64,000 bases of DNA, taken from an uncultured Gemmatimonadaceae bacterium (GTDB taxonomy: Bacteria; Gemmatimonadota; Gemmatimonadetes; Gemmatimonadales; Gemmatimonadaceae). The stretch covers positions 1,568,001 to 1,632,000 of the forward strand of contig OY970320.1 in NCBI GenBank assembly GCA_963716745.1. The letters are read 5' to 3'. The notes below the pieces were generated by a model. The model did no database searches. It had not been told where the DNA came from and worked only from the letters and a program-made list of their open reading frames with translations. The position numbers and the translations under genes were made by a program. Each line of letters starts with the position of its first letter. The first letter of the stretch is position 1. This document shows positions 1 through 64,000 of the stretch, piece by piece.

Positions 1-1
1 C

Positions 2-964
2 GGGCACGAGTTGGTGGGCGAGGTGATCGAGTGCGGTGCGGCGGTGAGCAGCGTGCGCGCGGGCGATCGTGTGGCGGCGAATCCGCTGCTCTGCTGCGAA
101 GCGCGCGGGATCGCGCCGGTATGCGCCGCGTGCGCGGACGGGCAGCATGGGCGCTGCGTGAACTTCACGACCGGGCCGCTGCCGGCGGGCGTGCTCATCG
201 GGACCACACGCGGGCTCGGCGGCGGCTGGGGCGAGCAGTTCGTGGCGCACGAGTCGCAGCTGCTCAAGCTCTCGCTGGACATGAAGGACGAGGACGCCGT
301 GCTCATCGAGCCGTTCGCGTGCTCGGTGCGGGCCGTGCGCTCCAATCTGCCGGCGCCGGGCGCGCGAGTGCTGGTGATCGGCGCCGGCTCGATCGGACTG
401 CTCACCACCGCGGCCGTTCGCGCGCTCGCGCCGGCGGCGCGCGTGACCGTGCTCGCGCGTTACGATTTCCAGGCGGAGCACGCGACACGATTCGGCGCCG
501 CGAACGTGATCAAGGCGCGCGGGAATTATCTCAAGGCCCTCGCCGACGTCGCGGGCACGAAGCTGCTGCAGCCGATCCTCGGCAAACCGATCGGCATCGG
601 CGGCTTCGACATCACATTCGTGTGCGTGAGCGGCGCGCGCGGCATGGACGACGCAATGCGCTTCACGACCGCGGGCGGCACGATCGTACTGCTCGGCAAC
701 TCGAGCACCATGCGGGGACTCGATTGGACGCCGCTGTGGGTGAAGGAACTCTCCGTGCGCGGATCCGTGTTCCACGGAGGGCACGCGCACGCCGCGTCCG
801 ATCGCGACGATTTCCATGAGGCCGCGACGTTGATTTCTTCGGGCAAGGCCAATGTGCGCCCGTTGCTGACGCACACGTTCCCGCTCGCCGAGTACCGCGC
901 CGCTCTCGCCGCCGCCATCGACAAGCGAGGAGAAGGCAGCGTGAAGGTGGCGTTCAAGTACTGA
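2..964 (+). CDS. Zn-dependent medium-chain alcohol dehydrogenase (5' end outside window)
   Basis: GHE motif at window start (ggg cac gag), Cys cluster CC...CAAC...C, Rossmann motif VIGAGSIG. Confidence 0.9.
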   Translation, partial: GHELVGEVIECGAAVSSVRAGDRVAANPLLCCEARGIAPVCAACADGQHGRCVNFTTGPLPAGVLIGTTRGLGGGWGEQFVAHESQLLKLSLDMKDEDAVLIEPFACSVRAVRSNLPAPGARVLVIGAGSIGLLTTAAVRALAPAARVTVLARYDFQAEHATRFGAANVIKARGNYLKALADVAGTKLLQPILGKPIGIGGFDITFVCVSGARGMDDAMRFTTAGGTIVLLGNSSTMRGLDWTPLWVKELSVRGSVFHGGHAHAASDRDDFHEAATLISSGKANVRPLLTHTFPLAEYRAALAAAIDKRGEGSVKVAFKY

Positions 965-967
965 TTC

Positions 968-1060
968 GCAGTTCCATCATGTGAATCATGTTAATCCTGT
1001 CAACGTAGTTTTTGAAAACTACTTTGACAGGATTAACATGATTCGCATGATTGGGACTGC
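968..1060. repeat. AT-rich long imperfect palindrome
   Basis: gcagttccatcatgtgaatcatgttaatcctgtcaa ... ttgacaggattaacatgattcgcatgattgggactgc. Confidence 0.9.
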
Positions 1061-1118
1061 CCCGTTCCGCTCTGGAGTGCCGAGACCTACATTCAACTCG
1101 TTCCCCATCGGAGGCTCC

Positions 1119-1665
1119 ATGCAGAGATCCCGTCTCCTCGCGATAGTCGCCATCGCCGCGTGCGCCGCTCGTCGCCGCGGGCCAAGCGGTCGTCGCCGAC
1201 ACCGGCTCCGTCGCCCCCAATTTCTCGGCGCCAGGCGCGAACATGGCCGGGCTGATCCCGTCGGTGAGTCTCGCCGCGTACAAGGGCAAGACCGTCGTGC
1301 TCGCCTTCTTCTACAAGGCGCGGACCAAGGGCTGAACGATCCAAATGGAGGCGTACCGTGATCAGTACGCCACGCTCTTCAACAACGGCAAGAATGTCGT
1401 CGTCCTCGGCATCAGCGTCGATGCCGACACCACGCTGCAAAGCTGGGCGCACGACGCCAAGTTCCCGATGACGTTCGTCAGCGACACCGGCCACGTGATC
1501 GGCTCCGCGTACGGCGTGTACAGCGAGAAGAACGCGATGGACTCGCGCGTCGTTTTCGTGATCGCGCCGAATGGCAAGATCACCTACAAAGCGCCCTTCA
1601 ATGTGATGTCGGCCGACGCCTACACGACGCTCGGCAACGAGGTGAAGAAGGCGTCTGGACCATAG
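1119..1665 (+). CDS. Exported peroxiredoxin (AhpC/TSA, BCP-like), probable selenoprotein; frameshift near 1161
   Basis: GGAGG before ATG 1119; signal-like N-terminus; VVLAFFYKARTKG-TGA(1333-1335)-TIQME in frame with ORF 1345..1665 (VLGISVD, RVVFVIAPNGKITY). Confidence 0.85.
1348..1377 (+). promoter_or_regulatory. Putative bacterial SECIS hairpin
   Basis: GGCGTAC(1350-56)/GTACGCC(1365-71) stem, loop CGTGATCA starting about 21 nt after the UGA. Confidence 0.65.
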
Positions 1666-1775
1666 TTCATCGTGCATCGCGCATCGTGCCTCGTGCATCG
1701 GCCATCGTGACCGCTTCGAGCGGTCGCGATGCCCGAATCCCCCGCCGAGGCACGATGCACGAGGCACGATGCGCG
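1666..1775. repeat. Heptamer (CATCGTG/CACGATG) inverted-repeat element
   Basis: catcgtgcatcgcgcatcgtgcctcgtgcatcgg ... gaggcacgatgcacgaggcacgatgcgcg. Confidence 0.8.
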
Positions 1776-1838
1776 CCCTTTCCGCCGTGAGATATTTTTT
1801 CTCTCGCGAATCTCGAGTGGACGCGTAAGTTTCCGTTC

Positions 1839-3294
1839 ATGAAGACTCCCAGTCAGCCGATGTGGGCGGTCGCACCCGATGCGCCGATGGATGCGCGCAC
1901 GACGCTCATCCAGCTGTACTGGGCGGCGATCCGATCGGCGGCGCCGGCGCCCGCGTTGCGCGCGGCGCTCGACAAGATCCCGCCGGAGAAGGAGCGCCGC
2001 CGCGTCTGGATCTTCGCGGTGGGCAAGGCCGCGAACCCGATGGCGATCGCCGCGGTGGAATGGCTCAAGGAGCACGGCGCCGAGCCGGCCGGTGGCGTCA
2101 TCGTCGCGCCGCGACAGGTGCCCACGCCGCATGCGAGTCTCGAGATGATCGTCGGTGACCATCCGCAGCCCGGGCTTCGTTCGCTCACGGCCGCGCGCAT
2201 GATCGAGAATGACCGCGGCCAGAGTGCGCCCCGAGGACGACGCGTGGGTGCTGCTCTCCGGCGGCTCCACGAGCCTCATAGCCGCGCCGGACGCGGCGCT
2301 CAAACCAGAAGAGATGGTGCAGCTCTTCGAGTTGCTGCACGGCTCCGGTCTCGACATCGCGACGATGAATCTCATCCGCAAACGCTTCACGCGATGGGGC
2401 GCGGGCCGTCTCGCCGCCGCGCTCAAGGCGCACAAGGTGCGCAATTTCATCATCTCGGATGTCGTGGGCGATGACCTCGCGGCGATCGGCTCCGGTCCGT
2501 GCGTCCCGGACCCGAGCACGGCGAGCCAGGTACGTTCGATCCTCGTGGCATACAAGCTTTGGGACCTCGTGCCGATCACGCTGCGCCGCTACCTGCACGC
2601 GGTCGAACGCGATCCGGGTCTCGAGACGCCGAAGGCCGGCGATCCCGTGTTCGAGAACGTCGAGCGCCGCATCATCGCGAGCAACCGCACCGCACTCGAC
2701 GCGATCGCATCGAAGGCGAAGGAGCTCGGCTACGATCCGCGCATCATGAGCACCACGCTCTCCGGCGACGCGGCTTCCGCCGGCAAGCGCGTGGCCGCGT
2801 CGCTGGCCGGCACCTGCGGGTCCGCGACGCCCACCATCGCCGGCCGCGCCGGCCGTGCGTGCCTCATCTGGGGCGGCGAGACCACGGTGGCCCTTCGCGA
2901 AGGACCGCACGGCGCTGGCGGCCGTTGTCAGGAGCTCGCGCTCTCCGCCGCGCGCGAGCTCGCGCAGGTGAAGAGCGCGCGCGGCTCCACGCTCCTCGCG
3001 TGCGGCACCAATGGCCGCGACGGCGCCACCGACGCCGCCGGCGCGGTGGTGAATCGCGAGACATGGAACGACATCGCGCGCGCCGGACGCGATCCCGAGA
3101 AGGATCTCGCCGGACACGATTCATACCCGTCGCTCGACGCGGCCGGCGCCCTGCTCCGCACCGATCTCACCTCCACGAACGTCATGGATGTCGTGATCGG
3201 CGTCTGCGGCCCGCCCACCGCCGAGATGATGGAGCGGAAGACACCCGGTGCGCTCGCCCGGATCTCGGGTAGCTTTAGGCGGATCACCCAGTAA
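1839..3294 (+). CDS. Glycerate kinase type 2 (DUF4147/MOFRL), frameshift near 2205
   Basis: AVGKAA, GDHPQPG, LLSGGSTSL, ISDVVGDDLAAIGSGP, GGETTV, GGRCQE, TNVMD. Confidence 0.88.
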
Positions 3295-3345
3295 TTTCCC
3301 GCCGGCGGCGCGCTCCGCCGCCCTGGTCCTCCGCTGCGAGTTCAC

Positions 3346-4248
3346 GTGCCCTTCTCCGTCGCGCTCATCCAGCAACCCGTGCCCACCGACGCGAAGGCGG
3401 CGGTGGAGCAGTCCATCGCGAAGATCCGCGAGGCCGCCGCGCTCGGCGCGAACATCGTGTGCCTGCAGGAACTGTTCAACGCGCCGTACTTCTGCAAAGT
3501 GACGGACGCCGAGCGGTTCGATCTCGCCGAGCCGATCCCCGGGCCCACGGTCGAGCGCATGCAGGCGCTCGCCAAGGAACTCGGCATTGTGCTCATCGTG
3601 CCGATCTTCGAGCGGCGCGGCGCCGGCGTCTACCACAATTCCGCCGCGATCGTCGACGCGGACGGCGCACTGCTCGGCGTCTACCGCAAGATGCACATCC
3701 CCGACGATCCGCTCTATCACGAGAAGTACTACTTCACGCCGGGCGAGATCTACCAGCACGACGAGAGCCGCCCGGCCGCCGGCTTCCGCGTCTTCAAGAC
3801 GAAGTTCGCCACCATCGGCGTGCTCATCTGCTGGGACCAGTGGTATCCCGAGGCGGCGCGCATCACCGCGCTCATGGGCGCGCAGGTGCTGTTCTATCCG
3901 ACCGCGATCGGCTGGCATCCGAAGGAGAAGGCCGAGTGGGGCGCGGCGCAGGCCGATGCGTGGCGCACCGCGCAGCGCGCGCATGCCATCGCGAACGGCG
4001 TGTTCGTCGCCGCGGCGAATCGCGTGGGCTTCGAGGCGGAGCCCGGCACCGACGGCCTGGAATTCTTCGGCCATTCCTTCATCGCCGATCCGTTCGGGCG
4101 TCTCATCGCCGAGGCCGGCACCGATCCCGCGATCGTGCTCGCCTCGATCGACCCGGAGCTGATCGAGTACACGCGGCGCAACTGGCCCTTCTTCCGCGAC
4201 CGGCGGATCGACGCCTACGGACCGATCCTGAACCGGTGGATCGGGTGA
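3346..4248 (+). CDS. aguB: N-carbamoylputrescine amidase (carbon-nitrogen hydrolase)
   Basis: CLQELF, YRKMHIPDDP, ICWDQWYPE, FFRDRR; overlaps agmatine deiminase start. Confidence 0.88.
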   Translation: MPFSVALIQQPVPTDAKAAVEQSIAKIREAAALGANIVCLQELFNAPYFCKVTDAERFDLAEPIPGPTVERMQALAKELGIVLIVPIFERRGAGVYHNSAAIVDADGALLGVYRKMHIPDDPLYHEKYYFTPGEIYQHDESRPAAGFRVFKTKFATIGVLICWDQWYPEAARITALMGAQVLFYPTAIGWHPKEKAEWGAAQADAWRTAQRAHAIANGVFVAAANRVGFEAEPGTDGLEFFGHSFIADPFGRLIAEAGTDPAIVLASIDPELIEYTRRNWPFFRDRRIDAYGPILNRWIG

Positions 4249-5289
4249 AGCCGTCGAGCGTTCGCTGGCCCGCGGAGTGGGAGCCGCACACGGCGACGTG
4301 GTTGAGCTGGCCGCACAACAAAGAGGATTGGCCCGGAAAGTTCGCGCCGATCCCGTGGGTGTACGTCGAGATCGTGCGCGCGCTGCACACGCACGAGCGG
4401 GTGGAGATCCTGTGTCACAGCGCCGCGGTGAAGCGCAGCGCCGAGTCGGCGCTCAAGGCGCACGGTGTGGATCTCGCGCGGGTGGGCCGGCACATCGTGC
4501 CGAGCGACCGCGTGTGGACGCGCGACTCCGGCCCGACCGGAGTGCTCGACAGCGGCGGCGCGCTGCAGTGGGCCGGCTGGCGGTTCAACGGCTGGGCGAA
4601 GTACAAGAACTTCAAGGAGGATGTGAAAGTCGGCGCCGCGATCGCGAAGCTGAGCGGCGCGCCGCTCACCGCCGCCGTGCGCGATGACACGGGCAAGCCG
4701 CTCGTGCTCGAGGGCGGCGGCATCGAGACCGATGGTGCGGGCACGATGCTCGTCACCGAGGAGTGGCTGCTGTCCAAGGTGCAGGTGCGGAATCCCGGCA
4801 TGGACCGCGCAGGCGTACGAGCGCGCGTTCGCGCAGTGGCTGGGCATCAAGCGCACGGTCTGGCTGGGTGAAGGCTGCGTCGGCGACGACACGCACGGGC
4901 ATGTGGACGACATCGCGCGGTTCGCGGACGCGCACACCGTTGCGCTCGCGTACGAGCCCGACCCGCGCGACGAGAATCATGCGCGGAGCAAGGACAACGC
5001 ACGGAGGCTCGAACTCGCGGGGGGACTGCGCGTCGTGAAGCTGCCGTACCCGCGCGCGGTGGTCATGGATGGCCAGCGGCTGCCGGCGAGCTACGCGAAC
5101 TTCTACATCGCGAACGGAGTGGTGCTGGTGCCCACGTTCAACGATCCCAACGACCGCGCCGCGCTGAATATTCTCGCGCAACTATTCCCGGGGCGAGAGG
5201 TAGTCGGGATCCACGCGGGGGATTTAGTGTGGGGACTGGGGACGATCCACTGCCTGACCCAGCAGCAGCCGGCGGCTAAGCGCCGCTAA
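4245..5289 (+). CDS. aguA: Agmatine deiminase, frameshift near 4810
   Basis: WPAEWEPH, WTRDSGP, LEGGGI, DDTHGHVDD, ASYANF, GTIHCLTQQ; GTGA overlap with aguB. Confidence 0.9.
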
Positions 5290-5291
5290 CG

Positions 5292-5432
5292 GCGTGAGTC
5301 GCACCGCAACGGGCGGGACTGGTACCGCTTGGTGCGGGATTAGCGTTGGGGATTGGATAGTGCGGGTCTCCATTCCAACGCCAATCCCGCCGCTCGCGGT
5401 ACCAGTCCCGCCGTCAGCGGTGCCAATCACGC
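5292..5432. repeat. Long hairpin between convergent genes
   Basis: ggcgggactggtaccgc/gcggtaccagtcccgcc plus inner gcgggattagcgttgg/ccaacgccaatcccgc arms. Confidence 0.8.
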
Positions 5433-5434
5433 TC

Positions 5435-6332
5435 CTATGGCTTCCCCGCCATTGGCAGTTGAATGAGCGGCATCGCCCCTCCCGATACCTGCGGCATTCT
5501 GACCGTTCCACTTCATCGCCAGTTCGTACTGCACCAGCGTCGGCGTGATGCTCTCGGCGAGCAGCCGGTTCGCGCGCGCCTGCGCTTCGGCTTCGGCGAT
5601 GATCGCCTTCGCGCGGCCCATCGCCTTGATCGAGTCGCCCTGCGCCTGGAACTTGTTCTTCTGCAGCTCGTTCTCGGCGGTGAGCGCCTGCTGCTGCATC
5701 ACGTTCTTCTGGTTGATCGCCTCGATCACCGCCGGCGGGGCGCGGAGCTCGTTGATCGTGAACTGCTCCACGAGAATGCCGTAATCCTGCAGGCGCTTCT
5801 CGAGCAGCGCGAACACGCGCGACGTCGCCTCGGCCTTCTTGGGGCCGATCACATCCGCAATGGGTTCGTTGCCCACGACTTCCTGCAGCGCCTGGCGCAC
5901 CGCCTGCTTCACGTAGCTGTGCTCGATCGCCACCACGTCCGTCCGGAACGTCGTGTACAGGAACGGCACCTTCAGCGGATCGAGCTTGAACGACATGGAG
6001 ATGTCGAGCGAGAGCGGTTGGCCCTCCACGCTGTTCACGTTGATCTCTTCGTTGTACCGCTCCCCTTCATTCGACGTCCGCGTCAGCACCAGCGTCTGCA
6101 TGAAGGTGGGGTACTCCATGATCCCCGTCGTCAGCGGATTGCGCAGGTGCAGCCCCGGATTCAGCGCCACCGGGTTCACCCCGCCGGCGGTGCGGTTGAT
6201 CACGATGCCGACGTGCCCCGGACTGATGTACACGACCATCGTCTTCAGCAGCATGAAGAGCGCGAGCACGCCCACGCCGATCGCCACCATCCTGAAGCGC
6301 CCCGCCCCGTACGCGCTGTGTTCCGATTCCAT
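5435..6332 (-). CDS. SPFH/band-7/prohibitin family protein (indel near C-terminus)
   Basis: N-terminal TM, PGHVGIV, AEAQARANRLLAESITPTLVQY, KWNG then MPQVSGG in another frame. Confidence 0.85.
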
Positions 6333-6356
6333 GGATCCCGTCCTCCGGTTCGTTCG

Positions 6357-6620
6357 CTATCCGAGTGTGTCCCGCACCGCTTCCCTGAAGCAGTCGGGAC
6401 AGATGCGTTCGCCGCTTGCGAGGCGGACGAGCTCGTGTTCTTCGTGCCGGCCGTGAATGGCGCAAACCGTCGCAGCTTCGCGTTCGATCCGCTTCCGGTT
6501 CTCCCGCTGCTGCAAACTGAGACCGAGGGGCGTGTACTTCTTGAGGCCGATGAAAAAGAGGCCGGCGATCGCCGCGATCGCCGCGACGAACATTCCGACC
6601 TCTGCAAGAATTGCCAACAT
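6357..6620 (-). CDS. Small membrane-anchored protein with CxxH...CxxC motif
   Basis: Hydrophobic N-terminus, CAIH...CPDC. Confidence 0.65.
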   Translation of the reverse strand: MLAILAEVGMFVAAIAAIAGLFFIGLKKYTPLGLSLQQRENRKRIEREAATVCAIHGRHEEHELVRLASGERICPDCFREAVRDTLG

Positions 6621-6719
6621 GATGACTAAACATAACGCTTTTCACGCCCGGCCGTTCTGACATGCCGGAAGTCTATGCGGATCAACGCGTTAGAATGTTG
6701 ATTCGCGCAAAGATTAGGA

Positions 6720-6748
6720 TTGACCAGGCCCGGCCCCCGGCCTATTTT
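6720..6748 (+). promoter_or_regulatory. Putative sigma70 promoter of NlpC/P60 gene
   Basis: TTGACC-17nt-TATTTT, 11 nt before ATG 6760. Confidence 0.45.
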
Positions 6749-6759
6749 CTAATCAACTC

Positions 6760-7347
6760 ATGGGCACCTACCGGGCACGTCCCTTCGCGCTGGCCTGCGC
6801 TTGCGTCACTCTCGCTGTCGCGATGGTGCCCGCGGTAGCGCGTGCGCAGAAGGAGAGCGAGGAGACCTCTGCCTTCGTTTCGGCCGCCCCGGTCCCTGCC
6901 ACGTCCGCGCTGCGCGACTCGCTCATCGCTCGCACCCGCGCTCTGCTCGGCAAGAAGTACCGCCGCGGCGGCGAGACGCCGAAGCGCGGCTTCGATTGTT
7001 CGGGGCTAGTGGCCTACGTACTCACGGGTCTTAATCTGAACGTGCCGAGAACCGCCGCCGCGCAGGCGACGGTGGGCACCGAGATCGTAAAGGACACCGC
7101 ACAGCTCCTTCCCGGTGATCTCCTCACGTTCGGGAAAGGCAAGAAAGTGACGCATATCGGGATCTACATCGGCGCCGGCCGGTTCATTCAGGCCAGCTCG
7201 AAAGCGCGTAAGGTGATCGAGACGAACCTGCTGCGCGCGCCGGCGCCCGGGATTCGCCCGTGGCTCGGTGTGCGGCGGATCGTACCGGGCGATGAGAGCG
7301 CACTATCGCTCGTTCTTCCGTCGTCGACGACCACGTCGAGCGAGTAA
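6760..7347 (+). CDS. NlpC/P60 (C40) cell-wall peptidase
   Basis: Signal peptide, GFDCSGLV, PGDLLTF, HIGIYIG. Confidence 0.92.
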   Translation: MGTYRARPFALACACVTLAVAMVPAVARAQKESEETSAFVSAAPVPATSALRDSLIARTRALLGKKYRRGGETPKRGFDCSGLVAYVLTGLNLNVPRTAAAQATVGTEIVKDTAQLLPGDLLTFGKGKKVTHIGIYIGAGRFIQASSKARKVIETNLLRAPAPGIRPWLGVRRIVPGDESALSLVLPSSTTTSSE

Positions 7348-7348
7348 G

Positions 7349-8428
7349 CTAGGGGACCCAGATCCCTTCGATGCGAAGTTTCAGCGTCGAGTCCCGAAAA
7401 TCGAGATGGCTCAGCGAGTCCATGAGTACGAGCGTTCTTCCGGAGATATCCGGGGAAACGATTCCCTGCTCTCGCTGGCGAGTCGGGCGTAGCGTCGCTC
7501 CCAGCACGGCCTTCTTCGAAACATCCGCGCACACGATCATCCCCCGGTCATTCGGCGCGTGCATCGAGAACGGGCCGGCGTTCACCAGATTCCCCAGCGA
7601 ATAGAACACCAGCGCTCCGGCGCCCATGCGCTGCATTCCGCGCACGACGTGCGGACCATGCCCGATCACCAGCAGCGCGCCGCTCTCCACCGCGGCTCGC
7701 GCGAACGCCACCGGATCGCCGCGCTCCTCCCCCACGAACTTCTCGTTCGCGTCGAGCGTGCGCTGCGCCGTCGGACCCTCGGCGCCCAAATGCATCGTCA
7801 CCACCACGCGCGGCGTGATGTCCGCCGCGCGTGCCACCAGCCGGCGCACGAGATCGAGGTCGCGCACATCCATCGGCGGCGACGCGGCGAAACCGAGGAT
7901 CGCCACGGTGTCGCCCTGCGGCGTCACGACGATCGTGGGTGCGCTGTCGGCGCCGGTCACGCGCACCCCCGCCGAATCCAGCCGCCGCAGCGTCTCGGCG
8001 AACCCGTCGTCGCCGGCGTCGTGCGCATGATTGTTCGCGACGTTCGCCACCACGGTTGCTCTCGCATTCACGCCGCGCAGCGCCTGCGCCGCCGCCGCGG
8101 GCATGCGGAGACCGAAACAGTTCTTCTCGCCCGGCGCGCATTTCGTGGCGGGGCCGTCGCCGATGGCACCCTCCGCATTGAGCAGCACCACGTCGGCGTC
8201 GGCGAAGAGTGGCACGAGCGGCGCAATGAGTATTTCTGGAGCCGGCCACACATGCGGCGGGATGCGCTTCCCCTTCTTGATCATGGTGTCGCCGTTGACG
8301 CCGAGCGTCACATCGCCGCCGGCGCAGATGCGCATGACGGTCGACGAGTCCTGCCATCCCTGCTGCGTGCGCGCGCCCGCCGCGAGAACGCAGATCGCGA
8401 GCGCCGCGATCGCGGGCGCGCGACTCAC
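7349..8428 (-). CDS. CapA-family metallophosphatase-like protein
   Basis: GGDV, NAEG, ANNHAHDAG, MHLGAE, GHGPHV, FYSLGN. Confidence 0.88.
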   Translation of the reverse strand: MSRAPAIAALAICVLAAGARTQQGWQDSSTVMRICAGGDVTLGVNGDTMIKKGKRIPPHVWPAPEILIAPLVPLFADADVVLLNAEGAIGDGPATKCAPGEKNCFGLRMPAAAAQALRGVNARATVVANVANNHAHDAGDDGFAETLRRLDSAGVRVTGADSAPTIVVTPQGDTVAILGFAASPPMDVRDLDLVRRLVARAADITPRVVVTMHLGAEGPTAQRTLDANEKFVGEERGDPVAFARAAVESGALLVIGHGPHVVRGMQRMGAGALVFYSLGNLVNAGPFSMHAPNDRGMIVCADVSKKAVLGATLRPTRQREQGIVSPDISGRTLVLMDSLSHLDFRDSTLKLRIEGIWVP

Positions 8429-9087
8429 GAAGCGCCGCCTTCCGCCGCGGGGCGGGGCTCTTCGAGCGCACGGCGCGCCATCGCGCCGGCCGGCGTGTCC
8501 GCGAATCGCTCGGCGAACCGGCGGAGTTCCGTGCGCGCCCGGCCCTCATCGTTCAACGCACCACGATACAGATCGATGAGCGCATTCGTCGCGCCGAACT
8601 CGTGCTGGCGGGTCGCGCCGGGGAGCTGCCTGATCTCACGGTACAATTCGGCGGCGCGCTCCGGTCTCTTGCCGCGCCCGGCAAACAGCGCCGCGGCGGC
8701 AAAGCGCACCGCCGCGTCGTCCGGCGATTCCCGGATCAACGCCTCGAAGCTCAGCACGGCGCCCTCGACGTCGCCGCGCATCTCGAGCGCGTGCTGGTAC
8801 GAGAACACGCGCTCGTACGGAGTGGTGGAGCCGGTGGGCATGTAGAGCATGCTCGTTACCGTCGCCGAGCGGCGCAGCATCGTGATGATGAACAGGGAGG
8901 CCCCCGCGCCGGTCGCCGCGCCGCCGGGCAGCGCCGCCAGGAAGAGCGGCACGAGGCCGATCCCCCATAGGTGATAGCCCTCGTACATGAGCAGCGGCAC
9001 CATGAGCACGGCGATCGCCGCGCCCGCCGCGATCGCCCGGCTTTCGTGGATGTCCCGGCCGGTTCGCGGCGGGATGGGCGCGGACAT
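8425..9087 (-). CDS. Membrane protein with helical TPR-like C-terminus
   Basis: Two hydrophobic segments then Ala/Arg-rich helices; stop overlaps CapA start. Confidence 0.6.
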   Translation of the reverse strand: MSAPIPPRTGRDIHESRAIAAGAAIAVLMVPLLMYEGYHLWGIGLVPLFLAALPGGAATGAGASLFIITMLRRSATVTSMLYMPTGSTTPYERVFSYQHALEMRGDVEGAVLSFEALIRESPDDAAVRFAAAALFAGRGKRPERAAELYREIRQLPGATRQHEFGATNALIDLYRGALNDEGRARTELRRFAERFADTPAGAMARRALEEPRPAAEGGAS

Positions 9088-9094
9088 CACGCGA

Positions 9095-9655
9095 TCAGCG
9101 CGGCCAGAGCCAGCCGAACGCGCCGGCGGTGAGGCAGCCGTAGATGAGCGCATCGAACGTGTCCTTCCACGCGACGCTCCATGGGCGGCCCCAGAATATC
9201 GCGTAGATCGCGTGCGCGCCGCCGAACGCCAGGAACGCCACCGTTCCCGCCACGCGGAACACGGCGAGATATGCGGCGCCGGGCGCCATCGTGCGGCCCG
9301 CGAGATAGGCGACCACGATCTCGATCACCACGAGGTACGCGAACCATTGGCCGAGCATCGGTCCCATCCCGCCGCCGGTGTTCGCTCGAATGCTGATGAG
9401 CGCGAGCGGCCCGTCGGCCATCTTCTTCTGGAACTCCGGCGTCTTGCGCCCTTCCATTGTCGCGTGGTACGGGATGGCGTATTGGCCCGGGGCCAGCTTC
9501 TGCTTGCGCAGCGCGTCGGCGACCGCGGGCTCATCGGGCAGTCCCGCCAGATCGCTCTTGTGATATGGAAGCGCCATCCAGATGAGCGAACTCGCGAAGA
9601 ACACGAGCACCGCGGAGAGCACGATCGGCATCCAGAGCTGCATGATGGTGACCAT
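9095..9655 (-). CDS. Hypothetical integral membrane protein
   Basis: GGAGG RBS, about four TM segments. Confidence 0.7.
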   Translation of the reverse strand: MVTIMQLWMPIVLSAVLVFFASSLIWMALPYHKSDLAGLPDEPAVADALRKQKLAPGQYAIPYHATMEGRKTPEFQKKMADGPLALISIRANTGGGMGPMLGQWFAYLVVIEIVVAYLAGRTMAPGAAYLAVFRVAGTVAFLAFGGAHAIYAIFWGRPWSVAWKDTFDALIYGCLTAGAFGWLWPR

Positions 9656-9807
9656 TCCCGCCTCCAATGCGGCAAGGGATGTGTGCGAACGGGGAACTGC
9701 GCCGCGTCCATTCTATGGCGGCCGGGGCGTGCGGGACAGGGCCGGCTTCTGGCGCCGGGTGGGCCATGGGGTATAGTTCGAATAGCGGTTCCATCAGGAC
9801 GGTGCTC

Positions 9808-10980
9808 ATGCGACAGCCACTTCCCCGATCATTCGCCGCCGCGCTCCTCGCGGGCATGCTCGCCCTCGCGCCGGCCGCGGCGGCGCAAGTCGTGCACGGC
9901 GATGTGACGGACGCCTCAACGCACGCGCCGATCCTCGGCGCGATCGTGATCGTGACCGACACGTCGGGCGCGCGCGTAGCCGGCGCGATCACGGACGATT
10001 CGGGCCGATTCTCGCTCCGCCTCGGCGCGGCCGGCAATTACCGTCTGCGCGCCGAACGCATCGGGTACGCCGCGAACAAATTCGATACGATCTCGATCGC
10101 GGCGGGTGCGTCGCTGATCGCGCACCTGAGCGCGACATCCGTCGCGGTGATACTGCCCACGGTGTTCGTGAGCGCCGAGTCGCGCTGCGTGATCCGGCCG
10201 ACGGAAGGCGCCGAGACGGCCATCGTATGGGAGGAGGCGCGGAAGGCGCTGGATGCGACCGAGATCGCGATCGATGGGAAAACTGTGTTCGCGGTGCGAA
10301 AGCGCTATACGCGGGATCTCGACGGCACGAGCCTCAGCATTCGCAAAGAGCAGACGCTCGTCGATTCCGTGATGCTCGAGCATCCGTGGCAAACGGCGGT
10401 GTCGCCGGAAGACCTCGCGCGCCACGGCTACCGCGTGATGTACGCCGGCGCGCCACTGCCCGGATTCCTGCAGCCCGGCGACTCGGTGCTCGCCGTGCCC
10501 GACGCGGATGTGCTGCTCTCCGACGCGTTCGCGCGCACGCATTGTTTCCGGGTGCGGCACGATTCCACCGACGACGAGCATCCCGGGCTCATCGGGCTCA
10601 TGTTCACTCCGGTGATCAAGCGGAGCGCGCCGGATGTGACCGGAACGCTCTGGCTCGACTCGGCCACGGCGCATCTGCGCTATATGGAGTTCCGCCATAC
10701 GAACATGTTCGCCGAGGTATCGCCGCGCCGCTACGGTGGACGCATGGACTTCGAGTTGCTGCCGGGCGGCCTCTGGGTCGTACGCCGCTGGACGGTTCGT
10801 CTTCCCGTGCTCACGACGGCGAGCACGAACGCCGCCGGCATGGGTGACGCGCGGTACTTGACCGGCGGCCGCCACATCGCGTTCTACCATGATGATGGCG
10901 GAGAGTTATTGAGCGCGACGGTCATCAAGTCGCCGGCCGCGGCCGCGCCGATCCCGAAGCCTCCCTCCGCAACGCCGTGA
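9808..10980 (+). CDS. Secreted carboxypeptidase-regulatory-like domain protein
   Basis: Signal peptide; VHGDVTD..THAPILGAIV...TDDSGRF...YRLRAERIGY. Confidence 0.75.
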   Translation: MRQPLPRSFAAALLAGMLALAPAAAAQVVHGDVTDASTHAPILGAIVIVTDTSGARVAGAITDDSGRFSLRLGAAGNYRLRAERIGYAANKFDTISIAAGASLIAHLSATSVAVILPTVFVSAESRCVIRPTEGAETAIVWEEARKALDATEIAIDGKTVFAVRKRYTRDLDGTSLSIRKEQTLVDSVMLEHPWQTAVSPEDLARHGYRVMYAGAPLPGFLQPGDSVLAVPDADVLLSDAFARTHCFRVRHDSTDDEHPGLIGLMFTPVIKRSAPDVTGTLWLDSATAHLRYMEFRHTNMFAEVSPRRYGGRMDFELLPGGLWVVRRWTVRLPVLTTASTNAAGMGDARYLTGGRHIAFYHDDGGELLSATVIKSPAAAAPIPKPPSATP

Positions 10981-10984
10981 TGCG

Positions 10985-11776
10985 GTGACGCCGGTGCTGC
11001 TTTCACCCGGCGCCCCGCTCGTGATCGGCCACCGCGGCGCGGCGGCGCGTGCGCCGGAGAACACGATGATGTCGTTCGAGCTCGCGGCATCGGCGGGCGT
11101 CGACGCGCTCGAGTTCGACGTCCACCTCTCGGCCGACGGGCGCGTCGTGGTGATCCACGATGCCGACCTCGGACGTACCACGGACCGCTCGGGAGCGGTG
11201 GGATCGCTTACGCTCGCCGAGATCCAGAACGCCGATGCCGGCGCGCGGTTCTCGCGCGACGGCCGCAGCTTCCCGCATCGCGGCGGCGGCGTTCGCGTTC
11301 CGGCGATCGAGGAAGTGCTCGCGCGGTTCCCGGCGATGCCGCTGTTGATCGAACTGAAGACGGCCGCCGCGAGCGCGGAGCTCCGTCGCGTACTCGCGGC
11401 GCACCGCGCGGAGGACCGGTGCGTGATCGGCTCGTTCGATCACGCCGCCCTCGCGCTGTTCCGCGAACCGCCGTGGCATGCGTCCGGCTCGCAGTCGGAT
11501 GTGCAGCGTGAGATCGCACATGTCTTGTTCGGCCTGCCGGCCGGAGCGCGCCGCTACGAGGCGCTCTCGATCCCGCCGTCGTGGCGCGGGATCCCGCTGC
11601 CGGTGCGCGCGCTCGCGCGCGATGCGCTCACGCGCGCGATCCCCGTGCATGTGTGGACCGTGGACCGTGCCGAGGATGCGCGGCGTCTCTGGGACGCGGG
11701 CGTGACGGGGATCATCAGCAACGATCCGGCGGCGATCATCGACGCGCGGCGGGAGGCAACCCAACGGCCGAGTTGA
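10985..11776 (+). CDS. Glycerophosphodiester phosphodiesterase
   Basis: IGHRGA..APENT, EFDVHLSADG..VVIHD, IELK, VWTVD. Confidence 0.92.
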   Translation: MTPVLLSPGAPLVIGHRGAAARAPENTMMSFELAASAGVDALEFDVHLSADGRVVVIHDADLGRTTDRSGAVGSLTLAEIQNADAGARFSRDGRSFPHRGGGVRVPAIEEVLARFPAMPLLIELKTAAASAELRRVLAAHRAEDRCVIGSFDHAALALFREPPWHASGSQSDVQREIAHVLFGLPAGARRYEALSIPPSWRGIPLPVRALARDALTRAIPVHVWTVDRAEDARRLWDAGVTGIISNDPAAIIDARREATQRPS

Positions 11777-12449
11777 GCCACCGCACGAGCGGGAGGATGG
11801 CGGCGTATTCGCGCGCCACGCGCGTCGCGAGATCGGGGCGGATCGCCTCGGAATCCGTCATGGATCGCCCGGCGGTGAACGACTGGTACCGCAGCCATCG
11901 CGCGGCGGGGTGCGGCTCGGCGAACCCGCGCGGCAAACGGGTGAGCATGTAGTCGGTGGAGATCCCGCCATAGCGCCGGCGCATCGATGTCGAGTCGGCC
12001 ACGCGCGCGAACCCTTTCGGGTCGGCCACGATCGCGTCGCGCAGTTTCGTCAGCACGTCGCGGCCCGGCCGCCAGAGACCTCCGCCGATCTCGCCGCCGC
12101 CGGGTTCGAGATGGAAATAGAAACCGGCACCGCCGCCATCGTGTCCGACCTTCGCGTCGGAATCGCGATGGAAGAACCAGCAGGCGGCGTGCGTCTTGTA
12201 CGGACGCTTGTCGGAGGAGAAGCGCACGTCGCGATAGATGCGAAAGATCGACCGGCGCGCATCGCCGCAGATCTCGGGGGCGAAGCGCGCCAGTCGATCG
12301 TCCATCTCCTCCACGAACTCGCGCATGGGGCCGAGCACTTCCTGCTCCCATGTGGCGCGATGGGCCTCGAACCACGCTCGCTCATTGTGGCGCTTGAGCG
12401 AGCGGAGATACTTCAGCGCAGCCGGACGAAATCCAGCGAATGCGCCCAA
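11736..12449 (-). CDS. DUF2461 family protein
   Basis: NERAWFEAHR, FRIYRDVRFSSDKRPYKT, FYFHLEP. Confidence 0.85.
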   Translation of the reverse strand: MGAFAGFRPAALKYLRSLKRHNERAWFEAHRATWEQEVLGPMREFVEEMDDRLARFAPEICGDARRSIFRIYRDVRFSSDKRPYKTHAACWFFHRDSDAKVGHDGGGAGFYFHLEPGGGEIGGGLWRPGRDVLTKLRDAIVADPKGFARVADSTSMRRRYGGISTDYMLTRLPRGFAEPHPAARWLRYQSFTAGRSMTDSEAIRPDLATRVAREYAAILPLVRWLNSAVGLPPAARR

Positions 12450-12455
12450 CGGCCG

Positions 12456-13931
12456 TTAGGGAACGCGATGTCCCATGCCGCCGCCTCCGCCGCCACCGCT
12501 CGGATGCGCGGCCGGAGCTCCACCACCGCCGTGAGGCGCCGAGGGGCCGCCGTAGTGCGGTGCCGGTGCGCCGCCGCCTCGCGGTGCGGACGCCGGACCC
12601 GATGGACCGCCGCGTTGCGCGGTCATCGGCCCGCCACCGCCACGCGGCGCCGGGGCATTGCGGCCCGGCTCATAGCGAGGCGGACCCTGATAGCGCTGCG
12701 GACGCTGCGCCGACTGCGGCGAACCATTCTGCCCGTTGCCGGAGGTATTGCGACGTCCGAGGTACGGCGCGTCCATGTGGCGCGGTTCCGACGTCGGCGT
12801 GTGCAGCGCGGGGCCGCGGCCGCCGAGCGTGAAGCCCGCGTGCGTGGCAGTCACCTGCCCACCATGCGTGCCGACGGCGGGCCCGAGGAATCCAGCGGGC
12901 GTGCCGGTGGTCTGCGGACGGTAGGGCGTACCCATGGTCGTGCCCGTGTGGCCGAAGCCGCTCGATCCAGGCGTAGTAGTGAGTGGCGGCCGATAGCCGA
13001 TGCCTGTGCCGCCCGTGCCCATCGGATTGCCCGGCTTGAAGCCATAGTGCGGACCGTAGCCGTTGCCAGGATATCCATAGTACGGATAGCCATAGCCCGG
13101 GTGGTAACCGTAGCCATAGTACGGATAGCCGTAGCCGTAGTAGGGATAGCCGTAGCCGTATCCCGGATAGCCGCCGTAGCCGCAGCAGCCGAATCCAAAG
13201 CTGAAGCCGAACGACCAACCGCCGTAGCCGTAGCCGAAGTACGCGCCGGGATAGCCATAGCCGTATGGGCCATAGCCATAAAGCAACGGACCGCCGTAGC
13301 AGAACGGGCTATAGATCCCCCAGCACGGCGAGCCGCCGTACACCGTCGTCGGTCCCGCGTATGCGGTCGACGCCGACGCGTACGAGTCATGCGCGATCAC
13401 TTCATAGCGATAGATATCGTAATCGAAATGGCCCGTGCTCATCTTGTTCACGAGCACGGTGAAGCCATTCTCGAAATCGCTGTCGAGACTCTTGTCGTAG
13501 AGCGCGCCGTAGTCCCAATGATCGTTCTGCGCGAAATCATTGAAGCGGAAGGGGACGCTCGAGATCGCGGCGTAGACCATGCCCTGCCCGCCGGGGCCGT
13601 CCACGTAGAACGTGCCCTTGCCGTTCCGGCCGGCGAGTTTGAAGTCCTTGCCGCCGCGCACGAAGTCGTCGTCGCCCGGATCGAGCGGGAAGATCACGCG
13701 CACGCGTCCATCCACATCGGCTTGCATCACGATGAGGTACCCGTCTTCGCGCGTCCGCACATGGACGTCGGCGTTGTCGCCGCGCGAGTACTGATCCCAG
13801 TCGGTCCAGACCTTGATGACGGGATCCCCGGAGCGCATGTGACGATCGGCGCTGGCCACGGGTGCGGCCGGCGCGGCGCTGTTCGGGAGCGTGACCGCGG
13901 TGAGCAGGGTGAACAGGACGGAGTGCATCAT
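12456..13931 (-). CDS. Secreted DUF4384-domain protein with Tyr/Gly-rich low-complexity tail
   Basis: GGAGG RBS, signal peptide, DGYLIV..ADVDGRVRVIFP; YGYGYP repeats. Confidence 0.75.
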   Translation of the reverse strand: MMHSVLFTLLTAVTLPNSAAPAAPVASADRHMRSGDPVIKVWTDWDQYSRGDNADVHVRTREDGYLIVMQADVDGRVRVIFPLDPGDDDFVRGGKDFKLAGRNGKGTFYVDGPGGQGMVYAAISSVPFRFNDFAQNDHWDYGALYDKSLDSDFENGFTVLVNKMSTGHFDYDIYRYEVIAHDSYASASTAYAGPTTVYGGSPCWGIYSPFCYGGPLLYGYGPYGYGYPGAYFGYGYGGWSFGFSFGFGCCGYGGYPGYGYGYPYYGYGYPYYGYGYHPGYGYPYYGYPGNGYGPHYGFKPGNPMGTGGTGIGYRPPLTTTPGSSGFGHTGTTMGTPYRPQTTGTPAGFLGPAVGTHGGQVTATHAGFTLGGRGPALHTPTSEPRHMDAPYLGRRNTSGNGQNGSPQSAQRPQRYQGPPRYEPGRNAPAPRGGGGPMTAQRGGPSGPASAPRGGGAPAPHYGGPSAPHGGGGAPAAHPSGGGGGGGMGHRVP

Positions 13932-13991
13932 ATGACCTCCGGAACGCGACGCAACGCTCGAGCGGCATGTGCCACCCGCACCTTGTACTTA

Positions 13992-14007
13992 TGCGACTTG
14001 CATGCCG
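13992..14007 (-). promoter_or_regulatory. Possible sigma54 promoter
   Basis: CGGCATGCAAGTCGCA on minus strand fits GG-N10-GC, upstream of the DUF4384 gene. Confidence 0.3.
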
Positions 14008-14107
14008 TCCGTCAAGTTACTTCCGGGCAAGGACTTGGCTTTTCTGCTGCCACAGAAAGTGTCCATAAAACGGACGGTGGGTGAGATACGATTGGACACC
14101 GGTGAAG

Positions 14108-14219
14108 TACGCGGGAAGCGGGAAGCGGGAATCGCCGCGGGAAGCGAGAACGGCGCGATGGGCACCATCGCGCAGTTCTCGCGTCACCGCGGCGAGTCCC
14201 GCGTCCCGCTTCCCGCGTA
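14108..14219. repeat. Heptamer (GCGGGAA/TTCCCGC) inverted-repeat element
   Basis: gcgggaagcgggaagcgggaa ... cccgcgtcccgcttcccgcg. Confidence 0.75.
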
Positions 14220-14220
14220 G

Positions 14221-15150
14221 TTATTGCTTGCTGATCTCGAGGCTCCACTCCGTGCCCGCGCCGATCGAGTAGCGCTTCGCGAAGTTCCCCTCGTTCAGCG
14301 CCAACGCCATGCGATCGAGACTGTTCACGTAGAGCAGCGGCTTCGAGACGGGGACGTCGCCGAAGGTGCGCGCGATCGGCACGATGTCGGACCAGACCGC
14401 CGTCGAGCCCTTCATGATGCGCACGCGCACGCGGTCGCCCGTCTTCAAGCCAAGCGCGTGCACCGCCGTCGTGTCGATGTTGGTCCAGAGATTCCCGTAC
14501 GGCTGATCGAGCGCGATGATCGTGCCGGTCACGGAATGGGCGGCGATCTGCGGCGGCGGCACGGGGAGCGCCACGTACTGCGTGCCGCGGCTCGGGCCCA
14601 CCTGCGCGAACGTGATCACGCCCGACGCGAGCCGCGCCGCGGTGTACATGTACACGTCGCGGCCATGGAAGGTGGCGCTCCACTCGGATCCGGGGCGCCG
14701 GTTCACGGTCTCGTCGATCTCGCGCACTTCGTCCACGCCGAGCAATTCCGCGACGAAGGTGAGCGTCCCGTTGTCCGGCGTGACGAAGTACTGCCCGGTC
14801 TTCGTACGCATCACGACGGAGAGGCGCTTCGTACCGACGCCCGGATCGACGATCGACACGAACACGGTGCCGGCCGGCCAGAACGGTGCGACCTGTCGCA
14901 GCCGGTACGAGGCGTCGAGGATGTCGAAGGGCGGGATGAGCTGCGTGAGATCCTCCACGCGCAGCGCCGGGCTCACGGTATACGCAACGCCCTTGAGCGC
15001 GGCGACCGCTCCGTCCTGCAGACCGAAGTCGGACTGAATCAGAATAACGGGCGCCGGTGCAGCCGGCGGCGCGCCGGCCTGCGCTCCCGCACCCGCCCCA
15101 ACGAGGGCGAGTGCGGCGAGCGAGGCTGCTGCGCGAACGACCGCCGTCAA
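14221..15150 (-). CDS. SAM hydroxide adenosyltransferase / DUF62 family
   Basis: SDFGLQDG, VDPGVGT, TPDNG, TFHGRD, YGNLWTN. Confidence 0.9.
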   Translation of the reverse strand: MTAVVRAAASLAALALVGAGAGAQAGAPPAAPAPVILIQSDFGLQDGAVAALKGVAYTVSPALRVEDLTQLIPPFDILDASYRLRQVAPFWPAGTVFVSIVDPGVGTKRLSVVMRTKTGQYFVTPDNGTLTFVAELLGVDEVREIDETVNRRPGSEWSATFHGRDVYMYTAARLASGVITFAQVGPSRGTQYVALPVPPPQIAAHSVTGTIIALDQPYGNLWTNIDTTAVHALGLKTGDRVRVRIMKGSTAVWSDIVPIARTFGDVPVSKPLLYVNSLDRMALALNEGNFAKRYSIGAGTEWSLEISKQ

Positions 15151-15151
15151 A

Positions 15152-15610
15152 CTACTTCGGCGTCTGGTACTGGACGATGGAGTTCACGTCGAGCGACCAC
15201 TGCACGAAGCGCAGCGTGGGCGTGAGGTTGAACGGCTGCGACGGTATTTCCGCGCCGCCGTTCCCCTGCGCGACGAGCCGGTAGCTGCCGTTCAGATTCC
15301 CGGCCTTGAACGTGAACGCCTTGGTGGCGTTGATCGGAACATCGCCGAGGAGGATACGGCCGACGGACGGGCCGATAACCCACACGGTGACCACGGCGGG
15401 CGGGATCCGGCTGTTGATCACGTTCACCAGGATCTCGGTGGACACCACGGTGTCGCCGCCGCTCGATGCGACGGCGCCGGCACTCGCACCGGCAGCGGGC
15501 GCCGCCGCCGGAGCGGGCGCGGGCGCATTCGTCGTGGACGAACCGCCGCTGCTGCACGCGGCGAAGGCGAGCGCCATCGCGGAGAGGGCAACGAGTTTCT
15601 GAGTACGCAT
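15152..15610 (-). CDS. Hypothetical lipoprotein
   Basis: GGAGG RBS, lipobox FAAC, Ala/Pro linker. Confidence 0.7.
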   Translation of the reverse strand: MRTQKLVALSAMALAFAACSSGGSSTTNAPAPAPAAAPAAGASAGAVASSGGDTVVSTEILVNVINSRIPPAVVTVWVIGPSVGRILLGDVPINATKAFTFKAGNLNGSYRLVAQGNGGAEIPSQPFNLTPTLRFVQWSLDVNSIVQYQTPK

Positions 15611-15748
15611 GACGGTCCTCCGGTTGTAGTGAGCATGCGACAGGAGAGCGACGCACCGGCTGCGCCGCCCGGCAAAACAATGGTACGGCGCCATGGCGCA
15701 TCGCACAAGTGGACTTTGGGGTGCGTGCAGCAGCCGCTCCGAGCGCTC

Positions 15749-18892
<3,144 letters not shown>

Positions 18893-18977
18893 GCGCGACC
18901 TCGTTGCACCGGTATACCCGGGAAGTCATTGCCTGCTCCATGACACTACGACGCGGTGCGCCGCGGAGTGTCGCGGC

Positions 18978-21320
<2,343 letters not shown>

Positions 21321-21382
21321 CGCGGAGTCCTCGGTAGAGCAGTGTCCAGCGTGAAGATAGAGGCGGCATGCCCACCCTGAAA

Positions 21383-21557
21383 GGCGCGTGTGGGCCTTGG
21401 TACCGCTGAAGGGGCGCGTTTGGCAACGGAGCGTATGGTACCACAGGGCGTCCGTAGCCACGACGCACTGTTCTCGTCGTGCCAATTCACGCCGGGTGGT
21501 ACCATACGCTCCGTTGCCAGACGCGCCGTTTCAGCGCTACTAAGGCCTACACGCGTT
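21383..21557 (+). ncRNA. Candidate structured RNA / long inverted repeat
   Basis: 62-nt arms with perfect 24-bp core (21421-44/21496-519); most mismatches are G-U on + strand. Confidence 0.5.
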
Positions 21558-21625
21558 CGTAGGATGCTTCCCGTGGAGAAGTCGCCGCTGCATAATTGCC
21601 TTCCATCTCCAATCCGGATCTCCCA

Positions 21626-22411
21626 ATGCGAGTCGTATTCGTAGTCGTCGCTACTATGCTCACGGCCTCGACGAAGCTCCAGTCGCAGTGCCCGACCCTG
21701 CCCTCGCCCATCGTCACGGCGTATGAGCAGCATTCCATGGACCGCCCGCAGCCGCCGGTCGTGAAACCCGCACCGGGCGGCGCGCCGGTCGCGCCGCCGA
21801 GCGATGCGATCGTGCTCTTCGATGGGAAAGACCTCTCGCAATGGGCGAGCGGCGACAGCGCGGGCAAGCCCGCGAAGTGGAAGGTGAGAGACGGCTACAT
21901 GGAAGTGGTCGCGCACACGGGCGACATCCAGACCAAGCAGAGCTTCGGCGATGTGCAGCTCCACGTCGAGTGGCGTACGCCATTGCCCGTGAGCGGCGAG
22001 GGGCAGGAGCGCGGCAATAGCGGCGTCTATCTCATGGCCGCGTTCGAGGTGCAGGTGCTCGACTCGTACGACAACCCGACCTACGCCGACGGCGCCGCGG
22101 GCTCCGTGTTCGGCCAGTATCCGCCCCTCGTGAACGCGAGCCGCAAGCCCGGCGAGTGGCAGACGTACGACATCATCTTCCACCGTCCGCGATTCAATCA
22201 GGATGGCACGCTGCAGTGCGCCGCGCGCGTCACGGTGATCCAGAATGGCGTGGTGGTGCAGAGCGACGCCGTGCTCACCGGGCCCACCGCCTACAAGCGG
22301 CGTCCGCCGTACGCGCCAATGCCCGACAAGCTGCCGATCCTCCTTCAGGATCACAGCTTCCCGGTGCGCTACCGGAACATCTGGGTGCGCCAGCTGCCCG
22401 ACGCGAACTGA
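21626..22411 (+). CDS. DUF1080 (3-keto-disaccharide hydrolase family) protein
   Basis: PPSDAIVLFDG, LHVEW, GNSGVY, EVQVLDS, LQDH..PVRYRNIW. Confidence 0.9.
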   Translation: MRVVFVVVATMLTASTKLQSQCPTLPSPIVTAYEQHSMDRPQPPVVKPAPGGAPVAPPSDAIVLFDGKDLSQWASGDSAGKPAKWKVRDGYMEVVAHTGDIQTKQSFGDVQLHVEWRTPLPVSGEGQERGNSGVYLMAAFEVQVLDSYDNPTYADGAAGSVFGQYPPLVNASRKPGEWQTYDIIFHRPRFNQDGTLQCAARVTVIQNGVVVQSDAVLTGPTAYKRRPPYAPMPDKLPILLQDHSFPVRYRNIWVRQLPDAN

Positions 22412-22419
22412 GCGCCGCG

Positions 22420-24107
22420 ATGAAGGCTGATGACATGTATGACGTGTGCATCGTCGGCTCGGGCGCCGGCGGCGGGATGGCGGCGTACACGCTCACGAAG
22501 GCCGGCGCGCGTGTGCTGCTGCTCGAAGCTGGCCCCGCGTGGTACGCGACCAAAGATTCGAAGATGCTCGTGCCGGAATATTCCTCGCCGCGGCGCGGCG
22601 GCAGTACGAAGACGAAACCGTTCGGCGAGTTCGACGGCTGCATCGGCGGATGGGAGATCGCGGGCGAGCCCTACACGCGCGCGCCCGGCACCACCTTCGA
22701 CTGGTGGCGCGCCCGGATGCTCGGCGGGCGCACGAGCCACTGGGGGCGGATCTCGCTTCGCTTCGGGCCCGACGATTTTCGCGGCAAGAGCCGCGATGGA
22801 CTCGGCGACGATTGGCCGATCGGCTACGACGATCTCGCGCCGTACTACGACAAAGTCGATGAGCTCATCGGCGTCTTCGGCAGCGTCGAGGGACTGCCGA
22901 ACCATCCCGACGGGAAATTCCTGCCGCCGCCCAAGCCGCGCTGCTACGAGCTGATGATCAAGCAGGCGTGCGACGACTCTGAGCGTCACGTGCATCCCGT
23001 CGCGGCTTTCGATCCTCACGAAGTCCATCCACGGCCGCGCGGCGTGCCACTACTGCGGCCAATGCGGACGCGGCTGCGGCACCGCGTCGAACTTCTCGAG
23101 CCCCGATGTGCTCATCGCGCCGGCGCTCAAGACGGGCAAGCTCACGCTCGTGACCAACGCGATGGCGCGCGAAGTCACCGTAGGGAAGGATGGCCTCGCC
23201 GAAGGCGTGACGTACATCGACAAGACCACGGGCACGGAGCGTCACGCGCGCGCGCGGGTGATCGTGCTCGCGGCGAGCGCGTGCGAGTCGGCGCGCATCC
23301 TGCTCAACTCGCGCTCGATCGCTCTTCCCGCAGGGGCTCGCGAATTCGAGCGGCGTGGTGGGCAAGTATCTCACCGACACCACCGGCGCCGGCGTGAGCG
23401 GGTTCATCCCGAAGATGATGGACCACGTGCCGCACAACGAAGATGGCGTCGGCGGCGCGCACATCTATTCGCCCTGGTGGCTCGACAACGCGAAGCTCGA
23501 TTTCCCGCGCGGCTACCACATCGAGATGGGCGGCGGGCTCGACTCGCCGGGCTACGGATTCATGGGCGGCATCCAGAGCTATCCGCCCGGCGGCGGCTAC
23601 GGCAAGCAGCTGAAGGATGACTATCGCCGCTACTACGGCGCGTCCGTCGGATTCTCCGGCCGCGGCGAGATGATCCCCAACGCCGACTGCTACTGCGAAC
23701 TCGATCCCGACGTCGTGGACAAGTACGGCATTCCGGTGCTCCGCTTCCACTGGAAATGGAGCGATCACGAGCTGAACCAGGTGAAGCACATGCAGGAGAC
23801 CTTCCGCGCGCTCATCGCCGAGATGGGCGGCACGGTATTCGATGCGATGCCCACGAGAGAACAAGGCTACGGCATCGCGCACGGCGGGCAGATCATCCAC
23901 GAACTCGGCTGCGTCATCATGGGCAGCGATCCGGCCAAGAGCGCGCTCAATTCGAACTGCCAGGCGCACGATTGCAAGAACCTCTTCGTCGCCGACGGCG
24001 GGCCGTTCGTGTCGCAGGCGGACAAGAACCCCACGTGGACGATCCTCGCGCTCTCGATGCGCACGAGCGAGTACATCGCGCAGCAGCGTTCGGCGGGTGC
24101 GCTATGA
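22420..24107 (+). CDS. GMC oxidoreductase (glycoside 3-dehydrogenase-like), frameshifts near 22975 and 23330
   Basis: IVGSGAGGG, LGGRTSHWGR, CHYCGQCGRGC, IHELG, KNPTWTILAL. Confidence 0.88.
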
Positions 24108-24739
24108 GCCGCATCTCGCGCCGCACGATGGTGAAATGGCTCGCGGCCGCGCCGGCGATCGGCGCGATCGAATGGAGCTCGGCGCAAACGGCGCGCGCCG
24201 CGGAGCATCTCAGAGCGCTCGAGGAGCCGGGTGCGGCGCCGTACTCGCCGAGATTCTTCTCGCGCAACGAGTGGGCGACAGTGGTGGTACTCGTGGACTA
24301 TGTGATCCCGCGCGACGAGCGTTCGGGCAGCGCCACCGATGCGAAAGTCCCTGAGTTCATGGATTGGATCCTGGCGGATTCGAACACCAAGGATGAGACA
24401 CGCACCGCAATGCGCGGCGGACTCGCCTGGCTCGATCTCGCGTGCGAGGACCGCTTCGGGAAGACGTTCACCGCGTGCAGCGACGCGCAGCGGCGCCAGC
24501 TGCTCGACGACATCGCGTGGCCCAAGAAGGCGAAGCCCGAGTACCGCCAGGGCGCCGCATTCTTCTCGCGCTTCCGTGACATGACCGCGAGCGGATTCTT
24601 CTCCACCGAGATGGGTTGGAAAGACGTGCAGTACCTCGGCAACGTTGCCGTCGCTCAATGGAACGGATGCCCGCCCGCCGCGCTCGAGAAGCTCGGAGTG
24701 AACGACGCGATGATGGACGCGAGGCCTACGCGCAAATGA
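24104..24739 (+). CDS. Gluconate-2-dehydrogenase subunit 3 family (Tat hitch-hiker subunit)
   Basis: SRR twin-Arg, VIPRDE..SATDAKVPEFMD, GFFSTEMG; ATGA overlap. Confidence 0.85.
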   Translation: MSRISRRTMVKWLAAAPAIGAIEWSSAQTARAAEHLRALEEPGAAPYSPRFFSRNEWATVVVLVDYVIPRDERSGSATDAKVPEFMDWILADSNTKDETRTAMRGGLAWLDLACEDRFGKTFTACSDAQRRQLLDDIAWPKKAKPEYRQGAAFFSRFRDMTASGFFSTEMGWKDVQYLGNVAVAQWNGCPPAALEKLGVNDAMMDARPTRK

Positions 24740-25972
24740 AGCGGCTTGGCGTTGGATTCATCGGGAGCGGATTCAATGCGCGCTTCCACATGCTGGGATG
24801 GCGCGGCGTGCGCGAGGGCGATGTGCGCGGCGTGTGGAGTCCCAACGCGAAGAACGCGGAATCGGCGGCCGCATACGCGCGCGAGTTGGATGTGGGCGAT
24901 GCGAAGGCGTTCCAATCGATCGCCGCGATGGTGGCCGATCCCTCGATCGACGCGATCTGGATCACCGGTCCGAACCAGGCGCGCATCGAGAACGTGGAGG
25001 AGATCGTGGACGCGCTCGCGCGAGGGCGCGGAGAGCTGAAGGGCATCGCCTGCGAGAAGCCGCTCGCCCGCAACGTGAAGGAAGCGCAGCGCGTGCGCGA
25101 TCTCGCAGCGAAGGCGGGACTCGCCACCGGCTACCTCGAGAACCAGGTCTTCGCGCCGCAGGTGGAGACGGGCCACGCACTGCTGTGGAAACGCGGCGCC
25201 GCGACGACGGGCCGTCCGTATCTCGCGCGCGCCGCCGAGGAGCACAGCGGGCCGCACATGCCGTGGTTCTGGCGCGGCGAACTGCAGGGCGGCGGCGTGC
25301 TCAACGACATGATGTGCCACTCGGCGCTCATGGTGCGGCACTTGCTCACCGCGCCGGGCGCGCCGCTCTCGAGCGTCAAGCCGGCGAGGATCACCGCGCA
25401 CATCGCGAGCCTCAAGTGGACGCGGCCGGAATATGCGAAGCGGCTGCGCGCGGCGATGGGCAAGGACGTGGACTACACGAAGACGCCGGCCGAGGATTTC
25501 GCGAGCATGATGATCGAGTTCGAGACGGCCGATGGTCACACCGTGATCGGCGAGGCGACGACGTCATGGAGCTTCGTGGGCCCGGGGCTGCGGTTGTCGG
25601 CGGAGCTGCTCGGCCCCGAATACTCCATGAACTGGAATTCGCTCGACAGCGGACTGAAGCTCTTCTTCAGCCGCGAGGTGCGCGGGAAGAGTGGCGAGGA
25701 TCTTGTGGAGAAGCAGAACGCCGAGATCGGACTCATGCCCGTCGTGGCGAACGAGGCGGTGGCGTACGGCTACGAGGCGGAGGACCGGCACTTCGTTCGC
25801 GCGTTCCTCGGAAAGGAGGCGCCGCGACTCACGTTCGACGATGGACTGGATGTGGTGCGCATGCTCATGGCGGGGTACATGAGCGCGGAGACAGGGGAAG
25901 ACCGTGAGCTTTCCGCCGAAGGGACTGGAAGCGTTCGTGCCGGCGGTTGCGCGAGGAACGTGGAAGCCCTGA
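24736..25972 (+). CDS. Gfo/Idh/MocA oxidoreductase (indel near C-terminus)
   Basis: GFIGSGF, CEKPLA, GGGVLNDMMCH. Confidence 0.88.
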
Positions 25973-25982
25973 ACTGCGAACT

Positions 25983-26099
25983 ACCGGGAACCGATTACCG
26001 GGAACCGGTATGGCATGACAACGCATCGTGAACCAGCCGAGCGACGCCGTATACCATGTGTTGTCATGCTTCACCGGTTCCCGGTAACCGGTTCCCGGC
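25983..26099. repeat. ACCGGGA-type inverted-repeat element
   Basis: accgggaaccgattaccgggaaccggt..gcatgacaac / gttgtcatgc..accggttcccggtaaccggttcccgg. Confidence 0.85.
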
Positions 26100-27275
26100 G
26101 GTTTGTGGTCTGAACAAGAACGCGAATACGAGCAGGATCGCGAACGCCCCGAGCGACGGCACCATCCATATCGCGTGCCAATCGTGTCCGTCGGCCGTGC
26201 GGTATGCGTCCACCACTGCGCCCGATGCCAGGGCGCCGATGAAGAGGCCCACGCCCTGCGTGATGAAGGCGAGGAATCCCTGCGCGGCGGCGCGCACGGC
26301 GACGCCGGCGCGCTGGTCAACGTATATCTGTCCCGTCACGAAGAAGAAATCGTAGCACACGCCGTGCAATAGGATGCCGGCGTACAGCATCCACATGAGC
26401 GAGCCCGCGTTCCCCTGCGCGAAGAAAAAGTAGCGCAGCGCCCAGGCCGCCATGCCGAGCAGCAGAATTCGCTTCACGCCCACGCGCATCAAGAACCAGG
26501 GCAAGAGCAGCATGAATACGAACTCAGAGCCCTGGCCCCACGTCATCGCCGACGCGGGCTCGGCGAGATGGATCTCGTTCAGGTATAGATTCGTGAAGGC
26601 GTAATAGAATTGCAGCGGAATGCATAACAGCAGCGAGCCGATCGCGAACGTCGCGAAGGAGCGGTCCTTCATGAGCGAGAGCGCGTCGAGCCCAAGCACG
26701 TCGCGGGTGGAGATCTTCTTGCCCGCGGCGTGGGGCGGCGTGTGCGGCAGCGCGAGCGAGAAGACGCCGAGCAACATCAATGCGCCGGCCGCGATCTGCA
26801 TTGGTACGGCCGTAGCCTCAAGGCCGAGATGGCCGATCGCGCGCCCCGCCACGATCCAGCCGATCGTCCCGAGCACACGAATGAACGGGAAGTCGCGCTG
26901 CGGGTCGCCGATATGGTCGAAGGAGATGGAATTCGAGAGTGCGAGCGTGGGCATGTAGCAGAGCGCGTACGCGATGATGAGCGGGTAGAACGTCGCGAAG
27001 GTGCCCGCGCGTGACGCGAGCCAGAGCAGCACGCCGCCAATGAGATGCAGGATTGCGAGGAGCTTCTCGCTCGCGAAGAAGCGGTCGGCGAACATGCCCA
27101 CGAAGAAGGGGGAGATCATCGCCGCGATCGCGGTGGCGCCGTACGCGAGACCGATCTCGGCGCCGCTGAACTTGAGCGTCGTGCCGAGGTACGTGCCCAT
27201 CGTGACGAACCATGCTCCCCAAATGAAATACTGGAGGAACATCATCGCGGAGAGACGCGTGCGCACGAGTGTCAT
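26064..27275 (-). CDS. Nucleoside:H+ symporter family MFS permease
   Basis: [42 protein letters not shown]. Confidence 0.92.
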
Positions 27276-27646
27276 CAGTTGTATTTCACGCCGGCCGAGT
27301 GGGAGAACAGCACATAGAAGAGAGCCAGCAATGCGCCGACGACGAGCACCGTGATGGTGGTCTTCTCGACCGAGAGGTTCTTCACCAGCACCGAGTCGAC
27401 GTCGGCCGTCGCGGCGATCACCTGCCCTTTCGTCCCGACGGCGTAGATCGTGTCGTGATTGACGGTCATGCCGTCATGCGTGAACTCGATCCGTTCGCCG
27501 TTGTGCATCACGAGACCCACGACATGCGCGGCATTCATCTGCGGCTGCAGTGGCTCGGGGTGGATCACGTAGCATGCGGTGATCTGTGGAGCGAGCAGGA
27601 CCACCAACGCCGTTCTCGCCAGCGCGCTCCGGAAGAACCGTCGCAT
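27275..27646 (-). CDS. Small hypothetical lipoprotein
   Basis: GGAGG RBS, ITAC lipobox, C-terminal hydrophobic segment. Confidence 0.6.
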
Positions 27647-27774
27647 CGTACCTCCGTGGTTGGCGCTGACGATACGCGCGACGGAGTGCGTGCGCTAGCG
27701 GCCTCGCGCGCACCCAAGTTAGGGAATTCTCATTGCGTCGCGCGCGGCTTGCCGGTGCACTAAGTTCAGCGTTC

Positions 27775-28341
27775 ATGAACGCCGACCTGCAGGTCACGCT
27801 GTTGAACTCAATGAGCACGATCGCCGAGACTCTCGCGGGTGCGATGGGTCTCTTGGGCGCGATCGTGCTCTTCGCGTTGCAGGCGACGGCGCGCAGCATC
27901 GAGCGTGCGGCGGAGAGTCTCACCGAAGTGCCGCAGCAATCAATGACGCCGCTGTATCTGAGCCACCTGCTCACGCGCCGGAGCTATCACGAGCTGGCAC
28001 GCGCGTACGGATCGCTGCTCTCGAACCTGAGCAGCGAGACGAACTCGAGCATGCTGCTGCACTATTCGGCGTTGTGCTGGGAATTGGACCACGATCACGC
28101 GCTGCGGCGGAGTTTCTGGATGTCGCTGCGCGCGACCGGCGCGGTGGTGGCGTTCGCTATCGTCTGCGGCGCCGTCGCCCCTCAACTAGCGGCGCGTCCT
28201 GACGTCGGCGACCTTGCGCTCGCGGGCGCGGTACTCGGCGCCATCAGTTGCTTGTTGCTCTATGGGATCCTGCTGAACGTCATGCTGCGGTCTTCGCCGC
28301 AGGAACCGATCCCGACGGCCACGACGAGCGACGAGCAATAG
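27775..28341 (+). CDS. Hypothetical membrane protein
   Basis: Three hydrophobic segments. Confidence 0.55.
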   Translation: MNADLQVTLLNSMSTIAETLAGAMGLLGAIVLFALQATARSIERAAESLTEVPQQSMTPLYLSHLLTRRSYHELARAYGSLLSNLSSETNSSMLLHYSALCWELDHDHALRRSFWMSLRATGAVVAFAIVCGAVAPQLAARPDVGDLALAGAVLGAISCLLLYGILLNVMLRSSPQEPIPTATTSDEQ

Positions 28342-28488
28342 ATTCGGCCGTCTTGACCGAATTCTCCTAACGGAACGCTGGCGCGACAATAAGGTCGTAT
28401 TGCGCCGTTCGTCCGGCGACGCCCAACTATGGGGCAGAGATCGTCCCGATCTCCGACACGCGCAGTCCTTCACCCCAGGAGGCCGTGT

Positions 28489-30054
28489 ATGAATCCCCAT
28501 CCATCGCGCGCTCCCAAGCTCGCACTCGTATTCGTGATCGCGTTCGCCGCGATCGCACAAACATGCCCGCCCGGCAGCGGCGGCGGCACGCCGCCACCTC
28601 CGGCGGTGACACCGATCGCGGTGGCCCCCGATCCATCCGATCCGGCGCCGACGCCGGCGCCCGCTGGAGCGCCGTTCATGTACACGCAGGTGCTCAAGTT
28701 CAAGATCCCCACGGGCACGATCTTCGAGGTCGCGGAGGAAGGCTGGCTTCTTCCTTCGAGCGGCACCGCCAACTGTGGCGACGATGGATGCTACACCGTG
28801 CTCTCGAGCGTGAACAATGGCGCGGGATCCACGACGTACGTGATCCAGGCGTGGCCGCAGGCGTACAAGCGATTCGCGAATCAGCTCGAATACGAGATCA
28901 CCAATGTCTCGGTGAATTCGGGATTCACTGGTGCGCAGCTGGCGAGCCCGGCCTATCGACAGATCATTCTCGCCGCTGTGCCGCCCGGGCTCGGCGGTAC
29001 GCCGCTTCCGTCTGGCGTACATGGTACGCCCGAGTGGGCGGCGAACAATGAACAGATCCCGTTGGCGTTCATCACCATCGGATTGAGCACCCTCCAGGAT
29101 GCGCAGGCGTACTACGCCGCGACCGGCGCCCCCGGCGACTTCACCACCTGGAAGACCAACAACGGATTCGCCGCGAACAATGACAGTAAAGACAATGCGA
29201 AGGCGTACTACTTCAACGCCGGTGACCTGGCGTTCGGGCGTAGCATGCACATGAAGCTCGGGCCCAACGGGATCGCGTACTACGTGTCGAACTATCCGAC
29301 CGTCAACAATGCGATCCGCAATACCAATCTCATTGCGACCGTCGCGATGGAGTACACGCCGGGGCCGAACGGTGCGGCGACATTCATGAAGTTCGCGGTC
29401 TATAAGTTCAATGGCACGCGTCAATTCTCCGCCGACCTGGATGGCAACGGACAGAAGTACGTGCCGAACCTGTGCATCATCTGCCACGGCCTGCGCAAAT
29501 ATCCCGGCACGGGTTCCGCCAATGTCGGCGCGCGATTCCTGCCGTTCGATCTCTCCAATTTCCAGTACGATCAGACGATCGGCCGCAACAGCCAGGAGGC
29601 GGCGTTCAAGCAACTGAATCTCGGCATGCTGCAGCACAGCAATCCGTCGGTGGCCATGACCGCGCTGATCAACGCATGGTACAACGATCCCTCGCAGGCG
29701 TCGCCGAATACCGCGACCGCTACCCAGAACAATGCCGCGGTGCCGGCGGACTGGACCGGCGGCACGCAGGCGCAAACGGACATGTATCTGAGAGTGGTGA
29801 AGCCGTCGTGCCGTTCTTGTCACATCACCCGCAATGGTGCGCTCGCTTTCGGGAAGCTGACCGATTTCACCTTGAACAACACGTACGGTTCGCTGTCCAA
29901 GCAGCGCGTGTGCTCCGACCTCTACATGCCGAACGCGAAGGTCACGTACGTGCGTTTCTGGTTGACGCACCTGCAGCAGTACGGCGATCCGGCCGGCGTG
30001 ATGAAGGCCGCGGGGCTGAACACGTGGAATGCGCAAACGGCGTGTCCCTCGTAG
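28489..30054 (+). CDS. Secreted diheme c-type cytochrome-like protein of unknown family
   Basis: AGGAGG RBS, signal peptide, CIICH (29473-87) and CRSCH (29809-23). Confidence 0.7.
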   Translation: MNPHPSRAPKLALVFVIAFAAIAQTCPPGSGGGTPPPPAVTPIAVAPDPSDPAPTPAPAGAPFMYTQVLKFKIPTGTIFEVAEEGWLLPSSGTANCGDDGCYTVLSSVNNGAGSTTYVIQAWPQAYKRFANQLEYEITNVSVNSGFTGAQLASPAYRQIILAAVPPGLGGTPLPSGVHGTPEWAANNEQIPLAFITIGLSTLQDAQAYYAATGAPGDFTTWKTNNGFAANNDSKDNAKAYYFNAGDLAFGRSMHMKLGPNGIAYYVSNYPTVNNAIRNTNLIATVAMEYTPGPNGAATFMKFAVYKFNGTRQFSADLDGNGQKYVPNLCIICHGLRKYPGTGSANVGARFLPFDLSNFQYDQTIGRNSQEAAFKQLNLGMLQHSNPSVAMTALINAWYNDPSQASPNTATATQNNAAVPADWTGGTQAQTDMYLRVVKPSCRSCHITRNGALAFGKLTDFTLNNTYGSLSKQRVCSDLYMPNAKVTYVRFWLTHLQQYGDPAGVMKAAGLNTWNAQTACPS

Positions 30055-30077
30055 CGGTGCGTGCCGGAGAAGATGCA

Positions 30078-30114
30078 CGAGCGGCCCGCCGGGATCTCTC
30101 CGGCGGGCCGCTCG
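30078..30114. terminator. GC-rich hairpin after cytochrome gene
   Basis: cgagcggcccgccgg / ccggcgggccgctcg; no U-tract. Confidence 0.45.
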
Positions 30115-30213
30115 CGCATCGGTATCTCGACCTTGCCGAGCCGGCCGGTGTAGCTTATTTCGGAGTTCGTGCATCGCGCGGGTCGCAAGTCTCACGAACG
30201 AGCGTACGTCAGC

Positions 30214-31482
30214 ATGACCAATCGTCTGAAGTCGCAGGCCATCGTAGCGCTGATCCTCGCGACGGCCGCGTGCAACGAGAGCTCGACCGCCGCGCCATTG
30301 CCGCCGACGTCCAGCAGGCCCCTCGGCACGCTGATCGGAACGGTGTCGGGCGATTCCTTCACGGCCACGTTCGTTCCGGCGTCGCCGGGCCTCACCTCGC
30401 CAAGCGGCATCAGCCCCGCGATCTACGGCGGCCCGAGCACCGCGCATGTCTTCGGCACCAATACCAGGTTCACGACCACGCCGCTCGGTCGCACATGGAC
30501 GTTCAGCGTGGCGATGGAGAATCTGCTGTCGTACGCCATCGGCTCGAATTACACGGGCGCGCTCCCCTTCGACACAGGAGGCGTGTTCATCTTTTTCACC
30601 ACCTTGCCCACGGTCACATCGCCGGTCCCGTGCAGCGGGTGCAAGGTGAGTCTCACCAACGCCATGGGAGCGCGGAATTTCACCGCGCCCGCGCAGCCGT
30701 ATTTCTGGTACCACAATCGGCCCACCGCGAGACAGAGCCCGCTCGGGTCGGATACGACATCGGATCTGAGCTGGACGTTCAAGACCGCGTCGTTCATCCC
30801 GCCCGACACGGTGCATTCCTTCACTTTCTCGCTCCAGGTGAGCGCCATGTGGCCTCCCCCGAACGAGAGCACGTGGCAGGTGAGCTACGACGGCACCGCC
30901 GACTCGGTGCCCGACACGAGAGCGGAGCCGCTTTGGCGGAAATTCAGCTTCCTGCAGAGCGTCGGAGCGGAGTCGTGGTCTTCGGCGGGGTTGCAGCTCA
31001 CCGCGCGGAATGCGCGCAACTCCATTTATTTCTCGCGGCGCGATTCGCTGGGCAACATGTCCGCCTACATGGACGTCAGGGCGAGCGTCGATCAAGGAAA
31101 CATCATCGTTCCCGCCGCGCTGTTCGGATTCGCCGAGCCGCTCGGGGGAAAGACGGCGGTTGTCGCGGTCACCGCCACTCGCGCCGAGTTCGCGGTGATC
31201 GACAATTCCACGGGAGTGTGGAGCCAGCTTGCGGGCTCGGGCACGACGAACGTCGTCGGCACCAACACCTACCGCCTGCGAAAGTTCGCGAAGGACTCGG
31301 TCGTGCTCTGCGTGGGCGGTGCTCGCGCGCTCTCAATGCCATACTCTTCGCTTCCCGGAACGGTCACGGTGCTCTTGCCCCTCAGTTCGTTGTTCGGCCT
31401 GCAAGGCACACAGGCCAGAGCGATCGCGACCTACCGTCTCGTGAACTACACCATTGGCAGCGACGGCGGCGGATGCAGCTGA
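30214..31482 (+). CDS. Hypothetical beta-rich lipoprotein
   Basis: Lipobox TAAC, Ser/Thr-rich. Confidence 0.65.
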   Translation: MTNRLKSQAIVALILATAACNESSTAAPLPPTSSRPLGTLIGTVSGDSFTATFVPASPGLTSPSGISPAIYGGPSTAHVFGTNTRFTTTPLGRTWTFSVAMENLLSYAIGSNYTGALPFDTGGVFIFFTTLPTVTSPVPCSGCKVSLTNAMGARNFTAPAQPYFWYHNRPTARQSPLGSDTTSDLSWTFKTASFIPPDTVHSFTFSLQVSAMWPPPNESTWQVSYDGTADSVPDTRAEPLWRKFSFLQSVGAESWSSAGLQLTARNARNSIYFSRRDSLGNMSAYMDVRASVDQGNIIVPAALFGFAEPLGGKTAVVAVTATRAEFAVIDNSTGVWSQLAGSGTTNVVGTNTYRLRKFAKDSVVLCVGGARALSMPYSSLPGTVTVLLPLSSLFGLQGTQARAIATYRLVNYTIGSDGGGCS

Positions 31483-31498
31483 GTGCCGCGGACGCCCT

Positions 31499-31960
31499 TC
31501 ATCGCACAAAGCGTTTGAGTTCGATGTGCCCTCCCCACTGCGTGAACGGACACGACGCCGCGATCCGCGCCGCGTCGGCATCGTCCGCCGCCCGAATGAT
31601 GAACATCCCGCCGAGCGGCCCCGGCCCACTGAGCCGGCCCGCGCGTTCGAACTTCCCCATCGTATCGAGACTGTCGGCCCAGTGCGCGAGCACTGCCACA
31701 CGTTCCGCGCCATGCCCCGCGGGCGCAGGGCGGTACGTCGAGTCTTCATAGAGCAGCACCACGTACGTTTGGCCGGGCGCGAGCGTACGCGCCGGACGGA
31801 CCAGCGTCACGCCAAAGGCCAAGACGATCACCGCGGCGGCCGCCGCCACCCACACCGGCCACACACGCCGGCGGCGCACGAGCCCCGCCGCGACGAGCGT
31901 CGACACGACGCGCTCTTCCAGCGCCGGGTCCGGCTGTGTTTCTCGTGGAAGATTCGTCAT
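31499..31960 (-). CDS. Putative anti-sigma factor with YciI-like C-terminal domain
   Basis: LEERVV, one TM, LGGMFIIRAADDADAARIAASCP...GGHIELK; ATGA-coupled to sigma. Confidence 0.7.
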   Translation of the reverse strand: MTNLPRETQPDPALEERVVSTLVAAGLVRRRRVWPVWVAAAAAVIVLAFGVTLVRPARTLAPGQTYVVLLYEDSTYRPAPAGHGAERVAVLAHWADSLDTMGKFERAGRLSGPGPLGGMFIIRAADDADAARIAASCPFTQWGGHIELKRFVR

Positions 31961-32463
31961 GGGAGCGAACTCCGGAGCAGGGATCGCGCGCGATTGAGCT
32001 GACTCTTCGACGTGCCCTCCACGATGCCCATCAACTCGGCGATCTCGCAATGCGTGTACCCGTGAACATCGTGAAGGACGTACACGTCGCGCGCGCCCTC
32101 CGGGAGCGCAGCGATCGCGCGCTCGAGATCGATCGCGTCTTCGGGGCCGGTCGTGTCCGCCATCGGCTCGACGTCCGGCGCGTCGACCACGCGCCAGTCG
32201 GCGCGGATGCGTCCGCGACGCACATTCACCAGCACGCCGCACAACCACGAGCGCAGCGCCGACTGCGCGCGAAACGTACGCAAGGCCGTCAGTGCGCGGA
32301 CCCAGCTCTCCTGCACGAGGTCCTCCGCTTCGCCTCGATCGCCGCCCGTGAGGCGCAGAGCCAGCGCGTACAGCGCCGGCGTGTGCGCGCGATACAGCAC
32401 GCGAAACGCATCCTCGCCGCGCCCGCGAAGGAACCGCTCGACGAGTGCGAGGTCGTCCGTCAC
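31957..32463 (-). CDS. ECF RNA polymerase sigma factor
   Basis: AEDLVQESW, LHDVHGYTHCEIAELMGIVEGTSKSQLNRAR. Confidence 0.92.
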   Translation of the reverse strand: MTDDLALVERFLRGRGEDAFRVLYRAHTPALYALALRLTGGDRGEAEDLVQESWVRALTALRTFRAQSALRSWLCGVLVNVRRGRIRADWRVVDAPDVEPMADTTGPEDAIDLERAIAALPEGARDVYVLHDVHGYTHCEIAELMGIVEGTSKSQLNRARSLLRSSLP

Positions 32464-33092
32464 TGACTCTTGATGGGGTCCACCCAATCGCGCATGACAA
32501 TGACGAGCCCCGACAGCGGCGTCCCCTCCAGCACGACGCCCGGCACGTCCGCGCTCTTCGACCCGGCGATCCCCATCGAGCTGTTCTTCATTGAGGGATA
32601 GAAGATCATGAGGTGTGGCATGAAATGAGACCGACGCTTCCCGGTCGAGTCGGTGAGCACCTGCGACGACGATTCCATATACACCAGAGCGGGCCGCTGC
32701 GGTACATGGAACCGGCCCGAGGCGATCCCGTCATTGACCTCCGCCTTGATCTCCTCCCGAGTCTTGCCCGCGATACGCTCCTCGGTCCGGAATCGGAAGA
32801 TGGCGAGGATCGTGGTGTCCGCCTCGACGTCGCCGCACTGCGGCTCGAACGATGTCGCGGTATTCCGTGCGACCTCGCAGACGACACTCGACGTCCCCGG
32901 TTCCGCGACGACAAAGTGTCCGTTCGTCAGCACCCACACTTTGGCGTCCTTCGATATGTCCGCCGGCGCGGCGCTCTTCGCGTACCGGATCTCATCCGCG
33001 CGCGACAGGTTCACCGGAGCCGTCGGCGTCGAATCCTGTTGGGCCGCGATCGCGGCTGGAATCAGGAACGACGAAATGATCCATGCACGCAT
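32460..33092 (-). CDS. Secreted hypothetical protein, paralogue of 33297..34007
   Basis: EIRYAKSAAPADISKDA, VCEV, PQC, VYM, PHLMIF; GTGA-coupled to sigma. Confidence 0.7.
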   Translation of the reverse strand: MRAWIISSFLIPAAIAAQQDSTPTAPVNLSRADEIRYAKSAAPADISKDAKVWVLTNGHFVVAEPGTSSVVCEVARNTATSFEPQCGDVEADTTILAIFRFRTEERIAGKTREEIKAEVNDGIASGRFHVPQRPALVYMESSSQVLTDSTGKRRSHFMPHLMIFYPSMKNSSMGIAGSKSADVPGVVLEGTPLSGLVIVMRDWVDPIKSQ

Positions 33093-33296
33093 TGAACACC
33101 GATCGGCGTTGAAGTTGCCAATGAGTAGCGTTCAATGAGTGAATGGTTGGAATTCGACGTCAGTGGCCCGCTGCGACCGCGTGCGAGCGCGAAGGCATTC
33201 CAACCCTTTCCGCATCTGGGAGCACCCATGTCCAAGCGGGTTCGTCGCCGCGAAGGGAGCGCATGAGCGAAGTTCACCTCAAACAGGACACGATCA

Positions 33297-34007
33297 ATGC
33301 TCCGAAACACAGGCAAAGCGATCGGGCGGGGACACGTCGTGTTGGCCGCCGTGTTCGCCGCTGCGTGGATGATCCAGGCGCAGGAGGCAACGGCGCAGGA
33401 CACCAACTCGCCCTATCCCACCATGGCTCCGATCGCGCAATACCGAATGGACCGTGATGCGGAAATAGCGCTGGCACGCACGGCGGCCCCGGCATCGATA
33501 TCACGCGATGCCGAAATCATGATATTGGGCCAGAAGAACTTCGAGATCGCCGTTCACGGCAAGAACGGTTTCGTCTGTGCGGTGGGCAGAGCGTTCGCGG
33601 GGCCATTGAACAACCCGGAGTTTTGGAATCCAAAAAATCGGAGTCCCATTTGCTTCAATCCAGCCGCCGCGCGGTCCCTCTGGCCTTACGCCATGAAACA
33701 GACCGGCATGGCACTGGCTGGCGCCTCAAAAGCCCAGATCACTGAGGCGATCAGGGCCGCGGTCGCCAAGAAAGAGCTGGGGCCCCCGGAGTCGGGATCC
33801 ATGGCCTACATGATGTCCAAGGAGGCGTACCTGACCGATCAGGGAAGCCATAACCTGGCCCACGTGATGTTCGAACTTCCGCGCAACGGCGTGTTGCAGG
33901 ACGACCCGAACTTCTTCGTTTCGTGGGATCCAGCGCCAGTGATCGAGTTCAACGTTCCGGTAGGTCAGTGGTCGGACGGAACACTGGTGGTGGTAAGCAA
34001 GCACTAG
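33297..34007 (+). CDS. Secreted hypothetical protein, paralogue of 32460..33092
   Basis: EIALARTAAPASISRDA, VCAV, PIC, AYM, HVMF. Confidence 0.7.
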   Translation: MLRNTGKAIGRGHVVLAAVFAAAWMIQAQEATAQDTNSPYPTMAPIAQYRMDRDAEIALARTAAPASISRDAEIMILGQKNFEIAVHGKNGFVCAVGRAFAGPLNNPEFWNPKNRSPICFNPAAARSLWPYAMKQTGMALAGASKAQITEAIRAAVAKKELGPPESGSMAYMMSKEAYLTDQGSHNLAHVMFELPRNGVLQDDPNFFVSWDPAPVIEFNVPVGQWSDGTLVVVSKH

Positions 34008-34022
34008 CCATTTTCAGGAAGC

Positions 34023-34053
34023 GAGAGCCCGCGCGAGAGCGCGGGCTTTTTCT
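34023..34053 (+). terminator. Intrinsic terminator
   Basis: agcccgcgc-gaga-gcgcgggct followed by a T run. Confidence 0.75.
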
Positions 34054-34145
34054 TCGCTCGGTGGCCGGGTACCGACCCGGCTGCGGCTCACCCAGGTCAG
34101 TAAACGCACCGGCGCGACGCAGAGAGCTCCGCGTCGCGCCGTCAG

Positions 34146-34218
34146 TTGCCCCTCCTGGGCTCGAACCAGGACTCTCCTGATCCAGAGTCAGGCGTGTTGC
34201 CAGTTACACCAAGGGGCA
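34146..34218 (-). tRNA. tRNA-Gln(CTG)
   Basis: TGCCCCT/AGGGGCA acceptor stem, anticodon arm CCTGA-CTCTGGA-TCAGG, GGTTCGAG T-loop; CCA not encoded. Confidence 0.95.
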
Positions 34219-34448
34219 GAGATCAATTGTGCTCCGGAGTTCCGGAGGGACGCGAAAGTTAGTCGTGGCAAGAAGATGGAGCAAGCCACACAGCAGGGGC
34301 GTGCGTCGTGCGTTCGGAACGTGACGCCGATCACGGGTCGAATAGAGACCGAATGCACGAGGCACGATGAGCGATGCCCGAACAGGTGACGCGCGCCGTC
34401 TGGAAACCCGTCGCTCAGGGAACGTCCAAGCGTACTCTCGAGGCCCCC

Positions 34449-37400
34449 GTGCTGTCACAACTCCGCCGCTTCCTGCCTGCCGTGATCATCCTCGTTTCCG
34501 CCTGCAAATCGGGCGGCGACGCGGCGCCCACGGGTGCGCTCACGATCACGGTGTCTGGACTGCCGAGCGGTCCCGCGGCGATCATGGTCACCGGCCCGAA
34601 CAGCTTCAGCCAGGCGGTGACGGCCACCACGACGCTCAACAATCTGCCGGCCGGCACGTACACGGTGACGGCGAGCAATGTGGTGACCTCCACATCGACC
34701 TACGCGCCCACTCCATCCGTCACCGGCGTCTCGGTAACGACTACGACGCTAACGGCGGCGGTGAACTACTCCCTCATCACGGGAAGCCTCGCGCTCACGA
34801 TCTCGGGATTGCCGGGCGGCGTGAATGCCAATGTCACCGTCACCGGCCCCGGTGGTTTCAGTCAGTCGGCGACCGTGTCGAAGACCTGGTCGAATCTCAC
34901 GCCCGGCTCATATGTGGTTGCGGCGGCCGTCGTGACGAATGGGCCCAATACATATGGCGGCGCGCCCGCGAGCCAGACGATCGCGGTGGTCGCGTCGCTC
35001 ACCGCATCTTCCGCGAGCGAAGTCTACTCGCTGAGTGCGGGGCAGCTCACGGTGAACGTCAGCGGACTTCCCGCCGGGACGAACCCGATCATCTCCGTCA
35101 CCGGACCCCTCGCGTATTCGCACCCGGTCACCGCGAACGGCGCGACGGTGCTCACCGGCCTCGCGCTGGGCACGTATACCATCACGGCGTCGAACGTGAG
35201 CAGTGGCACCGCGAGCTATGGACCATCAACGGCGGTGCAGACGGTTACGCTCACGTCCGGATCGCCGACCGGAAGCGCGAACGTCGCGTACGTCATCAAG
35301 ACCGGCAGTCTCGCGCTCACCGTTACCGGCCTTCCTGGCGGCGTGAACGCGAGCGTGCTCGTGACTGGGCCGAGCTCGTTCAGCCAGACCGCGACGGCGA
35401 CGCAAACGTTCAACAATTTGGTGCCGGGCACCTATACCCTCACGGCGAACACCGTCACCTCGGGTTCCAGCACGTATGGAGGAGCGCCCGCATCACAGAC
35501 GGTGACCGTGACGGCGTCCGTCACCGCGGCAACGGCGAGCGTGGCCTACTCGATCATGACGGGTCAGATCACGGTGACCATCGCCGGGCTCCCGGGTGGA
35601 CTCAATCCGAGTGTCGTCGTCACCGGTCCGTTCTCGTACAGCCATTCGATCACCGTGAGCGGTGCGACGGTGCTGTCACGCCCTCCCGCTCGGCACCTAC
35701 ACCGTGACCGCGAGCGCGGTGAGCAACGCGACGGCAACCTACAAGCCGACTGCGGCGTCACAGACGGTGACCCTGAGCGCGGGCGCGCTGATCGGCGCCA
35801 AGACCGTCACCTATGCGATCAGCACGGGCTCGCTCACGGTGACGATATCCGGCCTGCCCGGCGGCGTGAACGACTCGGTGCGCGTGACAGGTCCCGGCGC
35901 TTTCTCGCAATACCTTACCGCGAGCACGACGCTGAACAAGCTCGCGCCGGGCAAATACACCGTGTTCGCCTTCAGCGTCCAGCACATCGGGACCTGGTAT
36001 GCCGCGACTCCCGGCAGCCAGCTCGCGACCGTGACCGCCAGCGTGACGCCCGTCGTCGCCACGGTGACGTACACCGTCGCCGCGCTGAATCTCACGATCG
36101 ACGGGATTGTACATCACGCAATCCACGCAGAGCTACAACGATACCGTGCCCCTCGTCGCGAATCGTGACGGCTATCTGCGCGTGTTCGCGAAGGCGAATC
36201 AATCGAACACCGCGATGCCGAAGATCCGGGTGCGCTGGTACTCGGGCGCATCGCTGATTCACACGGATACGATCGCCGCGCCGCGCCCGTACGTGCCGAC
36301 GCTCGAGAGCGAGGATTCGCTGAATCAATCGTGGAATGTCCCCGTACCCAAGGGGATGATCCAGCCGAATCTCAAGGTGCTCGCGGACATCGATCCGGCG
36401 AATCTCATCGCCGAGACGAACGAGGCCGACAACTCGTTCCCCGTGAGCGGAACGCCGCTCGCGCTGAACGTGAAGACGGTGCCGATCTTCCACGAGGTAC
36501 TCATCCCGGTGAAGACGAGCCACGATGGGCTCACGGGCAACGTCACCACGGCCAGCGAGAGCACGTACACCGGGTTCGTGCAGCAGGTGCACCCGATCAG
36601 CACGTACACCGTGAAGGTGCACTCGGTGTTCACCATCGCGGACACCAGCGTCGTTCTGCAGTCGAGCGGCAATCGGATGGAGCGATGTGCTTTGCGCGAT
36701 CTCTGCGCTGCACGGTCTCGAGGATACGACGCCGCTCATCGATTCCAGCCACTACTACGGCGTGGTGCATACCGAATTACGGCTGCGGCGTGATCGGACT
36801 CGGCTTCGAACCCGGCATGGAGGCGATCGGCTGGGATGCATCGCAGAAGGATCAGACGCTCGCGCACGAGACGGGCCACAACTGGAGCCTGGCGCACGCG
36901 CCGGGCTGCGGCTCCGATGGGACCAGCCCTCCATACCCGGTTGCAACAGGGAATCTCGACGCCTATGGCTTCGATGCTGCGGCGGTGAAGATCTACTGCG
37001 CCGGCCAGCTACTTCGACCTGATGAGCTATTGCCGGCCGTATTGGATCAGCAACTATCACTATCAGCAGGTCATGAACTTCCGGTGCGACGCAACCGGAG
37101 ATCCTCGGCGCCGAGTCGTCCGCGGTCGGAGCGCGTGCTGCTCGTATGGGGTCGCATCCGAACGGGCAATTGGTGCTCGAGCCCGCGTTCGAGGTCAATG
37201 CCATGGCCAAGTTGCCGGAGGGACACGGTCCGTTCACACTGGAGGCGCTGGACGAGAACGGTGCGCCGCTCTATACGCGTGCGTTCGAGGGCAGGAAGGT
37301 GGCGGACGACCCACAGAATTCCTCGGGCTTCATGTTCAAGATCCCACTGCGCGAACTGAACGCAGCGCGAATGTCGGCGCTGCGCGTCCGCGGACAGGGC

Positions 37401-37670
37401 ATGGTAGCGCTTGTCGGGAACACGCCCGTCGTGGCCGCCATGCGCACGGGCACCGCCCCCGCGACCGGCCTGCTCGCGAGACTGCGCGGCGGTCTCTCGC
37501 GTGTGACATGGGATCACGCGTCGTACCCCATGGCGATCGTGCGCGACGCGCGCACCGGTGAGGTCCTGGCGTTCGCGCGACAGGGAAGCGTGGATGTGCC
37601 AGCGAGGGATCTGGTGGTCGTGCTCTCCAACGGTGTGCGCAGCGTCACACAACGGATAACGGCGCAATAA
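34449..37670 (+). CDS. Lipoprotein with 6 Ig-like repeats and M66-like Zn metalloprotease domain (multiple frameshifts)
   Basis: VSAC lipobox, six SGLP..VTGP units, AHETGHNWSLAH, DLMSYC. Confidence 0.75.
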
Positions 37671-37823
37671 CCACGGGCTGTTGGCTGTCGCAGGCGACCG
37701 CCGACAGCCGATCGTCCGCCGTAGGGGCCTCGCGGAGCCATCCCCGCCCTCCGGTGTACGAGTGGGGCGCGCGGAACGACTCCGGCCAGCGCATCTTTCT
37801 GGTCCCCCCGCCCCGCTGACTGC

Positions 37824-40214
37824 ATGACGCGCCCCACCGCCGCGATCGCGCTCGTACTCGCCACCACGCTGGCCGCCTGCAAAGGCGGCTCGAACGCTTT
37901 GGCCACCGCCGATCTCGTGATCACGGTCACGGGACTGCCGACTTCGCCCGCGCTGCCGGCGGCGATCACGGTCACCGGAACGGGCTATTCGCGCACGGTG
38001 ACGGCCACGACGACCCTCAGTGGTCTCACCATTGGCGGCTACACCATCACCGCGGCGAACGCGTCCACCGCGACCGCGACGTACGACGCGGCGCCGGTGT
38101 CGACGTTGATCGACCTGACGAGATCCGGCGCCTCTCTTACGGTCACGTATACGCTGGTGACCGGAGACATGGCGCTCGCGATCTCCGGACTGCCGGCCGG
38201 ACTGCACGCCAACGTGCTCGTTTCCGGACAGGGGAGCTCGCAGGTGGTGCCCGCCTCGCAGACGCTCGTGAAGCTGCTCGCGGGCGATTACACGGTCACC
38301 GGCAACACGGTCGTGAACGGCACGACTACGTACGGCGGCACACCGTTCTCGCAAGTGATCGCGGTGCCGGCGTCGCTCACCACGGTGAATGCCGCCGTCG
38401 CGTACTCGGCAATGACGGGGCAGATCCCGGTCACGGTGAGCGGCCTTCCCGGCGGAACGAACCCGAGCGTGCTCGTGACGGGACCGTTCACGTATTCGCA
38501 CGCGATCACCGCGAACGGACTCTCCACGCTCGCGGCGCTGCCGCTCGGCGTCTATACCGTGACCGCCGACTCGGTGGCCGTCGGGCCGACGTACTATTTC
38601 CCGCAGGCGGTGTCGCAGACGGCAACATTGAATGGCGGCACGCTCAGCGCGCCCATCGCCGTCATGTACGCGACGCCCGACATGTCGATCGACGGCATGT
38701 ACATCACGCAGGCGACACAAACGTATGCGGGCGGAGTGCCGCTGGTGGCGAGTCGCGACGGATTCCTGCGCGTGTTCGTGAAGTCGAACCACGCGAACAC
38801 CTGGATGCCGAGCGTTCGTGTGCGGTGGTACGCGAGTGGCGTGCTCGTACGCACCGACACCATTCCGCCGGCGGTATCGTCGGTGCCAATGACGATCACC
38901 GAGGGCGTACTGGCCAGTTCGTGGAACCTTCCCGTGCCGGGCACGCTGATCCAGCCAGGACTCTCGGTGCTCGCCAATGCGGACCCGTCGAACGCGATCG
39001 CCGAGGGGAATGAGACCAACAATCAGTTTCCGGTGAACGGAACGCCGTTGCTGCTCAATGTGCGCACGGCGGCGCCCGCGCATGTGACGCTGGTGCCGGT
39101 GACGACGTCCGACGGCCGCACGGGGGCGGTGAATTCGGGGAACTTGGAATCGTTCCTCACGTTCACGCAGAAGATCCATCCCATCCCGAGTCATGTCGGC
39201 ACGCTGCACGCGACGTATACCACGAGTGCGGGCCCGCTGCAGTCGGATGATGCGAACATGGCGTGGGAGACCATCATCGCCGAATTGGACGCGTTGCGCA
39301 CGGCGGATGGCGTGCCGGAGCAGGAGCACTACTACGGCGTGGTGGACCCGACCTACACCGGTGGCGTCGCGGGGCTTGGATATGTCGGCGGCCAGACGGC
39401 AATGGGATGGGACAACGGGATCAACGATCAGATCCTCGCGCACGAGATCGGGCACAACTGGAACCGGAATCATTCGCCGTGCGGCGGACCGAGCGGCGTG
39501 GATCCGAACTATCCGTATGTGAACGCGGAGATCGGCGTGTACGGATTAGACGTGGCGACGCAGACGCTGTACCAGCCGACGACGAACTATGACGTGATGA
39601 GCTACTGCCACCCGTACTGGGTGAGCGACTACACGTACGAGGGCGTGATGGCGTACCGGGTGGGGAGCCCCGACATCGTCGCGGAAGCCAAGGAGCCGGT
39701 GCTCATGATCTGGGGGCGGATGCGCGGGAATGACATGGTGCTCGAGCCGGCATTCGAGATCATGGCGCGGCCGAGGGTGCCAACGGGAAGCGGCGCGTAC
39801 AGTGTGGAGGCGATCGACGCGAGTGGCGGCCGATTGTTTTCGTATGCGTTCGACGGACAGGAGGTGGCCGACGAGCCCGGCGGCGGGCGTACGTTCGTGT
39901 TCGCGATCCCCGTATCGCGTTTCGACATCTCGCGGTTGGCGTCGCTGCGATTGTCGGGGCAAGGGCGGGTGGTGACCGTGAGCGCCGCGGCGCCGGCGCC
40001 CACTGGATTGATCGCGCGGTTGCGTGCGGGGCGCGCGGAGCTGCGCTGGGATCATAGGGCCTATCCAATGGCGCTCGTGCGCGACGCGGCCACCGGGCAA
40101 GTGCTCTCGTTCGCGCGTGGCGGCGTCGTGAACCTCGGCGCGCGCGCGACGAATCTCGTGGTCACCGTGTCGAACGGGGTGCGCAGCACCACCGAAGCGG
40201 TCACCGCGCAGTAG
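37824..40214 (+). CDS. Lipoprotein with 3 Ig-like repeats and M66-like Zn metalloprotease domain
   Basis: LAAC lipobox, AHEIGHNWNRNH, YDVMSYC. Confidence 0.85.
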   Translation: MTRPTAAIALVLATTLAACKGGSNALATADLVITVTGLPTSPALPAAITVTGTGYSRTVTATTTLSGLTIGGYTITAANASTATATYDAAPVSTLIDLTRSGASLTVTYTLVTGDMALAISGLPAGLHANVLVSGQGSSQVVPASQTLVKLLAGDYTVTGNTVVNGTTTYGGTPFSQVIAVPASLTTVNAAVAYSAMTGQIPVTVSGLPGGTNPSVLVTGPFTYSHAITANGLSTLAALPLGVYTVTADSVAVGPTYYFPQAVSQTATLNGGTLSAPIAVMYATPDMSIDGMYITQATQTYAGGVPLVASRDGFLRVFVKSNHANTWMPSVRVRWYASGVLVRTDTIPPAVSSVPMTITEGVLASSWNLPVPGTLIQPGLSVLANADPSNAIAEGNETNNQFPVNGTPLLLNVRTAAPAHVTLVPVTTSDGRTGAVNSGNLESFLTFTQKIHPIPSHVGTLHATYTTSAGPLQSDDANMAWETIIAELDALRTADGVPEQEHYYGVVDPTYTGGVAGLGYVGGQTAMGWDNGINDQILAHEIGHNWNRNHSPCGGPSGVDPNYPYVNAEIGVYGLDVATQTLYQPTTNYDVMSYCHPYWVSDYTYEGVMAYRVGSPDIVAEAKEPVLMIWGRMRGNDMVLEPAFEIMARPRVPTGSGAYSVEAIDASGGRLFSYAFDGQEVADEPGGGRTFVFAIPVSRFDISRLASLRLSGQGRVVTVSAAAPAPTGLIARLRAGRAELRWDHRAYPMALVRDAATGQVLSFARGGVVNLGARATNLVVTVSNGVRSTTEAVTAQ

Positions 40215-40215
40215 G

Positions 40216-42618
40216 ATGTCACGCACCCGGCTCGCGGTGGCGCTCGCGTCGTCGCTGGCATTCGGCGCGTGCAGCAGCAGCTCCGACGCCGCGTCAACGG
40301 TGGATCTGACCGTCAACGTGACGGGATTGCCGGGTGTGCCGGCGGACATCAAGGTCACGTCGCCCGATGGGTACTCGCAGGTCGTGACATCGACCGCGAC
40401 GCTCACGGGCCTGACGCCGGGCTGGTATCTGATCACGGCATGGTACGTCGCCGGCGCGAATCAGTTGTACGCGCCCACGCCAGAGAGTCTTCAGGTGGAG
40501 CTGAAGCGCCCCGCTACCACGGTGACGTTCGGATATTCTCTCGCGAGCGGGAGTTTGGCGATCGATGTTTCCGGGCTGCCGAGCGCTGTGAATGCGAACG
40601 TGGCGGTGTCCGGGCCGGGCTACTACAAGCTCGTCACTTCGTCGCAGACGATCGGCGACCTCGTGGAGGGCACGTACACCGTCACCGGGAAGACGGCGGT
40701 GAACGGTTCCACCACCTACGGCGGCACCCCGTACACGCAGACGATCGCGGTGCCGGCGTCGACTACGCCAGCGAGCGCGTCGGTGGCCTACACCGCGATG
40801 ACGGGACAGATCGCGGTGGCCGTGGGTGGATTGCCCGGCGGCGCGGATCCGAGCGTGCTGGTGACCGGACCGTTCGGCTATTCCCATTCGATCTCCGCGA
40901 GCGGCACGACGACGCTCTCATCGCTCCCGCTGGGCGCGTACAGCGTGGCGGCGGATTCGGTGGTGGCCGGCACGACGGCGTATTTCCCGAGCGCGACGAG
41001 TCGAACGGTGACGCTGAACGCGGGCACGCTGAGCTCATCGGCGCCCGTCAACTATGTCACGTCCGATCTGACCATCGATGGCCTGTACGTCACGCAGGCA
41101 GTGCAGAATTACCAAGGCCGCGTACCGATGGTCGCCGGTCGCGACGGTTTCCTACGGGTGTTCGTGAAGGCGACCCACCCGAACCATTGGACGCCGCCGG
41201 TGCGCGTGCGCTGGTACGTGGCGAACACGCTGGTGCGCACCGACACGATCGCCGCACCGGGGGCATCGGTGCCGGTGACGATCGACGAAGGCACGCTGAA
41301 CAGCTCGTGGAATCTTTTCGTGCCGGGTGCGCTGTTCCAGCCGGGCCTCCGCATCGTCGCCGATGTGGATCCGTCGAACGTCGTCGCGGAGAGCAACGAA
41401 TCGAACAACACCTTCTCGACGGACTCCGCCGGCGAATACCTCCAAGTGCACACGATCCCGCCCGCACGCGTGACGCTGGTGCCGATCCGGACGTTCAATG
41501 GGCGCGTGGGCAGCGTGAGCGCCGCGGAGATCGAGCCGTATTTGGCGTTCATGCAGAAGATCCATCCGCTGCCGGGCCATGTCGGAACGCTGCACCCGGC
41601 CGTGAGCGTGACCTCGCCTGCGCTCACGCCCGACGACGCGAACCGTTCGTGGGGGGATGTCCTGTCGGCGTTGTCGCTCGTGCGGTTGGTGGAGAGTGCC
41701 GATGCCGGAGAGAATTACTATGGCGTGGTCGATCCGCCGTACGAGGGCGGGGTCATCGGTCTTGGATACGTCGGCTATCCGGTGGCGATCGGCAGCGACC
41801 GCGGCACGCCAGAGCAAACACTGGCGCACGAACTCGGGCACAACTGGGGCCGTGAGCACTCGCCGTGCGGGAATCCGGCGGATCCCGATCCGCAGTATCC
41901 GTATCCGAGCGGGAACATCGGCGTGTACGGATACAATGTCGCCACGCATACGCTGTATCAGCCCACAATGGCGTACGACATCATGAGCTACTGCACGCCG
42001 TACTGGGTGAGCGACTACACCTACACGGGCGTCTACGATTTCCTGGCGGGTACCAGCTCGATCCCGGAAGACCGCGTCGCGTCGTCGGCGCCGGAGCAGG
42101 TGTTGATCGTGTGGGGGCACGTGCTCGGCGGCGAACTCGTGCTCGAACCTGCGTTCGAGGTCACGGCGCGCCCGTCGCTCCCGTCGGGGAGAGGCGCGTA
42201 CACTGTGCAAGCGCTCGAATGCGGGCGGCGCGACGCTCTTCTCATTCGCGTTCGACGGCAGACCAGATCGCCGACGAGCCGGGCGGCGCTCGCGGTTTCG
42301 CGTTCGCGATCCCGCTCGCACGGTTCGACATCTCGAGGCTCGCGGCGCTGGAGATTGCGCGGCGGCGCGAGTCATGCGCGCGTGAATGCGCGCGCGTTCT
42401 CGGCCACAGGGTTGATCGCTCGGCTTCGCGGGAATCGCGCCGAGGTGCGTTGGAACGGTGGCGACTGGCCAATGGCGCTCGTGCGCGACGCGCGCACGGG
42501 GCAGGTGCTGGCCATCGGGCGCGGCGGAACGGTGCAACTCGCCGCGCCGGCCACGGATCTGGTGGTCACGGTAAGCAACGGCGTGCGGAGCACCACGGAG
42601 ACCGTGCACGCGCAGTAG
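40216..42618 (+). CDS. Lipoprotein with 3 Ig-like repeats and M66-like Zn metalloprotease domain (local frameshifts ~42220-42360)
   Basis: FGAC lipobox, AHELGHNWGREH, YDIMSYC. Confidence 0.85.
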   Translation: MSRTRLAVALASSLAFGACSSSSDAASTVDLTVNVTGLPGVPADIKVTSPDGYSQVVTSTATLTGLTPGWYLITAWYVAGANQLYAPTPESLQVELKRPATTVTFGYSLASGSLAIDVSGLPSAVNANVAVSGPGYYKLVTSSQTIGDLVEGTYTVTGKTAVNGSTTYGGTPYTQTIAVPASTTPASASVAYTAMTGQIAVAVGGLPGGADPSVLVTGPFGYSHSISASGTTTLSSLPLGAYSVAADSVVAGTTAYFPSATSRTVTLNAGTLSSSAPVNYVTSDLTIDGLYVTQAVQNYQGRVPMVAGRDGFLRVFVKATHPNHWTPPVRVRWYVANTLVRTDTIAAPGASVPVTIDEGTLNSSWNLFVPGALFQPGLRIVADVDPSNVVAESNESNNTFSTDSAGEYLQVHTIPPARVTLVPIRTFNGRVGSVSAAEIEPYLAFMQKIHPLPGHVGTLHPAVSVTSPALTPDDANRSWGDVLSALSLVRLVESADAGENYYGVVDPPYEGGVIGLGYVGYPVAIGSDRGTPEQTLAHELGHNWGREHSPCGNPADPDPQYPYPSGNIGVYGYNVATHTLYQPTMAYDIMSYCTPYWVSDYTYTGVYDFLAGTSSIPEDRVASSAPEQVLIVWGHVLGGELVLEPAFEVTARPSLPSGRGAYTVQALECGRRDALLIRVRRQTRSPTSRAALAVSRSRSRSHGSTSRGSRRWRLRGGASHARVNARAFSATGLIARLRGNRAEVRWNGGDWPMALVRDARTGQVLAIGRGGTVQLAAPATDLVVTVSNGVRSTTETVHAQ

Positions 42619-42622
42619 CCCG

Positions 42623-42654
42623 AAAACAAAAAACGCCGCGAAATATTCGCGGCG
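42623..42654 (-). terminator. Intrinsic terminator of the tRNA-Ala transcript
   Basis: cgccgcgaa/ttcgcggcg hairpin followed on minus strand by TTTTTTGTTTT. Confidence 0.75.
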
Positions 42655-42673
42655 CCTCACCTACTGTGCTGCC

Positions 42674-42807
42674 CCAGAAGTTGCCACGCACGCCGTCATT
42701 GGAACTCTGCGTCCTACCGATCGGCGGCGGGCATCAATTCTGGTTGCGGGGCTGCGGCACGTCACTCATTGGAACTCTACGTCCTACCGTGCAACGGCGC
42801 ATCCCGC
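42674..42807 (-). ncRNA. Two tandem structured modules in tRNA-Ala trailer
   Basis: 24-nt core repeated at 42696-719 and 42766-789 (1 mismatch), each enclosed by a different closing stem. Confidence 0.5.
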
Positions 42808-42821
42808 GTATTCGGCTGCTA

Positions 42822-42894
42822 TGGAGCTGAGGGGGCTCGAACCCCTGACCTCTGCAATGCGAATGCAGCGCTCTCCCAGCTGAGCTACAGCCCC
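42822..42894 (-). tRNA. tRNA-Ala(CGC)
   Basis: GGGGCTG/CAGCTCC-A acceptor with G3-U70, anticodon arm CTGCA-TTCGCAT-TGCAG, GGTTCGAG. Confidence 0.96.
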
Positions 42895-42941
42895 TTCTAT
42901 TGAAAAGGCCCCGCAGTGCGGGGCCCCCGTCTTGCTCCACA

Positions 42942-42970
42942 AAGATAGCGGAGCGATGAGGGGGAGTCAA
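42942..42970 (-). promoter_or_regulatory. sigma70 promoter of tRNA-Ala
   Basis: TTGACT-17nt-TATCTT on minus strand. Confidence 0.6.
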
Positions 42971-43066
42971 GCTGTTCCGCGCTATCGAGATATAGACGCG
43001 CGTTCGCGTGGAAAGTCACGCTGGCGGGCTTGCTCTCGGCGCGATGGGAGCCCCATTCTCCGCGCC

Positions 43067-44033
43067 ATGTTCGACGATCTGCGCGCCGAAGACATCGCCG
43101 CCGCCGCGAAGCGCCTCGCGGGCGTGTGCGTGCGCACGCCGCTCCGGCGATCCGCGGAATTGTCGCGCCGCGCGGGCGGCGATGTATTCCTCAAGCTCGA
43201 GTGCGAGCAGATCACGGGGTCGTTCAAGCTGCGCGGCGCGTTCAACGCGATCGCGTCGCTCGCGCCTGACGTGCGCGCGCGCGGCGTGATCGCGAGCTCC
43301 GCCGGCAATCACGGACTGGGCGTCGCGTGGGCAGCGAAGCATCACGGCATTCCCGCCACAGTATTCGTGCCGCGCGCCGCGCCTCATGGTGAAGCGGCGC
43401 GGCATCGAAGCGCTCGGCGCCACCGTGGACGCCGAGTCGGCGGACTATGACGTGGCGATGACGCGGGCCAAAGCGCTCGCCGCTGAGCGGGATGTCATGT
43501 ACATAAACCCCTGCCTGGGCGACACGCTGATCGCGGGACAAGGGACGGTGGCGCTCGAGATCATGGAGGATCTGCCTGCGGTCGCGATGGTGGTCACGCC
43601 GGTAGGAGGAGCAGGGCTGCTCGCGGGCACGGGGAGTTGGCTGCGGCGGAGAGCGCCGCATGTGCGGATCGCGGGGGCGCAGAGCGTGAATACCGCGGCG
43701 ATGAGCCGCTCGCTCGCGGAGGGGGCGGTGACGCACATCGAGAGTGTGCCGACGTTGGCCGACGGACTCGCTGGGGATATAGACGAATTCGCGTTGGATA
43801 TTGGGCGGAAGGCGCTGGATGAACTCGCGGTGCTGGACGAGGCGGCGATCGCGCGCGCCATTGGGTGGCTCTCGCGAGAGGAAGGGTTGGTAGTAGAAGG
43901 AGCGGGGGCGGTGGGTGTTGCGGCGGTGCTCGAGGGGGCGCTGGGGCTCAAGTTCCCGGCGGTGGTCATCGTGTCGGGGCGGAATATCGACCCCGAAAAA
44001 CATGCGGCGGCAGTTGGTTCAAGAACGGCGTGA
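43067..44033 (+). CDS. Threonine/serine dehydratase (PLP), frameshift near 43383
   Basis: KLECEQITGSFKLRGA, SAGNHG, AGQGT, PVGGAGL, SGRNID. Confidence 0.88.
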
Positions 44034-44327
44034 GTACCGAGTCGTGCGTGTTCGACCACAGAGGGCGTGAGTACCGAGTCGTGCGTGTTGGACCACAGAC
44101 GGCGTGAGTACCGAGTCGTGCGTGTTGGACCACAGAGGGCGTGAGTACCTAGTCGTGCGTGTTGGACCACAGACAGCGTGAGTACCGAGTCGTGCGTCGG
44201 CGTTTTTGGGCGCACTCACGACTAACGGCGGTCGGGTTGCGACTCACGCAGTGCGTGGTCGAACACGCACGACTCGGTACTCACGCACCCTGTGGTCGAA
44301 CACGCACGACTCGGTACTCACGCCGTT
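44024..44327. repeat. 37-bp tandem and inverted repeat element (MITE/REP-like)
   Basis: Four full plus one partial direct unit (44027-44197), two inverted units (44255-44327); perfect 37-bp terminal inverted repeats. Confidence 0.92.
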
Positions 44328-44347
44328 ATTACTGAGTATCTTAGGTC

Positions 44348-45271
44348 GTGTCGTTAACCCTGAAATTCCTCGGTACGTCCGCCGCTCGCCCCACCGTCGA
44401 GCGGAATGTCTCCTCTCTCGCCCTCACCCGCGAGGGAGAAACGCTGCTGTTCGATTGCGGCGAAGGCACGCAGCGGCAGATGATGAAATACGGCATCACC
44501 TTCGCGCTCGATGAGATCTTCTTCACGCATTTCCATGGCGATCACATCATCGGCGTCGTGGGCCTCTGCCGCACGCTCGCGCTGCAGGGGCGCACGGAAC
44601 CGATGCGCTTCTACGGCCCTAAGGGCGCGAAGAAGATCCTCTTCGACGCGGTGCGATTCGGCGCGGAGCGCACGCCCTTCCCCGTGGAGATCACGGAGCT
44701 CGAACCGTCGCAATCGGTCAAGAAGAACGGCTATGCGATCGTCGCCTTCCCCGCCGAGCATGCGGGCGCGGCTTCACTCGGGTACGCGATGATCGAAGAG
44801 GCGAGGAAGGGTGAGTTCCACCCCGACATCGCGCGCGAGATGAACATTCCCGAGGGCCCGCTCTGGGGGAAGATCCACAAGGGCGAGACGATCACGCTCG
44901 AGGACGGCCGGCGCATCGAGCCGTCTGCTCTCGTGGGTCCGCCGCGCTCCGGCCGACGCGTGGTGATCACCGGCGACACGCGCCCGTGCGACGCCACGGT
45001 GGAGATCGCGCGCGGAGCCGACGTGCTCGTGCACGAGGCGACCTTCGGCGACGAGGAGGCCGAGCGCGCCGCCGAGACGGGTCACACCACCGCGCGCGAA
45101 GCCGGCGAGATCGCGAAGCGCGCCGGCGTGCGCCAGCTCGTGCTCACGCATCTCTCGGCGCGCTATTCGAACGACGCGCAAACTCTATTGAACGAAGCGC
45201 GCGGTGCGTTCGAGAATGTCGTGGTCGCGCGCGACGGGCTGGAGATCGACGTCCCTTTCGCCGCGAGCTAG
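44348..45271 (+). CDS. rnz: Ribonuclease Z
   Basis: FLGTS, DCGEGTQRQ, THFHGDH, GP exosite, GDTRP, HEATF, THLSARY. Confidence 0.95.
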   Translation: MSLTLKFLGTSAARPTVERNVSSLALTREGETLLFDCGEGTQRQMMKYGITFALDEIFFTHFHGDHIIGVVGLCRTLALQGRTEPMRFYGPKGAKKILFDAVRFGAERTPFPVEITELEPSQSVKKNGYAIVAFPAEHAGAASLGYAMIEEARKGEFHPDIAREMNIPEGPLWGKIHKGETITLEDGRRIEPSALVGPPRSGRRVVITGDTRPCDATVEIARGADVLVHEATFGDEEAERAAETGHTTAREAGEIAKRAGVRQLVLTHLSARYSNDAQTLLNEARGAFENVVVARDGLEIDVPFAAS

Positions 45272-45687
45272 TTCGCGCGCACCGGCGTGAGCGGGCGCCG
45301 TCCCGCGAAGCCCGCTTCCAGTTCGTGCCAATGTTCCACCGCCGGTTCGTCGTAGCGCCAGCAGAGCCACACATCGCGGCCGTCGATCTCGCCCGGGAAA
45401 TCCACGAGTCCGCCGTCGAGCGGCTGCTTGTACTCCACGCCGAGGTCGGCGAGCTCGCGCAGGCACGCATCGATCTCCGCCGCCAAGCGCTGGACCTCCG
45501 CCGCGGCCGCGTCGGCCTGCGGGTCGGGCTGGTCGGCGGTCGCGTTCGCGGCGAACACCGCGAAGGCCTCCACGCGATCCTTCCACACCGGATAGAACGT
45601 GATGATGTCCCGCACGATCCGCCGCACGAGCGGCAGCGTGCTGTTCGCCTGCGCGACGGTGAAGTGCCGTCGAGCCGGGCGGCTCAC
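45268..45687 (-). CDS. DUF2203 family protein
   Basis: FTVAQANSTLPLV, GLVDFP, LCWRYDEP, WHELEAGFAGRRPL. Confidence 0.85.
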   Translation of the reverse strand: MSRPARRHFTVAQANSTLPLVRRIVRDIITFYPVWKDRVEAFAVFAANATADQPDPQADAAAAEVQRLAAEIDACLRELADLGVEYKQPLDGGLVDFPGEIDGRDVWLCWRYDEPAVEHWHELEAGFAGRRPLTPVRAN

Positions 45688-46190
45688 GCCGGCTTCCCCT
45701 CGGCGTTGCGCTCCTCGAGACGGCGCCGGCGGCGCGCTTCCGCCGCGGCGTAGCGACGCTTCTCGTCGTCGGTCTGCGGGATCACGGCCGGCACATCCAC
45801 CGGGCGGCCGTTGCGGTCCACCGCCACGAAGGTGAGGTAGCACGAATTGGTGTGGCGCCGCACGCCATCCACGAGGTTCTCACAATCCACCCGCACGCCA
45901 ATCTCCATGGAAGTGCGGCCGGTGTAATTCACGCTCGCCTTCATGATCACCAGATCGCCCAGGTGGATCGGCTCGCGGAAATCCACGCGGTCCACGCTCA
46001 CCGTGACGCAGCTGCCGCGTGCGTGGCGGATGGCCGCGACGGCCGCCGTGCGGTCCATCATCGAGAGGATCACGCCACCGAACACATGGCCGAGGTTGTT
46101 GGCGTGCTGCGGCATCATGATCTCGGATGTCTCGTGCTGCGAATCCGAGACGAACTTGCCGGGGCGGGACTTCTTGGGCGCGGGAGTCAT
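45684..46190 (-). CDS. Acyl-CoA thioesterase (hotdog fold), in frame with upstream lipoprotein
   Basis: PQHANNLGHVFGG, VTVSVDRVDF, GRTSMEIG, LTFVAVD. Confidence 0.85.
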   Translation of the reverse strand: MTPAPKKSRPGKFVSDSQHETSEIMMPQHANNLGHVFGGVILSMMDRTAAVAAIRHARGSCVTVSVDRVDFREPIHLGDLVIMKASVNYTGRTSMEIGVRVDCENLVDGVRRHTNSCYLTFVAVDRNGRPVDVPAVIPQTDDEKRRYAAAEARRRRRLEERNAEGKPA

Positions 46191-47303
46191 GGCGGTGCGG
46201 GTGTCCTCGGAATAGAGTGCGGCCTCATCGAACGCGCGGGCGAGCGCCGCGCGGGTGGCGCTGTCCACGGCGCCATGATCGAGCCAGAAGATGCGACGCG
46301 CGGGGGCCGGAAGCGTCGCGATCGGGAACGCGCGGCCGGCGCTGTCGAGGAGCCGGCTCAAGCCGGGATCCCCTCCGGGCTTGTATCCGACCTGCACCTC
46401 GAGGTTCCCGTGCTTCCATGAGGAGCCGTCGGGAGTTCCGAGCGATCGCGGCAGACCCTCGGCCGACTCGGCCCACCAGTTGGGCGCCGCGACGGCGATC
46501 GGCGGGAGAGGCAGCGTGAACCCTTCGGCCTTGCGGCCGGTGCCGGGGGCGACGAAACGGATGGCCGGTGAGCCATCGACGTTCATGATCTCGAAGCTGG
46601 TGGGATCGAACTTGAAATCGCCCACGGCGGCGGCCGCCTGCTTGGCGCGCGCGTCCGAGCTGGCGAGCACCGAGTCGAGCGTCTGGGTGAAGAGCTTGGC
46701 GCCCTTCTGGAGGACGTACTCGGCGTTCTTGTCGCCGACGATATCGGCGACCGTGGCCGGCCCGCCCTTCCCCAGGTCGAGCGTGTAGCGGCGCGCGATA
46801 TGCCAGTTGTCGCTGCCGTCGCCCTCGAGGTCGGCGGTGTAACTCACCGAAAGGAAACGGCCGAACTGGACGAGCGGCACGAGGTCCGAGGTGGCGCTGA
46901 GCGCCGGCTCGTCGGGCAGGTCGTCGTCGGGACTGAGGGGGCGCTCGGTGGGATGCTGGGACGCGTACATCACCGCCACGGCGTTGATCGTCGTGTCCAT
47001 GAAGACGGCGGTCGAGTCGCCGCTGCGGAGGTCGCGGCGGTAGAGTCGCTGGCCGGTGATGATCGCGTCGGGGTAGGAATGGTCGTCGTCGGCCAGGTAG
47101 AGCTCAATGAACGAACCGTTCAGCCGGCCGAGCCGGAGCGGGGCGCCGCGAACGCGGACGCCTTCGGGTCCGGACCGGACCCAGAAGGAGCTGTCGCCGG
47201 CTTCGATGATGAACTCGGCCGCCGGCGCAGCCGGGCCGCGATGAGGCGCGGGACAGGCGGCGAGAACGAGAAGGAGTGCGGTGGCGGCCGGGACCCGGAA
47301 CAT
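46191..47303 (-). CDS. Hypothetical lipoprotein (no stop before thioesterase)
   Basis: LAAC lipobox; ORF continues into thioesterase. Confidence 0.6.
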
Positions 47304-47414
47304 GCGCGGAATATACCGTGTGACGACAAGCATGGGGTGTGCGTGCTATGAACACGACGCGCGGTGTAGATTTCGCGTCCCCCGGTGAACCACCCTGTAC
47401 CACGCGAGTCGCAG

Positions 47415-48576
47415 ATGCGCCGCCCAGTCATCGTTGTCCTCGTCGCTCTCATCGTGGCGTGCCGCCGCGATGCACTTGCCGCGTCCGTTCGCCCTGCGAT
47501 CGTGCGCGACACCATTCACGACAGCGTGCATGCGGCGCCGGCGGCGGCCGCGCGAAAACCGCTGGCCGACACCGGCATCGTGCGCGCGCTCTATGTGAAT
47601 CGATGGGCGTCGCAGAGCGCGAAGAAGATGCGCGCGCTCATTGCGATCGCGGACAAGACCGAGATCAACGCGCTCGTGATCGACATGAAGGATGAGTTCG
47701 GTCTCAACTTCGAGTCGAGGGACACGATCGTGTCGCGCAACGCGGGGCGTGCCGGCCGGCTCAAGGAGCTCGTGCCGCTGCTGGACACGCTCAAAGCGCA
47801 TCACATCCTCGCGATCGCGCGCGTGGTGGTGTTCAAGGACTCGGTGGCCGCGCGCGTGAATCCGCAGCACGTGATCCGGAAGCCCGACGGCACGCCGTGG
47901 CACGACAAGAAGGGGCTGACGTGGGTGGATCCGTACGACCCGTCGATCCGCGAGTACAACATTCGCGTGGCGGAGGAACTGGCGCGGCTGGGATTCGATG
48001 AGATCCAGTTCGACTATATCAGGTTTCCCGAGCCGTACGCGTCGCTGCCGCCGCAGGTGTTCAAGGATGCGAACGGCGTGGCGAAGCCGAAGGCGCTCGC
48101 GGACTTCTTTCGCGCGGCGTGCCCGCGCATCCACGCGGCCGGCGCGCGATGCACGGCCGATATCTTCGGCATGGTGACGTCCATCGGTGGCGCGCTCGAG
48201 GTGGGACAGCAATGGAGCGAGCTGGCGCCGGTGACCGACGTGCTGCTGCCGATGGTGTACCCGTCGCACTATCCGCATGGATCGTTCGGGATCGCGCACC
48301 CGAACTCGGAGCCGTATCTCGTGGTGGACTCGGCGATCACGGGCGCGCATCACAAGGACATCAAGCTCGGGATCATGAGCCCGATCCATGTGCGCGCCGT
48401 GGCTGCAGGCGTTCACGCTGGGGCCGCCGCACTACACCGCCGAGCAGGTGCAGGCGCAGAAGAAGGGCGTGTACGACGCGGGCTACGATAGCTGGGTGCT
48501 GTGGAGTCCGGGGTCGGAGTATTCGATCTTCTTGACGGCGCTGGAACCGACGACAGTCTCGAGGAAGAAGAAATAG
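47415..48576 (+). CDS. Putative glycoside hydrolase (DUF4015), frameshift near 48390
   Basis: NALVIDMKD, IARVVVFKD, GFDEIQFDYIRFP, PMVYPSHY, PWLQAF. Confidence 0.85.
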
Positions 48577-48633
48577 TTCATCGACTCGCATCGTGCATTG
48601 CTGAGGCACGATGCGCGATGAACGATACGCGTT

Positions 48634-50778
48634 TTACCGGCTCAGCTTCATGCTCACGATGAACGCGCGCGGCTGCGCGGGCGTGTAAAAGCGCTCCACT
48701 TCATCGGAGGGCGGACCGCCGGGCGGCCCAACCGGATTGTCCGCGTACGTGGCGAAGCTCGAGAACTTGTGATCGAACAGGTTCTGCACAGTGGCGGTGA
48801 GGGCGATGTGGTCGCGCGCGTACGTCGCGCGCAGGCGCCACACGGCGTAGCCGGCGAGCGGCGGCTCGACGTTCGCGTCGTCGCCGCGCACGAACTGCGT
48901 GCTCACGGCGTTCATGCCGATCTCACCGTCGATCGTGCCCGAGCCCACGACTTCCGTGGCGCCGAACGCGAACGTCACGCGGTCGTGCGGCGAGAGCGGG
49001 AACACATCTCCGGGATGCACCGAGTCGGGCACCGGCAGCTGCGATGACAGCAGCACGGTGCTCTGATACGTCGCGTTCAAGTACGTGTACGATGCGCTCG
49101 CGCGCATCCCATGCGGCAGCATGAGCGTGCCGCTCAGTTCCGCGCCGGCACGGCGCGTGTGCGGGATGTTCTGGAAGTAGCCCTGCGTGTTGGTGCTCGC
49201 GACGAACACGATCTCGTCGTGCACATCGCTCCAGAAGAGCGACGCCTCGAGCGTGCTGCCGCCTTTCGGCGACCAGTCGGCGCCGACCTCATAACTCGCG
49301 AGCGTCACCGGCTGGAGCGGCGGGTCGCTGCCGAGCGCGTACGGGAGTGGACACGGCGCGTCAGGACTCGCGCAGCCGAGCTCCACCGGTGCGGGCGCAC
49401 GGAACCCGCCGCTCACCACGGCGTAGCCCCGCCACGCCGGGTTGAATTCGTACGTGGCGCCGAAGCGCGGAGAGAGATGCGTGAACACGCTCGTCGCGCT
49501 GTTGGCGCTGTCGTAGCGATCCTCGAACGGCACGCGCACCCAGTCGAATCGCGCCGCCGCGGTGAGCGAGAGCGCGGGTCGTGAGCGAGAGCACGCCCTG
49601 CGCGAAGACGCCGGCATCCTGCTCGGGCACGAACACGTCCGCGCACAATCCGTTGGCGTTGCATTCCGGCGGGAGATGCACGGATGTGTCGGCCGTGAGA
49701 CGCGCGTAGATCGATTCGCTCACGTCGTTCCGCGCAAGCTCGATGCCGACGGTGAACGCGAACGGGCGCGACCACGCGGAGAGCGGCGCGCTCCACTCGG
49801 TGGTGAGTCCGTACGATTGGTTCACGAGGAACGCGTCGGAGCTGGGCGCGTCCACGTTCACATTGAACTGTTCCGACGCGTTGTGGCGATAGAAGATCGC
49901 GGCGCGCAGCTGGCCGGCGCCCAGCGTGCGCTCGCCGCGGAGCGCGAGATGCCAGAGTTCGGGAGCGAAGAAATCGCCGCCGGTGTAGTTGAGTTTCGGA
50001 TTCACCGCGAGCCAGCTCGCAGGGAGCGAACCCGGCTCGGCGATGCTGTCGTGCGCGTACATCACCGTGAGCGCAATGTCGCTCGAGTCGCGCTTGCGGC
50101 CGAGGTTGAGGAAGATCGACCGCTCGGTGAGTCCGCCTTGTTCGCGCCAGCCAGACTCGTTGAAGAAGTTCGCGGAGAGGAAACCGTCGAAGGCGCCGCT
50201 CTTGCCGCCGGCGTTCACCGTCGCGTTGAACAGGCCGAAGGATCCGCCGCTCACATCGCCCTCGAGCACCGGCACCGTCTCGCCGCGCTGCGTGAAAAGC
50301 ACGAGCGCGCCGGCCAGCGTGTTCTTGCCGTAGAGCGTGGCCGGGCCGCGCACGAGCTGGCCGCGCGAGACGGCGTCCATCGGCAGGAGATCGAAGTTCA
50401 CTTCCTGCGCGTCGGGCTCGTTCACGCGCACGCCATCGAGGAACACCGACACGCCCTGCGGCACGCCGACCACTGGCGAGAGGTTGAACCCGCGGATCTC
50501 GAGCGTAGGCTGCGCGGGCGTGCCTTGATCGTCGAACACGCTCACGCCGGGGAGCTTCGCGAGCGCGGCGGCGGCGCTCGCGGCGGCGGGCGCGAGATCG
50601 TGCACGTTCACCTTGTCCACCTGCGCGGGCACGCTCTCATCCGCATCGCTCAGCCGCGTGCTCACGACGACCGGCACGAGATGCTGCACGCGCGCGGAAT
50701 CCTTCTTGGTGGAATCGGAACGAATCGTATCCTTCGCCTGGGCATCGGCTCGCTGGCGAAAACGATGAGCGCGAGCAT
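48634..50778 (-). CDS. TonB-dependent receptor (frameshifts near 49575 and 50750; start uncertain)
   Basis: Plug IRGF...VFLDGVRVN...RGPATLYG; barrel strands; VQNLFD...PRAF. Confidence 0.85.
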
Positions 50779-50876
50779 TCGCGATTCGCGCGAGTCGAAG
50801 CGTGCATCGTGCGAGCGTGCATCGTGCTCGGCGCCGCTCGTCTGTCGCGGCGCGATGCACGATGCACGATGCACGG

Positions 50877-52140
50877 CTAGCGCGTCCCGCCGGCTATGCG
50901 ACTCCACACCCTCGATGAGCCGCTCCACCTCCTCCATGTTCGTGTAGCACGCGCAACCGGCGCGCACGAGGCCGTCGGGCGCCTGGCCGAGCCGTTCGAC
51001 GATGGTGGTCGCGTAGAAATCCCCGTTCGACACGTAGACACCGAGCCGCGCGAGCGCGATCGCGACATCGGTGGTCGGAACGCCGGCAACGGTGAACACG
51101 ATCGTGGGCGTGCGGCGCTCCCGCGGCGGCGGCCCGAAGCGTCGCACGCCCTTGATCGCGCCGAGGCCCTCCCAGATGCGATGGAACAGCTCGTCGCCGC
51201 GCGTGTGCAGCTCGCCGAACGCCGCCGCCAGCCGCGCGCGCCGGTGCGCGCCGCCGTCGGGCGCGAGGGACGCGAGGAAATCCACCGCGGCCCCCGCCCC
51301 GACGATCCCTTCGTGGTTCTGCGTGCCGGTCTCGAGGCGCTCGGGGGCGGTGTCGGGTGCGGGGATGAGCTTCGGCACGTCGAGCGCGCTCAGCCGCTCG
51401 TGCTTGCCGTACAGGATGCCAATGTGGGGTCCGTAGAACTTGTACGCGGAGCACGCAAGGAAATCGCAGTCGAGCGCGCGGACATCCACGAGCGCGTGCG
51501 GCGCGTAGTGCACGGCGTCCACGAACACGACGGTGCCGGGCGCTGCGCCGCGCGCGAGACGCGCAGCGCGCGCGACGTCGGTGATGGTGCCGAGCGCGTT
51601 GGATCCGGCGCCGATCGCGAGCACGCGTGTGCGCGCGGAGAGTTGGCGTTCGAAGTCCTTCCAGTCGAGTTGGCCCGTGGCAGGATCCATCTTCGCGACG
51701 CGCACCACCGCACCGCGCTCGCGCTCGAGTGCGCGCCACGGCGCGATGTTGGCGTGATGGTCCAGCTCGGTGACCACGATCTCGTCGCCCGCCTCGAGCT
51801 CGCGGCCGAGCGCGCGCGCCAGATGGAAGGTGATCGTCGTCATGTTGAGGCCGAACGCGATCTCGTTGGGCGACGCGTTCAAGAAATCGGCCACCGCGAC
51901 GCGCGCGGCCTGGATCATCTCGTCGGTCTCGGCGCTCGTGGGATAGGCCCAGTGCGTGTTCGCGTTGTGATGGTACAGGTAGTCCGTCATCGCGTCGGCC
52001 ACTGCGCGCGGCACCTGCGTGCCGCCCGGCCCGTCGAAGAAAGCGACGGGGCGCGATCCCTCGCGCCGCTGCAGCGCCGGGAACTGCGCACGGATCGCAT
52101 CCGTGGACGTGACGCGAGAGGCCGACAATATCGCACTCAT
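50877..52140 (-). CDS. Cysteine desulfurase-like class V aminotransferase (indel near C-terminus)
   Basis: FDGPGGTQVP, DHHANIAPW, VDAVHYAPH, CSAYKFYGPH, ETGT. Confidence 0.9.
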
Positions 52141-53030
52141 GCGATCTCCACCTGGGCGAGCTGTTCGAGGAAACGCACCGCTTCCACGTGGTCGGCCTCT
52201 TCGCCGAGCGCGTTGTGGGCGGCGCGGAAGAGTTCCGCGGTGAGCGCGATGAGCGGCGCGGGCACGCGCTGTTCCTTCGCGACTGCGGCGGCGATGCCGA
52301 CATCCTTGTCGAGCAACGCGAGGCGGAACGTGCGCGGGAAGGCGCGCGTGAGCACGCGCTCGGGAAAGAGGTTCTGCGACGCGTTGCTGCGGCCGCTCGA
52401 TGCGTTGATCACGTCGAGCGCGACGGCGGGCTTCACGCCCGCTCTCGTGAGCGCGGCAAGTCCCTCGGCGGCCGACCAGATGTGCACCGCGAGCATGGCG
52501 TTGTTCACCGCCTTGAGCGCGTGACCGGATCCGACCGGCCCGCAGTGCACGATCTTCTCGCCGAACGCCGCGAGCACGGGGCGCACGCGCTCGAAGACCG
52601 TCGCGTCGCCTCCCACCATGACCGTGAGCTTTCCTTTCTCGGCGCCGATCACGCCGCCGCTCACCGGCGCGTCGGCGAAATCGACGCCGCGTTCGGCGAG
52701 CCGTGCCGCGATGCGCCGCGAGGTCGCCGGATCGCCCGACGTGCAATCCACGAGCACGGAGCCGCGCTCGAGTCCGGCGAGCAATCCGCCGGGGCCATCG
52801 AGCACGGACTCGACATCGGGCGACGCGGGCAGGCAGGTGATGACGACCTCGGCGTTCTTGCCGGCATCGAGCGGCGACGACGCGACGCGCACGTTGGCGC
52901 CCGCGCCGGCGAAGGCTATCGCTTTCTCGCGTGTGCGATTCCACACCGCGAGCTCGAAGCGCGGGTCGACGAGATGCCGCGCCATCGGTGTGCCGATCGC
53001 GCCGAGGCCGAGGAACGCAATGCGGGTCAT
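52137..53030 (-). CDS. 3-hydroxyisobutyrate dehydrogenase-family NAD(P) oxidoreductase
   Basis: FLGLGAIGTPMA, DAPVSGG, KAVNN, LLDKD. Confidence 0.9.
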   Translation of the reverse strand: MTRIAFLGLGAIGTPMARHLVDPRFELAVWNRTREKAIAFAGAGANVRVASSPLDAGKNAEVVITCLPASPDVESVLDGPGGLLAGLERGSVLVDCTSGDPATSRRIAARLAERGVDFADAPVSGGVIGAEKGKLTVMVGGDATVFERVRPVLAAFGEKIVHCGPVGSGHALKAVNNAMLAVHIWSAAEGLAALTRAGVKPAVALDVINASSGRSNASQNLFPERVLTRAFPRTFRLALLDKDVGIAAAVAKEQRVPAPLIALTAELFRAAHNALGEEADHVEAVRFLEQLAQVEIA

Positions 53031-53167
53031 GGGTTCGATCGCGAGGTGGTGGAGGCCGAAAGCTCGCCGGGGGCGCGAAGCGCGTCAACGACCGTGGATG
53101 CACGAAGGAGCAGCCGGCTTCGACTGCTCCTCCGCGTTCACCTGCAGGCGGCCCCAGGTATCCCGCG

Positions 53168-55819
53168 CTACAGGCTAAGCCAATACGTCATCTTCACGAG
53201 AAAAGTGTTGATCGGGTGGATCGAGAGCAGGTTGTTCACGTTCGTGCCCGGATCGAAGCCGCTGTACTGCTGGCTCTGGTTGTAATAGTTGCGGCCGTGC
53301 TGCCAGACGAGATACACCGCGGAGCCGCGGCGGTACTCCCAGCGGAGCACGCTGTTCACGATCAATTCCTGGTCGTTGAAGTTGTACGCGCTCGCGCTCG
53401 AGTCGGGCCTGGAGTACGGCGTGAGCTGCGTGTCGTACGACGTCGCGCGCGGATTCGTGAGCGCTCTCCAGTTCTCATAGCGGCCATCGCTGATGAACGG
53501 ATTGGCGTAGAACTGGAACGACAGCTTGGGCGTGAACGTGGCGTCCAGCCGGATCGAGGCGAAGAAGGTGTCCTGATGCAGCGCCGCGAACGTGCTGACG
53601 CTGTCGGGACCGTCCGCGAAGTTCTGGACCCACTGCGTGTAGTCAATGTTCAGGTCGTAGTGCAGGCCCACGGTGAGCGCGAGGTTGGAAGACATCGTGA
53701 ACAGCACCTGCGGATCGATGCCCCAACCGTGCGATTTCCCGCCGCTGCCGTTGAAGCCGAAGGTGTTGATGCTCGGCACGATCTTCATGCGCGGGTCGCC
53801 CTGGATGCCGGCCCACCACGAGAGGTACGGGTGGCGGTACATCGCGGGCCCGCCGCGCGCTTTCCGGTCGTCGTATACGCCGGGCAGGTTGTCGCCCTCG
53901 ATGCCGGCGTTCACCCACCAGCCGTTCTTGAGTTCCGTGGACGCGTTCACGTTGGTGCTCGAGGTGCTGAGGTAGGCGCTCGAGACGCCCTCTGCGCTCC
54001 ACGCGCCGTAGGCGTTGAAATTCAGGAACAGTTGCTTGTAGAACGACTTCGGCTGTTGGTACTGGAGGGCGAACCAGTTCCCCCAGCTCTCGGTGCCGGC
54101 CTGCGCGAGATAGCCGAGGTCGTTGATCTCGAAGCCGGGGCTCACGCGCGTCACGGTGCTGTTGAATCGCACGATCCCACCGCCGATCTTGCCGAAGCTG
54201 AGCTGCTCCGCGTCGCCGGTGAGCGAGGTGCGCAGCGTGTCGAAGGGGAGGCCGCTGCCGGGACGCTGATAGTAGTGCGTACTGTTCTCTTGCGTGTAGA
54301 GCATGGCGGTGTCGGACCCGCTCACCGAGCTGCCCACCGCGTAGCCAGTCAGTTCGTACTGGCGCTTCGAGAATTGCTTCCGGAAATCCACGCCGCCGGT
54401 GTAGGCATCCGTGCGCAGATACGGCGAGGTGAATGCATCGTTCTGCCGGTTGGTGGCCGTCACCATGGCGCCGATGCCGCTCTGGCCGTCGTCGTACTCC
54501 TTGAGCGCGCGCGCAGCGAAATAATTCGTGGGCGGCTCCGCGGTGCTGCCGTCCGAATTGTCGGCCTGCGCGGTGAGCGCGTCGAGCACGCCCACCGAGA
54601 GCCCGTTGCTCAATCGCCCGGTGAGTTTCGCCGCGCCGTAGATCTGCGTGGCGGTGGGTGAAGCGAGCGAGCCGTCGCTGAGCTGCGGCTGCCGTCCGAT
54701 GCGCCTCGAGTAGAACAGGCCGGTGCATGCGCCGTTGTTGCAGCCGACGTCGAGATGGAAGATGCCGGTGCCTTCCACGAAGAACGGCCGCTTCTCGGGC
54801 AGGAACGTCTCGAACGCCGAGAGATTGAGCACCGCGGGATCGGACTCCACCTGGCCGAAGTCGGGATTCACCGTGCCATCGAGCGTGAGGTTCGTGGTGA
54901 CGCCGTACTTCAGGTCCGCGCCGCCCGTGATGTCCTGCTGCCGTTCATAGCCCGTACCGTTCGGCCACGTCACGTTCTTGGTGACAACGTACGGCAGCAC
55001 TTCGAGATGCCGCGGCGCGCCGAGTCCCTCGATGCCGGTGATCTCGCCGAGCTGCGAGGAGATGCCGGGCTTGGTGCGGCGGTACACCGGCCAACTGTCG
55101 CGCTCGTTGAAGCGGGCGATGTCGCGCCACACGGCGAAGCCCATGGTGAGGTTCGGCGCGGGCGCGAAGCGCAGCTGGTCGAAGGGGATCCGGAACTCGG
55201 CCGTCCAGCCGAGCGAGTCGATCGTGGTCGCGACATCCCAGACGCCGTCCCAGGAGTCGTCCTCCTGGTTGTCGTTGAACGTGTAGTAGTCGCGCTTCAC
55301 GCCGCGGGGGTTCACGCAGAACTCGTAGCCGCTGCGTTTGTCGTGGTACGAGTCGATCATGACCTTGATCCAATCCGACTGCGTGTGCACGTCGTGGCGG
55401 CTGAGGAGCGCGACGATGCTGTCGGGGTGCGGATCGTACATCCGCACGAACACATAGATGAACTTGTCGTCGTACACGACTTTGGCGACCGTGCGGAAGG
55501 TCGGCGCGCTGTCCTCCTTCGGCTGGAACTGCCGGAAGGAGTCGATGATCTGCGCCTGCGCCCAGATAGGATCGTCGTCCTTGCCGTCGATCACGGGTGC
55601 GAGCGGCGCGCGCGTGGCGACCGCGGAATTCAGCGTGGCGGTGGCGGAGCGCACCGGCGGATCGCCGATCGAGGCGAGTTGCTGCGAGATCGTTGTCCCC
55701 GATGCGCCTTTCCCCGATGGAACCGTGGCCGCGTCGCTCTTTACGGGCGGTGGGCTCGCCGTCTGCGCGGCGAGGAGCGCGGGCAACACGAGCGCGGCGA
55801 TCGGGGACAGACGATGCAT
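53168..55819 (-). CDS. CBM9-like / DUF5916 outer-membrane protein
   Basis: PVIDG.DD..W, WTAEFRIPF, NPDFGQVESD, EKRPFF.EG, FYSRRIG. Confidence 0.85.
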   Translation of the reverse strand: MHRLSPIAALVLPALLAAQTASPPPVKSDAATVPSGKGASGTTISQQLASIGDPPVRSATATLNSAVATRAPLAPVIDGKDDDPIWAQAQIIDSFRQFQPKEDSAPTFRTVAKVVYDDKFIYVFVRMYDPHPDSIVALLSRHDVHTQSDWIKVMIDSYHDKRSGYEFCVNPRGVKRDYYTFNDNQEDDSWDGVWDVATTIDSLGWTAEFRIPFDQLRFAPAPNLTMGFAVWRDIARFNERDSWPVYRRTKPGISSQLGEITGIEGLGAPRHLEVLPYVVTKNVTWPNGTGYERQQDITGGADLKYGVTTNLTLDGTVNPDFGQVESDPAVLNLSAFETFLPEKRPFFVEGTGIFHLDVGCNNGACTGLFYSRRIGRQPQLSDGSLASPTATQIYGAAKLTGRLSNGLSVGVLDALTAQADNSDGSTAEPPTNYFAARALKEYDDGQSGIGAMVTATNRQNDAFTSPYLRTDAYTGGVDFRKQFSKRQYELTGYAVGSSVSGSDTAMLYTQENSTHYYQRPGSGLPFDTLRTSLTGDAEQLSFGKIGGGIVRFNSTVTRVSPGFEINDLGYLAQAGTESWGNWFALQYQQPKSFYKQLFLNFNAYGAWSAEGVSSAYLSTSSTNVNASTELKNGWWVNAGIEGDNLPGVYDDRKARGGPAMYRHPYLSWWAGIQGDPRMKIVPSINTFGFNGSGGKSHGWGIDPQVLFTMSSNLALTVGLHYDLNIDYTQWVQNFADGPDSVSTFAALHQDTFFASIRLDATFTPKLSFQFYANPFISDGRYENWRALTNPRATSYDTQLTPYSRPDSSASAYNFNDQELIVNSVLRWEYRRGSAVYLVWQHGRNYYNQSQQYSGFDPGTNVNNLLSIHPINTFLVKMTYWLSL

Positions 55820-56014
55820 GAACGGTTCACAGGCAGCGGTTCGGGAGGAGGGCGGCGGGTGATCGGCGCCCGCGACGTGCACTGAAAGGTGTGACACCGG
55901 CGGAGAAGAAAACGTTTGGACGGAGCTTGAAATCCGTACGGATTCGGGGTGGTACAGGTGTCAGGCGCGCGTTATGTTCTCGCGCGGCGCCACTCGCTCG
56001 ATGCCACCGGCTCG

Positions 56015-57421
56015 ATGCCCTCCCGGACGGTGCACGTGACACCACAAAAGCCACCGAAGGACCCGACGCCCGTCGCGGTGCTGCTCGCGCCGGACCTGAA
56101 AGCGATGCTCGCTCAGGGCGCGTCCGTGGTCGCGGCGGAGACGGAGGAGCTGCATCCGGCGAACCTCGCCGACATCGCGGGGGCGCTGCCGCGGGATCAG
56201 ATCCTCGCGCTGTTGCGCGCGCTGCCGGCCGCGCGCGCCGCCGACCTGCTCGAGTATCTCGACGAGGAACTGCGCACCGAGCTGCTCGAGGAGATGTCGA
56301 GCACGCAGGCCGCGGAGCTCGTCTCGGCGATGACGCCGGACGACCGCGCCGATGCGATCGAGGAGATGGAGGAGCAGCGCGCGGACGAGGTCCTGTCCGA
56401 GATCAAAGGCGATGCGCGCGGCGAGACCGAGCGGTTGCTCGCCTACGATCCGAACAGCGCCGGCGGGCTCATGACCACGGAGTTCGTGGCGGTGTCGCTC
56501 GAGGACACCGTGGAGCGAGCGTGGGAGCGCGTGCGGGCGCTCGCGCGCGCGGGCCGGCGCGAGGCGATGCACGCTGTGTACGCCGTGGACGTCTCGGGCC
56601 GGGTGAAGGGCGTGCTGTCGCTGCGCGAACTGCTCGCCGCGGCGGAAGGCGCGCGCATCGCCGACGTCGCGTGGACCGACATCGTGCGCGTTCCGCCGAC
56701 CGCCGACCGGGAAGAGGTGGCGCGGCTGGTCTCGAAGTACGACCTCGTGGCGGTGCCGGTGGTGGACGATCAACAGCGGTTGTTGGGCGTCGTGACCGTG
56801 GACGACGTGATCGATGCGATCCAGGAGGAGCAGACCGAGGACGTGCAGAAGCTCGGCGCCGTGCAGCCGCTCGAGGCGCCGTACTTCCAGGCGGGGTTCT
56901 GGTCGCTCGCGCGGAAGCGCGGCGGCTGGCTGATCCTGCTGTTCATCGAGGAGATGTTCACGGGCACCGCGCTGCGGCACTACGCCACCGTGCTGGAGGG
57001 CGCGATCGCGCTCGTGTTCTTCGTGCCGCTCATCGTGAGCTCCGGCGGGAATTCCGGATCGCAGAGCGCCACGTTGATCACGCGCGCGCTCGCGGTGGGC
57101 GACGTGGAGCTGAGAGATGCGATGAGAGTGTTCCTGCGCGAGCTCGGCCAGGGCCTGGTGCTCGGAGCGTTCCTAGGCGCGATCGGATTCGTGCGCGCGC
57201 TGATGTGGGGGAACGGGTACGACGTGGCGTTCGTGGTGTCGTTCACGCTGCTGATGGTGGTGCTGACCGGAACGCTGGCGGGCGCGATGCTGCCGCTGCT
57301 GTTCACCCGGCTCGGTTTCGACCCGGCTATCGCGAGCTCCCCGTTCGTCGCATCGTTCGTGGACGTCGCGGGGATCGTGATCTATTTCTCCGTCGCCCAG
57401 CGGTTGTTGGGCGCCGGGTGA
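56015..57421 (+). CDS. mgtE: Magnesium transporter MgtE
   Basis: SAGGLMTTE, CBS pair, VTVDD, GGNSGSQ, DPAIASSPFVASFVD. Confidence 0.95.
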   Translation: MPSRTVHVTPQKPPKDPTPVAVLLAPDLKAMLAQGASVVAAETEELHPANLADIAGALPRDQILALLRALPAARAADLLEYLDEELRTELLEEMSSTQAAELVSAMTPDDRADAIEEMEEQRADEVLSEIKGDARGETERLLAYDPNSAGGLMTTEFVAVSLEDTVERAWERVRALARAGRREAMHAVYAVDVSGRVKGVLSLRELLAAAEGARIADVAWTDIVRVPPTADREEVARLVSKYDLVAVPVVDDQQRLLGVVTVDDVIDAIQEEQTEDVQKLGAVQPLEAPYFQAGFWSLARKRGGWLILLFIEEMFTGTALRHYATVLEGAIALVFFVPLIVSSGGNSGSQSATLITRALAVGDVELRDAMRVFLRELGQGLVLGAFLGAIGFVRALMWGNGYDVAFVVSFTLLMVVLTGTLAGAMLPLLFTRLGFDPAIASSPFVASFVDVAGIVIYFSVAQRLLGAG

Positions 57422-57446
57422 TGCAGCCCCCCTTCAGGAGGAAGGC

Positions 57447-57836
57447 ATGTCGACTCAGAAAGTGGCGCAGCTCTTCGGCATCGTGTTCGTGCTCGTCGGT
57501 GTGCTGGGCTTCGTGCCGATCGCGATGATCGGCGGGAGCATGGACATGAACGGCTCGATGCTGCTGGGGCTCTTCCCGGTGAACATCGTGCACAACATCG
57601 TGCACCTGGCGTTCGGGATCTGGGGGATCATGGCGTCGAAGACCTCCGAGGGCGCGACGATGTACTGCAAGGTGGGCGGCGTGATCTATCTCGCGCTGGG
57701 AGTGCTGGGCTTCACGACGTTCATCCCGGGCACGCTCGTGCCACTGGGCGGCAACGACACGTACCTGCATCTCGTGCTCGGCGCGGTGCTGGCGTACTTC
57801 GGCTTCGCGGGCGCGCCGGCGAAAGTGGCGGCGTAA
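57447..57836 (+). CDS. DUF4383-like membrane protein
   Basis: AGGAGG RBS; FPVN..HNIVHL, YLHL. Confidence 0.75.
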   Translation: MSTQKVAQLFGIVFVLVGVLGFVPIAMIGGSMDMNGSMLLGLFPVNIVHNIVHLAFGIWGIMASKTSEGATMYCKVGGVIYLALGVLGFTTFIPGTLVPLGGNDTYLHLVLGAVLAYFGFAGAPAKVAA

Positions 57837-57850
57837 CGCGGGCGGACCGG

Positions 57851-57880
57851 GGGCGGGGCTCTCGGGCCCCGCCCTTTTTC
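57851..57880 (+). terminator. Intrinsic terminator
   Basis: gggcggggc...gccccgccc ttttt. Confidence 0.75.
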
Positions 57881-57888
57881 GTGCCCGC

Positions 57889-57916
57889 TTGATATACCCC
57901 CAGGGGGTATTAGATT
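57889..57916 (+). promoter_or_regulatory. cop promoter with CsoR operator
   Basis: ATACCCCCAGGGGGTAT palindrome between TTGATA and TAGATT. Confidence 0.85.
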
Positions 57917-57944
57917 CCCTGCTCCCGCCTCTTCGAGGAGCGCC

Positions 57945-58157
57945 ATGCAGCATCTCGACCTCACCATCGACGGCATGAGCTGCGGCCATTGCCTGAATGC
58001 CGTGCGCGGCGCGCTCGCCCGCGTTCCCGGCGTGCGCATCGAGACGGTCTCGATCGGCCGCGCCCGCGTGGAGTTCGATCCCGCCGCGGCGAACGCCGAT
58101 CAGATCGCGGCCGCCGTGTCGGCCGCCGGCTATACGGCGCACGCGATCCCCGCATGA
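57945..58157 (+). CDS. copZ: Copper chaperone (HMA domain)
   Basis: GMSCGHC. Confidence 0.9.
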   Translation: MQHLDLTIDGMSCGHCLNAVRGALARVPGVRIETVSIGRARVEFDPAAANADQIAAAVSAAGYTAHAIPA

Positions 58158-60517
58158 CCTGGCTCGTCGTGCCCGGCGCCGCCGCGGGGATCGGCGGCGT
58201 GCTCTGGTATTTCTTCCCCGACGGGATCCGGCACGCGAAGCCGCATGACCATCGCGCGATGCTGGCCGCCGAGCGCACGGCGGCGAGCATGGTGACGCTG
58301 CCCGTTTCCGGGATGACGTGCGCCGCATGTCAGGCGCGCGTGCAACGCACGCTGCAGGGAGAGCCGGGCGTGGCCGATGCGACGGTGAATCTCATGATGC
58401 ACAACGCGACGGTGCATTACCATCCGGACGCGACCACCCCATCGCGCCTGGTCGAGGCGATACGCGCGACCGGCTATGGCGCCGAGCTGCCCGACCCGTC
58501 GCGCACCGCGCTCGAGGAGCAGGAATCGCAGGAGCGCGAGCGTACGCGAGAGTTCGCATCGCTCAAGGCGAAGGCGGCGGTGAGCGGTGCGATCGGCGCG
58601 GCGGCGATGGCGCTCTCGATGCTCGCGATGGATTGGCGCCCCGCTCCCATGGGTCTTGCTGGCGCTCACGAGCATCGTGATCGCCTGGGCGGGGCGGCAC
58701 ATCTACTCGCGCGCGTGGATGGCGTTCCGCCATCGCTCCGCCGACATGAACACGCTCATCGCCGTCGGCACGGGCGCCGCCTTCCTCTATTCCGTCGCCG
58801 CCACGATCGACCCCGCGTTCTTCCGCGCGAACGGCGTGATGCCCGACCTCTACTACGAAGCGGTGGACATCATCATCGCGCTCGTGCTCGTGGGCAACAT
58901 GCTCGAGGCGCGCGCGACGGGCGAGACGACGCGCGCCCTGCGCGCGCTCGTGCGCCTGCAGCCGCGCACGGCGCGCGTCGTGCGCGCGGGGCTGGAGCAG
59001 GACATCCCGATCGCCGACGTCCGCGCCGGCGATGTCGTGATCGTGCGGCCCGGCGAGCGGATCCCGGTGGACGGCCGCATCACCGCCGGCGCGAGCGCCG
59101 TGGATGAATCCATGGTCACCGGCGAATCGATGCCCGTGGAGAAGACCGCGGGCATGGCCGGTGATCGGCGGCACGATGAACGCCACCGGCTCCTTCCGCT
59201 TCGAGGCCACCACGGTCGGGCGCGAACAGTGTGCTCGCGCGCATCGTGCGCCTCATGCACGAAGCGCAGGGTTCGAAGGCGCCGATCCAGCGGCTCGCCG
59301 ACCGCGTGAGTGCCATCTTCGTGCCCGTGGTGATCTCCATCGCGATCGCCACCTTCGCGATCTGGATGACGGTGGCGCCGGGCGCGCCGTTCGTGCGCGC
59401 CTTCGCCGCCGCGGTCGCCGTGCTCATCATCGCCTGCCCGTGCGCCATGGGGCTCGCCGTGCCCACCGCCGGTGATGGTCGCCACCGGGAAGGGCGCCGA
59501 GCTGGGCATCCTCATCAAGGGCGGCGAGACGCTGCAGCGCGCGCACGAGATCACGACGGTCGTGCTCGACAAGACGGGCACGATCACGGAGGGGAAGCCC
59601 GCGGTGACGGACGTGCTCGTCGCGCCGGACGGGCCGGTGGCCGACCGCGACACGCTGCTCGCGCTCGTCGCCTCGCTCGAGCAGAGCTCGGAGCATCCGC
59701 TCGCCGCCGCGGTCGTGCGCCACGCGCGCGCGCGGTCGCTCGCACTCGTGAACGCCGACCGCTTCGAAGCGCGCGCCGGACTCGGCGCGCGCGCGTGGGT
59801 GGACGGATCGGAAGTGATGGCCGGGAACGCGGCGCTCATGCGCGAACTCGGCGTGGACATCGCGCCGCTCACCGCGGCCGCCGACCACTTCGCCGAGGAA
59901 GGCAAGACGACGCTCTACGTCGCGATCGGCAAGCGGGCGGCCGGATTGCATCGCCGCTGGCCGACACGATCCGCGCGACATCGCGCGAGGGCGTGGCGAA
60001 GCTGCGCGCGATGGGGCTCGAGGTGGTGATGCTCACCGGCGACACCGAGCGCGCGGCGCGCGCGATCGCGGCGCAAGCGGGCGTCGAGCGCGTGGTCGCG
60101 GGCGTTCCTGCCTGAAGGGAAGGCCGCCGAGGTGGCGCGGCTGCAGGACGCGGGCCGCGTGGTGGCGATGGTGGGCGATGGGATCAACGATGCACCGGCG
60201 CTCGCGAAGGCCGACGTCGGCATCGCGATCGGCTCGGGACCGACGTGGCGATGGAGGCAAGCGACATCACGCTCATGCGCGGCGACCTGCGCGGCGTGGC
60301 GCAGGCGATCGCGCTCTCCCGGCGCACGATGCGGATCACGAAGCAGAATCTCTTCTGGGCGTTCATCTACAACGTGATCGGCATCCCGGTGGCCGCCGGC
60401 GCGCTGTATCCGCTGCTCGGCGTGCAGCTGAGCCCGGTGCTCGCGAGCGCGGCAATGGCGCTCAGCTCGGTGAGCGTGGTATCCAACAGTCTTCGGCTGC
60501 GGCGGTTCGCCGCGTGA
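58154..60517 (+). CDS. copA: Cu(I)-translocating P1B-ATPase (several frameshifts)
   Basis: [40 protein letters not shown]. Confidence 0.9.
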
Positions 60518-60527
60518 GGTGCGAGTC

Positions 60528-60892
60528 ATGACGGCGAGAGCGAAACGGACCGCGGCCTGCGCGTGCGGGCTCGAGCACGAATCGCCGAACGGACGCGGTG
60601 CGCGGAAAGCGCACGGCGTGGACGCGGCGACGAAGGCGGCGAACCTGCGGCGGCTGCGGCGCATCGAGGGGCAGGTGCGCGGGCTGCAGAAGATGATCGA
60701 GGAGGATCGCTACTGCGCCGACGTCATGACCCAGATCGGTTCGGTGCACGAAGCGTTGCGCGCGGTGGGGCGCGGCGTGATGGGGAATCATCTGAGATAC
60801 TGTGCGGCGGACGCGATCCGCGGGTCGGACGGCGAGAAGCGCGAGAAGATGTACGACGAGCTGGTGGAGCTCATGTACGGCACGCGCGCTGA
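60528..60892 (+). CDS. csoR: CsoR-family copper repressor (indel before stop)
   Basis: RLRRIEGQVRG, YCADV..Q, HLRYC; TGA at 60890 in shifted frame. Confidence 0.88.
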
Positions 60893-60897
60893 GGCAC

Positions 60898-60976
60898 TGA
60901 GGGAAGAAGGAAGCGGGAAGCGCGAAGCGGGAAGAGAATTCTTCGTCTCTTCCCCTTCCCGCTTCCCGTCTTCCCT
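60898..60976. repeat. Heptamer (GCGGGAA/TTCCCGC) inverted-repeat element
   Basis: gggaagaaggaagcgggaagcgcgaagcgggaag / cttccccttcccgcttcccgtcttccc. Confidence 0.75.
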
Positions 60977-60987
60977 TGTTGGCGCTG

Positions 60988-62887
60988 CTAGACGAGCGCC
61001 GCCTCGCGCCTCGGCTTCTGGTCGGCGGGGTTCGACTCGACCGATTCCGCACGCACGATCCCGTCCTCGAGCCACGTGAGATCGCCCGCCATCACGCGCT
61101 GCGACACTTTGTACAGCGCGGCGTCGTTGGGGCCGAAGAGGTTGCGGAAATGGTCCGCGATGCGCAGGCGGGCCTCATTGCAGAAGAGATCCGCCACCTC
61201 GAGCGCTGAACTGTCGCCTGTCGCCGCGAGTGCCCGTGCCCGCGAGCACGCCGACGCCATCGCGAACAATTCGGCGCCGACATCCACCAGACGGAAGAGC
61301 ACCATCTGCCGCTTCTCGAGCTTCGGACCGAGCCGCACCATCGCGTGGAACACCGAGCGGCCCAGTTTGCGCGTCGTGCGCTCAACGTATCGCACGTGGC
61401 CCGCCAGCCGGCCGAACTCGCCGTAATTGCGGAGCGGCCCGAACATCATCGACGTGTACCACACCGGGTAGAACTTGATCGATCGGCCCGCTGCGGCGAG
61501 CCGCTGCGACATGGTCGCTTGCGGATTCACGAGGTCGAACGCGGTCTTGAAGTGATGGTCCACCGCCTCGCGCGCGATGAACAGGCGCATGATCTCCGAC
61601 GATCCTTCGAAGATCAGGTTGATCCGGGAATCGCGCATCGCGCGCTCGAGCGGGATCGGGTCTTCGCCGCGCGCACGGAGCGAATCGGAGGTCTCATAGC
61701 CGCGGCCGCCGCGGATCTGCAGCGCGTCGTCCACACCGCGCCACGCCGCCTCGCTGTTCCACAGCTTCGCGATCGCAGCCTCGAGCCGGATATCGTACCC
61801 GCCCCGGTCCGCGAGGCCGCTCGACAGCTCGGCCACGGACTCCATCGCGAACACGTTCGCCGCGAGATGCGCGATCTTCTGCGCGACCGCTTCGTGCTTG
61901 CCGATCGGCTGGCCCCACTGCACGCGCTTGTTGGACCATTCGCGCACGATACGCAGCATCTGCTTGGAGCCGTAGGCGCAGCTCGCGGGCAGCGTGAGGC
62001 GCCCGGTGTTGAGCGTGATGAGCGCGAGCTTGAGTCCCTTCCCTTCCGCCCAGATGATGTTCTCGCGCGGCACGCGCACGTTCGTGAACTTGAGCACCGC
62101 GTTCTCGATCGCGCGCAGCCCCATGAAGTGGTTGCGGTGCGTGATCTCGAGCCCCGGCGTCTTCGTCTCGACGATGAAGGCGGTGATCTGCTTCTTCGGC
62201 TTGCCGTCCACGATCGCGTCGGGCGTGCGCGCCATCACGACCATCAGTTCGCAGCGCGTGCCGTTGGTGATCCAGAGCTTCTCGCCGTTGATCACGAACG
62301 ATTTCCCATCCTCGCTCGGCGTCGCGGTGGTGCGCATGTTCGCCGGATCGCTCCCGGCGTCCACTTCGGTGAGCGCGAACGCCGAGATCGCGCCCTTCGC
62401 GAGGCGCGGCAGATACTTCTTCTTCTGCTCGTCGGTGCCGAAGAGCTTGAGCGGGACCGGGCAGTCCGATCGACTGCGCCGCCGAGAGCAGCGCGGTGAG
62501 CGAACCGTCCTTGGATGTCACCATGCCGATCGCGCGGATATAACTCGTCTGCGAGAGGCCCAGCCCGCCGTACTCCACCGGGATCTTGATCCCGAACGCG
62601 CCCATATCGCGCAATTCCTGCACCGCACTCTCGGGGATGCTCCCGTCGCGGTCGATCTTGTCGGAATCGAGACGGTCGAGGAATGCGCGCAGCTTGTCCA
62701 TGAACGGCTTGGCACGCGCCGCTTCTTCCGCCGTCTGCTGCGGGAACGGATCGATCAAGTCGAGGCGGAAGCGCCCGAGGAACAATTCCTTCAGGAAGCT
62801 CGGCGACGTCCACTCGCTCTCGCGCGCGGACTCCGCGACGTCGCGGGCTTCCTGCTCGCTGGCATGGCCGTGCGAAGACGGTGACAT
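60988..62887 (-). CDS. Acyl-CoA dehydrogenase, frameshift near 62460
   Basis: AFALTEVDAGSD, NGEKLWITNG, LNTGR, QIRGGRGY, IFEGSSEI. Confidence 0.92.
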
Positions 62888-63002
62888 GGCGTGCCTTCGG
62901 TGGCTGAGTTGGCGGTGCCCGGCCGGCGGCCGGCGGACGGAGCACCTCCGTCCTGAGGGGAAGTTATACCCGGCAAGCGACGGAGTACACTCGCGATTCG
63001 TG

Positions 63003-63713
63003 CTATGCGGGCGCTTTTCGGTCGCGGTAAATCATGAGCGACGCACCGCCCAGCGCGATCGCGGCGAACAGGAACCACTGGATTGCGTAGTTGAGGTGCG
63101 GCCCCTCGTCGAGCGACGGGGCCGCCAAGCGGACGGGCGCGCCGGCGGCCGCCGGCGCGGCGCTGTCGCGCTGCGCGACGACATAGAACATCGCGATCGG
63201 GAACGGGAACGCCCCGGGCATCTCTTTCGCGTCCATGCGGCGCCACGCATTCGCGGTGGACGCGGTGCGCGCCGGCCCCTTGCCGTCGGTCACGAACTCC
63301 TCGACGTAGCCGTTCAGCACCTGATGCGGCGCTTCGTCGAACTTGGAGACGTCCACCGTTTGCGCATCGGGCGAGTACACCCAGCCGCGATTCACCAGCA
63401 CCACGCGGTCGCTGGGTTCCACTTTGAACGGCGTGATGATGTACACGCCGGGCGCGCCGTCATGCGATTCGCCGGCGATCACGACTTGATGATCGAAGTC
63501 GAAGGTGCCGACCGCGCGCACCGGGCGCCAACGGCGGGCGCCGGCAATGAGGCTGAACGGACCGACTGGCGGCGCGATGATGCGAGTGAGTTTCACGTCG
63601 TTCGCAAGGCGGCGTTGCTTGAGCCGGTCGAGCTGCCAGAAGCCGAGCCGCACGAACAGCGCCGCGGCGGCGATGCCGAGCAGGGCGGCGAGGATTTGTC
63701 GGCGGGAGAGCAT
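63003..63713 (-). CDS. SURF1 family protein
   Basis: LGFWQLDR, VLVNRGWV, HLNYAIQWF. Confidence 0.9.
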   Translation of the reverse strand: MLSRRQILAALLGIAAAALFVRLGFWQLDRLKQRRLANDVKLTRIIAPPVGPFSLIAGARRWRPVRAVGTFDFDHQVVIAGESHDGAPGVYIITPFKVEPSDRVVLVNRGWVYSPDAQTVDVSKFDEAPHQVLNGYVEEFVTDGKGPARTASTANAWRRMDAKEMPGAFPFPIAMFYVVAQRDSAAPAAAGAPVRLAAPSLDEGPHLNYAIQWFLFAAIALGGASLMIYRDRKAPA

Positions 63714-63822
63714 GGGGGAAAGATAACGGCGGTGGCGGACTGTCGGCTGTCGGCTGTCGCCTGCCTTCCGTCGCGCCACGGGGAGTCCTAGCTTCGAAGC
63801 CGGACCCCTCTGGAGATTGGTC

Positions 63823-64000
63823 ATGCGCCCCATGAAGTACGCAGCGACACTCGCCCTCGGCATCGCGCTCCCGCTCGGTGCTCAGAATGCGGCGATCGCA
63901 CCCAATGAGAATCTCGTCGCCGATGGATTGCCCCCGATCCCGGCGAGCATCGCGGCGGCGGCCGCGCCGTATACCGAATTCCGATCGGTAGCGCTCTGGG
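63823..64000 (+). CDS. Probable S9-family peptidase, N-terminus only
   Basis: GGAG RBS, signal peptide, PNENLVADGLPPIP...YTEFRS. Confidence 0.5.
   Translation, partial: MRPMKYAATLALGIALPLGAQNAAIAPNENLVADGLPPIPASIAAAAAPYTEFRSVALW

Follow-up and report, generated by a model that had tools for sequence, protein, structure and literature searches.

A putative exported one-selenocysteine peroxiredoxin encoded across an in-frame TGA in Gemmatimonadaceae

Gene layout and family identity

The window, i.e., the whole stretch of 64 kb that was analyzed, contains near its left end a peroxiredoxin coding region with an in-frame TGA at 1333-1335. In the frame of this codon a peroxiredoxin translation is found on both sides, and it closes at the TAG at 1663-1665. 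When the TGA is read through, the product matches the AhpC-TSA family (Pfam PF00578) with 96 bits (cut-off 26, E 2e-27), and the match runs from residue 20 to 147 and over profile positions 2-123 of 124. The 106-aa ORF at 1345-1665 alone reaches an E value of 1.5e-14 and covers the profile positions 46-123 only. An initial annotation, made from the letters alone, had described the TGA frame as a peroxiredoxin without a downstream Cys and had stated that the ORF list begins past the TGA. Both observations hold: the listed ORF is that of 1345-1665, and no other Cys is found in the mature part. It had also treated 1119-1665 as a single frame, which had to be corrected. The ATG at 1119 and the signal-like peptide following it are in frame 0 (1119 mod 3 = 0), whereas frame 1 holds the TGA together with the body of the enzyme. 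In frame 1 there is a TAG at 1144-1146 and the earliest ATG, GTG, or TTG is at 1243, where a start would lose the signal peptide and a conserved N-terminal motif. The features of the gene are as follows.

1110..1114, plus strand: Shine-Dalgarno-like GGAGG, 4 nt before the ATG at 1119, read from the sequence
1119..1160, plus strand: start codon and first part of a signal-like peptide, frame 0, with a basic n-region followed by a hydrophobic run
1159..1163, plus strand: site of an extra base, from a MAFFT alignment; the BLAST gap versus L002 is at 1161
1162..1332, plus strand: remaining signal-peptide codons and first third of the mature peroxiredoxin, frame 1, open from 1147
1312..1314, plus strand: Tyr codon at the Pro position of PxxxTxxC, from the comparison of Sec and Cys forms
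1324..1326, plus strand: Thr codon of the TxxU motif, invariant in 79/79 TGA sequences
1333..1335, plus strand: in-frame TGA, probably read as selenocysteine (the peroxidatic residue), aligned with the Cys of homologues and of 2ywn_A
1336..1662, plus strand: C-terminal two thirds of the peroxiredoxin, the sole part reported by gene finders (106 aa from the ATG at 1345)
1546..1548, plus strand: invariant Arg codon (alignment columns R134 and R118), aligned with the conserved peroxiredoxin active-site Arg, which is also an Arg in 2ywn_A
1663..1665, plus strand: TAG stop codon of the gene, from the translation
1661..1775, plus strand: set of nested inverted repeats (I2-I4) following the stop codon, with arms of 26-30 nt that are 81-92% complementary, a possible terminator hairpin

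A simple scan did not call a terminator at 1661-1775. A lipoprotein was considered as well, since frame 0 contains a Cys after the hydrophobic run. This candidate was rejected, because the Cys codon is made by the extra base, and the out-of-frame continuation is Arg-rich and has no Pfam match.

The TGA at 1333 aligns with the peroxidatic Cys of the Cys-containing homologues, of solved archaeal BCPs, and of AhpE from M. tuberculosis, which is where the initial annotation had placed it within the motif PxxxTxxC. The best matches among solved structures are 2ywn, 3hjp, and 2cx3 (BCP/PrxQ) and the Rv2238c entries 1xxu and 4x0x (AhpE), with E values from 5.7e-15 to 6e-9. The columns of the active-site Thr, the Cys (here the TGA), and the Arg are aligned with these enzymes, and the Arg encoded at 1546-1548 is presumably the catalytic Arg of the peroxiredoxin. 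However, the solved enzymes use Cys, retain the motif Pro, and have no signal peptide, and the sequence identity is low. A second Cys in the mature part is present in 0/79 Sec forms and in 0/97 Cys forms. AhpE is a peroxiredoxin without a resolving Cys, and the enzyme of the window resembles it in this respect. Its predicted sequence places the enzyme among the peroxiredoxins of the BCP/PrxQ-AhpE type, with a single Sec in the role of the one Cys of 1-Cys enzymes.

The in-frame TGA, the downstream hairpin, and the motif Pro

The window protein was aligned with 20 fragment homologues, and this alignment served to search the representative genomes of GTDB species for relatives. The search returned 555 relatives, and the best 80 were retained, all of them Gemmatimonadota MAGs with 52-98% identity. 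In these best 80 of 555, the codon at the column of position 1333 is TGA in 78 and TGC in two (L021 and L043); the 80 are the loci closest to the window protein, and the ratio is not an unbiased measure of prevalence. Among the 120 matches listed from the protein database, 95 are full-length proteins with Cys at the TGA column, 20 are clusters of 103-106 aa that begin at the Met just past the TGA, and five are full-length proteins with W (three) or L (two) at this column. The pairing of Cys and TGA in homologues, which the initial annotation had named as a check, is observed.

The part before the TGA (1162..1332) has dN/dS values of 0.021/0.194 versus L002 and 0.043/0.402 versus L003, a ratio of about 0.1 in both cases. 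In the codons -16 to -1 before the TGA the residues are invariant and the wobble positions vary. Because the residues are kept, the wobble positions vary, and dN/dS is about 0.1, this part is taken to be translated in the frame of the enzyme; purifying selection in the peroxiredoxin frame is found on both sides of the TGA. TGA is also the commonest stop codon of the window and ends 19 of 32 long ORFs, and therefore it has not been globally reassigned. No other credible site of in-frame TGA recoding was found in the window, the two other candidates being antisense to long ORFs.

The sequence directly downstream of the TGA contains two further features.

1342..1374, plus strand: near-frozen synonymous block, codons +3 to +13 past the TGA, a proposed SECIS element
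1350..1371, plus strand: hairpin with a 7-bp stem (1350-1356/1365-1371) and an 8-nt loop (1357-1364) containing GU, from a single-sequence fold and from RNAalifold of 79 sequences

The hairpin begins 14 nt past the TGA, and its loop has a G at +23 and at +25 nt from the UGA. It is enclosed by the stretch CAAATGGAGGCGTACCGTGATCAGTACGCC (1342-1371, 30 nt), the nucleotides of which are almost invariant in the 79 TGA sequences, the proteins sharing it being just 52-65% identical. The entropy of the wobble positions is 0-0.29 bits in the block versus 0.6-1.8 bits at flanking codons for invariant residues. Synonymous differences per codon and pair amount to 0.020 in the block, about 20-fold lower than the 0.46 upstream and the 0.43 downstream, and even rare codons are fixed (CGT in 78/79, GAT in 78/79, CAA in 75/79). 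Because the block is nearly invariant, just one compensatory change was seen, an exchange of G-C to C-G at the outermost stem pair in L044, which keeps the pair at the cost of a Glu-to-Asp replacement; in L057 the same outermost pair is broken. DNA is at hand for two Cys loci. In one of them (L043) four wobble sites within the block are different, and therefore the codons of the block were not imposed by the retrieval pattern, and the other (L021) has retained the hairpin. The peptide encoded by the block is symmetric at its ends (Ala-Tyr ... Tyr-Ala) and is conserved in the Cys forms too, and this symmetry predisposes the block to form a hairpin. The stability of the hairpin is ordinary (z -1.1; 26 of 200 shuffles fold as well), and thus the argument for a SECIS element is the frozen synonymous sites, not the stability. 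A search of the window with the Rfam gathering thresholds yielded two tRNAs only and no SECIS family, and a permissive Rfam search of 1280-1450 yielded matches at chance level only, again without a SECIS family. PMC4605307 describes the bacterial SECIS as an element just downstream of the UGA with a stem of 6-8 bp and a loop in which a G, some 20 nt past the UGA, is conserved. The frozen block and the hairpin at 1350-1371 fit this description in form and place and are the signature of a putative bacterial SECIS.

The conserved TGA, the purifying selection upstream of it, the SECIS-like hairpin, and the pairing of Sec and Cys speak for the proposal of the initial annotation that the UGA is recoded as Sec. 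Together, these sequence features strongly support the view that the gene of the window encodes a real selenoprotein and that its TGA is not an error.

Genes for the decoding machinery were searched as well. Pfam found no selA, selB, or selD among 42 ORFs of the window, which represents 64 kb of this genome, and tblastn with the E. coli proteins SelA, SelB, and SelD gave no match at E 1e-3 in the window and the 80 loci (1,263,647 bases). Neither the window nor any of the 80 loci yielded a tRNA-Sec with ARAGORN. These 1.26 Mb are a small part of each genome, and the absence of the Sec machinery from them weighs little. In three of the loci (L049, L053, and L055) a gene for the alpha subunit of formate dehydrogenase is located some 7.5 kb away from that of the peroxiredoxin, and its frame contains a TGA where the canonical Sec codon of this enzyme lies. 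When this TGA is read through, the product scores 685 bits with TIGR01591 (cut-off 666) and aligns with solved FdhF-type enzymes, and a hairpin with a loop starting with GU lies downstream of the TGA. This second TGA is independent, albeit indirect, support for Sec decoding in the lineage.

The initial annotation had also reported that Tyr replaces the usual Pro of the motif. This replacement extends to the whole Sec group: at the Pro column the 79 Sec forms contain Phe (44), Tyr (33), or Ile (2) and never Pro, in contrast to the Cys forms, in which Pro is present in 96 of 97, the exception being P0061 with Tyr. The Gemmatimonadaceae Cys orthologues (e.g., P0004, P0012, P0065, L021, and L043) are 47-59% identical and equal in length, and they share the signal peptide and the peptide following the active site. 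They differ in combining TGC with Pro, whereas the Sec forms combine TGA with Phe, Tyr, or Ile. Trees of Sec and Cys forms were built without the TGA and the Pro columns, from about 160 columns. The distribution of Sec and Cys on these trees needs eight changes, at least four of which are forced by well-supported branches, and in the independent contrasts Pro/non-Pro always switches together with Sec/Cys. A sign test of the link between Sec and non-Pro, which is underpowered, gave p ~0.03 for six pairs on the FastTree tree and p 0.125 for four pairs on a quick IQ-TREE tree.

The N-terminal frameshift and the reading of the gene

An in-frame signal-like N-terminus was found in 78 of 81 sequences by a crude rule, i.e., an in-frame start, a basic residue, and a hydrophobic 11-mer, without a dedicated predictor. 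The earlier claim that the enzyme is exported is therefore supported for the family, but in the window itself the N-terminus does not share the frame of the enzyme, owing to a single additional base near 1161 that L002 and L003 lack (MAFFT and BLAST). Start codon, signal peptide, and enzyme of these two relatives are joined in one frame, the equivalent of 1119..1160 being in frame with the enzyme. A discontinuous N-terminus is present only in the window, L001, and L017 (81 sequences). The window contains further single-base insertions that are not found elsewhere. The insertion at 2209 splits a DUF4147/MOFRL gene, which is a single ORF of 484 aa in L002, that at 4811 splits an agmatine deiminase gene, which is a single ORF of 350 aa in L002, and a further one is located at 5498. 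The mature peroxiredoxin of the window is 100% identical to that of L001, and L001 shows numerous gaps of one base within the 60 nt around the frameshift site. Because insertions restricted to the window break neighboring genes and the mature protein matches that of L001 in every residue, we regard an assembly error, and not biology, as the most probable origin of the extra base near 1161.

Based on these sequence comparisons we put at about 85% the probability that the region 1119-1665 encodes a secreted (periplasmic) peroxiredoxin with a single selenocysteine and is one of a large set of genes of this kind in Gemmatimonadaceae. In the proposed mechanism, SelB carrying Sec-tRNA(Sec) would bind the hairpin at 1350-1371, and Sec would be inserted at the UGA at 1333. 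The peroxiredoxin would leave the cytoplasm via the Sec pathway and lose its signal peptide by cleavage. Its selenolate would then reduce peroxide and become a selenenic acid, and an outside thiol partner would regenerate the Sec, candidates being CcdA, an electron carrier of the membrane, and a TlpA-like periplasmic thioredoxin, the genes of which adjoin that of the peroxiredoxin in about one third of the relatives.

The alternative that deserves most attention concerns this genome only. The extra base could be real and the gene a recent pseudogene without an exported full-length product, while the family as such would still consist of genuine selenoproteins. The TAG at 1144-1146 and the lack of a start codon before the ATG at 1243 in the enzyme frame are in agreement with this possibility, as is the discontinuous N-terminus of the closest relative, L001. 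However, the mature protein identical to that of L001 bears no other damage, the insertions at 2209, 4811, and 5498 suit an assembly error better than the simultaneous decay of three adjacent genes, and the many single-base gaps of L001 also resemble sequencing error. A pseudogene is therefore regarded as unlikely. It is much less probable still that the UGA at 1333 is read through as Cys or Trp by a near-cognate or suppressor tRNA, perhaps aided by the hairpin, instead of being decoded as Sec. That no Sec machinery was found in the 1.26 Mb and that five full-length database proteins have W or L at the TGA column would be in line with it. Yet the place and form of the hairpin match the SelB-bound SECIS described in PMC4605307, and related genomes contain the formate dehydrogenase TGA at its canonical Sec site. 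Furthermore, Trp or Leu could not fulfill the peroxidatic role, and the strict link between TGA and the loss of Pro implies a residue chemically unlike Cys.

Two readings without any recoding have very little in their favor. If the TGA were a true stop, a short N-terminal peptide and a separate 106-aa protein starting at the ATG at 1345 would be made, and 20 database clusters among the matches listed indeed have the form of 103-106 aa. But such a piece would comprise only the C-terminal part of the AhpC-TSA profile and would be devoid of the catalytic motif, both parts are in one frame and under purifying selection in 79 sequences, and 97 homologues with Cys in place of the TGA have this architecture in a single protein, so that this explanation is hardly tenable. 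The possibility that a TGC or TGT was misread as TGA has a practically negligible probability, although the window does hold probable single-base errors: the TGA recurs in 78 of 80 independent assemblies, and the errors of the window consist of inserted and not of substituted bases.

A more far-reaching interpretation of the one-selenocysteine peroxiredoxin is tentative, and we give it somewhat less than even odds. In this interpretation Sec would be tied mechanistically to a rebuilt pocket, each switch between Cys and Sec being accompanied by a switch between Pro, which is otherwise universal in the motif, and an aromatic residue (Phe or Tyr), and the enzyme would be a distinct periplasmic selenoperoxidase with the motif [F/Y]xxxTxxU, common among the aerobic Gemmatimonadaceae of soils and recycled through CcdA and a TlpA-like protein. 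If this is true, Sec is no simple substitute for Cys in the peroxiredoxin pocket, and the peroxide defense of the cell envelope relies on selenium in a major phylum of soil bacteria. The association of Sec with the loss of Pro can be viewed as a natural experiment on what a pocket requires to work with selenium instead of sulfur.

Other genes farther along in the window also seem to be split between frames, e.g., that of a TonB-dependent receptor at 48637-50893.

Relation to known peroxiredoxins and possible reductant

According to a catalogue (PMC9312934), Prx of COG1225 (Bcp) with the motif TxxU is an established family of bacterial selenoproteins. The 2006 survey lists 12 Sec members of the Prx with a T/SxxU/C site and five Cys-to-Sec events, and reports that Sec-Prx occurred mostly in anaerobes (PMC1794560). 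The enzyme described here shares with this family the AhpC/TSA fold, the peroxidatic Sec in TxxU, the existence of Cys homologues, and the repeated switching between Sec and Cys. It differs from the family, as far as the catalogue descriptions go, by the Gemmatimonadota lineage, the signal peptide, and the Phe, Tyr, or Ile in place of the motif Pro. In the literature searched, no paper was found that deals with selenoproteins or a tRNA-Sec in Gemmatimonadetes/Gemmatimonadota, with a Sec-peroxiredoxin that bacteria export, or with PxxxTxxC in combination with selenocysteine. A TxxU Sec-Prx is thus a known kind of enzyme; undescribed in the literature searched are its occurrence in this lineage, its signal peptide, and the loss of Pro that goes with Sec.

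PrxU of Eubacterium acidaminophilum, which is cited in PMC9312934, is a peroxiredoxin that likewise relies on a peroxidatic Sec. The protein of the window is not a PrxU equivalog, because it scores 65.3 bits with NF040737 at a cut-off of 270. PrxU itself is located in the cytoplasm, and its host is a Gram-positive anaerobe. The best NCBIfam match of the window protein is the equivalog NF006960 (Bcp, a thioredoxin-dependent thiol peroxidase) with 72.1 bits, which is also below the cut-off (140).

Because the Sec codon is written as a stop, gene finders cut the gene in half. The 20 clusters that represent the C-terminal fragment, together with the fact that no NCBIfam model reaches its cut-off, indicate a systematic mis-annotation of an envelope antioxidant enzyme, and the enzyme concerned would be an abundant envelope antioxidant of a major soil phylum. 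A selenium dependence of peroxide defense is indicated in mostly aerobic soil bacteria, in contrast to the mainly anaerobic bacteria of earlier surveys (PMC1794560).

The mature protein has no second Cys, and therefore it needs an external reductant. A gene for a TlpA/ResA-like thioredoxin-fold protein with an N-terminal hydrophobic segment and a WCPNC motif is located directly after the peroxiredoxin gene, in convergent orientation, in 27 of 81 sequences, all of them Sec forms, the window not being among them. In 25 of the 81 the next gene is ccdA (DsbD_TM). This neighborhood fits a location of the peroxiredoxin in the cell envelope, and it suggests a putative electron route from cytoplasmic thioredoxin via CcdA and the TlpA-like protein to the peroxiredoxin. 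There are cell-envelope peroxiredoxins that are fed by membrane electron carriers of the DsbD/CcdA/ScsB type, an example being PprX of Caulobacter. The enzyme described here resembles the PprX-type envelope peroxiredoxins in its predicted export and in the adjoining ccdA and TlpA-like genes. The ccdA/TlpA-like pair is absent from the 64 kb of the window, and in the relatives the genes are convergent with the Sec-Prx gene and thus do not form one operon with it.

Predicted selenocysteine and its variants in relatives of the window

Among the 80 Gemmatimonadota loci most similar to the peroxiredoxin of the window, L049, L053 and L055 carry a formate dehydrogenase alpha gene about 7.5 kb away from the Sec-peroxiredoxin gene:

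L049 16096-18063, (-) strand, formate dehydrogenase alpha gene
L053 ~15856-17826, (-) strand, formate dehydrogenase alpha gene
L055 ~15872-17905, (-) strand, formate dehydrogenase alpha gene

The canonical Sec position of this gene is an in-frame TGA in all three loci, and the TGA is followed by a strong hairpin, the loop of which begins with GU. Judged by its sequence, formate dehydrogenase alpha is a predicted second selenoprotein of these three genomes.

At the Sec column of the peroxiredoxin, several full-length database homologues contain Trp (P0014, P0048, and P0069) or Leu (P0022 and P0053). These homologues may represent a TGA that was translated with another code, or they may be point mutants that are one base off TGA. 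The Cys form L021, which has TGC and a Pro, keeps the hairpin (the proposed SECIS element) as well as the rare codons found in Sec forms, CGT and GAT (10154-10219), and it may be a recent reversion from Sec to Cys.

Surroundings of the peroxiredoxin gene

The stretch from the upstream dehydrogenase gene to the start of the peroxiredoxin contains an almost perfect palindrome, about 90 nt long:

window 968-1060, palindrome, with arms at 976-1012 and 1015-1051

It is AT-rich, in contrast to the 67% GC of the window, and both of its strands contain sigma-70-like TTGACA/CATGAT boxes in mirror-image arrangement. As RNA it is predicted to fold with -67 kcal/mol (z -17). The palindrome occurs once within the window, and further copies of its arm were found only in the close relatives L001 and L002, in which the centre differs. 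Its function may be that of a terminator, operator, or divergent promoter.

In one large subgroup of Sec-peroxiredoxin loci, the peroxiredoxin gene is adjoined, in convergent orientation, by genes for a TlpA-like thioredoxin (27 of the 81 sequences) and ccdA (25 of 81), as exemplified by L023:

L023 10613-11131, (-) strand, TlpA-like thioredoxin gene
L023 11131-11928, (-) strand, ccdA

The thioredoxin has a WCPNC motif and an N-terminal hydrophobic segment. This gene pair was not found in the window.

Single-base insertions and repeats

Comparison with the close relatives L001, L002, and L003 revealed single-base insertions in the window:

window 2209, 4811 and 5498, insertions not present in L001, L002 and L003
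window 8961, insertion found in the comparison with L002 only

The insertion at 2209 breaks a DUF4147/MOFRL (glycerate kinase-like) gene and that at 4811 an agmatine deiminase gene, each of which is one ORF in L002. Further genes of the window are apparently split, e.g., a TonB-dependent receptor gene (48637-50893). Together, the insertions and the split genes suggest that the assembly of the window is error-prone. L001, the closest relative, has about 10 single-base gaps versus the window within approximately 100 nt of its 5' leader and signal-peptide region (9932-10026), which looks like local sequencing error of the L001 assembly.

Nested inverted repeats are present 3' of the peroxiredoxin stop:

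window 1661-1775, nested inverted repeats

They are made of short repeated CATCGTG-like units, the number of which varies between the window, L001, L002, and L003. Elsewhere, window 44024-44329 can be aligned with a non-syntenic region of repeats in L002 (14147-14518). The matches fall into several registers and involve both strands, and the stretch resembles a family of dispersed or tandem repeats.
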